DNA of 64,000 nt from Takakia lepidozioides (taxonomy: Eukaryota > Plantae > Bryophyta): positions 4,960,001 through 5,024,000 of the forward strand of contig CM060733.1 of NCBI GenBank assembly GCA_030704615.1. The letters run 5' to 3'. Of this stretch, positions 1 through 64,000 are shown piece after piece. The translations under genes and the position numbers were made by a program. Positions within the stretch are counted from its first letter, which is position 1, and every line of letters starts with the position of its first letter. Under the pieces are notes generated by a model. It ran no database searches. It was not told the DNA's origin and was given only the letters and a program-made list of their open reading frames with translations.

Positions 1-600
1 TACTTTACTGGAAGCAGACTGCAGTAATATTAAAACCCATGAAAAGAAAGGTCCCCCAAGACCAGATTTATCCAAAGCACCCAAGAGGAAAGTCTAGTCA
101 ATAGAATTGAACGTTTTTTCAAGACAACATAAGGTTGGTGATTCCGAGAAGCTCGATGAAGGGCTTCATGCACCAGTAGAATGTTATTTAGTATCATATG
201 GTCTTTAGGAAATCCCGTCTACTCCTTCCTTATGATTTTTGGCAGCAAAGGTTGGATTCTTAAGGCTAGCGCCTTAGCTATGATTTTGTATGTTGAATTG
301 AGAAGAGTGATGGGGCGGTAGTTAGCCATGTTGTCCCTCTCCCCTTTTTTATAGATCAAGGTTATGAGACCTTCAGATATTTGAGAGGGCATCATCTTCT
401 TCTCAAGGATGTCATTAGCCATCAAAAGAAAATCCTCCCCAAGAGTCATCCAAAGAGATTTAAACAATTCAATCGGCAGGCCATCAGGGCCCGGGCTTTT
501 CATGGATGTCATAGCCTCCACTGCTTTGCCCAACTCTTCCACAGTAAAAGGTCTCTGACAGCAAGCAAGAGATATTCTGCAGAAGGGTAGTTCTGGCTTC
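1..600 (-). mobile_element. Degenerate L1/Tx1-type LINE ORF2 fragment (N-terminal part of reverse transcriptase)
   Basis: ORF 219-704(-) contains KSPGPDGLPIELFK, ITLIYKKGE and NYRPITLLNSTYKIIAKAL. Reading continues through a TAG at 221-219 (expected Q of QTGF) as TGFPKDHMILNNILLVHEALH to the window edge. Confidence 0.9.
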
Positions 601-954
601 TTCCACCAGAGGTATTTGAGGTCGTTTCTCAAAGAGCTGTTTGAAGAAGTGAACAGCAGTGGGACCAGCAAATCCACAAGCATGGGACTGACCAGCAAGT
701 CCACAAGCAGACTGATGCAGCAGACCGAGCATGTAGACTACCAACTACGAGCAGACTCACGAGCATCGTGGCACAGAACAAAGGAACCAGCGGACTCTAG
801 CAGACTCAACGACAAGAGACACATGCGCACGTATAGTAAACTGAACCAGCAGACTGTATGACAACAGACACCTGCGCACAGTGGACTGCAGGAGGGGACG
901 CAGCAGACTGACGCAACCGAACAGGGGCACATGACATTTTAACTCAGCTGGGAG

Positions 955-1328
955 CACATGCATTACCGGTAAGTGAGTTTGTGGAGGGGCTGCACATTAA
1001 GGTGTCGTCAACGACATCTTAATTCCCAGCCCTGTGCCAACCTGAGAATTGAACCCAATAGGAAAAAAAAAACAATCCCCAAAAAGTGACAAATTAGATG
1101 TTGTTGAAGAGGGAACACATGCCTTAGCGGTAAGCATGTGTGTGCAAGGGCTGGGGATTAAGGTATCATCAACGATACCTTAATTCGCTGCCCTGTCCGA
1201 ACATGAGAATTGAACCCAACAGACCCCAGAAGATTTTTTTTTTTTTTTTTTATCTATTTTTCCCTCTCTCTCCCCCCCCCCCCCCAATGTGTCAGATTAA
1301 GGTGTCGTCAACAACATCTTAATCTGGC
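955..1328. repeat. Imperfect ~110-bp direct repeats carrying a 28-bp palindrome (three palindrome copies)
   Basis: Blocks 955-1061 and 1116-1222 align. Core ATTAAGGTRTCRTCAACRAYAYCTTAAT at 996-1023, 1157-1184 and 1296-1323. Confidence 0.75.
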
Positions 1329-1989
1329 TGGTCTTCTGGTATGCTATTTGGGATGAATGGCATCGACAAATTGCTCGGACTACATAACTTATGATTCGTT
1401 GTCATGTCCTTCTTCCAGGTGACCAGAAGTTTGCTCATTGGTGTATGAATGCAGGAGTCCCGTGGTGTTTCTTTGCCAACTTGGATTTTTTCCCAAGTTT
1501 TTCAACAAGTTTTAATTTGCCATCTTATGCGGAGGCTGCGGCTACGGAATATAGTTTACAATCATCTCCCCCTTCTGTGCTTCACAACAGACATAGTCTT
1601 CTGAAAAGCAAGGCTAGCATCTTTGTAGACAATTCTGCCTTCGTTTTGATCAGTAGCGCCTGTAGCAGTGGATCTTCTTTGACGGAATGAATCACATGTT
1701 TTGGAACGTTTATTTATGAAGTTCACCTCTCTGCCTTCTTTCCAATTGGGTAAGAGCCTCACTATCAACCATCCATACCCCTCCTCAATCAATTCAGCAA
1801 TCTGGATTCATTGTTGCCAATATACTTTAGAATACACTGCACTATATTTATTTCATTCATCCATGTGTCATTCGTAATACCAACTTTCATCCTCCATTCA
1901 TCCTTCATTCATCCAAGCAGCATCCATACCCTAGCTTGTAATTCTGACCGGTCTGTGCAGTAATAGGTGTTATAAGTCGAATAGGCGCC

Positions 1990-3810
1990 CGCGGTTATAG
2001 GCGACAAGATCCTGAATTTTCTGCTCACGGTTAAGCAATCCCCACGCGATCAATACATCTCTGAAGCTGAAGTCACTCTGGTTGGCACCAGACGCGCTAA
2101 AGCTTGGCCAGACTTGCTTGCAGAAATCCCAGCCTACATGGCTCCCTTGCTCACAGCAGGTGATGAGACCTGGTCCGTGCCCATATGGATGGCCTCAACT
2201 GCCACTGGTTCAAATTCTGCAATTCTGGTGCTATCGATGCAAGATCAGATTGCTTCGGGCATTGCCTTTGCGGCGGACCGAGAGGGTGATTTGCTGGTCA
2301 GGGGATACGTGGATGTCAATAAAAACAGCCTACATCCTATAAGAGTAGTAGATGGCAGAGGGAACACCACCCCAACCCCAAATGGGGGTCAGGAATTTGA
2401 GTAGCCTTGCACTTAACTTTCACCTGGTTCTTCTCGTCCCCCCTGGCTGCTTTGCAGTTCGACCCAGGGGAGTGGAGATGGAGGGATGACAAACAATCCA
2501 TTTTTTTTGCCTATACTGTAAAGCTGGGTTACAAGCTACTGTGCCAACGATATCTTTCCACTCCAAATGGGAGCAAAAGTGGGGACACTTGCATTTGTCA
2601 CAAGCCAGCTGGGACCTGGTTTGGAAAGAAATTTGGAGGAAAGAAAGACCGGCAAAAATCTCGGGCTTCTTGTGGAAGGTTGCCCAACCGGATCCTGCCT
2701 GTACACGCCAAGACCCTCCTCCACAACACCCTCTGCACCTTATGCAATGCCCAGCCCGAATCTGTTGAGCATTGCTTGGTTGAGTGCCATCTCCCGATCA
2801 GAATCTGGAGAGTGGTATTAAGGTTCTATGCTAGCTAGCTTTCTTTCCCATCCCCCCCTTCTTCTCTGTTGCTTTTGAACATGTTGCGTGCTCGGACTGC
2901 TTCAGCCTGCCCTGTTTGGGCCAGTCTAAGGACACTCTCATTATGGAACTTGTGGAAAAGTAGATGTTCATATGTATATGATGGGAAAGCCCCCTGGGGC
3001 AAGTCTATTCTCTTTTGCATATACTAGGACCTGCTTACTGAGGGGAGGAAGGCATGGGACGTTATGACTGCAGCTGTTTCCAGGTCTTCAGAGCGACGCG
3101 GGAGAAAGCTCTTCAATGATTTTCAGAACTCCTGGGGTAAAGATGGCATTCTCGGAACCGATCTTCCCAACGGGGGATTTTGCTGGCAAGTCTCCACCCC
3201 TGCCGCTTGGGATGTCCCCTGTTGAAGGTGATGATGGAGACTTCAATTGGCGGCACAAGAAGGCTCGAGTTACCAAGTTTAAAACCCAACTTCGTTTTTA
3301 GATAGCTAGCTTTGGCTGTCTTCAGGCTCCTTGTGTCTGCAGGTGGCTATCCATGGCAATCTTTCCTGCCGGTTCCAGACTTTTCTGGTTCTGCACATTT
3401 ACCCTCGGCTCAGCCATGCACTTGTCACCACCCTGCTGGGCTCTGGTCTTGTCTTATACCTGGCAGACATCATGGTTACTTCCCTTCATCTTTTGCTACC
3501 TGTATCTCCTCTGTTTAGACTTGCACATACTGCTGCTTAGCAGCATTATGCAGCTTATTTCTGACTCAGTTCGTTCTGCCCTGCAGCTTTGCTTAGAACT
3601 TCTCCCCATTTTATCCCACTCTGCAAAGAGTATCCCCCCCTTGGTCTATCGTTCTTTCTCTTTGGATAGCTCGTCACGGGGAGGTTTCCCCCCACTTAGC
3701 CTCACGGCCTCCCTGGTGGTTATTTTTTCCACCTGTTTGTGAACCATTATTTAATTAATTTGATTAAAAGGGTCCCTGTCCCCTTTCGTAAAAACAAAAA
3801 GAAAAAAAAG
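1990..3810 (+). mobile_element. Degenerate L1-type LINE 3' region (zf-RVT domain, 3' UTR, A-rich tail)
   Basis: Frameshifted pieces WDLVWKEIWRKERPAKISGFLWKV and LCTLCNAQPESVEHCLVEC..IW are typical of zf-RVT. A-rich tail at 3790-3809. The 5' boundary is approximate. Confidence 0.75.
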
Positions 3811-4113
3811 GGAGAATTTACAACCGAATATTCGATTTGTTATTTGAGGTCGAAAAAGTGCGAAATTTCGCCAGAAATAAAATCATGTCCTACACTCATG
3901 TATTTACAAACATGGGCATGTATTCATGCATGGCATGTACTGAAGCATCTTTTAGTATGCTTTTAAGATTCTCAGATGTCACGTTTCTAAGAATCTTGGA
4001 ATATTAATTTAAGATTCTAAGATGCCTCTAGTATATTCTTTCATGCTGAGTAGTATGGTGGAGGGATGGAGCTGATGTAGTTTTGCTTGCTGGAGATGGA
4101 GATGTGAAGCCCT

Positions 4114-4136
4114 GAGAGAGAGAGAGAGAGAGAGAG
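4114..4136 (+). repeat. (GA)n microsatellite upstream of SQD1
   Basis: GA dinucleotide run seen directly. Confidence 0.9.
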
Positions 4137-4273
4137 CTCTATCTCGCATCTACAAGCTCCACAGCGCAGCTCTTTAATCCGCTGCATGAACCAATCTGTT
4201 TCCTTTTGATGCCTACCGTTTTTTTGATATTTTGTTTTTTCCTCTCTTCTTCACTTTGAGTGCGTACAGCTGA

Positions 4274-6438
<2,165 letters not shown>

Positions 6439-8767
6439 AGTTATGAAGGACTTGACATCGTTGGACATTCAGGTACTGACATGGGTCTCTTGAGGAAGGA
6501 CAGGTTCTACTTACCTGCAAAAAGAGATTGCAAGTTTAAGTCGTGCTTTTCTGCTGGTCAGTGTTACAGCTTGAGCTGCATCAGTAGGACGTAACTGAAG
6601 GGGTGCTCTTTCAAGTGGTCTACCTCTGCCTTCTCCAGTTGTGTTTTTCTCCTAACACGTGGTGCCTCATTCCATAGCTTTCCTTTCCACTCTCCTCCTG
6701 CCCCTCATGCTGCATCACTGCTTGTTTGATGGCTTTGCATATCTCTCTTTTGCACTACTAAGATTTCACTTATCAGATATTTGAATAGGACATTTCTCTT
6801 GTCCTTGTATCTCTGTGTTTTGGGGGCACAGTCCTCCTTTTTTCATCTGCAGATAATCACGGCAATTTTTCTCTGGGGAAGCACTCTCAGTGTATAAAGT
6901 GAGCAAACATCTGCAAATGACTAAAGGCTAGTACATAAGAGCTCAGCAATGAGCTGCAGACAGATTGCATAGTGACAATGAAACCTTTCTGGGTGTTTTG
7001 GATGACAGGAGTTGTTTGTAATTAAGTGCAAGTACTACCACTTGGTAGCTTGTGTGTTCTGTGCAAGCTTATCTGTATCCTTAGGTTGTCATTGATCACC
7101 CTAAATTGAAATACTTTAAGCTGAATGTGATGATCGCCAACCATTCTAACACAAAGCTAGTTGATGTTTGGTATTTTATATTCATGCGGCTTGTTGATGT
7201 TCAAGGTTTGGACTCCACAACAGAAGGTAGATCTGGTTTCAAATGTCATGGATGACATCTTGTGCTGCCCCCATTTGTGAAGTACAGGATACAAACACTC
7301 CGGAAAATGTGTTTGGCTGTGTGGCAGGCAGATTCTGACTTGTAGGCAAGCAACATGGTTTTCACATACATGAGCTACAGTAAGGGTATGAATGACAATG
7401 CAGGTACAGGGGGATTCACCTGCAAGTTAACGATGGGTTTATGTGCTCCTTGCCCCCATAGCCCTTATTATTTCCTCAGTCAGAATCTTTGGCAAGCAGT
7501 GTGCCCACTGGTCTGCTGTAAGCATGTTGTAAGCAGGCCTACTGTTCTGAACTGGGCAGCTGGTACTGTATTCTTGACTGCAAACCTATGTCATGCCATA
7601 TATTTCTCTCCCCCTCTGTGCAGGTTCTTTCTTTTCTACCTTTGACTTGAATAACACAGCAAACCTCGGCTTGAATCCATGGACCACTAGTCAGACATAA
7701 ATAACACACCAATGGCTTCTTCAAAAAATGCCATACACAGTAACTAGGTCAAGATTTTAAATGGCCTGGTTCCATCATCAATGATGGCTGTCCTTCAGAA
7801 GCAAAGTTGGAGGTAAGTTAGCCAACAAACAATATGTTCATCAGAAATGCACATTGACTGGGTTAGTGTGGCAGGGAATGGGAATATCTGGGCTCAGAGT
7901 CAGAGAAAAAATGATGGTTTGAGCGATATTCCTAACCTGGTTAAACCTGGTCCCATCCGGTCTTCATCTTCCTGCATAGTTAACACCTCCTGAAATGTGT
8001 GCCCTTAACACTGTGGCGCACACCAAGGGAAGACATAAGACACGCCCTAACCCATAAATGATACGGTCCAGCCTTAATAATCGACTTTTGAAACCAAGTT
8101 AGTTATCCCTAGAGTGAGGCAATCAACATTATGTTGCAGATGCCCCTTGGAGACCTTGTTGCGCACCTTTTGGCGTGCTGCGTTCTTCTTCACCTGCCCT
8201 ACCCTATCCACCCTTGCTTCCTCAAGAAGGACTGACTTTCAAGCCAGAAGAAATAACCAAACTCAAATCTATCAATCAGGTTCCTGACTTCTCCAAACGA
8301 CCTAGAGACTTGGCCAACTACGGGAGTTATCCTCACCTGTTGCCCAGTTAATCACCATCCTCCATATAACGAGCTTCGCAAGACATTTACACACATACTC
8401 GGCAGATTCTACTTTTGTGTGCTCTTAAACCCTGATTTACGGTGTTGGATGCAAGGGCTGGTCGGGCGGCAGGACGTTGTTGAAGTTAAAGATCGATTGC
8501 AACTCTCTTTATTAGATTTCTGGTTGTTCGCCTCCGTCTCCATATCATCAACGAGCGCATCTCAATCTATCACCTGAATAAATTCTTATTGTTCACCCCT
8601 GAGTTTGCAAAAGTTCATTGCATTTCCATCTTGACGGTTTGATTTTCTTTATACATTGAGCTCATTCCTTCCTCTGCTGTTGTTCTCCTTCAAGTTCTAT
8701 TGCCCCAACGTTATTTTATGACCTTAGGTTCCAGAAGGGGACAGCTCGGGTCTGCGATTGGGGGCAT

Positions 8768-11700
8768 ATGCTTGCCTCTCTCCCCCAACGCTTATGGTGT
8801 CCACTATCTCAGACCTCTGTCCTCATCAACCAGTCTGACAGTAGCAGCTTTGTGATCCTGAACTTGGGCGGACAAGTGGGAGGTTGCTCCGTTGGAACCA
8901 TTTTCCCGAGTATCTCTCCAGTCACAACGAGGAGACAAAACACAGGCACCATTGTCGTTGGTTGCAATTTTAGAAGAAGTTTAGTGGACTTGGGTGCAAA
9001 TCGCAGGGGAAAGCTAAGACCTACAAGAGGGAGGAGAAGGATTGCTGAAGTCTCACGAAATTATCAAGGAGGGGCAACATCTGGTCGGGAATTCACCACA
9101 AAAGGAGTGGACAGTCGGACTTTGCTTGGAAATTGCGCAGGATTGAATTTCCAGGTTAGGAGAAAGGAGGTCAACGGACGAGGAGAATTACAGGGGGATT
9201 CTCCGGAATTAAGTGACTGCGAAGGGGGAAAGAGTGTACAACATTCAGAGGAAATTTCAAATCTAAATCCAACACAAAGTGCTCAAAACAGGGGCTCTCA
9301 GCAGATTGTCAGAGTAGGAACGGAACAGGCAATGCCGCGGTTTGAAGGATTCTGGCCAGTGGAGGAACCTATTGCCTCTAGCATTGATAGCTCTGCATTT
9401 CTTGAAGGTCTAATGCCAAAGAAGGAGATTGGCGCGCAACGATTTCTTGAGGAGCACCCCCAGTACGATGGGAGGGGTATTATAATTGCCATCTTTGGTG
9501 AGGACGCCATGTCACTACCATTACACTGAGTTTCGTTTATGTCAAACACTAACCTACAGTATAGTCAGCTAATTGCTGTTCTTTAAGTTTTACATCTGTC
9601 ACGGGTTGCAAATATTCAACTGAATCATCAGACATTGTTTGGTTGCAGACTCTGGTGTTGACCCGGCAGCTGACGGATTGCAGACCACTACAGATGGGAA
9701 GCCTAAAATTATTGATGTTCTTGATTGGTAAGCAAGATGCATTGACGTAGTAGTGTTTCAGGAAAGTGGTGGACCCTGAGGAAGGGCGAATCCTATCCTC
9801 AATTCTGGCCCGAAGGAAATGGTGTTCCTTGTAGTGGTCTTTCTCTCTTCTCTGGCTTTCTACCTCATTTTGGATTTGTAGCAACTCAATGTGCTCGTCC
9901 GGTGGACTGGCCTGTCTTGGATGTAATCTAAACACATGGTAACGTGAAATTTGTGAGGCATGAAGCCTATGCTCAGAAGTTGAATGGGAGTACTCCACTG
10001 TTCCAATGCAGCACAGGCAGTGGGGATGTGGACACATCCATGATTGTGAGAGCAGATGACAATGGGTTTATTGTTGGAGCCTCAGGTAATTTTCTAGTTT
10101 GTCAATACGGTGCTCTTTTTACTCAGATAGACGAGGCTGCTTGAAACTTGACCCATGGAATGTGGAGTATGTTTCGTCCTTTTGTGCCTGTAGTGTTTAG
10201 TAGAGTGGGCTTGCTTATGACTGAGAGTAGCAGCGTGAATGAGGGGCTTGCATTTTATCCCTAAGGAGGCAGTCCTACTGTTTGTGTTTTGGGTTGGTAT
10301 GTGAGTTTAATTTCGATTTTCCAGGATGACATGTAGAGGGCTGAAAGTATTCTAAATAGAGTTTCCTGGTCAAGGTGGCCTGGCCTTCTTCGTGGTAGCA
10401 GTCGCTTTTGGGGTCCAAAAGGGGATGTACCATATCTGCCTGAGTAGGCCCTAACCTGATGCTCAGCAGCCATGTGCTAATGATATTTCGCCAGGTTGTG
10501 GCCCTGGTGCTATTTAGAGTGATATATACCCACTTTCTGAAAGATGGGAGAGGGAGATACTTAAAGCTTGCCATCTGATGTTTTGTTTGAGTTTTGAATC
10601 CTTTAGGGGCCCGCCTACAGATAAACAAGGAGTGGAAGAACCCAACAGGAGAATGGCGGGTGGGATCCAAGTTAGCATATCAGTTGTTCACTGAAACTCT
10701 TTCATCCCGATTGAAGGTAGTTTCTGTTGTTCCAGCTCCCTTGGCTTGGATGTGGTTGTTTCACTGGCATATGCTCCTTGTTATCCGCCATCTCTGAAAG
10801 TTTAGAAAGTCGTGAAATTTTCCACCATCATCATGGCTTTTCATTGGCGGTACTGCTTGGGTGACCCAATCTCTAAAGGTGTGTGATATAGGCAGCAATG
10901 TTGTCTGATTGTGTGGTGCATTCCTTCTATATGACTTCCAGTTTAACTCGTACAAGTCCTTGCTTCTAGATGCTGTAGGCTTAAGTCTACTTTGTTGGTT
11001 ATGTGCCATGACAGAGAGAACGGAAAAAAAAATGGGATGAAAGACACAGGGAGCTTGTGACAGAAGCACTCCGTCAGCTTTCAGCCTTTGATTTGGTCAG
11101 TTTCCTAGCCCACTGTTTGGTAGCATAATTTAGTCTTCTCCAGATAGTTCACTTACCTTAGTAGTCATCTCAGCGAGCGGTTGTATGTGCATCAGTCCAT
11201 TTCTGACATTTGCTAAGTGGGTACAGAAATATCCAAAACCATCGGAGGCTACATTAAAGAAGGAACGTGAGGATCTCCAGAACCGCATTGACCTTCTTCA
11301 GAAGCTTTCTGATGTAAGATTTCTTTCATTTCATGCCCGTCTCTTTCTGCCCTGTTGAATGTTTTCTCTTAGCAATATGTACTAAAAATATGCATGCAGT
11401 ATGAAATATGCACTAGACTGAAGCTCAGGGCAGGTAGCCTACCTTTGAACAGCAAACAGATGCAGAGAGGAAAGGGGGATTGTAAGTGGCCGTTGTGTGG
11501 CAACCTGAAGACAATATCCACTTCCTGATTTCTTGTCCTGGCTACTCTCACCAGAGAGAGACCCTCTTCAATTCCATCAAGGGAATTGTTCCTGTACCTC
11601 TGTTTACCAACTTTGAAAATCTTGTGGCTGAGCCAATAGCCCAGGCCCTTTTGGGGTCTAGTTATTGTGCAAATCACACACAACAGATTGAGGTTTGTGT

Positions 11701-14700
11701 GAAGGGATGTTGAGAGGATATCTGGAAAACTCGGATCAATTGCATGTTTCAAGGTAAGTCATACTACCAGCTTCAGCCCCTGACAAAGGTAGTTTCTGTC
11801 CCTTTGTGTTCCGCTCAAACTGGGCGCAAGGCTACAGCAAACAACGTCTTATGAGTACAATCTTTAAGCAATATGGATAACCATGCTGGTTGGTCTGACA
11901 GAGCTACGAGGACAATGGTCCAGTGATTGACGCGGTGGTCTGGCATGATGGGGCGTTATGGAGAGTGGCTCTGGACACCCAAGACATGGAAGATGATAGT
12001 GGGCTTGGAAAGCTTGCTCATTTTTCCCCCCTGACCAACTACAGGTGATTATTAAGACATGATGTGTAGGTGCAAGCTTTTCTGCTCAGATGGCATATTG
12101 CCTCTCTGTAGGGACTATGAAATGCATGTTCCTACATGTGTATTCTATATTGTGGTGTGGATTATGCATGACTGCAGCTTTCATTTCCCATCAATTTTAC
12201 TCCTGTTCTATATTGGCTGTCAGACTGTCCTTCTGAAATAATACTGTCTTATTAGCCACAAGTGTAATACCTGAACTTGTTATTAAATTGTCGGGAAAGT
12301 ATGGTATTCAAGAATTGGAGCATAACAATAAGGAATGGGTTGGGGTTTGGTTGTCTTAAAGAAGGTCTATCCTGTAAATGATTATGAACATGATTTAGCA
12401 TCTGATCATCAAGGCTTTCAGGATAGAGCGCAAGTATGGGATCTTCAGTCGGATGGATGCATGCAGCTTTGTGACAAATGTGTACGATGATGGCAATGTG
12501 CTGAGCATTGTCACTGACTGCTCACCTCATGGCACCCATGTGGCTGGCATCACTGCTGCTCATCATCCTGAGGTTCTTTCCTTGGCTGTTCACCTTTTTG
12601 CTTATTTTCCATTTTGGCATTGGGCCAAAGCAGGAGGACGCCAAATTATCACAAAAGTCTGGAAAGGGAAGAGCTGTACTCATCCTATGACCGTATAACC
12701 CCTTGCCATCCCGTTATGGGACCTATAACTCGGTATGGATTTTATATCAGGGAAGGGCAGGCCAGGGGCTGCAACCTGACCTACATTTGATCGAAAACTT
12801 TGGTTGGTTGCTTGTATGGCGCACGGATGTATCTGTGTGCGTACAGGTACAAGTGCATGTATGCAATGTGAATATGTGCAGCCAGGTTGGGTTGGGTTGG
12901 GTTGTGGTTGTCCAAATTGTGATTTGTCTGGTCCTACTGATTCTGAATGTAAAAAGGGAGATCGAAGAGTGTGACTGATACAGGTGCGTGCTAGTATGAG
13001 TTGATACATAGCCTCTGCATTGTTTCTTTGAATGGGTATATGCGTCTTCAGGAGTCGCTACTTAATGGAGTAGCACCAGGAGCACAGATTGTGTCATGCA
13101 AGATTGGGGACACCCGACTGGGTTCAATGGAAACAGGCATCGGCCTCACTCGTGCTCTCATAGCAGTAATTGAGGTACACCATCATAAAGGGGTGCCTCA
13201 GACTTATCACTGTCTTGCATCACCTCGCCCTTAGATGGAGATGGTAACTGGTGGATCTCAGCATGTATGATTTGACTAGCACAGCCTAGTTCTGTGCTGA
13301 TATTGTTCCCGTAAGCAGACAAGTTCCTTGGGATTCACAAGGAGGAAAAAGTTTACAGCATTGTACAAGAATCACTGGTTTAAAAGATATTAGGTCTCAC
13401 GTGTCATGTGTCATCATTTCCTGCAGAATTACAGCCAGTCATGGTGCTCAGTAGTTACTAATCGACAGTTGGGCAGGATGGTTCCTGAAGTCTGAATACA
13501 GCGACATGTAGATCTGCTGGTTTCTTTGCCAAAATGATTGTTGGATAATTAGAGCTGGGTACTTGTATCTGAAAGGGGAGAAAAAAGTATTGGGAAGGGA
13601 GAGCAGCACCACAGAGGTTCTCTAGGACAGGGACGGCAAGTACCTAGACCATGCATAAGAGTAAGAGGTATTTAATATGGGGTCTGCTGGAGGGTGTACA
13701 GAACAAGTGCGACCTGATCAACATGAGCTATGGGGAGATGACAACTTCACCTGACTATGGGCGTTTCATTCAGCTTGCAGAGGAAGTAAGTTGGACAATT
13801 AATGTACTTGGTCCAAAAGATCTTCCACATAAGCAAGAAACAGAGTGAGTTATATCAGTAGACTTGCTTGCTGTTGCCCTTCACCATAGATCCTGCCTAG
13901 TTGGGTAAAGCAGATAGTGATCAAGGAGTGATGAAACTCTTTCCCTTGTGGTTGTAACATTAGTGGTGCTGCTTTTGCTTCAATTTGCTGGAACGTTTGT
14001 GATAAAAGCAGTGCTTATTCATGTTTGGCATGTATACAGGTGGTAAACAAACATGGGGTGATGTTTGTCAGCAGTGCTGGGAATAATGGACCATCATTGA
14101 CCACTGTGGGTGCACCAGGGGGCACAGCCTCCAGCATCTTGGGTATAGGGGCCTATGTGTCCCCTGCAATGGCGGCAGCTGCTCACTCAATGGTAGAACC
14201 TCCTGTGGAGGGCCTCCATTACACATGGTAAGAGTACAACATGTCACCTTAGCACTTGATGCAGAAGGTTCTCCAAGCTCTTCATTGCTGTTACTAATAG
14301 AATGTGTACAGTCGGGTCTTGGGTTTGAGGTCCACATACCAGTTGTCTGAGAAGGCAGTTCCTATGGTGTATCGATCTTACCTTTTGTCATGCAAATTGA
14401 TTATCATTGATGGATATTGTATCAGGTCTAGCCGGGGACCCACCGCGGACGGAGACCTGGGTGTGTGCTTGAGTGCCCCAGGTGGGGCAATTGCGCCGGT
14501 GCCCAAATGGACGCTCCAGCACCGCATGCTCATGAATGGCACGTCGATGGCTTCCCCATGTGCCTGTGGTGGTATAGCTCTGGTGCTCAGTTCCCTGAAG
14601 GTGGGTTCCTCCCGCATCTTAGAGGCTCGATACAACATGGGGTATGTGATTGCAGGAATATGACATACTCACTATGGCCATGCCCAAACCTACCCTGCAG

Positions 14701-17700
14701 AAACCTTCTGTGCATAAATGGATTCCTGTAGATATTTATTTACCTGGTTGTCCTCCGAAACCAGAAGCTATTATAGATGCTATAATAAAACTTCGTAAAG
14801 ACATATGAGGATAGAACTAAGCTTCGACTGCATTGTTAGTGGAAAGTCGTGGCCGAGGAATTGAACAATTAAAAATAGACGTACAGAATATGTTAAATCA
14901 ATAGATCATCTTCTGTCCCTGCAAAATAGCTTAACTTCGCCTGCCAAGACTTCTTTGCTTTCTTAAAATGTGCTTGAAATTGCAATCCTTCACAGGCAGA
15001 GGGGCAGGTAATCAGCCCCCATGTGGTGAGGAAAGCGCTGGAGAACACTGCAGCTTCGGTGACCAAAGATCCAGAAGGACCCTTGACAATGGGTCGTGGT
15101 CTTTTACAAGTCGACAGGTACCCTTTATTGTCTGTCCATCTCTCTTACTTTCCTCACTCCAATTTGACTGGCAGTGCAACCGCAAGCAACTTGGCACCTC
15201 TGTATGGAGGTCGATAGCTACATTAGCATCGCCAAATCAATACATCCTTCTATATGCCTGCCCTCAGAAAGCCAGATCTTTATATCCTGGTTAGTTTACA
15301 TTCCCATGAGGGGCATCCGGTGGATGAGCATCCTGTGGACACTATGCCCCTACGTTGATTGCTTTTCTCTCTGACGGCAACTTGTGTCCTGCCCAGGTGA
15401 CAGGCATGTGGTCATGTAAGTGATAGTGAGTAGATATGTTGAATGGCACACCAAATCAACAGAATTCTAATTGAAACAGAACTGAAATCAGTGCGGCTTG
15501 TGTCTGTTATGAGACGGTGTACTAATCTAATTTGCTTTCTTATGTGAGCAGGGCTTATGACTATTTGCAACGATGCAAGGATAGGCCCTCTGTTTGGTAC
15601 AAGGTGGATGTTACTCGTGGTGCCAACTCAGGTCCTAATATTTCCTCTGTAGTGTCCTGACTAGCATTTAGTGAATGAAAAGTTTAGAAAAAGAAGAAAC
15701 ACAGGAGATTTATAATGTGTGCGAACAGCCAAAAGAGCTTATAGGGAGTGTCCGTGTAGGCAGGCAAAAAATAGAGATAAGACTCAAAGAAAAACCTATG
15801 ACAGTGCCGGGGTTTACAATGTGCCTATGGTAACAGTGTAACTGCAAGAGATCAGGAGAAGACAGGAATTTACCATGGCCACAGGAGCTGGGAGGGTGAC
15901 ACTATAGAATTGCAAGAGAAAAACCAAAAGACTGTATCAAAAAACTCCAATGTCTCTCAGATAGAGGTAAAATATAATTGACTCAGTCACTGTGACTTCC
16001 AAGGAGGGCATGAGTTGGACTGTTTGGACTTTCAATTGTAGGATACATGTACCTACAAGAGGTGTGGTTGTCTTCTGATGACTTCTTCATTATCAGGGGT
16101 TATTCTTCGAGGAGTGTACTTGAGGGAAGCCCATGATTGTCGTCAAGTCAGTGAGGTATTGCTACCTTTTCTGTTGGGTGCAAGTCATCCATTAGGTTAT
16201 TATACGCTAGTACCTCAAAAATCTGTTGATTGCACTCTGGTGGTGCACATAACCAAGGTATGTAGAAACAGGTGTCTGGAAAGTTGTTCCATTAGATGAT
16301 TCCCCTGTTCCAGACAGACTCGAGCATTACTGTTATTGATGTATGTATATGTTTTTTTTATGCATGTCTGGACTAGCTTTAAGGTTTGGAAGTCTTTTGA
16401 GGAAGGCGGAGAAAGTGGCCTGATGATTCCCTATACAACTCACCCAAAAAATTGCATTTGTGAAACCAGAAAGCTGTTGTCATACTCTTAAGCTCTTATT
16501 TTACATCTGCTTGTCATATTGCTTTGAAAGTGGACGGTGCAAGTGAAGCCAAAGTTCCATGAAGATGCTGACAACCTGGAGTTCTTAGTACCATTTGAAG
16601 AACGTTTGAGATTGGAAAGCGGGGACCCATCCTGGCTCAAATGCCCCGAATATCTGCTCCTCACTCATAATGGCCGCAATTTCAAGTACTTCCTCTTCTG
16701 CATTGCATCCCCTAATATCTTGAAGATTCAAACCAGAAATAGCTGTGTGCTATTGTGCAAAAGAGAACTGAGTTCTTTTGTGTTCTTTCTAGATAGTGTA
16801 CAGCAAAACTGATTGCCTTCCTGCTTTCCTTCTCTTGGTTATGGAAGGGTCTACGGCCACAAGGGTACGGCAAATGATGAGTACATTCTTGTGATGGAAC
16901 TGAATATGATGGTTAATATCATCCTTGCTGGAGGATGATCATATGTGTGCTTGCTTGTGCAGCATTTTGGTGGACCCCACAGGCCTGAAGGAAGGGGTTC
17001 ACTATGCAGAGGTTGTGGGTATTGACTGTGAAGCTCCTTGGCGAGGACCTCTTTTCAGGATACCTATAACGGTAGTTAAGCCCATCGAACTCAAGACAAG
17101 GCCACCGCTTGCTTCCTTTTCACAACTGTCCTTCACTCCAGGTACTTAGTTATGGTGAAGGTATCCAGGTATACTGTTGATTGTCTTTCTATTGGAACGT
17201 GGGTGAGTCCTCTGTTGTCTTAATAACACTTGTTGAGCTTGATGATAAGCAGCCAGAGAAATTATTGACCTTCAGGAAGCAAATGTCAAAGTTGGAAGCA
17301 TATCTGATGTATTGCTCTGAAATTAGTACCACACTGACTTGCTGGGATTGCTCTCACTGCTACTTTTGTTGACTGTGATGCGGGCTGCGTTTGATTATTT
17401 GCTTGGGTATGGTGTTGAAGCAGGCCGTGTTGAGCGACGGTTTATTGCTGTTCCAGAAGGCACCACTTGGGGAGAAGCCACTGTGCGAATGAGCAGCTTT
17501 GACACCCCCCTTCGTTTTTTTGTCAATGCTGTCCAGGTATTTGTTGTTCCCCGTACTGACAGGAAGATCATTGTGTTTGCAAAACAAACATTCAACTGTC
17601 TACAACTCTATGTGTGTCTTAGAATCTACCCTCACAGAGATTGTTTCTTTTGTTTCTGTTGTCTTTCTAGGATGGAATCCATGCCAGGTCAATTATTGAA

Positions 17701-20700
17701 AAGGCCATATGTTCACACGTTGAAGGCTTCTTGCAATCAAGTTTAGTTAACCTAATCACTGCCAAATGTTCTTACAGCTTGTTCCAAAGAAGCGCCCAGT
17801 TGTGCGCGAAAGCTTTCTGACCTTCCAATCGCCTATGTCAAAGTCTTTTGCATTTCCTTTGCAAGGAGGGGTAACTATGGAGCTTACAATCGCCCAGTTT
17901 TGGTCCAGTGGGAGTGCTAGCCAGGCACCAGCTGTGGCAGATATAGAGGTAATGTGTCTGTCGTGTTTTTTGAATCAGCCTTGAGTGGTTTAATGAAAAA
18001 GGCAAGTGAGAGTCTGCTAGCGCTGTGGGTATGCAAGGTGCTAGTAGCTAGGCAGGTAGAATGTCCCAGAGTCTGCCCGTCAGGTCTTTCTGATAAGAAG
18101 CATGGTCCTCGGTGGATCTATGAGATTTTGATGCAGTGTTCATGGCACTCGAATGTGACATGAGAGGTGGTCAGCAGTTATCTCTGTAATATCTCACGTT
18201 GATTAATGACAATAAAGTATGAATCCACTGTTATATAATCCACTGTGTATATAATTAATTCAGATTGGCTGTTTGCTCCATTGTTTGGCATGGTTTGCGA
18301 TTTCATTGCAATTAGTCTCAGTAGAGTATGTAGCTGGGGACATTTGAATTTTTTCAGTAAAAGAAACTAGGGTGTGAACTTATGGGATAGATGCTTGCTG
18401 GTCAGAGCAGTTTTTGAGTGGTTATTGGTTGCTGGTTGAGGTAGATTGCGTTTCACGGGCTTCTCGCCAATGGGGAGGTATTCATCAATGGGAATGAGGC
18501 AGCAGCTCGGGTTGATGTGAAGGCTCAATTCTCAAGTGAGAAATTGTCTCCATGTGCAACTCTCAACAAGGTAGGTCACTGTTCCTTTCTGTGAAGACAC
18601 TTTTCACACACCCTGGTGTCATTATCTATGTATCAAGAACCTGTCCTATCCTGTATATGTAAACACGCCCATTCCAGACCCTTCCCTGAGAATACGCATC
18701 ACTTAGTCTTGCCATCTGTCAGCGTGGTTGGAATACGGCCCCTATTGCTATTGCAAGGGGACATTGGGTCAAGCGGTACCTCGGGCACCTGGGGGATTTT
18801 GTGTTCTTCAGATGAAGGTTTGGGCAACCGCGTTTCCACAACAGTTACAGCCGTCAGGATGCATCCACCTTCAAAACAGAAGGCAGTAGCCATTCAGGGT
18901 GAAGAGACACCATAAATTACACTTGCCTTGGCAGTCCACCTTTTTCCTTTTAATAGTGGAACTTTCATGAGGCTTGTGTTTTGACTAGTAGTTTCGTCTG
19001 CTTTGATGAGAAGATCTGTGCCTCTGGTTGCTTATGGCCGCTGGAGCAATAATCAACGCCTTATTGGCACATCCATTCAAACAAGGAGGAAAGAACTTGA
19101 TCTTCAACAATTATCTTCACGCAAAGATTGAGTTACTTGGGATTCGCACCAGTAGACTATTTGAAGTCGAGCAACGTGCTTATCTCATAGTTCCTCTTCT
19201 GTCAGCTGCAATGGTTGGGAAAGAAAATATAATGTTTGTTTCTTCTTGCAGGTTCGAATCCCATACCGTCCAGTGGAGGCCAAGATTGAGCCTTTGTCAG
19301 CAGCAAGAGATAAGCTATCCAATGGTCGACAGATCAATGGGCTAACCTTGACGTGAGTTGAACCTTTCCTCGAAGAAATATGGGCAGGACTGTTGTTGAT
19401 GCGACTCTTCACATACTGTAACCCTGTGTTCAGGATTGCACTATCCTCTCCTTTTGTCCACTGCAAAACTCACCATCCTTCGATAAGATTTTTCCACTGC
19501 TGTCAGTTTCCAGTGTCTGGTTGGACATCAATTCGAGGGAGTGTGGTGTACGAGTGAGCAAGCACCAGAAACATGGCTTTCTGGAAGGACAATGTTTCTT
19601 GGAATGCTACTTCCATTGCAATGTGTGTAAAGTGCTTCATTCAGCTTTTACCTCTCAGCTGACAACCAACCAACTCATAAAATCAGTCAATGTTGTCAGA
19701 ACCTAGACATGTGAACGAGCAGAATGAAAAGCTTGCTTGTGGTGATCTTTGTCTTTGACACTATTTCCAGGTACAAGTTCACACTGACGGAGGGTGCTAA
19801 AGTGACCCCGCGTCTTCCTTTTCTGAATGGCCGCATCTACGACTCCGAGTTTGAGTCTCAGTTGTACATGCTCTGCGATTCTAACAAGGTATTGCCTTAA
19901 TATACTCTTCTTGCATCCCTTGCCATCACCTCTGTCACTCCGTAGGACAGTGTGCGCCCCTCCACCCTCAAAGGCAGATGATTGAGGGAGTAGAGGGCTG
20001 GAAGTGACACTAACAAGTCACCTACCAATTGTTTTTGGCTGCAGCGGGTCCTTTCCATGGGGGATGTATATCCAAAGAGCGTGAGGCTTTCAAAAGGGGA
20101 TTATACTATACGTTTTTTGATAAGGTGCTTTCCTCAACAGCTTCATTTTCTGCTCCATCTTTGTTTTTCAATGAAACACGTAACATGGGTGCCTCTGTTG
20201 GTATTGCTAGATCCTACCAGATAGTTAGCAATATGTTTGAGTTTGTTATGAATAATTGCAATGGTGTTGTCTGCCTGCATGAAATTTTTCTTCTTTGAGA
20301 TCTGTGTGGTTCTGAGCTCTGCTGGGACTAATCTGGATTGCAGGCATGATAACATGGCCCATTTAGAGAAGTTAAAGAAGGTTTCGCTGCTGATTGACCG
20401 GAATTTAGATGAGAAAGTATGTACCTTTTCTCTGGCACTATGATCCCTCCAGACTGTCAATGGTGTGAATGGATAGATGGAAATCCTTAGCACTCAAGGA
20501 GGAGACTCAGTTGTTACAGAACAGGGCGGGATTTTGCTGATAGTTGCAACGACAAACTGCATGTTGCAAAAATGTCAAACCTGGGGGTTATAAGGGGTAC
20601 TTTTGAATAACGTGGTGTTAGCCAATTTCGCATTGTGTTTACAGGTGGTGAGTTGAGGGAACCTGTAATCTTCTGTCCTTTTGGGGCCATGAATGATATC

Positions 20701-23700
20701 TAAAGGAGCCTCGTATGCTCAAGTAGTGGCCATGAGATTCATCGTCTCTTTTTCTTCCTTTGTCGCACTGCCCCCCAATACTACACAAAGCCTAAAAGAT
20801 AGACTTGGAGTCATCTGCGAAAGAACCTGGACTGGTTTACCTTATCCCGCCTCGCCTCCCATAAACATGATCACTCTCATCTGAAAGCTCCAAGCTTTCA
20901 TCGTCATCTTCATCTTCATTGAACCCCTTCAATGGTAAAACGTTCAGGAGTCCAGCCTTGTAGAAGCCATCCAACAAGGCAGCCTGAGCCATGAAGGTGA
21001 TGCTTCTTAACATTCTCGTGGATATGCCAATGGGTGTGTCTGCCCAGCTGACTGCGAGACCTGTTTAGAGCTCTGTAGTAGTTTTGATTTTGATTGTGAT
21101 CAGTGCATTTGATGGTGGCAATTTGTCAACTGCAGACTGGTATTAAGCTGAGTTTTTACTCCCACATAGATGGGGCCATCACAGGAGCTGAGGCTTTCAA
21201 ACCTGTTCTCTTGGCACCTGGGTAAGCCTGAGATCTGGATCCCAATATGGGGTTTTCTTTCTAAGTAACGTGAGTGGTCCGTATATGAGGGGGAGGAATA
21301 TGTGTTATGCTTTTGTAGAATATTTGGTCATGTTTTTCTTGTTGGATTTTTGTGCACTTAGTCTTCACCTCCAAGTCTTTAAATAAATACTATTTGTGAA
21401 ATGCATTTGACAAATGGACTTCGCATTTTCCAAGGCCATCTGTCTTACCGTAAACGCTCCCCAAATCCGTTTATTGTTGCCTCAGTTTGAACGGGTCTAA
21501 GGATTTGCTATATGCGTTGTAGTAAACTCACTTCCTATGCTATGGTGGCACTGCAGAGAGACACGGGCCTTGTACATAGCTGCCCCAGCAGACGACAAAC
21601 TGCCGAAGGTTGGTTTCTTGCTCTCTCTTAGTGGAAATTTTTTTTTTCCATCCTTTCTGTCCAGCTTGCACAGGGCGCAACCAGGAAATTGAAACTGAAG
21701 ATCACTTTTTCTTCTATTGCCCCCTATGCTATGAGATACATGGGAGATTCCATTGTCTATTCCGTGGAACCCAATCTCTCACTGAGGTCTTTCACTATGA
21801 AGATCAGAAATGTTTGGCAGCCTACCTGCACAAGGCATTCAGAACAATAGTTCTTATCTCTCTGGCTTCCTGTTTTCTCTCATGTTTGTTGGGCCCAAAT
21901 CGGATGTAATATACTCCTTTCTTGCTTTCTGTCGTTCATTCTGTTTCTAGCTGTCAAGACTGGATGCATGCCTCTCCTAGTTTTAGTGTGGATGACTGTA
22001 CATCTGATCTTTGAACTGGAGAGGTCAGGCCATAAGACTGGAGCAAAGGCTAGGGACATGATAAGAACCAGGAGTGGCAGATTTGAAGTTTCTTGGGTGG
22101 TGTATGGGGAGAGTCAAACTGCATAAGGAGATAGGGAGAAAAGAGGAATAATTAATGAAGTTGATTTGAATCTGATACTTTTCATTGCATAACTTGTGCT
22201 GTGAGTTGCAGGATGTGCCAACAGGCTCTCTGTTAATGGGCAAAGTGACCTATGGCGAGGTGTCACTGGGGAGTGGCAGAGGGAAACAAAATGGGGATGA
22301 GCCATCTCCTGCCAAATCTCGGCTCTCGTATGTGGTCCCTCCACCAGTCAAGGTGTGTCATTTGTAAGAAAACAAGGATTCATCCAGTCACAGTGAAAAC
22401 AATAAACCGAGATCAAGGGAACTTCATGATGTTCTCGGGGTTCGTGAGGGACACACAGTGAGAGTCTGGCTGCATGGAAACTTTCTTAGTCTAGTTGATG
22501 TTAGCCACTTTCAGCAGTGACCTGCCATAGTCTCTCTGTTGAATCATAGTTTTTGGGCTGCTTGTTGGGTGCTACTTCTTCTCCTTTTACCATTCTCTTT
22601 GTCTCATTAGCTCTTTGAGCTTCCCATGTACAGTATGTAGCTTCTTTCTTTTTGGCTCTGGTTTTGTTTCCTCTCTCATGTTTTTGTCCATTTGTCCCAT
22701 AAGCTCTTTGAGCTTTCTGCGGACGTTATAGAGTACCATTTCATTTCATTTCATTTCTTTCTGCTTACAGCACTTTTGCCTAAGGGTTGACTTGATCTTG
22801 GTGAGGAGGCCTCACATAAGTGGGGAAGGGGGATTGCATTTTGAAGATGCTGCTTCTATCTCTCGGGCAAGCTCTCTGCTCGTTTGGCAGGGGCACTTCC
22901 TACCCTCACTTGATATCCTGGGAATTATTGTAGGTTTCTATATTGCTAGGCTCCACCTCTTTGGTCCAGTTGCGTTCAGATTATGTTTCGTTTTGATTGA
23001 GGTTATTCTGCAACTCATGGCTGAGGGTCTCAAAGCATCAAATGGATTTTTCCCAGGCAGAGGAGAAAGCAAAGGAGACGCAGCCAGATGCCAAGAAAAC
23101 TGTTGCACAGATCCTTGAGGAGGAGGTATTTATACTGCTGCATACTCCTGAAACTGGTTTTGCAGCGTGTGAACAACCATAAGATTCCTGTCACACCCTT
23201 AGTTCAGAAGTGAGATCTCAACTTGCATTGCAACCAGTCAAACAAGTTATTTTGGGGTGGGGGAAGTGTTTTGTAATCTTAAAGGGTAGTTTTCTGGTAT
23301 AGGTGCGGGATGCAAAGATAGAAGTGCTCTCGAGCCTCCCTTTGTCCACAACGGAGGAGCGCCAAGAATGGGATGACTTGGCTTTGGCTCTTAAGGTATG
23401 AACCACCTTCTCTTTAGTTAACATTCTAACTCTGGATGGCAGTTGTCACCCTTTGGTGAATTAAGCTTACATTCTGTCCGCGTTTCTACTTGTGGCATAG
23501 TTGAAAGTCTTGTTTGTAAATGACAGTTTACCAGCCCCCTTCTCAGATATCTGACATGAATTCTGCATTTTATAAGGCATTAATCCATGATCCTCTCACA
23601 ATTTGCAGTCTGATTACCCAACCCACTTACAGCTTATGGTGGCGATTCTGCAAAAAGTGGCTGCCACCCAAGGCAAAGAAGAGGAGAAGTTCGGTATTCA

Positions 23701-26700
23701 AAAGGTTCTCTTTTTCTGTCTCCTTTTTTCCTGTTTGGCTGTTCGTGGATTGATACTTGCTATTAAGAGGGCTTTGCCATAGGCGTCAAAGCAGTAAGAA
23801 CTATATGCAGGTCTAGTCATCCTCTGAATTGGTGGCAATGATCTTTACTGTCAAGCTTGTGACAGGTGTGCTTTAACTCAGAACTTCTTGAGCCACAGGA
23901 CATGTGTGCTAGATATGAATAATGTTCCTGTATTGGCAACAATTTTCCATAACCCGTGGCCACATACCTCGCAGGGATGTGAGGGAGCAATAGCCTACTT
24001 GTATTTGAGATGTCTGTAAGCTGTTATGGCCACATGATCTGCGGTTCAAACCCTCCTGATTAGGTGACATGAAACAAACTACCACTGTGATATCCAACTA
24101 AAAAATACCAATCCCAGTGGGATTCAGATCAACAGCTCCGTGGCTCTTTGATGTAGTACCCCTAACTGCCAGTCAGGTGAGAGCCAGAGGGATGGATTCG
24201 TGGACCACCATAAGGAACCGGTTGTGGAGTTTCACCCACCTAGTATGTGCAAGTCATCTTGAAGTTGCCATAGCGCTCCTGCACAATCACAACAATGTAA
24301 GAGCCGATATAGACATCATGCAGGAAATTGACTAGCCCTCGGTCCAGCCACCTGTGACAATGCCAGACACATTGTCTAAATAAAGGGAAGAAGACAGCCA
24401 GAGGGAGAGAATGTACTCATAAGACGTTGTTTGCCGTAGCCTTGTGGCCATTGAGCGGAACACAAAGGGACAGAACCTACCTCTGTCAGGGGCTGACGTC
24501 GGTAGTAAGACTTACCTTGGTAAAGAACATTGATCTGGGTTTTCCAGATATCCTCTAGAAATCCCTTCACACAAGCATCAATTTGCTGTGTGTGGTTTGC
24601 CCAGAAACTAGGCCCCAGAAGGGCCTGGGCTTTTGGCTCAGCCTCGAGACTTTCGAAGTTGGTAAACATAGGTACAGGCACAATTCCCTTGATACATTTG
24701 GGGAGAGCGTCCCTCTGGTGAGAGTACCCCGGACAGTGAATCAGGAAATGAATATTGTCTTCGGGTTGCCCACACAACGGGCAATTGCACTCTCCCTTTC
24801 CTCTCTGCTTCTGTTTACTGTTCAAAGGTAGGCTTCCTGCCCTGAGTTTAAATTTCAGTCTGGTGGCGAGAGTGGGTAGACCCTTGAGGTCATCCATGAT
24901 GTCCTCCCCCATGTCGCAGACTGGAAACAGGTTCAGGGAAGTTTTCTGCCTAACTTCATTTTCACCAGACAATTTGTCTGGTAACAGACATGGCTTTGGA
25001 CACTACAGTCTCTAAGTCAGCTTTATCCAGCAGGAACAAGACTTGCGGGTCCAGATTCAGATCCTTGAGAATCTCTTCTACTCTCTTCTGCCAGGACTTA
25101 GCCTGTTTGACAGGGGGGTCCTGTTTCCAAGATATAGAGTCGATTAACTTAGGATATCTGGTGTTGGACATGTGTTGCAACTGACCCCACCATCTGACCT
25201 TGAATTCATCTCGTCGGGAGCTTAAGGAAGCCCGAACAGCCATATTGGCTGTTTTGGAGCATGCTGACATGCACTCCTTAAGCACCCCCACTTGAATGGA
25301 TTCTAGAGACTTAGCCTGGTTGGAATTATCACCCCATATAGCAGATGCGTACTCCAAGGCAGGTCTAATAACGCGACAAAGCAAGGTTTTCTTGACCTCA
25401 GAGTTAATCCCTCTGCAGTGGAAATTTTTTGTGAGACTCAGCGCTTTGTCCTTGCCAGTTTGAACAACTTTCTGGATATGTGCATCCCAATTACAGTTGG
25501 AGGAAAACTCAACGCCCAGGTATGTGTAGGAAGGGAGGACCAGAATCTCTTGGGAGAGAAACAAACAAAGAAACAAACTTTACAACGTCCCTAGGAGCCC
25601 TGAGGATGTATGGAAGAAATGGAGAAAACAAAGATAGTGAAAGCAGCAGAGGGATTTTCTATGAAATTTGGACTCTGGTTTTGTTCCTTCCTATTCGAAA
25701 ACAAATTCCAAGAACAAGAGAGATTTTGAATGAAAGGAATCACATGGTGGGGTACAGGTGATTGATGCAGCCGATGACATTATCAGTCTAATAGACAAGG
25801 ATGTGCTGGCCAGGCATTTTTCAATGAAAACCGAACCAGAAGATCCTGAGGCAGGGGTATGTGCACTGGGCTTGCCTCTTTCTTTCATATTAAGTTTTGT
25901 CAGAAAACATCACTTGATCACAATCATGTCATTGACACTGTGTTGATATTTGGAGCGTCGAAAATTGTGGCAGCAAGTGAAGAAGGAAATGGAAAAGCAG
26001 CGTGATGCTTTGGCAGATGCTCTCTGCAAAAAGGGACTGGCTCTTGCCGAGCGGGAGGAACAGTTTGTAGTAAAGCAGGTGCAGTCATTCCTGCAGCCTC
26101 ATTTCCTTTTACCCATGTGGTTGTCTGTCTTTTTCATGGTCTCATCTTCAAGGCAGGATGTGGGGTTTATAGGCACAACACCACAGCAACTGAACTCTTA
26201 ATGTGTGAGAGATCACCATGGAAGGCATATATTTCAGAAACTTGCGACATTTTCATGCCGTTGAATATTTGTATATCAAACTCGAACTTCCACTGATTAT
26301 ACCATCTGAAATATTTGGTTAACTGTGTTTGATGAACATGTCATCACCTTTTTGGATGAATAAATGAATAATTCCTTCATGAGATCAATACATCTGTGGA
26401 CAAATTTCATTGAATTGATAAACAAAACACAAAAGTATTATAATCACATTTTTGCAGGCTACACCAACCACGGAAAATTCTTCCTGCTTGGTTGAAGCTG
26501 GAGTGGGCTAGTGGACTACCTTATCAACTGATTAGAACGCCCCATTTGTTTCCAAAGGGTCCAAGAGACTGGCTGACGGGTGCTTGTTTTTAACATTAGC
26601 CTGTATTGAACCTTATGCTATGCCTTGCGTTGGGTCCTCAGGTAGCTGAGATGTTAAATTGTAATTAAACAACTGAATATGGTGGACAGGAGGAAGACAA

Positions 26701-28497
26701 ACTGGAGGCATCATCAAAGGATATTGATGCCAACACAGCTGCAGGTTCGTGTGCTGCCTGCCTCCTGAAACTGGATATGGGACCACTGCATGTCTTTAAT
26801 GCTGTCTTCACTGTCTCAGCCAGTGTCCTATTGCAGCTCACATCCATGACATGTGCTTTACAAACCTACTATGCATACCTCACCACAGAATGAATGTTAA
26901 TTTTTCGCTGCATTGGTGGAATGCAGAAAGGAACGGGTTTTTCCCCTACCAAATGACATGAATTTCTTCAAGTTAACTTACTGTTACAGGCTACCAAACG
27001 TGATTACAAGAGCTTTCCCCTATAATACTCAACTAGAAATAATAAACATTGCAATATTGTTATCCATGTCCATTAGTGTTCTGAACTCTCCTGGCTTAAT
27101 GACATTTACCAGGCCTGACGTGGATCACAGGATCAAATGAAGTGGTGAGCCAGGAGGTCAGGGATAGTGCCAAAATCACTGGTGGAGGAGGCCCTATAGT
27201 GGCAGCTCTTACTGTGAACCAAGATGGCAATGGCTCAGCAACAGCAGCACAGGATGAACTTGAAGAAATTTATGCTGAGTTGCGGAAATGGGCAGAGATT
27301 GGCTCACCAAAGTACCTCATGTTGACTTTCAAACGGGAGAAACGGTCCGGACGGCTTGGAACTGCTTTAAAGGTGAGGTGGAGTTGGACTCGTAACTGTG
27401 TGGGAGCTTTTCAAAAAACTCGTTTAAAAGCCCTACCCTTGCCCACATCTATCCTCGTAACTTCTCTGAAACGCAAGTCAAGAAAACTGAACCGTGCAAC
27501 CAACCTCCCACACGCAAACGAGAGGAATCTACCATCTTAGTAAAATCTATTTAATACATTAATGATGAAATAACTTGGGCAGTTGGAGTATATACTAATT
27601 TGCAGCCCAAATGGGAGTTTCTAGTTTCTTTGTTTCTATTGGGGGTTTGATGTCTGTCATAGCCAAAACTGCCCATTGACGTCAATTCAAACATGCTAAT
27701 CTGTGCCTGTGTGGTCATCTTCAGCAACCTGATTCCATTCTGAGGGGGAAAAAATCTGCTTTTCGTAGATTAGGTTCCAGAGAAGTGGGATGAGGAGGTG
27801 GGACGGCGGGGCCCCCCTTCTAGAAGGAACTCACGCGGCCTGTGAGGGTGTATATATAGGACGACCTCTCACTCTGTGGCTGGGCTCTCCCCCTGAACGG
27901 GGTATGTTGAGAGCGAGGTATAATGTAGAGGTTTGGTGGGCTTTGGTGGGCTTTGGCTATGTGCAGGCCCGCCGTCAAGTCAGAAGGGGCATAGCTTCAA
28001 TTATCAAATACAAAATATTTAGGAAATCGCAGCCATAAATATTTTTTCTTCGCCCCATCATGCCTTAATGGGCAGAGAGCTGGCGCCCTTTCCGCGCCGC
28101 GCGCCCTTCATTTGCTGTGCGAAGACAGCGGGAGAGAAGAAAGATGGAAAACCCCATTACTGTAATGTCGAAGAGTTTCTCCTGGATTAGCAATTAGCAT
28201 CATCTTCATGGAAACATTCATAATGGGTTGGCTCATGTTGAAAGTGTGTACCCTAAAGAGTATGTCCAGGTTTTGAGGTGGAAAAGCTGATACAATTTTC
28301 TTAGGCTGCTTTATAATGTATCGGTGTTGTTGGTACAGGCACTGAATGATCTAATCCAAGACGAGAGCAAGCCGCCACAGAAGCATCTGTATGAGCTTCG
28401 TATAAAGGTGCTAGAAGAGATTGGGTGGTCACATTGGGCTGCCTACGAGCAGAAATGGCTACCTGTCCGATTTCCTTCGTCCTATCCTCTCTTTTGA
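8768..28497 (+). CDS. TPP2: Tripeptidyl peptidase II (subtilisin S8 family), about 35 exons
   Basis: [19 protein letters not shown], catalytic D (IF|DSG), H (HGTHVAG), oxyanion SAGNNGP, S (NGTSMASP) and C-terminal [28 protein letters not shown]. Approximate exons: 8768-9497, 9649-9727, 10012-10085, 10607-10716, 11015-11095, 11227-11313, 11902-12044, 12422-12572, 13052-13174, 13702-13785, 14040-14227, 14426-14600, 14996-15117, 15552-15631, 16096-16156, 16531-16685, 16963-17141, 17424-17536, 17778-17948, 18445-18570, 19252-19352, 19771-19887, 20045-20124, 20344-20416, 21136-21221, 21557-21608, 22212-22352, 23056-23125, 23303-23395, 23608-23704, 25758-25856, 25974-26078, 26690-26744, 27131-27372, 28339-28497. 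Confidence 0.96.
11412..11863 (+). mobile_element. 5'-truncated RTE-X-like LINE copy in a TPP2 intron
   Basis: Closely similar to the reverse complement of ~24410-24865 ([32 protein letters not shown]). Ends in ATGAGTACA. Confidence 0.85.
21650..21850 (+). mobile_element. 3' remnant of a second LINE family (CCHC-type zinc motif)
   Basis: C..C...[26 protein letters not shown] resembles the C-terminal motif of RTE/RTE-X ORF2. Confidence 0.65.
24408..25540 (-). mobile_element. 5'-truncated RTE-X-like LINE (RT thumb plus C-terminal zinc motif), antisense in a TPP2 intron
   Basis: [27 protein letters not shown] (ORF 24962-25576), then frameshifted [31 protein letters not shown] (ORF 24376-24972). 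Confidence 0.88.
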
Positions 28498-29345
28498 TTT
28501 TTATAATATCTGCCTGTTGTTGCCCAAACCCACACATAAAATCTTGGTGCATGCAGTCAGACATGGTGTCTTCAGTCTGCCGTGCAAACAGAGGATGTGT
28601 AGGCAAGAGGCCATTTTGTCTGCAATGGTTACTTGTGTGGTGACAGTCTTGTTCAGGACTACATGAACTGTCCCACTCACATGGTAAGTTATCCACCACT
28701 TTCTCATAGCTGCTGAAGAGTTACGGAAATGAGCATGCAAATATGAACCAGACCTATAATCAAGGTTTGGTTAATTTGTCTCTAAATTGGTTATGGGCTG
28801 CTAGGATGCACCCCATCTGTCTACAGTCTCAAGTAAAGGTATTACGTTGGTGTCTGGTGGATTGCAATGGTGTGGTTGCCGTTATTGACCGTGAATATTT
28901 CTTTATTTGTACGAAGGTATCACAACATGAACCAGTATTCACTTTCAGATATTTCGTTGTCACCATGCTGTCTTTTCCCATCGCACTCCAGTGGAAGTCC
29001 TAGACCATCTTCTCTTCATTATTTGAATTTATAATTAGCAATTGCAAGATCAGTTTTAGAGGAGTGAGGTCCACTTAGTACAGGATGGGAATCGGAGGGA
29101 AGAACTACTTCATGCCATGCGGTCAGTCCACCCTCTGCCACTCTCCTGATACTCCACGGTCCTCGAACGTCATGGTCAAGGAGATGGCAAGCCAACGTGG
29201 GAAAGACGTGTGCATCTGTTAGCTTAAAGGACCTATTTCAGGCCCATTAGCTTTTACACCAAACTACACTATCTCAGTTAGTGAGATGCACTAACTATTG
29301 GGAGTGCTAGTTAGTATAATTGGAAAAGCATCTCCACGGTATTTT

Positions 29346-29724
29346 TGTTGGAATTTGACAGAAAATAGAGATAAAAGATGAACTGATTACTAAGAACTCT
29401 CCACCCAACCATAGGACCACAACAAGCTGTGTGTCCACCCTCCAAGCTCTCCCTATTTATACTCAAAGTCTAATCCAGAAATAGCTGAGATAACTATAGC
29501 ATAGCTCCATGCTTTTACTTAAGTTATCTCCAATTGCTATTCTGGTACAATGACTTGAGTCATGAATAACATTAATATTGAAGCTAACTTTAGCTATCTT
29601 TCAGCTAATCGAGGTTTGTTTCTATTGTTAACTGTGACTTGTCAGCATTGCTATTATGGAAGCCCAACTTGTCATCACAGTAACTCTAGGTAGTAATAAC
29701 TTGGTCAGGAATTGATTTCCAACA
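29346..29724 (-). repeat. Copia 3' LTR
   Basis: TGTTGGAA...TTCCAACA, aligns to 33920-34294 and lies next to the PPT. Confidence 0.93.
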
Positions 29725-32700
29725 CCCCCACTCAACGAGTTACCAAATTAAGCACTTAACTACTCCCATCAAGCCTCGAAAGTTTTTTAGCACTAAGTTT
29801 TTTTTGTCAGTATGTCTGCAACCATGAAGTTGATGTTGCAATAGACAAGCTTGACAACTTCAGCTTCAGTCTTCTCTCGTACCAAATGATGATGAATCTC
29901 AATATGCTTTGTGCGAGCATGAAACATTGGATTTTTTGAGAAAGCAATACACTCTTGGTTGTCATCATATATGACCATGGTATCCCTCTTTGGATGACCA
30001 ATACTAGATAGAAATGATGATAATCATAATGTTTGTCTTGTAGCTTGAGATGCAACCATATATTCTGCCTCAGTCGAGGACATAACAATTGTAGATTGTT
30101 TTTTGTTGCTCCAGCTTACAGCTCCATTTGCTAGCATAAAAACATAGCCATATGTAGAGTGACGATCATCAACATTACCAGCCCAATCTGCATCACAATA
30201 GCCGTATAGCTCTGTGCTTTTGCAAGCACTATCTGAGATACCATATGAACCCACTTGATCCAACTGAACATTATCATTGTTCTTTCTCAAGCACAAACCA
30301 TAGTCCAGTGTGTCTCTTAGATAACGGAGAATCCGCTTTACTGCAAACCCAATGGAGTTGCAGGGTTAGCCACAAATTGGCTTACAACCCCCACTGCTTG
30401 TGCAATATCTGGCCTAGTACAGACCATTGCATACATGAGACTTCCCACAGCACTCTGATAGAGAACATCTCTCATTGTCTCCAAGTCTGCAGTACTCTTA
30501 GGACTCATCTCCTTTTTGAGTTTGCAATTTGGGACAAACGGGGTATTTACCCGCATACTTTCAGCCATACCAAAGCGTCTTAAGATATCTTCAAGATACT
30601 TACGCTGGTTCAGGTAAATCATTCGGTCTTGTCGAACACGAGTTACCAATACCCCCAAGCAGTACTGGATCTCTTTCAGATCCACCATCTCAAACTTCAT
30701 TGAGATATCGCTCTTTGTCTTTTTCAACAGAGCCTAGTCATTAGAGACCAAAATCAGATCATCAACGTACAATATTATGATCACAAAATAGTTTCCATGA
30801 GCCCTCTTATAGTAAACATTATGATCAGCAGAGCTCCTCTCAAACTCTTCAACCATGAAATATGTATCAATCTTAGCATTCCATGCCCTAGGGGATTGCT
30901 TCAAACCATACAAGGACTTGATGAGCGTACACACCTTCATCTCCTTCCTTTTTATAACAAATCCCTCCGGCTGGTCCATGTATATTTCTTCCATAAGATC
31001 TCCATTGAGAAAGGTTGTACACACATCCATCTAATGTACCTCAAGATTTTAAACAGCAGCAAACGCTAGAATCACTCGAATTGACTCCATCTGTGCAACA
31101 GGGGAGAAGGTTTCACTGTAATCAATACCTTCAATTTGCGAAAACCCCTTTGCAACCAAGCGCGCTTTGTATTTTGCTACAGAACCATCTGCATTGTACT
31201 TAACCTTGAAAATCCATTTGTAGCCAACGGACTGCCGTCCAGATGGAAGTTGAACAAGACTCTAAGTTTTATTATCCTGAAGAGATTTAAACTCAGATGC
31301 CATAGTTTCCTTCCAGTGTGAAGAGTTCCCACTCCTCATTGCATTTGACACATTTTGAGGTTCATCACTGTCAATGAAATAGGTAGAAGATACCTTTGAG
31401 GGTTTTTCAATCATAGTAGATTGTACCTCCTCCACAACTATCTCTTCAACAATTTTCTCTTCCATTTTATCTTCATGAGTCAGAGCCAAGTTCTCTTTTT
31501 CATAGTCCAAACTTGGAACTATTGTTTCCTGATGAAAGTTCCTGGACTCATTGAATATCACATCACGACTGATGATCACATACTTGCTCTCAAGATTATA
31601 CAACTTATATCCTTTGGTTTCTTCACAATGAAGATATATTTGATAACCAATGAAGATATATTTGATTGTTTTTTTATCCAATTTTTTCCTTATTTGTTTT
31701 GGAACATGGGCAAATGCAACACACCCAAAGACGCGCAAATGATCAACTGAAGGTTTTTCACCCTTTTAAACCTCTTCAGGTGTCTTTGTAAAGATTGCCT
31801 TAGTAAGAAGTCGATTCTAGAGGTATGCTGCAGTCGTTGCTGCTTCTACCCATAAATGGTGGTCCAACCTTATTTGTTGCAACATACACCTCACACTCTC
31901 AACAAGTGTTTGATTCTTCCTCTCTGCAACTCCATTCTATTCTGGCATATATAGTGTGGCTGATTGTTTCACAATACCATTCTTCATGTAGAACTGGTTA
32001 AAGTTCTTTGAGATGTACTCACCACCACCATCACACCGAAGAGCTTTGATCTTTTCTCCAGTTTGATTCTCCACCAAAACTTTGAATGCCTTGAACCCAT
32101 CAAGAATTCCAACTGCATCGTGTAGAGAAATGTTTTCCTGGAAAAATCATCAATGAAGGTCAAGAAATACTTTGCACCTCCATGAGATTCATTTGACATA
32201 GGACCGCATAGATCTGTATGAACCAACTCAAGAACCTTATTTGTTCGAGAACCTCCATCCTTTGGAAATGAGTTGCGATGGTGTTTACTGTACACACATC
32301 CGTCACAAAAACTCAAGATCCGATCTCCTGTAAGATCTATACCCTTAACCAGATTGTTAGCTGACATGCATGCCAAACTTTGCATTGAGACATGTCCAAG
32401 TCTCTAATGCCAGAGGTCACTCTGCTTGAGCGTAGTAGTACACTCCACATGTAAAGCCTGGACAACCATAATCAGCTTGTACAATTTTGCATCTTTCAGT
32501 ACCTCAGCTATCATTTCACTGCCAAACTTCACCCAACAATGATTGGTAGAAAATTCAACCGTAAGACCTTGCTCAGTTAGCTGACTAACTGACAATAGGT
32601 TCTTTGTCAATCCAGGAACAAAGAGAACTCCTCCGATCTCCTTCGACACTCTAGATAATAATTGAAACACAACAGTACATTTTCCATGGATATCAAGACT

Positions 32701-33919
32701 AGTACTGTTGTCTCCAAGATACACCTTGTGTCCCACAGATAGTTCTTTGTAGGTTGAGAATGCTTCCTTCTGGACATCATGTGCTGAGATGCCCCTGAAT
32801 CAATGAACCATACATCTCTACAACTCGTAGAGATTGACAAAGCTACAACAAGAAGTTCAGTTCTTTCAGCCAATGCTGAAACCTCATTTTGAAACCTCTT
32901 CTTCTTCTCATCGTCTAGTTTTTTCTTGAAGTAGTCACATGCATAGTGACCTCTCATGCCACAAAAGAAACAGGCTCCATGTTTCTTCTTCTTGATCTTA
33001 GTCCATTTCTTTGCAAAATTAACCATTGCCTTCTGAGACTTTGAACTTTCTGAAGTCTTGATATTCAATGCCATTGTAGCCTGAATTCTACCAAAGACAT
33101 GATTCTCTCGTTTGCAACGCATCTTTTCTTACAATAATTGTCCTGTAACTATGTCCATAGTCAGACCACTAGTATGTGTACCAAGAAATACGACCAATGT
33201 CTGATATGAAGGTGACAAACTTCCAAGAATAAATGCTAGATCTTCATCTGAAACTGAATGACCAATGCTGGACAAATGATCACTAATGATTTGAAGCTTA
33301 TCAATGTAATCTTGCACTGAGTTTCCTTCCTCCATCTTTAAGCTATATAACTCCTGGTTGAGATATAGCCGATTAACAACATGCTTCCTCTCAAAACTGA
33401 CACGGAGATTATTCCATGCTTCTCTAGCGGTTTTTGCATGTGCAACATGATGAAGTAAAGAATCTGCTACATTCAACAACATGGTTCCTTGAGCCAACTT
33501 ATATTTCTTCGCAAAAAGTTGTTGCTCAGGAGTCAACCCTGTGGCTATGATATCTCTATCTTCAGGCTGCAGTTGAACTGGTGCAACCGCTTCTCCTGAT
33601 GTGATCTCCGACAGATCTTTCTCACGAAGAATGAACTTCATCTTAATCTTCCATGTATGAAAATTGTGACCATCTAACTTCTCCACTCGGGTATGATCAG
33701 CAGAAGGTGCCATGATGCTAGTTTGATGTTTTGCCAACTATAAAACACCCTCAAACTTTCAGATCTAACTCCAAGCACTCAAGCTTTCAGATCTGACACC
33801 AAGCACTCAACTCCAAGCATTCAAGTTTTCAGATCTAAACCCAAACACTCAAGCCTATTCGTTGTAAATCAAATACTCATCTCCTTCTATCTCTCAGACA
33901 GAACCTTGCTCTAATACCA

Positions 33920-34294
33920 TGTTGTAATTCGACAGAGAATAGAGATAAAAGATGAACTGATTACTGAGAACTCTCCACCCAACCATAGGACCATAGGACC
34001 ACAACAAGCTATGTGTCCACCCTCCGAGCTCTCCCTATTTATATTCAAAGTCTAATCCAGAAATAGCTGAGATAACTATAGCATAACTCCATGCTTTTAC
34101 TTAAAGTTATCTCCACCTGCTATTCTGGTACAATAACTTGAGTCACTAATAAATGAAGTTAACTTTAGTTATCTTTTAGCTAACCGAGGCTTATCTCTAT
34201 TGTTAACTGTGACTTGTCAGCACTGCTATTATGGAAGCGTGACTTGTCTTCACAGTAACTCTAGGTAGTTGTAACTTGGTCTTGATTTCCAACA
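33920..34294 (-). repeat. Copia 5' LTR
   Basis: TGTTGTAA...TTCCAACA, next to the PBS. Confidence 0.93.
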
Positions 34295-34794
34295 ATTCTG
34301 ACACTCCACGGTTGGGACGGTAGGAGACTGGGAAGAGATAGCCCCAAGGCAAGATTGCCGCCTGATCACAATCTTGGCACGTTGATCATAGTATCTTAAC
34401 TCACAAATAATTCACAAATCTAATGTAGAGTCGTTGGTGGGTCCCGGTATGATTCGCAAAAGTGCCCGGCGGGCGGTAGCAAATCTATCATGAGCAAGTT
34501 GCGCTAACTGTTTTGGACCCCGCGTAGTTACATTGCCGCTTTCGGACAAGTGGAGTGGCAGCGTGGAGATGCTCTTAAGTAGGGCACCTAAACCCAATAA
34601 TAAGCTTAAATGACACTAACTATTGGGTGCCTAACTGCAGGTGGGGCAGGGCCTTAGTAGGCAACTACAACGAGGAGGTTAGCTTATTAGGGTTTAGCTA
34701 GCGAGAGAGACGACTAGATGGATGAACTTTGCTATTCTTCTCTTGTCTTCCCGCTCTTTCCTTAAACCAGAGAGAGAAAGAAAGAGAAAAGTGG

Positions 34795-34825
<31 letters not shown>

Positions 34826-34862
34826 CATTGTGTGGGGTTTGCAACGTCTGGTGTCTGGAAAC

Positions 34863-37800
34863 ATGGATCCTCAAAAGTTTCGGACTAGGATGGGGGACCT
34901 GGCTATGGGCACTGCCCTGGGGGCTGCCGCCCGCGACTACCAGAAAGTACAGCCATCTACTCTGTCTTGCACTTACGTCACTTGAAGCGGGTGTTTTGGA
35001 AGAAGAGGGTTCATTTCAGGAACTGTAAAGAGCGTTTTGACGTAAATGCCAGAGAGAGGTTTGAATGGTCTTGTTGTGATTGTAATGTGCATCCGATAAT
35101 TGAGTTTGGAAGAAGGTTGAACTTAGGGCATAGGGTTCAACTTGTGTCTGCTTCAATGAAATAATTTCCCAAAATGGGAGACCGCCATCAGTCACTCACT
35201 TCCCGCTATCTGGCGGCGATTGCTGATGATCACATGTTATGATAATCTTTGTGCACAAGTGTTGAAAATTTGAGTCTTCCCCGCTTCATCAACTTTTGAG
35301 CAGTGATTTGTTATCCTGTATGTAATTTCATAGATAGAATGGGGCTACATTTCGCGTAGATGCGTTTTATTGATTGTCTTTAGTGGGAGAAGGTGTTCGA
35401 CAATGGCTGAGATGTTCAGTCGACTCTCTTTCCTTTGTAGGAGGTCTGGCAGACTCTGAGTTGGAAGTGAGCAAGAAAGATTGACGAAGAAGGGACGCCT
35501 GTTTGGTATGCGATGCCAGTAACATGAGTGCTAGACTTGACTGAGGAGCCTACGAAGAGTCAAATGTCGTCGCTTGAAGTATCTCACCATAGATTTGTCC
35601 TAGTTCTTGGCAGGACGCATTGGGGGCGTGCCTGCCGTAAATATGGACGCACATGGAGGCACAGAGCTGCCATGGGAACTATAGAGGGGCATATTGCAAG
35701 TTATATGTGCTCGTAAAGGCCTCCCTTACAAATGCAACCCTTCAGGATATGTATGAAGTCAGTTTCCGCATGGATGGTTTAAGTATCTCACCATAGTTTG
35801 TCCTAGTTCTTGGCAGGACGCATTGGGGGCGTGCCTGCCGTAAACATGGACGCAGACTGAGGCACAGAGCTGCCATGGGAGCTATAGAGGAGCATATTGC
35901 AAGTTATATGTGCTCATAAAGGCCTCCCTTACAAATGCAACCCTTCAGGATGTGTATGAAGTCAGTCTCCGCATGGATGGTAGCTCTTAAGTTATGAAAT
36001 TGGTGGAGTGGGGCTACAGGAACTAGTAGCACAACATAAAGCGCAAGCAAGTGAACCTGTACATGAAGATGTGGATCTTGATGACCTTATGGATGTACGT
36101 GCCCTTCCTACCTCCTTAATCTTCCAATATAGTAGAGGTTGTGGTTGCAAAATGCCCCTATACTACATTCGGACAGGAGGGCCGAGAATTGACCAAAGAG
36201 AGTGGGAGGACTAGAGAGAGAGTGTGTCTCATGGATCTTTTCAGAGCTGATTCTAAGGGAGAGAGAAAATCTTAGTTGGTACAAGCCATGGATTTGTGAT
36301 TGAGTCCATGCCTGATACATTGCAATCTGTCTGTCTCTCCTTCCTGGAGTTTGCACCAAACACCTGGCAGATTCTGACTTCTTGTCATACTTTGTGGTCT
36401 CCATAAAGCACAGATGTCATGTCACCATTGATCTCAAGTATCAAGATGGAATTGAGTCTGTTACGGAGGTGACTGGTATGTGGGGAGAGGATAATAGCGG
36501 ATCCTGATGATGTCTCACAGTTCGAGGTTGCCATTTGGCATGCATGGTTGCAGGATCCTGAATTAGAGCGCCTCCATGCTGAGCGCATTGCTTCTCTCAA
36601 GGTGCATTTTCAGTTCAGTTTTGCTTTCTCCTATCTTTTCTAAGTTGTTGAGATGCATGTAGCTGCTATTTTAATCTGAAATTTGATTTGCATAAGGTAA
36701 ATGTTTTAAACCCTGATGCATAGGTGTTGGATTTTGTTGTAGTGCAGAAGGAGGCAGAGAAGAGGCAAGCATTGCAGAGGAAGGGTCATGGAGAATATAG
36801 AGAGGTATTATGGCTTCATATGCTTGGCAGCTACAGTTGTCTGCAAATTTCGTCGACCTCTCAGTTTCCTTCAATCCACGGCGGGTTTATACATTGACAA
36901 TGAATCAGGTGACAGAAGGTGATTTTCTAGGGGAGGTTACTGGAGGTCCACGGGTGGTGTGTCACTTTTTTCATCGAGAATTTATCCGCTGCAAGTATGC
37001 CATCTCTCTCTCTCTCTTTCTCTCTCCCTCTCTCCCTCCATCCCTCCCTGTGGCATCAAGGTTATGGCAAACAATGTCTTATGAGTACATTCTCTTTCTC
37101 TCTCTTCAAACCCCCTCAATCTTACTGCACTCGTATCCCCATCTGTCCACCTCCGTATCCCAACACTTGTTACCAACCAATCTCTTGGCAACTGCATGCA
37201 GTCTACTGTTATGATCACATACTGTGGAGGAGCATGAAGTATGAGTAGCCCTGCAACACTAAAATAGGGAGGAAGCACTGATTCTTGGACTGTTGATATT
37301 GGATGTGAAGGATTATGGACAAGCATATCAAGCTTCTTACTCCCAAATACTTCGACACAAAATTTATTTGTGTGGATGCAGAGGTATACCTACCTGTTCA
37401 TCCCTCTCATTACATTGTTGTTTTGCCATGTGGCATTTGCATTGCTATTATGCAATAATGACACTGCAGTACTGTATTTTCATCTCAAACACTCTTAATC
37501 TGAAGTGTCTTCTAATTTGTAAGGACATGGTTCAAAAATTGGATAGTGCTTTAAGGTTGAAGCTGAGGTACCTCCAACCTGTGGTGCTTCCACTTTTGCA
37601 GAATTGTCCCTTCTTTGTTGCGAAGTTGGCAATCAAGGTGCTGCCTTGTGTCATTTTGTTCAGGTGTGCTTTACTCATTCATCTTGGTGCTTAAATGCAA
37701 GTATAACCAGCGAAGGGTCAAGAGAGAAGTAGAATCATCAAGTGAAGGTGCTTGACAATAAAAACAATGTTGAACAGAATCCATTGTGTCCATTTCAGAG

Positions 37801-38587
37801 CCACTTAGCCTTGGTCCTGAGCTTGTCAATGAATGAACAAATGCTTTTTTCCATGAAAGGGAGTTCAGAATGTTGTAACTTAGACATAATTCATTTTTAG
37901 GTGTCTGGTTCAAAAGATCTGGACAGTTGTCTATTTCTGCAGGGACGGAGTCGCTGTTGACAGAATAGTGGGATTTCAAGAGCTTGGGGGAGTTGATGAC
38001 TTTAAGACCAGTGCCCTGGAGTCCCGGCTCTTAAAGACAGGTGATATCTTGTGTCCCTTAAGGCTTGATGGGCTGAGGCTTTCATGTTAATATCTGTTGC
38101 TTCATCCCCTAAACTTGTAGTGCTACATAATCAAAGAAATGGTTTGATAGTAGTGCAGTAACATCATCATGCAGTCATACTGTGTATAGCTGGGGAGTGC
38201 CTTGCATCAAACATTCACCTTTTCTTCTGGAATTTAATTGTCATGGGAACAGGAGATCCAGCCATATATTACCTCTTCTTGATCTGTTTCGTGTGCTTGT
38301 CGGTGACTCTGCTCACAGCTCATAAGGAAGAAATGTGGACACCACTGCAAAGGACTTTAGAGAATGAGGAGATAGTTCATAGACTTCTACTGAGAATTGA
38401 GTCTTCTGTGTTCTTATAAGCAACCTGCAGCATGCTAGACAGCCATCAAGTTTTATGCATCATGACTTTTCGTGTTCTTTTCCTTGCAGGCCTGATCATT
38501 GCCAAGACAGTTGTGGATGAGGATGGTGAGGAGATGCTGAAGAGGAGCGTGCGATCCACAACTCATGCAGACTCCGATTCCGATTAA
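34863..38587 (+). CDS. TXNDC9: Thioredoxin domain-containing protein 9 / phosducin-like protein 3 homolog (9 exons: 34863-34946, 36020-36094, 36554-36601, 36748-36804, 36909-36994, 37311-37383, 37602-37663, 37943-38040, 38490-38587)
   Basis: Spliced translation AARDYQK|ELVAQ..DLDDLMD|DPELERLHAERIASLK|KEAEKRQ..GHGEYRE|VTEGDFLGEVT..VVCHFFHREFIRCK|IMDKH..DTKFICVDAE|NCPFFVAKLAIKVLPCVILFR|DGVAVDRIVGFQELGGVDDF..DSDSD*. This matches plant PLP3/TXNDC9. Confidence 0.93.
35099..35237 (+). ncRNA. Candidate intronic box H/ACA sno/scaRNA, target unassigned
   Basis: Hairpin (upper stem aggttgaac/gttcaactt), H box AAATAA at 35159-35164, second hairpin (catcagt/gctgatg, ccgcta/tggcgg), ACA at 35232-35234. 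Each box lies 15 nt from its upper stem. Confidence 0.5.
35594..35733 (+). ncRNA. Box H/ACA scaRNA candidate, copy 1 (predicted U5 snRNA loop-1 pseudouridylation guide)
   Basis: 5' hairpin gtcc/ggac plus ggcaggacgc/gcgtgcctgcc, H-like ACATGG at 35651-35656, 3' hairpin ggga/tccc plus gggcatat/atgtgctc, ACA at 35728-35730. Pockets are complementary to GCCUUUUACUAAAGAAU. Confidence 0.75.
35797..35936 (+). ncRNA. Box H/ACA scaRNA candidate, copy 2 (tandem duplicate, offset 203 bp)
   Basis: Same architecture, with H-like AGACTG at 35854-35859 and ACA at 35931-35933. Guide sequences gttctt/gtaaa and ctatag/aaaggc are identical to copy 1. Confidence 0.75.
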
Positions 38588-41500
38588 GCTTTATTTACTA
38601 TATTTACTGTGCGCTTTCATCATGAGTAGAGATACATCGACAAAGCCACTCAGTTATGATTCTCATGAAGTGAGATCAATTTGCACACTGCCTTCCCTTT
38701 GATGCATACAAGCTTCTGCATTCCGCTCACCATGTGCTGCACAGCAGTGGTACGTGTGGAGCACGATATTGTTTCCATCAATTCGAGTACAACCAAATGA
38801 TTTTGTCTCTGTTAATTCTACTACAACCAATGCAAATCCTAGTTGTGGTCTACAGAGGCACCCCTAGATCAATTGTACAAAGGACACTGACCAAAAGAAT
38901 CTTTTCACTAGAGCTGATGGATTGACTTCTTAGCAATAAAACTACAGAAGAGATCTTTCATAGTTTGCATTGAGGGGTGGTGCTTGGACTAACACCCAAT
39001 GGGGAGCTTATGAATCTTACCGGGACGGCGGGGCCCATGGTTTTCTTCAACTTGCTATAGTATTCAGTATTCGGATGAAGCTGAACTTTCATCCAAATTG
39101 GCTGCTTTTCATCTTCTGTGCTTGCCTTAAATCCATGCATCAATTCCTTTGTCCAGTAGGATGGTGGCTTGATACCTGGGAGAGTTTGCAGGGGCCGACT
39201 GGAGCATCATGAGTTGATCTTATTGAGAGTAACTTAGTCCATTTTCATGTCTGAGGGAGGGGAGTGAGACACAGAGAGGCAGTGGCAAAGGGTGTGCAAA
39301 CTGTGAGTTTTTGGTCATTATATAAGGAAGGAGGGAGGAGATGTTTGGAAATAGGTTGAAGTACAGGTAAGGTATTAAATTAACTGCACCCAGGCAGGCT
39401 TGTTACCAACAAATATTAGGAAGGAAAGGCATGGTGGCTTGGCAGTGCCTGAGGAGGAGATGCAATATTTCTAGGTCAGCCTGCAGGTCAAGGAGGGGTA
39501 CAAAGATTCCTCTTTCTTTTGTCCACCTCCTTTGTAAGACATCCCTTGTTGTAGGTTCATATTTCCTGCTTACTTGCTTGTGTGGCACTTGTCGGAAGTG
39601 TGTAATTGTTTTCCATAGGCTCTTTGAACAAAATGAACGGCTTTTGAGCACAACAAAATATTGTTGCCCAAGCCAGCATAAAATCGTCACATACTTAAGT
39701 ATACTATATTGCTGTCCTCTACAAACAATGCACGCATCTGGTCCAACGTGTTTGGATGATCGGCAGCAGAAGAGCCGGTGCTTGCAGCTTCTGCTTCGCC
39801 CTGCCGTCTGGGAAGAACGGAAGATGCAAGGTGCCTTGTAACGTACACGAGAAGCCCATTGAGAGCTTACGGGAAAAAAATAAGCGCATAAAATACAGGA
39901 GGAGATGAAGAAGACAGTTCAGTAAATGTACTCCTCCTCAGATACAACTGTTGAAGGTTCAGTTTTGAGGTGGTGGAAATCCTTCATTGGGTTCGGTGCA
40001 ACTTGCGATACTCAAAATGGTCCTCACGAGGAAAGAGGGAGGGCTCCAAATTGGAGTCCTCCACTTTGAGAATTTCATTTTGCAGGGCTGGCCAAGCCTT
40101 GTACACGGAATGACAAGGGGCCTCCTCAGGCAGTCAACATGCTCCAGCGGGCCATTTTGATGTGTTTCTTGTTACTTTCGTGATGATTTCATGTGTGCTC
40201 AGGAGGATGGGAGGGCGCTCCGGCGCGCTCATTAGAGCGCAGGCATTGGGGAGACCCAAGCCGCTGTCTTCTTGGGGTGGACGGGCAGGGGCCCTCAGAT
40301 TAACGGGCCAGGTTGTGGATTTGCAATGGGCATCTAGCTTGGCAGCGAAGTCGAACAAAGGTACATATGTGCAAAACTTCGATTGGTTTATATGGGCCTT
40401 TCAGGCTCTGGAATATCCTTCGACCCTTTCAGCAGAAGCTACACCCATTCGTCATGGTCATACAGTGTTGCAGAAAAAATCGGTACCCTTGTCTTTTTTC
40501 CACCATTCCACTCGTTGTGGTCCTCCCTCTCAAGCAGTGCAAGCCGCAATCGCCAGGCCTCAATTAGTGGTCTATGCGTTGACCTTCCCGGCCAATGACG
40601 TACCCTCATAGCCAAGGACATTACTGTTAGAGAGAGTTGGGTGTTGATGTAAGGCGTGGTATTGACATCATGCCTCTGTTAATTCCTCCTACCCCTGCTA
40701 CTCCCCTACTCACCAACTCTAACACATGTTATGCATGCAACTGTGATCAGACTCTCTCACTCTGCTTGAGAAGGCTGGGAAGAATGTACTCATAAGACTG
40801 TGGTTGCGGCAGCCTTGTGGCCACAGGCAAAAGGGGGAGAGAGTGCAAATCCTATGCTAGCAATCTTCAAAGAGAATCGAACACTTTGGAGCTGCTAAAG
40901 ATCTATTTTCTAGCGCATGCAGGCCAAGCGATGGGCATAGAACCCTTTTGGCAGGATTTCTTCTCACAACCTTTGCAATGGTGGGACGACCACTTTGACA
41001 TTGTAAGTCTATCCTCATTTATGCTCCCATAATCCATGGTCCCCAATTCTCCCCGGGCACGCCATAAAACCTGCAACCCAGAACAACCGTGTTTGCTGAC
41101 CTTGCCAATGCATCGTCTTCAGTACAATAGAATCCCTTGATGCGAATCTTAATGACAATTTGCTACTTGCGTTGAGAAAGGCAGCAGATTGGTTCATGGT
41201 GTCGCTATCAGTAAGTGGTTCTTCCTTGCTAACAGGGCGGGAAACTAGGTTGCTCTAAGGCATTCCCTTTTATTTTAAAGATCCTTGGAGCACTGGTGGC
41301 TGCAGCCTGGTCTTGGCAAGGCTGCAGTTGAAGCTATGAGTGCTCGACTGACCACTCGTGGTTTTTTTCAGAACAGTCCAACCTCACCGGACTTCCGACA
41401 GAAGCAGAAAGAGGAGTCCCTTTGGATTGAGGATTTTTTTGGACCCTAATTGGGTGAAAGGAGAGTTAGCGGCTATGATACAAGGTCAATTTGGCAATGC

Positions 41501-41735
41501 ATCAGATCTCAATCTATTCCACGGAGCTCAAGGCCAAGAATACAAGTAATGTTTTGATCATGATGTTTTAAGGGTTCGGACTAAACATATTTGGTGCAGT
41601 GTATTGTGAAAGCAGGTGACTGCAGTATTATTGTAACCTGCGACTATGTAGAAGGAGCCTGTTCTCACAAAGAGATCTTTTTAGAAGTACCTAGGAGCTT
41701 TGAGATATATGATGTGAGATTGAGTGTAAAGGTTT

Positions 41736-44072
41736 GTGACTCAGAGTTATGAGCTATGCAGGATGACATGGTTGAATCAGGCACACTGCTTTGAGTCCAG
41801 CATGACCACTGACTTTCAGAGAGGAGCACGAGGGGGAGTCAACAAGGACATGTCTGCTACTTGCAGGGACGTGATGACACTCTGTAAGGCAGGACAGATG
41901 AAAGAGGCGCTACACTTTTTGAACCAACGAGGTATTTTGGCAGATTCCAATACTTATGTCTGTCTCCTGCAGGAGTGCATCAAGATGAAAAGCCTAGCAG
42001 AAGGAAAGCAAGTGCATGCGCACATCATCGAAAGTGCATTCAAGCCAAATATCTTTTTACTCAACACCCTTGTGAACATGTATGCCAAGTGCGGGAGCTT
42101 GGTGGCTGCACGCAAAGTGTTTGACAAAATGCCTGAACATGATTTGTTCTCGTGGACTATAATGATAGCAGGCTATGCCAAGCATGGGTGTGGTAAGGAA
42201 GCTTTCAAAATCTACGAGGAAATGTTACGGGAAGGGGTGACACCCAGTAGGGTCACCTTCATTTGCATTCTCAATGCATGCGCCAGCCTGGGAGCCTTAA
42301 ACAAGGGCAAAGAGGTCCACTCTGATGTCATGAAAGCTGGAATCGCATCAGATATTGTGGTAGAGACTGCCCTGGCTAACATGTATGCCAAATGCGGGAG
42401 TATGAAGGATGCACGTCAAGTGTTTGACAATATATCTCGACGGGATGTGGTCTTATGGACTGCTATGATAGCAGGATATGCTCAGCAGGGGTGTGGTATG
42501 GAAGCATTCAAGATCTATGAGCAAATGAGGCAGGAAGGGGTGATACCAGATAGGGTCGCATTCATTTGCATTCTAAATGCATGTGCCAGCCTGGCAGACC
42601 TGGGCAAGGGCAAAGAGGTCCAAGCCGACATCATCAAACTAGGAATTGTATCAGATATCATTCTGGAGACTGCTCTTGTACAGATGTATTGCAAATGTGG
42701 AAGCTTGAAGGACGCACGTCAAGTGTTTGACAATATGGCTCGACGAGATGTGGTCGTATGGACCACAATGATAGCCGGGTATGCTCAGCATGGGTGTGGT
42801 AGGGAGGTTTTTGAGATCTATGAGCAAATGATGCAGGAAGGGGTGAGGCTGGACATGGTCACGCTGATTTGTGTTCTCAATGCGTGTGCCAGCCTGAGAG
42901 CACTGGAAAAGGGCAAAGAGGTCCATGCTGACATCAGCAAAGCTGGAATTGTCGTAGATGTCACTCTGGAGAATGCTGTTATTGACATGTATACCAAATG
43001 TGGGAGCATAAAAGATGCACGCCGGGTGTTCAATAATATGGCAGAACGAGATGTGGTATCATGGAATGTAATGATAGCAGGATACGGTCAATGTGGTTTT
43101 GGCATGGAGGCTTTGGAGATCTATGAGCACATGATACAGGAAGGGGTGATGCCAGACAGGGTCACTTTCACTTCCGTTCTCAATGCATGTGCCAGCATGG
43201 GAGCCCTGGAAAAGGGAAAAATGGTCCATGCTGATATCATCAAAGCTGGAATTGTAGGCGATATTATTCTGGAGAGTACGGTGGCTAACATGTATGCCAA
43301 ATGTGGGAGCATGAAGGATGCATGTCAAGTATTTGACAATATGGCTCAACGAGATGTGGTGTCATGGAATGCTATGATGGCAGGATATGCTCAGCAAGGG
43401 TGTGGTAGGGAGGCTTTGGAGATTTACGAGCAAATGATTCAGCAAGGCGTGTTGCCCGATAAGGTCACATTCATTTGCGTTCTCAATGCATGTGCCAGCC
43501 TGGCAGCCCTGGAAAAGGGCAAAGAGGTTCATGCTGACATCAGCAAAGCTGGGATTGCGCCAGATGTTGTTTTGGAGAATGCCCTCGTTGATATGTATGC
43601 AAAATGTGGGAGCATAAAGGATGCTCGTCAGGTGTTTGAAAATATAGCTCAGCGAGATGTAGTGTCATGGAGTACAATGATAACAGGATATGCTCAGCAT
43701 GGGAATGGTAGAGAGGCCCTCCAAGTATTTGAACAAATGCTACAGAAAGGCTTGAAGCCAAACAGCATTACCTTTATATGCCTTCTCTCTGCATGTAGTC
43801 ATGGGGGCCTAGTGGATGAAGGCTGTCACTACTTTGATTCCATGTGTCGAGATCATGGCCTCACCCCCACATTGGATCATTTTTGCTGCATAGTGGATCT
43901 CCTTGGCCGTGCGGGGCAATTGGATGAGGCAGAGGACTTTGTGAAGCAAATGCCCATGGAACCTGGTGCTGAGGTTTGGGGAGCCTTCCTTGGTGCCTGC
44001 AGAGTGCATGGTGATACACAACGAGCAGAACGTGCAGCAAAATGTCTTCTCAAGTCAGATCCAGATCCATAG
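41736..44072 (+). CDS. PLS-class pentatricopeptide repeat protein (about 20 P/L/S motifs plus E1), truncated before E2/DYW
   Basis: Regular triplets MYAKCGS..DAR.VF / DVVSWN.MIAGYAQ.G / TFICVLNACASL.AL.KGK.VH, terminal P2-L2-S2 (LLSACSHGGLVDEG, VDLLGRAG) and E1 (VWGAFLGACRVHG). The start codon is uncertain (first ATG at 41763 or an upstream exon). Confidence 0.93.
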   Translation: MTQSYELCRMTWLNQAHCFESSMTTDFQRGARGGVNKDMSATCRDVMTLCKAGQMKEALHFLNQRGILADSNTYVCLLQECIKMKSLAEGKQVHAHIIESAFKPNIFLLNTLVNMYAKCGSLVAARKVFDKMPEHDLFSWTIMIAGYAKHGCGKEAFKIYEEMLREGVTPSRVTFICILNACASLGALNKGKEVHSDVMKAGIASDIVVETALANMYAKCGSMKDARQVFDNISRRDVVLWTAMIAGYAQQGCGMEAFKIYEQMRQEGVIPDRVAFICILNACASLADLGKGKEVQADIIKLGIVSDIILETALVQMYCKCGSLKDARQVFDNMARRDVVVWTTMIAGYAQHGCGREVFEIYEQMMQEGVRLDMVTLICVLNACASLRALEKGKEVHADISKAGIVVDVTLENAVIDMYTKCGSIKDARRVFNNMAERDVVSWNVMIAGYGQCGFGMEALEIYEHMIQEGVMPDRVTFTSVLNACASMGALEKGKMVHADIIKAGIVGDIILESTVANMYAKCGSMKDACQVFDNMAQRDVVSWNAMMAGYAQQGCGREALEIYEQMIQQGVLPDKVTFICVLNACASLAALEKGKEVHADISKAGIAPDVVLENALVDMYAKCGSIKDARQVFENIAQRDVVSWSTMITGYAQHGNGREALQVFEQMLQKGLKPNSITFICLLSACSHGGLVDEGCHYFDSMCRDHGLTPTLDHFCCIVDLLGRAGQLDEAEDFVKQMPMEPGAEVWGAFLGACRVHGDTQRAERAAKCLLKSDPDP

Positions 44073-44362
44073 AGCATGCTTCCACTTGTGTTCTGCTATC
44101 CAGTATCTGTTCTTGGGCAGGTGGGATGAGTCAGAAAATTGGAGAGGTGTGTCGTAAAGGAGCTAGAACACTGTTGCATTGAGATCAACAAGTAGGTGCA
44201 AAGATTTGTAGAAATAGACAAATTGCATCCACAAAGGAGGAAATTGATGTTGAGCTGAAGACATTGTCTGCAGGGTCTGGAGGGTCTGCCACACATGATA
44301 TGGAGTAGATATAAGAAATTTCTCGTTCCCACCAAAGTTTAAAGCTGGCTGTTGCTTTTGAG
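44073..44362 (+). pseudogene. Eroded E2/E+/DYW N-terminal remnant of the PPR gene
   Basis: Across frameshifts and stops: HASTCVLLSSIC, GRWDE, KELEHCCIEINK*VQRFVEIDKLHPQ, EEIDVELKTLS, HDME*, SHQSLKLAVAFE. These correspond to YVLLSNIY, GRWD, KEPGCSWIE..VH.F...D..HP, LHD and HSEKLAVAFG. Confidence 0.85.
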
Positions 44363-44578
44363 GGAGACAACCATGTAGGCTTTCCCCTGAGCAACAATTC
44401 AACACACACATCAAGCATGTGGTGGGTACCACCTATTGACACAAAGAAAAAATAACATTTTGCAACAATGTAGTAAGAGCTACAAAGGATGGTTCTGTGG
44501 GTTGATTTGTCCAAGAATATCCATCAACAACAAAACATTTCTTTATATACATTCCTGCTCTCTCTGTAGATTAATATC

Positions 44579-47500
44579 TTAAGTGGGAAGAAGAACCCCC
44601 ATCATGAAATCCACAAGTTTACCTAGCCAAATAAGTACACCTAAGCACAGCATACCTGCCTGCATCATCGTCAACATTCCATACCGACATGCCTCATCCT
44701 TGCAACTGATAACTATTTCGACACTTTCTGCAATATCGCATACCCCCTCCAATTCTTGTACCTGCATTCATACCATGGAGACCATTCTTGACAGACATTC
44801 TCTCAATCTCAAGCAGATAAGATTTCTCGCCATCTCACACTATTGCAACTCCCAAGTTCACAAGCAGAGCAAGGGGTGCTGCCTCAGAGAAGTGGGGGAA
44901 AAACATTTGGGCAGAAGCCCCAACCATAGTTCAACTTGCAGTGTTGCCCTGGGTCAGTGCCTTGGCCAGTGATTAGGGAAGCCCAAGATTGAGCCTTGAG
45001 AACTGTTGGCTAAAATACATCTGCTTGGTGAACTAGAAGTACTTCCACAAGCAAGAATATGGTTACTAGAATAGTCTTTAATTAATGAAGAAAAAATGCT
45101 GTGGAGAGCCACTATGCTGTCTCCTGACCTTTCTTTAATGTAACTATCTTCAAATACCTTCATTGCTTCCAGTGGACTTGGACTTGGCTGCAACTGAGAA
45201 GCAACATAGACAGGAGCTAGGTATCATAGTCTCACTGACCTGGTCATTCAGTGTCTCTACCCTCTGTTCGGCAACACTTCGCAGCTTTTCTGCCTCCTTC
45301 AACTGGTCCACTAGCAAAAGCCGTTGCTGTTCTATGAAGTTTGTGATTCCATCAGTCTCCCCCGCCCATGGTAAAGTATACTGCTGCAAGGTCTGATTTA
45401 ATTCAGATATTTGAGCTTGATGCTGCAGTCGTTCCCGGTACTCTATTTCAAGCTTCAACTCCAACTCCTCCCGCAACCTTTGCTGCCTCTCCAACTGCTT
45501 AACTAAGAGATTGACTTGTTGACTGAGCTCCTTCAACTTTTCTCCCTGATCAGTGCATATGTGACAGAGCTCCTCCACCTGTCTGTCTGGTACAGATGTG
45601 CTCTCCTCTTCTTCCCAAAAGGTCCCTTGCAATCCGTCCACCTTCTGCTTCACTTCACTCATCTGACCTGCAAAGCAAACAGTCACTGCATATCAAGCGC
45701 TGCGTCGAGGAAGAATTGCTCCTCCCTCTATTAAAACACAGAACGAGAAAGCCAGATGAATTTAAAGGCAGCCTCTTGTTATACCTACCAGAAGAATCGA
45801 TTACAGACCAAGTTTTCAGCCGCTTGCTTCACACATGCTGTTGTTCAGCATAGATGAATACTAAATGTATTACTAGCCAGAGACACAAATTGCACACTGA
45901 ATTTATGCCACTACAAGTTTTAGGTGCCTCATTCTCAGTTCAGCCAAATGTTTATCAAGTCCCAGAGCAATTTGAAGATGAACTTGCTTGATCCCTCTGT
46001 GTCTCACTGCCTCTGCGTTACCCCCCACAAATCCTCCTGGTCCCCAACCTTTCTGTGCAGTTCCACAGGACTTGCTACTTCTGAGAATAATGCCGTAACC
46101 AACCACTGGGGTTAGATCTACACCATAGATATTTACCAGAAAACATGTGAAGGGTCTCCTGGGACAGTACCAAAGAAACGTCTGCTTCAGAACATTCACT
46201 GGTAACTGGTTTGAGTTAACCCTAATCAGGTAGACTTACTCGGTGTAAAATGACCCAGACAGTGACTCAGTTACAGCTCTAGTAAGAGCAGCCAATCCTC
46301 ATACAGAGTAGAATCAAAGTGCAGGCTTAGGTCCTCACTTTCTGGTGGGCTTTCTTCCAGTCTGCCAGCTCCATCACCAACTTGATGTACCTCCAGAGGA
46401 GAAAGATTTTCCCCATTGCATGATGGAGAAATCACCTCTATCAGCTGGCTTTCTTCTTCACAACACCATGTCTGATCCTGTTCTAAATCTAGAGTACTGT
46501 CTGTGCCAGCATCCTTCATTGCCCACACCCCTGCAATCCCCATGTCCGCACCAAGTGTTTATCATATTTCCAAACGACAAGATATTTTGTGCTGAAGCTC
46601 ACCCCCTCACTCAATTAGAACAACGCCACATGTGTCAAAGCTCCATTCAATAGAGGATTCCACTAACATTGCTGGGTTCAACACCATGTACTGTAACATG
46701 CTAGCAATGCTAGTCAGTATCTGTAACTAACTTGTTGTTGGCTAGGTCTACAGCGGGGTTCCATACCCTGGCATTTTATAACCCCATGACCACCTCCATG
46801 GAATTAGATGCAATACATTTTCATATCTTAGAAAGTATACAGGAGGCTGTTAGTGAATGTAACATCTCTTGCATAGGAACATGTGTGTATGTCTGGAGGT
46901 TAGTCCAGGATATCAGAGTCCACATTACCTTGTCCATCCTCATCACGTGCCTTTTGTGTTTGAGCCAACACCTGTGCAGAGCTCGATTCATGCTCCTTCA
47001 CTTTCTGTAGCTGCACAGTGGTTTGCTCTGCCTCTTGTCTCTGACCCTCTCCTACATTGGGCTGGCCACTTGTAGCTGCCTCCGATTGATTGCTGCTACT
47101 GTGTCCACTCAAAGTCCTGTCAGTCCCTGCTGTACTTGCAACTTCATTTTCCTCTTCAACTAATGTGGTGGATTCAGGTTCTAGCTGGCTTTCCCCCTCC
47201 GACACAATTGTATAGTACGAGGTGGCGACAGATTGAGATGAAGTGACGTCAGATTCAGCAGTTCCAAAGTCGAGGCGCTTTGCAGCTTTTGCAAAGGAGT
47301 TTCGCCTCTGGTGTTCTTCAACAAAGGCTTCTGAAGCAGTTTCTGAATGTGTACTTGTTGACAGAGATGATTGACCACCACCTGCACATTGGGCATTCAT
47401 CCTCAGTAAGCAATTTCCAACGAGTCAATGCTGCTGCAGTTATCAGAGGAAATGGCCTAACTAGGCAACCATCTCTTTTTGGGCATTCTACAGCTAATAT

Positions 47501-49953
47501 CCAGTTGGTTTCTTCATTTCTTTCTCTCTTCCCTCTTCAGGACCATCAACAACATAGTCCCTGCACCTCTGTTCACCAACTTTCAAAATCTCGAGGCTGA
47601 GCCTAAAACCCAGGCCCTATTGGGCTCTAATCGCTGGGCAGCTCACACACAGCAGATTGATGCTTGTGTGAAAGGTTTTCTAGAGGAAATCTGGAAAGGC
47701 CAAACCAATTGTTTATACCAAGGTAAGTCCCACTCCTGGAGTGAGCCCCTCACAAAGGTAGCATCTGTTCCCTATAAGTCTATGACAAGCCAGAATAAAG
47801 CACAGGTCGCAAACGGGGACATCATGGAAAGTTATGGCAGTTTCCTACCAAGGTTCACACCTGACTGGACACACGTTATGCAAGGTGTACAGCAGCAATG
47901 CAAGCAATTAATGAGATCTCATTAAAGTACTCAGTACATTCTCTCTGTACAAATCAGAAAACCAATAATGCTGCCAAACTGATCAGAATGTCCAGTGCCG
48001 CTGCCTTACTTCAAGAGATCTGCTACATCTCGTTTTCTTTGTCCGATTGGATTATGCAGGACTACTCTTCACTTGTTGAGACAGCACCTGAATCAGACCA
48101 TAGTCTAGTGCTGGTGACACTACCCTTGTCTTCATGATGATGAAAGGCAAGGTTAGGATTCTAGAATGCTAACTGGCCTCTGATCACTCAGACCTCTCCT
48201 GCTTGTATCTTTCCAGGAAGTGAGAAGCATGCATCAAATATGGAAGTGAATTTGGATACCAATGTAATCTCTGATCTAACACAAAACGAGGATGCGAAAT
48301 GGTGGTAGCATTGTGCCTCTTTGTACTAGAAATGGACCTTCAAGGCTGCACTGCACCACTCTAGCACAAGTTACATCAATCCAGCTCTGGTGATCAAGGT
48401 TTCCATGTACCACCGCACCTGTGGATGGCCTATGCTCGTGGTTATCTTCCAAAGACTTCATGACAGATTCAGGGCTTGAATTGGCTTGACGGAGAGTTCC
48501 ACCAGACTTACTCGACCTGCGACGAACAATGCGGCGTGAAGCCTTTTCAGCATCTGTATGCCTGGCAAGATGTGCCACTGATTCCAGCAAAACTAGTTTC
48601 TCTTTAGCCTCTCTTTCCAGCTTCTCCTTCTCTCCTTGCAAGCGATCAAGCTCAGCCAACACCAACTTTTTATGCCGCTTCCGAGACTTGGGAGTGTCCT
48701 TGGTTTCATATCGCATTGAGTCCACCATACTCTCAATATTGAGGACATCCGTTGCAAACAACCCCTCCCTTTCCACTGATTCCATGCCTTCTGTAACAGT
48801 CCTGCTCTTTTTACCAGGTGGTCTATGGTGAACCCTTCCCTCTGTACCTGTATCTGCATGCTCTTTATCCAACAAAAGAGTGCCTGGGTTGCTCAGGTCC
48901 TGGCAGAGTTGTTTGAGGCGTACCATATCAGCAGAAAGTGACTGCATTTCTAGCTCTACAGCAGCACTTTGCTGCAGTGATTCTTCCATCTCGGAAGCTT
49001 CAAGAGCCCTTTCTTCTTCCTCTATCTCCTGGTACAAGTTTTGTTGCTCCGCCATGTGTAATTCCAATCTCTGTGTCTTCTCCTCTAGAACTGCCTTCTC
49101 CTGTTCAGCAAGGCCTTGTATCCGTGAGAGCTCCTGCTGCAAATTGTCTTGGGCCCCATGCACAGCTCCATTTGCAGCAGGCTCAGAAGTCTTGGAACAG
49201 TTCTGCAAATTTTGAAGTTCCAGATGAGAAAGGAAACACAAAAACAATTTCTAAGTCGGTATTCGTTAGCTGATCACTATTTCTCGAGGGCTCTGAGGTG
49301 GGAAGGCACCTAGGAGACATGCAGCCATCTTTTCACGCATCGGATGTGAGCAACACATTCAGAAAAAAAATGAAACATTCCACCCGAACTACTTCTACCT
49401 GCTGACCCTGCCGTTTCTCGAGGGCCGGCCACCCATCTCCAGGATTCGACCTTTGCAATTCTCCGGGCGCATCACCATGAACTTCACCACCGTCAACGCA
49501 CTCTCCAGATTCATCATCTCTCTCCACGTTACCATTGGGTTCATCAGTCACCTGCCCGCCCTCGGCACCCTCTAATATCCCCTGCGCACTGGTAACCCTG
49601 CTGCTTGAACCTTCCAAGTCCCCATTACCGTCCCCAATACTTTCCACAGTGGGCGATCTTTCCTCAGGTAGATCATCACTACCGACCTCCCCCGCCTGCT
49701 GAGTTTTACCATACGTCCATGTCTTTCCATGTACACTGCCATTCAGCTCCCGTAACAGATCAGCTTCTAGGAGCGCGAGCTTCTCCACCCGCTGCCTCAT
49801 TTCTTGGCACTCAGATTGCAGACGCTTGCCATCGTTGTCTCGTTGTTTGGCCTGCTCCCGAGCTGCCTGAATTTCCTGGTACCTTTGCTCTCGGATCCAT
49901 CGCGCAGAGGACATTTCCCTTGTGCTGCCACTAGAGTGCAGTGGATCCGCCAT
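44579..49953 (-). CDS. Long coiled-coil/disordered protein with C-terminal transmembrane segment and LLPT terminus; candidate plant KASH protein
   Basis: Exons include ~49953-49399, 49202-~48374, ~47470-46900, ~46590-46300, 45667-45240 and 44761-44579. The last junction NDQ|VQE is phase 0 with GT at 45239 and AG at 44763-44762. It has E/Q/K/L-rich heptad segments and ends YGMLTMMQAGMLCLGVLIWLGKLVDFMMGVLLPT*. Internal exon boundaries are uncertain. Confidence 0.72.
47541..47772 (+). mobile_element. RTE-X-like LINE 3' fragment in an intron of the coiled-coil gene
   Basis: [42 protein letters not shown] matches the copies at 11.6 kb and 24.6 kb. Confidence 0.85.
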
Positions 49954-50857
49954 AGCCTGACGCTACACGCCCTTATGTCTCTCTCCGTCTCCCCCCTGCT
50001 CACAGATGCACAGAAACCGCACAATTGCCCGATCAAGGACTAATTTCCATGGGCCAGAATCCTATCTCCCATCAGCTTCTCATTTCGTTGTCCCACTGTA
50101 CGACATACAGAAATAATGCATTCTGCATAAAAATGTGCCATCTTGGATCTTGCACCTTCCTCTCACCCATATTGCAAGATGCGTCTCCCCCTCCTCCTGT
50201 CTGAAGTCTACCCACCAAGAGGCCAGCGTCCGTCATATTACAGCTCCAAAAAGCTTTCTAACCCTGCACTCTGGCAATTCCGACTTAGCCTCCTCCCTCA
50301 GTGATCTCCTTCACCATTGCAACACTAAGCTCGCTAACAACAGCGCTCAAATTACTGAAAGAGTCAAACAAATCCTCTTAGAAGACCAAGGACAGACTGA
50401 ACATCAGTAACAGAAGGCCACTTGAACAACCAATTTCTTCACCTAAAAGATGCACTTCCACAATGATCCCTCCATTTCCAAAGATAGTTCTTAGAATCTC
50501 CCGAGCATCCACCCTCTCCGTGTCTCTCCTTGCTTGGTTCACAGCCTCAATTCTTCGCGCAAAAAACTAGGTTTCAACAAGCACACTACTAGGAGTTCCA
50601 CATGATTTCGGGTTTCTCCAGGATGCTTGCGAGGAGCCATAGTGTTGGCAGATCTAAGTTAGAGGACTCAGAGTGCAGCGCTCTCAGATCACACTCCCTC
50701 AGCTCAAGAAACCTTCTTCACGCCCACGGGAACTATGGGATCATGTCATCGAACATGTTCTCACGTGCTCCTGCCTTCGAGAGCGAGTGCTGCTTTCAGG
50801 ACACGAGCTAACTCTGTCAGATTCTGCCGCGTGGCAGATCTCTGACACGCATCCTGG

Positions 50858-50905
50858 CTTTATAGGGGCTGAGAATAGATGTGGAGCTGCCGGACGCCAC
50901 GTGGG
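50858..50905 (-). promoter_or_regulatory. Putative core promoter of the coiled-coil gene: G-box/ABRE plus TATA
   Basis: Minus strand CCCACGTGGC (50905-50896) followed ~30 bp later by TATAAAG (50864-50858). Confidence 0.45.
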
Positions 50906-51214
50906 CCAATAAGTAAGTCATTGGTTTTTTCCCGTGATTTTAATTTTTTTATTTTAAAAACAAAATTCGCCAAAAAAACCAAAACAAAAACAAAATCGGA
51001 ACACAATAGGAATAATGTAAGAACTTAATGGTCGCGTGTGATCTGACGGTACTTTCGCCGGATCCCAGGCGGGGCCCCTGTCAAATCCACCCCACCCTCA
51101 CTTACCTCGGTTTCACTATTAAATATTTAAGAATCCAAGTGGGTTGTAAGCTGTGGTGGGTAGCGTGATGGTAAGGTGAGATGGGAAGGTGATAGCAGTG
51201 AAGGTGGCGAGGTT

Positions 51215-51440
51215 CAAGGTTAGTGTAACCCTCTGTAACCCCGGTTTCTCATGTAACTCTGGTTAGTCCATTTTTATACTTAGCCAAATTTGGACTTGGT
51301 CAAATTTTTCCAGCCAAGTGTGAGTTACACCGAGTGGAGTTACACCGAGTGGAGTTACACACCTTGTCGTGTAACCCAATGTAACCCCAAGTGGAGTTAC
51401 ACACCTCGTTGTGTAACCCGGACTGGTGTTTACACTCCTT
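51215..51440. repeat. Cluster of TGTAAC/GTTACA motifs with 15-bp tandem unit GAGTTACACCGAGTG (probable non-autonomous DNA-transposon remnant)
   Basis: Motif repeated about ten times in both orientations. Confidence 0.7.
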
Positions 51441-52233
51441 AAGTTCCATGTCACTCTCAAGAGAGGGTGGGGAAGATTTGACATGCCCGAAATCAGCGTA
51501 CCATCCTGTCAGAGGTTGCACGTGTTAAGTTCTTACATTATTCCTATTATCTTCCTTTTTTTTCTATCTAGACTATGGATGAGGATAATTATTCATCTAT
51601 TTCATGATGTTCGGGAGACGGTTTCACACAGCCCGGAAACGGCATTGAAGAGGAAGGAAGTTCCAGGGATCCGGAATGCGTGCACCCCGGTGTGGATGAG
51701 ACGGTTCATCTGTGAAATACGTCGGATGAACTATAATGGTGTGGGAATGGTCGTATGTATGAGGATGTGGGCATGGGGCGTATGTATGTATGTATGTAAG
51801 TGTATGGGTGTGCAGTGTGCACCAATGGGGATCCAAAGTGTAGCCACCTTATCTTATCCTGCTGAAGATAGTTTCGCCACCAGCCAGGGTTTCGCCACTA
51901 ATTCACAAACTATTTTTGCAGAGGTAAGACTCTCTTACCCATGAAGAATATACCCGAGATATAGAATGTTATCTGACAAATCATCCGTGAGGGAGATGAT
52001 AATTCTTTTTTCATCTATAATCAGACCTTGTGTAACTTTGTAGAGGAAGGGCGAAATTTATCATCCATCCATCTCCTGTACTAAGATGTAGTGCGGATGA
52101 GAGCGTAATTACTGAGCGGTGAATACATGGCGATGGTGGCGAGAGGAAGCAGGTGAAGAGGCCTTCTTGAGGGGTGGCTTGTCTCGCTGCTCGCAATCGC
52201 AAGCTTCCATTGTTGTTGTGCGAGCTCGCAGCT

Positions 52234-53032
52234 ATGGCGTCACTCACAGTTTCCTCAAGCATTCTGGCCTCTGCTTCTTCGTTGGTGGGAACTCGTGTGG
52301 CTGCGCCGTCTCACCATGCCGCTGTCTCTGTCAAGGTGAGTTGTCTGTAGCCATGTCAATACTGGATGTGGACTACCCTGAAGAGGAACTCGCTCGAACA
52401 GTCATGGGAAGTTGTGGTGATCTTCACAGTCGTGTGGTGTTGGGCTTTTCAATTGGCGTTTGTTATGAGAAAATCAGTTCTTTACATTGATTGTGTGACT
52501 CAGAGTCTCAGACAGTTGCTCTGAAGCTGGAGGAGAAAGTCTTTCTGCATTATTTGAATGTGGACAGCTGGGTTGTATGCTGTCTCTGATTGTTAGCACT
52601 TGTCTCCTTTTTTTGAATTTGATCAACACCGTGGGGTTGCTTCAAAAATCATTGTAATTAGGTGTCAAGACTGAACATTTCCCAAAATATGAGTCTCGGA
52701 TTAACCCCCAAATGTCCCTTCCTGCATCCCCTTCTTATGCCATCCGTCCGACTGGCAAGGTACTGTCAGATGTTTTCCACTCCCAGGTTTTGAAGTTATT
52801 GCAATGGCTCTTGCAGATGGCTCCTGTGAGGTGCCAAGCAAAAACAGACGCTGAAGTTTTGCAGCGACGGGCTGTGATGGCTGCCGCCGTGGCCTCTGTG
52901 TTGACATTGGCTTCACCTGCTTTAGCCTTTGAAAGCTATTATGAAGGTTTGAAGAAGGGGTCCAAGGAAGCCAAAAAGAAGTATGCGAACATTTGTGTCT
53001 CCCAAACCCAAGCTTACATCTGCCACGGTTGA
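52234..53032 (+). CDS. PSBTN: Photosystem II 5 kDa lumenal protein, nuclear-encoded (2 exons: 52234-52335, 52817-53032)
   Basis: Ser/Ala-rich transit peptide MASLTVSSS, twin-Arg signal QRRAVMAAAVASVLTLASPALA, and mature KKGSKEAKKKYANICVSQTQAYIC with two Cys. Confidence 0.92.
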
Positions 53033-55579
53033 GCTCGGTTCTTGATCTCTGGTTCTGACTTGATTATAACCATTAGACTGATTGGGGTTTGTAAAGATCA
53101 CTGTGGTATATGTATGAATGACATGCCATCGAGGAATGTGTACATTTCTTTCTTTGAAGCAGAATATTGCCTCTGAATCCAAGATGTTCTGAATCTCACT
53201 TCGTCTTAAGTGGGTTGGGTCTATTGTTGTCTACTCCCTCCTGTTCCTCAATGGTAGAACTGTACTTGCCTTAAACGCTGCAAGTCCGTCCATCACATCA
53301 TTGCTTTTCCTGTAAATACTGCATTGGAGCTGAGCATAGCCAACATCTGAATCTGTCCAGCAGCCTCAGATTGCCCGACCTTTTGAGATTCAAGACTGAA
53401 GGAACATTGCCTCATGCTAAGTCACAAGTCTCGTATGTGTGGGCTATGAACAGAGTGCACTGGAAGAAATGCGAGTCTCTATCTTTGACAGATATTGGAC
53501 AGCATTGAAGATGACTTCTGTGGGTTGTCTGGAGAGATGTTGTCATTCCCACAATATGGTAGTGCTCCGCCGAATGCTGACTTATGCATAGTGTGGCTTT
53601 GCAAGATGTAGGGTTCTGATATCCTGCAAGACTGGGTCGTTGTGATGGATCTTTTCTCCCACCCCCCAACTCAAGCTCCCTCCTGCAGCAAGTAGCCTTC
53701 ACTCTAATGAAACAATCCTGGGCAGGTGCAGTTGTCACTGAAGCATGTGTCCGGTCCAAAGACAATCCTAGGCACAATTATGATTTGAATTCACTTCATG
53801 GCAAACTGCATACCCCGAGTCAAAATTTGCTGTCGTAGGTCCACGGAGTGTTTCCTGTCACCAGGCAGAGTAAGCTGACATCAGAAAACCATCTCTTGCT
53901 GAAATATTGCCATCTAGGAGAAAGAGAAGCTGACACCAGCAGTACCCAAACCTTTTATGGCCATGTGAGAACCAACCATCGTTCCTTGCAACGGGTCATA
54001 TTACATACATACCACTGGAAGGACATTCGATGGGGTTTTACGAGAACCAGCCACATTTGAAAAACGAGCACGGTAACTAGAGATATTAAAGGTTGCCACC
54101 TCCATCTCTCTCTCTCTTCCAGGACAGAGATTACAGGAGTTCGACAACATCTCTTTCCCGGACCTCTTCAAATCTACTGTTAAGGATGCAGGTCGAAAGC
54201 TAGAGAGTCACATCCAATGTGCATCGATGAGCTTTGCTATTTCCTCACTTTTCTACGACCTGGATTCATCGCGCACATTGGTCCTTTAGGACAGGAAGTT
54301 CTCTATCTATGAAGAGGTGCTTTGATCTGAGTTATAAGCTAGGCTACTACATATCTGACTGAGAAATATGGGTAGAGAAGGCTGCCGGTTCCACGCTCTC
54401 TGAGCCCAAAAGAGCGGAAGAGAGATTATAGGAGACGAGAGATTGAAGGACATGTCAGCACACTGTCAATGTCCATCTCTTTATAGTAACGTTCTGATCT
54501 AAGCCTTTCATTGTCTGGGTTGTCTTCATTTGGGAGGCCCTTCCAACTTAGACAAAATTCGCTCCTCAAAACGATAGCAGCTCAAGAATGGGCAAGGTAC
54601 TTGCGCCTTTGGCATATGAGACTTTAATTGTCTCCTTCTTCTATCCTCCTTGTATGACGCTGCCACAGCGTTGGCCAAAAGTATTGGTTGCAAGACAGGC
54701 GTGATGATGAATTGTACTCTCTGAGTGCATGTATGTGATTTTCCAAGATGCAGTGCAGCTTGGATAAGGATTTTGTGATTCAATCAATTTATCCTTCTAA
54801 GGACAACTGTAACTGCATTTCTTGTTGATCTGAGGTGCAATGCTGGGCAATGTGTGCAGCCTGAGGAGGATGAGTGTGAAGAAGTTAAGAAAAAAGGGGT
54901 CACGGTACGTAAATCATGCCCTGCTTTTTTCCCCTAGTGAATTCAGTGCCTGAGGGAGTTGGGAGGTATCGGAAGCAACCAGTATACGAGATGCTATCTT
55001 CACCCCATTTAAGGGCTGATTTGACAGTTGCCTACATAAAATTTGCATGTAGCTCCCAAGTCTACGGGATGAGGAAAGGGCCTTACTGGTTTCTAATCTT
55101 GTAAGGCGGCCGCAAGTGCATGGTCCATCCTTCATGGCCTGCTCTGTAGCTTATACATGACCTTCTTTTCAAGTTCTTCTTGAATTAGCTTTCACTCGAC
55201 ACTGCATCTCCACTACAGTAGTCATATTTAGTGGAGCACCATCTTTGGTCAGCTACGTACTATTATTCTAGCTACTGAAGATCATGAAGGAACATTCTTG
55301 TAGAGAAGCTGGCAAGGGAGGTTAGAAGGAAAGCTAACGATCTTGAAACCATGATTATGCGATTTCTGGAAGGGGCTCACAGTATCAGCTCGCCCTGGGT
55401 TCTTGATTCAGCAGGGGAAGTCCTCGCAAAAATCTGAGTACAGCCTGAGTCAGTTGAAAACACTCTCACACGGAGCCCAAGCTTCCAAGGTTCAGTTGAG
55501 CTTTTGGGAGTTAGTAATGTATATGCACCACAACGAGACTACATTTGGTTATAAGCTGGGTGCGGCCATTTCTTGGCAG

Positions 55580-56057
55580 GTAGATGATTTGAAGACGGCC
55601 CCAATGGACTATCGCTTTCCAACCACTAATCAAGCAAAGCATTGCTACTCTCGCTACAATGAGTTCCACAAGTAAGGAGTGTATACCTCCGCATGTCTTC
55701 AAGTTAATCTGTGCCAAAATCTGCTTGCACCTTGGTATATCTTCTGTCAGACAGGGAGGTCCAGAGTAGCAGGTGTAGATCAATCTACAAACCTTTCTGT
55801 GGCATCTGTACCCATCTAGGTGTGCTGCCGAGAAAGGCGAGGATTCAAAGGAGTGCCAGAAGTATGCAAAGTGGTATCGCTCATTGTGTCCTGGCGAATG
55901 GGTACGACACTAGTCACTCTGAGCTTCAAGCGGGTACATTTTCATTTCTGCTTTTAGAGTTAAGACTAGGAGATTGCTTCTAACCTAGTGGAAGATGTTG
56001 TAGGTTGTGAAGTGGAATGAGGAAAGAGCGAATGGCACCTTTCCAGGTCGTTACTAA
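55580..56057 (+). CDS. COX6B: Cytochrome c oxidase subunit 6b (conserved exons 55580-55671, 55820-55901, 56004-56057; N-terminal exon(s) unresolved)
   Basis: LKTAPMDYRFPTTNQAKHCYSRYNEFHK|CAAEKGEDSKECQKYAKWYRSLCPGEW|VVKWNEERANGTFPGRY* with the CX9C/CX10C pattern. Confidence 0.93.
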
Positions 56058-57501
56058 TCAGACACTGAGGGGCTGGATCATGCTTCAGCAGAGATTCAAT
56101 GATGAAGAATTACAGAACGTTGTAGGACAAATAGGAGATTTCAGCTTCCTTAGTCCTGTCCTTTACTACAGATGGAGTGCTGAGATTACAATGCACTCAA
56201 CTGTAATAAAACTGTAATATGTATACACATAACAACATAACTGTCATACGTGATGCACTTGAGCAAATTTTTGGGGCTGTTTGCTAAAGACTCAGAATGT
56301 TTCATCCTGTAGTTCACCTTCTTTTGATTCCAGGCATACACATCAGGTGGAGAACATTGGGGGAGATTAAATGCCAACTTTCGAAGGTAGCGTTTGTCTG
56401 TGAGGAATTGATTGCACTTGCTTGCACCTTTTGGTCTTTTTCTTTCTCTTCAGAAGGAAGTAAGATTTCACAGGGGCAGAAGTCACCATTGCAGCTTCCG
56501 ATTCGCGAAGCACACACGACCATCAATTATGCAGATACTTGGATTTCCAAGGTCCCATTCATTGGCCTTTACAAAGTTCACAAGCATATGCGCTGCTAGT
56601 GCATTGCAGGTCCCAGTGTGCAATGATGGTCATGTTGCAGTCAAAAAGAGGCCCAAGTGCTGCTGGTATGGCATCATATTTGACGTCTCAAACTTGAGAT
56701 TGGATTTTTTTCGGGAAGATACAAAACACCTTCCAATAAAGTGTACAATTCCAGTACTGTCGCCACAACAGCTCTCAATGTCCAGAAAAGATTCCCCCTA
56801 GGCATGCCAGAATGCATAATCTGTAGTTAATATCTTGCAGCTATGACATCTACACCTCAACAGTTTCTAGAAAGCATGCCCACTAGCTATGTGGCACCAG
56901 CAAATCCAGGAAACTGATCAAGATACATAAACAGTGACTGTTCTTAAACTGGACTTCATTAATAACTCCATGGAGTCCTGCACCAGTGTCACAGATTCAA
57001 CCCAATGTGATGCCGTGCTCATACTACAAAAGACTAGCCATAATGGACAATAGGCCAATTTTGGTACAACACCTACCAAATACCAGATCACCTCTTCCCA
57101 GCTACCACAGAAGCATGCTTGGACACACAGCAGCATGCTAAGACCAGCCATATTTGTCCCTCATGCACTTTCCATTTTTCGATTCCAAATATGGATGGCA
57201 AGCTCAGCACAGCACAAATATATCCTTCTGTGCAGAGGGTCCCTCAATTACTAATCACTCTCTAGGAGAAAATATCCCCCAATATTGTACTTCACTACTT
57301 GGGCCTGTTTTAAGCAAGCAAAAGGACACAATAATTGCATGTCCTAACCTCTGAACAATGCTGACATTGAAGCAGTGCAGCATTCAGTGATTGAAAAAAA
57401 CACCTCGAGCATCCACCGCAATCTACAAGTGCTTCCTGTTGCTGGAAAACTCAGCTTGAATATTGTTTAATAGATGACACATTTTGTACAAACCAAACAA
57501 C

Positions 57502-59148
57502 TCATGCATGGAAGACTACTCTAAAAATCTCAATCTCCTCATTGTCTCTTCTAGAAGTCTCATACTCCTCGTTGTCTCTGCGAGAGGTCCTGATGTCTTC
57601 ATTGCCGGGGTGATAGACAATACTATCTCCAGCTCCATTGCCATTTGCAGATTGCAAGTTGGCCATGGTCTCAACATCCTCATTCTCTGCGCTAGTGACA
57701 TCACTGTCACCAGCTCCCTCAGCACTTGTGGAAGTATGTACAATTGTGATGGTCTCAAGTTCATCACTATCTGGACTGTAGGCAAAGTTGTCTCCACTGT
57801 AGGCAATGTTGCTGTCTGAACTGTAGGCGGTGATGGAGACAACACCTACACCCGTTCGTGTGTCCAAAATGTTGTCTTGTCTAGCAGGGAACCTGCCCAT
57901 CTCTGACAACTGTACCTCAAACATTTCGTGGTCTGGGGTATGGTGCTGGTTGAACCGGCCCACAAAAAAGCCAGTTTCATGGCACCTACCACACAAATCA
58001 TAACCGACTTTTTCAGGACATCCCTTACAGTTGAACCTTCTGCCTACAATGGGCATCATCCCACATCCGTCGCACCCTGCAGCAATGTGAATTGGACCTT
58101 GTAAAGGCTGCAAAGTGCCATCCTTCTTAGATTCACCTGTGGGCTGCTCCTCAGTACTCTCCACAGCCTCTTTGTTGCTTAGCTGCTCAATCAGCTGGAG
58201 GTTCAACTCATGTTGGCGCTTTGCATACTCCGAGGAGAAGGCCCTCTCAAGGTACTGGTGAAGCTCCAAACAAACTTGAAGAAACAGGCCAGGATGAGGG
58301 CTTCCACATGAGGTGCAGGTTGGCCCTTCGGCCTGAGAAGACTCAGGCTTCGTGATACACCCCTCACAAAATATATGACCACAGTTCAAAACGATAGGCC
58401 GGTACAGCAGCCGCTTGCAGGCAGTGCATAACAGATCCGATACAGTAACTCCGTCTCCCGTGCTTGAAGGTCCAGCATCTGCTCCTCGCTCTGGAATGAT
58501 TTTTCCGGACTTGACAAGCCTGCTATCCATTTCTACCTTACTCATTTCTTTGCCTGCTACAGTAAGAGAATTGACCGTCTCCTCATGCATAACCTTTTCT
58601 CTACCAGTATGGTCACGTTTGCACCCACCGGATGGACCAATGTTTCCGTCTGCGACAATGGGCGTCTGGCTTGAGGGAGATCCGAAACAGTGGCTGCCAC
58701 AACAGTCCAATATTTTGAAGCCGCCGCTGTCAAAATCATCCTGCACTGAGCCATTTGCATCTGTACGCCCTTCCGTGTCTCCGTCACGACTTGCGCTTTC
58801 CTCTTTAAAATAGTTTTCAATGAGAGTAACAGAACGGGGGCCCTCCACATCTTTATCAAACTGTGGAGAGAAGATGCTTTTACTCACCTCCTCTTCTCGA
58901 GTTTCCTTCGCCCTGGCAAGATACTCTTCGCGCACGGCTTTACGCAGAAAGAAATGAAGCTGCTCGCAAACGCGCGGAACATGCATGTAAGGCCTTCGAC
59001 AGAGCGGGCAGAGCGGGCAAAGCGATGTGTATGCCCCGTGCACGCACCAGAAGCAGAATAAGTGGCCACACCCGTGCACAATTGGCTTGTACGCTAGCTC
59101 TAAGCATATTAAGCAATGAAAAGGCTCGCCACCATCATCCGTCTCCAT
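57502..59148 (-). CDS. PRT1: PRT1-like N-degron E3 ubiquitin ligase (RING-RING-ZZ), single exon
   Basis: RING1 CLICLELAYKPIVHGCGHLFCFWCVH, RING2 CTACKRLLYRPIVLNCGHIFCEGC, and ZZ H..GCDGCGMMPIVGRRFNCKGCPEKVGYDLCGRCH..RFNQHHTPDH. Confidence 0.9.
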   Translation of the reverse strand: METDDGGEPFHCLICLELAYKPIVHGCGHLFCFWCVHGAYTSLCPLCPLCRRPYMHVPRVCEQLHFFLRKAVREEYLARAKETREEEVSKSIFSPQFDKDVEGPRSVTLIENYFKEESASRDGDTEGRTDANGSVQDDFDSGGFKILDCCGSHCFGSPSSQTPIVADGNIGPSGGCKRDHTGREKVMHEETVNSLTVAGKEMSKVEMDSRLVKSGKIIPERGADAGPSSTGDGVTVSDLLCTACKRLLYRPIVLNCGHIFCEGCITKPESSQAEGPTCTSCGSPHPGLFLQVCLELHQYLERAFSSEYAKRQHELNLQLIEQLSNKEAVESTEEQPTGESKKDGTLQPLQGPIHIAAGCDGCGMMPIVGRRFNCKGCPEKVGYDLCGRCHETGFFVGRFNQHHTPDHEMFEVQLSEMGRFPARQDNILDTRTGVGVVSITAYSSDSNIAYSGDNFAYSPDSDELETITIVHTSTSAEGAGDSDVTSAENEDVETMANLQSANGNGAGDSIVYHPGNEDIRTSRRDNEEYETSRRDNEEIEIFRVVFHA

Positions 59149-59939
59149 GCCTTCTCTCTCCTTCACGATAACCACAATCTCTACCTCCCCACCAGGATCC
59201 CCTCAGTTGCCGCCCCACTATGTAGTCTCTTGTATCTCCCTTCTCAAAAAAATCCTGCCACGTCTACCGCCCTTGTGGATCCAAAACTCCTTCCACAATC
59301 CGCAACTGTCCACCAGAATTCCTCTGTTTGCCTATACTTTTATCTCCTCTCACAATCAACCAACTCCACTTCTTCTCAAATTCTGCACTCTTCACAACAC
59401 AAATTCAACTACAACCTAACAACCAATACGTCTTTCATCGAGCACCTACAAAACTCCACAGAGCTCCTTCAATCCTTCTCTCTCTCTCTCTCTCTCTCGC
59501 CTGCAAGCTTGCGTGTAATTCACAACAAAGATTAAAGCTACGGAATCATGTCTCTCTTTTTTTGTTTTTTCTTTTTCTCTTGCAAGTTGATTCTATCCTT
59601 TCTTGCCCCTGAATCCACGCTTTCTTCTTCCACCGCTGGACCACATTCGACGTTTGTCATACATCCTTCCGCATCTCATCCACTGTTAGAGCCAATAGAG
59701 AGCCTCCGCGACGAGGCGGATGAGTGGCTGGAGGGGGGGCCAGCTCAGCATGTTCCGTCTTTTCATGTACTTGGCTCATGTTCTGCTACCCCTTCATGTG
59801 CTCCTTCTGCCTCTTCAACTTCCAAAAGCCACATCGACATACGTTCGCGATATGATTTGCGTTTCGCGCCAGAGAGCTCAAGATCATGTGAGGTGGAGAT
59901 CGCGGTTTAGAAAGTGTGAGAGGAAAGAATATGTTTTTT

Positions 59940-60330
59940 AAGATTAGTCTGTTTAAAGACAGCAAGAAATGAGACGAGGTTTGTATTAGAGCACCATTTG
60001 ATTTCCTTGCATTATTTGGACAATATTAGCATGTGGAGAATGAATCCGAGAGAACAAATGTCATCTTTGAGACGAGGCTTTTCTTGCTGGAGAGAGCACC
60101 GAGCAACAATGATTTGATGTTTTTGAAGATTAGTCTGTTTAGAGGCAGCAAGGAATCTGAGATGTCTTTGGAGAGACGAGGCTTGTTTTAGAGCATTATT
60201 TGATTTCCTTGCATTATTTGGAACAATATTAGCATGTGGAGAATGAATCCGGGAGAACAAATGTCAGTTTGGAATGAGTTGAGACGAGGCTTTTCTTCTT
60301 GCTGGAGAGAGCACTGAGGACAATGATTTG
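59940..60330. repeat. Tandem duplication, period ~187 bp
   Basis: agattagtctgttta...gcatgtggagaatgaatcc...gctggagagagcac occurs at ~59941 and ~60128. Confidence 0.85.
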
Positions 60331-60899
60331 TTCTTGGTAAATTTTGCTATGATTAGCAGATGATATCTCTCACTGCCATAGCGGAATCCGCTCGTCTCGA
60401 GTTATAGAAAGGAAGGAAGCAGATTATTGCATGTTTCGCAGGTGCCGAATGGCTCAGCGAGATGTTTGGTTCGGTGTTTGGAAGCGGCCGGCCTAGTCGC
60501 GGTGCATCAGTTCCACGGCTTAATCAACTGCTCCCAAGGCAGAGGAAGAAAGGACAGCAAATTATTTCATGTCTGGACGTGCAGGTGCTTGCCACATTTG
60601 TCAACGAGACATCTGTTTTCGTAGATATACGGTGCTCATGTTGCAATGGCAGGTGCCGTGCATTAGTCGCACAGCCAATGGATTGCTGCAGATTGCATCA
60701 AGTTCTCAAATTATATCTTGTTGGAACAGGGAGGACACTTGGTGACTTGGTGACGACTTCCTGGAAGTTAGGGTCGAGCAACACAGCACGAGATTTCACT
60801 GAAGATTTTGTTTAATGGAGACATTTTGTTTCGTTCGTTTTTGTCATGTGATTTGGACATCTGTACAATTTGGCAATGACACACAAACTTCTGCGCAGT

Positions 60900-61500
60900 T
60901 TCCTTCATGGGGTACACAAGGTTCTCAATCCTTCTTGAGAGATAAAGATAGGGATAAAGATAAGCGAGCTCGGCAAGGCACCTAAGGCAATAACTGCAAA
61001 TCTACTGCTTCAGTAAGCTCCCGAGATATCAACATGTTACCGCGAGGCCACTTCTCTGTGGTTCTCCCTAAAAGGCAGAATGACCAACAAATCATCAATG
61101 TTCCTATGAAAGTTAGGACAGAGATCACTTTACTGCCCGCGGAGGGTGGGGAAGAGACCTTTGCCGATCTGCCAGTGAAGGCCTGGGCAGAGAAGCCGTC
61201 AGGCCAATCCTGGAATGCGGGGGTTAACCTCGTCAACGTACCTATCAAGCTTGAGGCGGAGATTTTTCTCTCACCATCTACGAGGACTGGATCTTGTTGC
61301 ATTCCTTTCCCCAAAGGTTTGATGGACACTTCCATGTTTGTTTGGTAGATGGTGCATGATTTGAAGTATAGGCACCAGACGCAGACACACTAGTAGTACA
61401 GTCCCTAAAATTGTTTTTTCCTTGAGTGTGCCCTTGACAACATTGTCCGGTAGTGTGTAGGGTAACTTTCCTATCCAAGGTCCTTCACTAGTTTGAGACT
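60900..61500 (-). mobile_element. Possible degenerate LINE ORF1 remnant
   Basis: Minus-strand reading VPCRARLSFIPIFISQEGLRTL resembles the VPVWVRL..LP motif of plant L1 ORF1. Similarity is weak and the frame is interrupted. Confidence 0.3.
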
Positions 61501-62385
61501 TAGGATACCGAGGGCGGTAACCCCAGGGGACAGGACAAGAGCTAGTGGAGGACTGCGGATAGGAACCTTACCCTGCCTGAAGGCCTGCCCAAGAATTCAC
61601 CGCTATGTCAGCATACAGTAGCAGAAAAATGGGCAGATGTTATTACCTTACCTTTCAAGAAGGTACTCCTGACAATTGTCTGCACACTCTTATCTTCTTG
61701 AGGTCCCCTTGCCATAGAAGGGGAGCTGTTCGTTGATTCTGCCAGCTAAGGGACCTATAAATACAAAGAAAATTTTATTGCGGTTCTTTCCACTCAAGAG
61801 AATTTGCCTCTTTCTGGTTCCTCCTGCTTTGTTTGGAATCATTGTATACCATATTATTATATCAGTTTACTTCATTGTATCTGGTTGAGCGGTCTCATTG
61901 TCCTTGCAATTCTGCTGATCTTGTGATAAGTGGTTCAAATGAGCTCCAAAATGCAATTTTTGAGGAGCAGTGACAGTTCTAGGATTTAGTCTAGTATATG
62001 ATCGCATAAGGTTGTCTGTATATAATCTCAACAGATTTGTCACTGGCATGGACCAATTTCGTGCTCTTTCAGTTCTGCACTCTCTTAGGCAATGTGTGAT
62101 GGCTGAAGTCGCATCTTTACATGATTTGAGAAGATGCAGACCAATCTCCGGCCTGCATCTTCTGAAATCAACATATCTGGTGCTTATTAGGCTTGGCAAC
62201 ACTTTGGCAACACTCCCTATTAGCTGGTGTGCTGAGGCCCTCTTGCAGTCGTTAGCAGCTGCATTGAGCAGTCGAAGTATTTCCTTAGGGCAATCATGTT
62301 GTATTACTCATATTTGGGCAAGAAAGTTATTGGAAGTTGAGAAAAAATTGTCCATTGGTGGCTGGCAGAGAGATTGCAGTTGACA

Positions 62386-64000
62386 ATGCTGCCCTTCAAT
62401 AAGAAGCGAGTGTCCGCCACAAGCAATGCCAAAAGCAGCCAAGATGTGTTGCTTCCAGAATGTTTAGATGCAGCTCCGGTCCAAGAGTTGAATTTGGAAT
62501 GCACATCAGGCGAAATTACTGAGCTGACAAAGCAGGTATGTGCATTAGTTTTTCCAACATCCTTATGAATTTAGTGGAAACAAACTCAGGCTTAGGGTTG
62601 CTCTGTTCACTCCACGATGAAATTGCAGAAAAGGCATGTGCACTCCTGGAAATGCTGCAACATCTTCATTGAAAGGTATGTGAACTTATGGCTGATGTAC
62701 ACATGCTGTGATTTAATGGCTGGTGTCCAATGCAAATGCGTTGAGAGTATGTGTATGTGGGAGCTCAAACTTTGCACCATTTTCTTCTTACTGCTGACAA
62801 GTTGCTTGTGGCCGGTTCAGGTTTTTGTTGAGGGTACTTTAGATCTTTGCAAGTAGTCTTTCTAATAAGGCTGGTGATGTGCTGCTTGTTCTCTTCATTT
62901 TCAATCAATGCACCGTTGTCACTTGAAGACAGTCATTCTAAGCCAACACAGAAGGTCTCTGAAGCAGGTTGAGGCATATACAGGCCAAGTAAAAGATTTG
63001 AAGGGAAGGCTGAGCCGGTTGCAAGACCAGCTCCTCAACGAGAAGATGCATCGATCTGCTATGGAGGAACGTGCAGACACAGCCAAGAAGCATGCTGAGG
63101 GGTTGGAACATCATGCCCGGAATGCTGAAGAGCGAGTCAAAGTTGCACAACACACAGTGGAGACCACCAAGAAGCATGCTGAGGGGTTGGAACATCGTGC
63201 CCAGAATGCTGAAGAGCGAGTCAAAGTTGCACAACACACTGTGGAGACCACCAAGAATCGAACAAGGGATCTAGGAATCTTGTGTGCCTACCAGTCAGTA
63301 AAAGTGGGAGAGTTGGCCAACATGATCAACCTCTTTTTGAAGAAATTAGAGGAGCAGCGCAAAAGTCCTGGTAAACCTGCATCAGAAGTCTGCCAACATC
63401 CACTCCACAACTTGACACATCCCCAAGTTACAACTAATTGTGATGCTGTTAGTGGTGCTGCAACCTTTCAGAGTGCAACTAGCACTCAAGGGGCTGTTCA
63501 ACAGAGTAAAGGAAGCCCCGGTGTCTGTGGAGGTGTCACTCCTCAAAGTGTAAGCAAACCTGAAAGACAGCAAGCACGCATTCGATCCATCTCAACGCAG
63601 GCGGATTTTCCTCCTGGTCCAGTTGGTGATGTAAACCAAGGTCATGTTCGACCTGTCTTGACGCAGGGTGTTATACCCGCTGGTCCAGATAGCTTCTATA
63701 GTCCCAGTGAGGACAAGAGTGGTTCTCCTCCAGGAGGGATGAATTCTCATGATCCTAAGCAAATCAGTTCCCCCAAGAGTAGCCACCAGTCCTCCGGTGC
63801 TCCATCTAGACCTGCCGCCCTGAAAGGCAGTAGCAATAAAATTGTTCATGATCTTCTGAAAGGAATCAACTCCCCAAGGAGTCCCAGTTTGCAATCCCCT
63901 CATGCTCCATGTGGTGGACCTGCTGCCTTGAAAGACTGGGGCTGGAAAACTGCTCTTGATCTTCTGGGGATCAGCTCTCCCAGAAACAGTCCCAATTCCC
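62386..64000 (+). CDS. Uncharacterised coiled-coil protein with Ser/Pro-rich tail, partial (exons ~62380-62535 and 62968->64000)
   Basis: Phase-0 junction ELTKQ|VEAYTGQVKDLKGRLSRLQDQL. The frame stays open for more than 1 kb to the window end, so it is missing from the ORF track. The start is uncertain. Confidence 0.7.
63082..63255 (+). repeat. In-frame 84-bp (28-aa) tandem repeat
   Basis: KKHAEGLEH(H/R)A(R/Q)NAEERVKVAQHTVETT x2. Confidence 0.9.

Follow-up and report, generated by a model that had tools for sequence, protein, structure and literature searches.

The analysed window, 64,000 nucleotides of the Takakia lepidozioides genome, contains a gene for phosducin-like protein 3 (PLP3/TXNDC9; Table 1). 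Exon-by-exon comparison of the encoded protein with PLP3 homologues gave the mosses Ceratodon, Sphagnum and Physcomitrium as top full-length matches. Tandem Repeats Finder detected a repeat with a period of 203 bp, 2.0 copies and 95% identity at positions 35577-35981. A preliminary description of this DNA had placed a ~203-bp duplication in intron 1 of TXNDC9, and the repeat finder and the per-exon tblastn agree on this location. A third copy of the repeated RNA was not found in the 64-kb window. The possibility that the repeat is coding sequence was rejected, as the GT-AG intron that contains it is bordered by exons for consecutive PLP3 residues.

The neighbourhood holds several other features. 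Just upstream of PLP3, ORF translations on the reverse strand (30000-33900) indicate a broken copia-type retrotransposon with gag, integrase, reverse transcriptase and RNase H pieces in several frames, and 28/42-bp repeats occur with it at 33739-33878. Two microsatellites of the host gene, AG in its 5' region (34795-34821) and TC in intron 5 (37003-37038), are mutually complementary and 2.2 kb apart. An intronless forward-strand PPR gene of 778 codons (41736-44072) has a repeat period of 303 bp and appears to be of the PLS type by eye. Forward-strand ORFs at 4300-6440 resemble UDP-sulfoquinovose synthase (SQD1), and those from 8768 onwards resemble exons for tripeptidyl peptidase II.

Table 1. 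Features of the PLP3 locus and of the two RNA copies; adding 203 to an element's position in copy 1 gives its position in copy 2.
Feature	Position (copy 1 where duplicated)	Position in copy 2	Strand	Basis
PLP3/TXNDC9 host gene, 9 exons	34863-38587		+	per-exon tblastn of plant PLP3 proteins, splice sites, homologue names
PLP3 exon 1	34863-34946		+	per-exon tblastn
PLP3 intron 1 (GT...AG), houses both repeat units	34947-36019		+	splice sites
PLP3 exon 2, start	36020		+	per-exon tblastn
snoR103-like H/ACA RNA, copy 1	35594-35733		+	Rfam RF01213, fold, moss orthologues; ends predicted from start of 5' stem and ACA + 3 nt
snoR103-like H/ACA RNA, copy 2		35797-35936	+	Rfam RF01213, fold
5' pocket including upper stem (strands GTTCTT 35603-35608 and GTAAA 35637-35641)	35603-35641	35806-35844	+	pairing with U5; five-base cores invariant among moss copies
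H-like box ANANNG	35651-35656	35854-35859	+	position and spacing
Small hinge hairpin, insertion relative to the Rfam model	35658-35671	35861-35874	+	100% of alignment cells paired; both-side changes in 2 of 4 pairs
3' pocket including upper stem (strands CTATAG 35679-35684 and AAAGGC 35715-35720)	35679-35720	35882-35923	+	pairing with U5
ACA box	35728-35730	35931-35933	+	ACA or AUA equally spaced in all intact moss copies
Spacer between RNA copies, 63 nt	35734-35796		+	duplicated along with the RNA

Fold and family of the repeat units

Folding and alignment give both copies a hairpin-hinge-hairpin-tail structure with one pocket per hairpin. The order hairpin, ANANNG box, hinge hairpin, hairpin and ACA had been described before, and each element was found at its claimed place. 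The spacings were likewise reproduced from the sequence: the H-like box (ACATGG in copy 1, AGACTG in copy 2) follows the start of the right guide strand of the 5' pocket by 14 nt, and the ACA box follows that of the 3' pocket by 13 nt. Neither 140-nt unit contains a box C motif or matches a C/D family in Rfam, indicating an RNA of the H/ACA type only. The 3' end of the ~140-nt RNA would be expected 3 nt past the ACA. The 5' hairpin alone folds well (z -3.1 to -3.3) and the whole ~140-nt RNA moderately better than shuffled sequences (z -1.6 for copy 1 and -2.3 for copy 2); copy 1 has a weak 3' hairpin, which is missing from the centroid fold. The spacer has no notable structure (z +0.9) and is not conserved in other mosses.

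Membership of an already catalogued plant snoR family had been suspected, and the family is snoR103 (Rfam RF01213). It is the best family for both copies, matching over model positions 1-106 with 36.2 bits (E 0.0026) for copy 2 and 31.1 bits (E 0.027) for copy 1. No Rfam family matches the window at gathering level, and snoR103 becomes visible only in a scan by E-value. The gathering cut-off of RF01213, 50 bits, is a database threshold and not a biological feature; since both copies fall below it, they are not formal Rfam members and we class them as orthologues on the other grounds presented here. RF01213 is the top family for all intact moss copies; besides the two of the window, five moss copies match over the full model, and scores in other mosses range from 29 to 44 bits. 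The model contains neither the 5' arm of the first hairpin nor the hinge insertion.

In Arabidopsis, snoR103 is a pure H/ACA RNA whose first and second pockets are predicted to guide U5 Psi50 and Psi47, corresponding to human Psi46 and Psi43, and these sites have been validated in human and legume U5 (PMC2685112). The RNAs snoR101-104 were listed as the first plant scaRNAs by Kim et al. in 2010 (PMC2875012). In the literature examined, the U5 targets of snoR103 itself appear so far to be predictions. The idea that one RNA serves two U5 sites that are divided between guides in humans thus matches the published description of snoR103 as a predicted guide; this arrangement had been presented as surprising, but dual U5 targeting by snoR103 was already published in 2009. 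Nor do the repeats form a cluster of different RNAs, as had been proposed: the second is a duplicate of the first. We conclude that the moss orthologue of snoR103, an H/ACA RNA predicted to guide modification of two U5 uridines, is in all likelihood present here in two copies that arose by recent tandem duplication.

Orthologues and history in moss PLP3 genes

Orthologous PLP3 loci were reached with the exon at 37944-38039 as query. Intact copies of the RNA are present in intron 1 of PLP3 in Sphagnum and in intron 7 in Ceratodon, Physcomitrium and two moss-like contigs (L001 and L002), of which L002 holds an additional, gap-interrupted copy. Column identity among five moss sequences amounts to 98% in the guides, 77% in the stems, 66% at other unpaired positions and 41% in the flanks. 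With a hand-set structure and uncorrected for kinship, 92% of stem cells are paired and 8 of 33 pairs show changes on both sides; controls with partners slid by 1-3 columns had 29-52% of cells paired. The hinge hairpin shows complete pairing in each of the seven sequences (7/7), with both-side changes included, and so is a real element; an Amborella sequence in a published supplement has a long hinge too. Conservation in orthologous introns had been asked for as a check in the preliminary description, and it was found in the form of near-invariant guides and covarying stems in moss PLP3 introns. Among the mosses no other conserved sequence could be aligned in the introns of PLP3. No snoR103 copy was found in PLP3 of Marchantia, of Calypogeia, of Chara, where the gene is intronless, or in the Arabidopsis PLP3 gene compared.

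Intron 1 of the PLP3 gene on contig L002 (L002:2290-3150) carries, as a separate feature, about three repeats of a ~300-nt sequence in which TGATG and CTGA motifs occur and which has no Rfam match.

That the structure arose by chance in a neutral duplication of intron sequence, or that the units are two silent pseudogenes, would agree with the modest folding scores of the whole RNA and with the divergence between the copies, which inside the RNA (7/140) is not lower than in the spacer. We regard this as very improbable given that the window copies share 78-81% identity with the Sphagnum copy of the same intron while the remainder of the intron is unalignable, and that their guides are intact, whereas the intron-1 copies of Ceratodon and Physcomitrium, described below, are visibly in decay.

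The two copies differ by nine substitutions in total. It had been claimed that these differences spare the guides; indeed, none of the nine falls into the 23 guide nucleotides, but this is not significant (P 0.29). They had also been said to keep the stems. Both changes named, G-U to A-U (35688/35891) and A-C to G-C (35678/35881), are real, but the position of the latter is unpaired in other mosses. Three of the nine substitutions coincide exactly with the free (N) positions of the H box, which number three; this post-hoc observation is as expected if its two As are constrained. H/ACA RNAs have an ANANNA box some 14-15 nt away from the target; in both copies the last base of the box is G, with the first two As and the right distance kept. 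The same alignment columns read ANANNA in Sphagnum, Ceratodon intron 7 and L002 and end in G or U in two other orthologues.

Single-hairpin guide RNAs have been described for Chlamydomonas and trypanosomes. It is conceivable that the units are cut into two such guides. The ACA (copy 1) or AGA (copy 2) after hairpin 1 would then serve as terminal box, and the hinge hairpin would signal processing; the sixth base of the H box is, in agreement with this, not fixed as A among mosses. We give this hardly any weight, because the canonical ANANNA stands in the same place in the three orthologues just named and Arabidopsis snoR103-2 was described as a single RNA of 132 nt (PMC2685112).

With regard to the history of the moss snoR103 orthologue, the RNA is confined to intron 1 in the window and in Sphagnum. 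Ceratodon combines the intact copy in intron 7 with a diverged copy in intron 1 (L010:2940-3080), in which the 5' (Psi46) pocket is kept and the 3' pocket is closed into a helix and unpaired with U5; this copy is either decaying or a one-pocket survivor. Similarly, Physcomitrium patens has an intact snoR103-like RNA in intron 7 of PLP3B (L138:3964-4104, 40.1 bits) and in intron 1 an eroded remnant (at about 2170-2300 of L138) that has features in common with the Ceratodon intron-1 copy. In an unrooted tree, the copies of the window and of Sphagnum are split off from every other copy with 100% support, and those of the window group together. The simplest reading is that intron 1 was the ancestral place, that the RNA was copied to intron 7 in the Ceratodon/Physcomitrium lineage with the old copy decaying, and that the tandem duplication in Takakia was independent and recent. 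It is very probable that snoR103 already existed in the ancestor shared by mosses and flowering plants and that it moved from one intron of PLP3 to another. In a previous survey, the count of snoR103 was zero for Physcomitrium, for Selaginella and for pine, with none outside angiosperms (PMC5122169 supplement 2). Because an intact copy is present in intron 7 of PLP3, the zero for Physcomitrium represents a detection limit. We found no literature on intron-to-intron duplication of moss snoR103 and nothing relevant on moss scaRNAs and ANANNG boxes.

Pairing with U5 and proposed function

The pockets were scanned against four Rfam-verified plant U5 genes from species other than Takakia. These genes were retrieved from metagenome contigs via a preset loop-1 pattern, so that they are selected for this pattern, and confirmed with Rfam. 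On all four, the best site of the 5' pocket is the uridine after the loop-1 AC, with 10 Watson-Crick pairs and 1 G-U pair, and the best site of the 3' pocket is the uridine three bases earlier, with 11 pairs and one A-A mismatch. We take these uridines to be the equivalents of human positions 46 and 43, respectively. The earlier assignment of the 5' pocket to the Psi46 equivalent and of the 3' pocket, with one mismatch, to the Psi43 equivalent was hence reproduced computationally on plant U5 and is the same as in Arabidopsis snoR103. As background, 0-1 of the 35,148 uridines in the window score as well as the U5 sites.

With U5, U1 and U4 as the RNAs scanned, the U5 match might be incidental to a main target in rRNA or in another snRNA such as U2 or U6. 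Such a target is extremely improbable, as two independent pockets pick known U5 pseudouridine sites three bases apart, as published, and score lower on U1 and U4. At the Ceratodon and Physcomitrium loci we also noticed weak Rfam matches to the nematode H/ACA RNA ceN105 (L010:4714-4816 and L138:3964-4102), which overlap the moss copies and arise from a similar 5' pocket; ceN105 may have the same U5 site as its target.

The A-A mismatch of the 3' pocket occurs in both window copies and is peculiar to this genome among the mosses compared; the pocket pairs with U5 at 12/12 positions in Sphagnum, Ceratodon intron 7, Physcomitrium and L001. An altered U5 is an unlikely cause, because the 5' pocket still reads A at the same U5 position. 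The 3' upper stem of the window copies contains a G-A/G-G mismatch absent from other mosses, and two stem pairs that other mosses keep are lost. With the pocket mismatch and the lost stem pairs in both copies, the Psi43 guide may be weaker here. They could even point to an RNA in partial decay, in which the 3' hairpin has drifted, so that good function is limited to the 5' (Psi46) pocket or stability to a single copy. The absence of the copy 1 3' hairpin from the centroid fold fits this reading, and the Ceratodon intron-1 copy shows that the 3' pocket is able to decay first. In yeast, H/ACA guides need a minimum of 8 guide pairs and tolerate single mid-duplex mismatches (PMC6049503). The 11 pairs left in the 3' pocket exceed this minimum, no pair adjacent to the target is lost, neither the right guide strand nor the distance to the ACA has changed, and the window holds no further copy. 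We therefore consider partial decay unlikely, but not negligible. It is improbable that snoR103 works differently here altogether, either as single-hairpin guides arising from the ANANNG box and the hinge hairpin or with a 3' pocket that has lost Psi43 or gained another target.

For two functional copies of snoR103, we infer the following pathway. Both would be transcribed within intron 1 of the PLP3 pre-mRNA. Maturation of plant snoRNA precursors is believed to begin with endonucleolytic cleavage and to proceed by trimming (PMC2875012). Since the intron holds two RNAs, their separation would require cleavage within the 63-nt spacer, followed by exonuclease trimming to two RNAs of ~140 nt, which would bind CBF5/NAP57, NOP10, NHP2 and GAR1. 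The 5' pocket would leave the uridine after the loop-1 AC unpaired (human Psi46, Arabidopsis Psi50), and the 3' pocket would present the uridine that precedes it by three bases, which is Psi43 in humans and Psi47 in Arabidopsis. As the two target helices overlap in U5, one U5 molecule would presumably be visited by the two pockets in turn. The pseudouridylation of loop 1 would probably take place in Cajal bodies.

The CAB box of scaRNAs is located in an apical loop and has the consensus ugAG. UGAG is absent from the apical loops of both copies. The 3' loop reads CAAG; its AAG, which every intact moss copy shares with the Rfam consensus, is a possible CAB box.

Significance and comparison with known guide RNAs

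Overall, the result is a modest one. The RNA type is already known; what is new is that it occurs in mosses and that it has moved from one intron to another. The U5-modifying guide family is thereby extended to mosses, a group from which, like lycophytes and pine, the survey had it absent (PMC5122169 supplement 2), and its presence there implies an origin of the two-site guide as early as that of land plants. The apparently single intact copy at the Physcomitrium locus, in intron 7 of PLP3, could be used in gene targeting to probe the role of the U5 loop-1 pseudouridines in plant splicing.

Like the window RNA, Arabidopsis snoR103-1 and snoR103-2 are intronic, belong to the H/ACA type only, measure about 130-140 nt and have the same pocket-to-site order (PMC2685112). 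Arabidopsis snoR103 (Rfam RF01213) and the window RNA also have the GUAAAUAUGGAC block and the AAG of the 3' loop in common. The host genes differ, At4g30680 in Arabidopsis and PLP3/TXNDC9 here. In contrast to Arabidopsis snoR103, the window RNA has an H box ending in G, one pocket mismatch and two tandem copies, and it departs from the snoR103 model by a 13-nt hinge insertion that forms the covarying hairpin.

In humans, the equivalent U5 sites Psi43 and Psi46 are guided by ACA57 (SCARNA11), U85 and U89 (PMC2685112). These are separate RNAs, and U85 and U89 are C/D-H/ACA hybrids, unlike the window RNA; none of the three gave an Rfam match over the window copies. Cis-duplication of snoRNAs between introns of one host gene is known in animals (PMC2817437). 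The case described here concerns mosses: the copying runs from intron 1 to intron 7 in Ceratodon and Physcomitrium, where the old copy is at two stages of decay, and tandem copies lie within one intron of the window.
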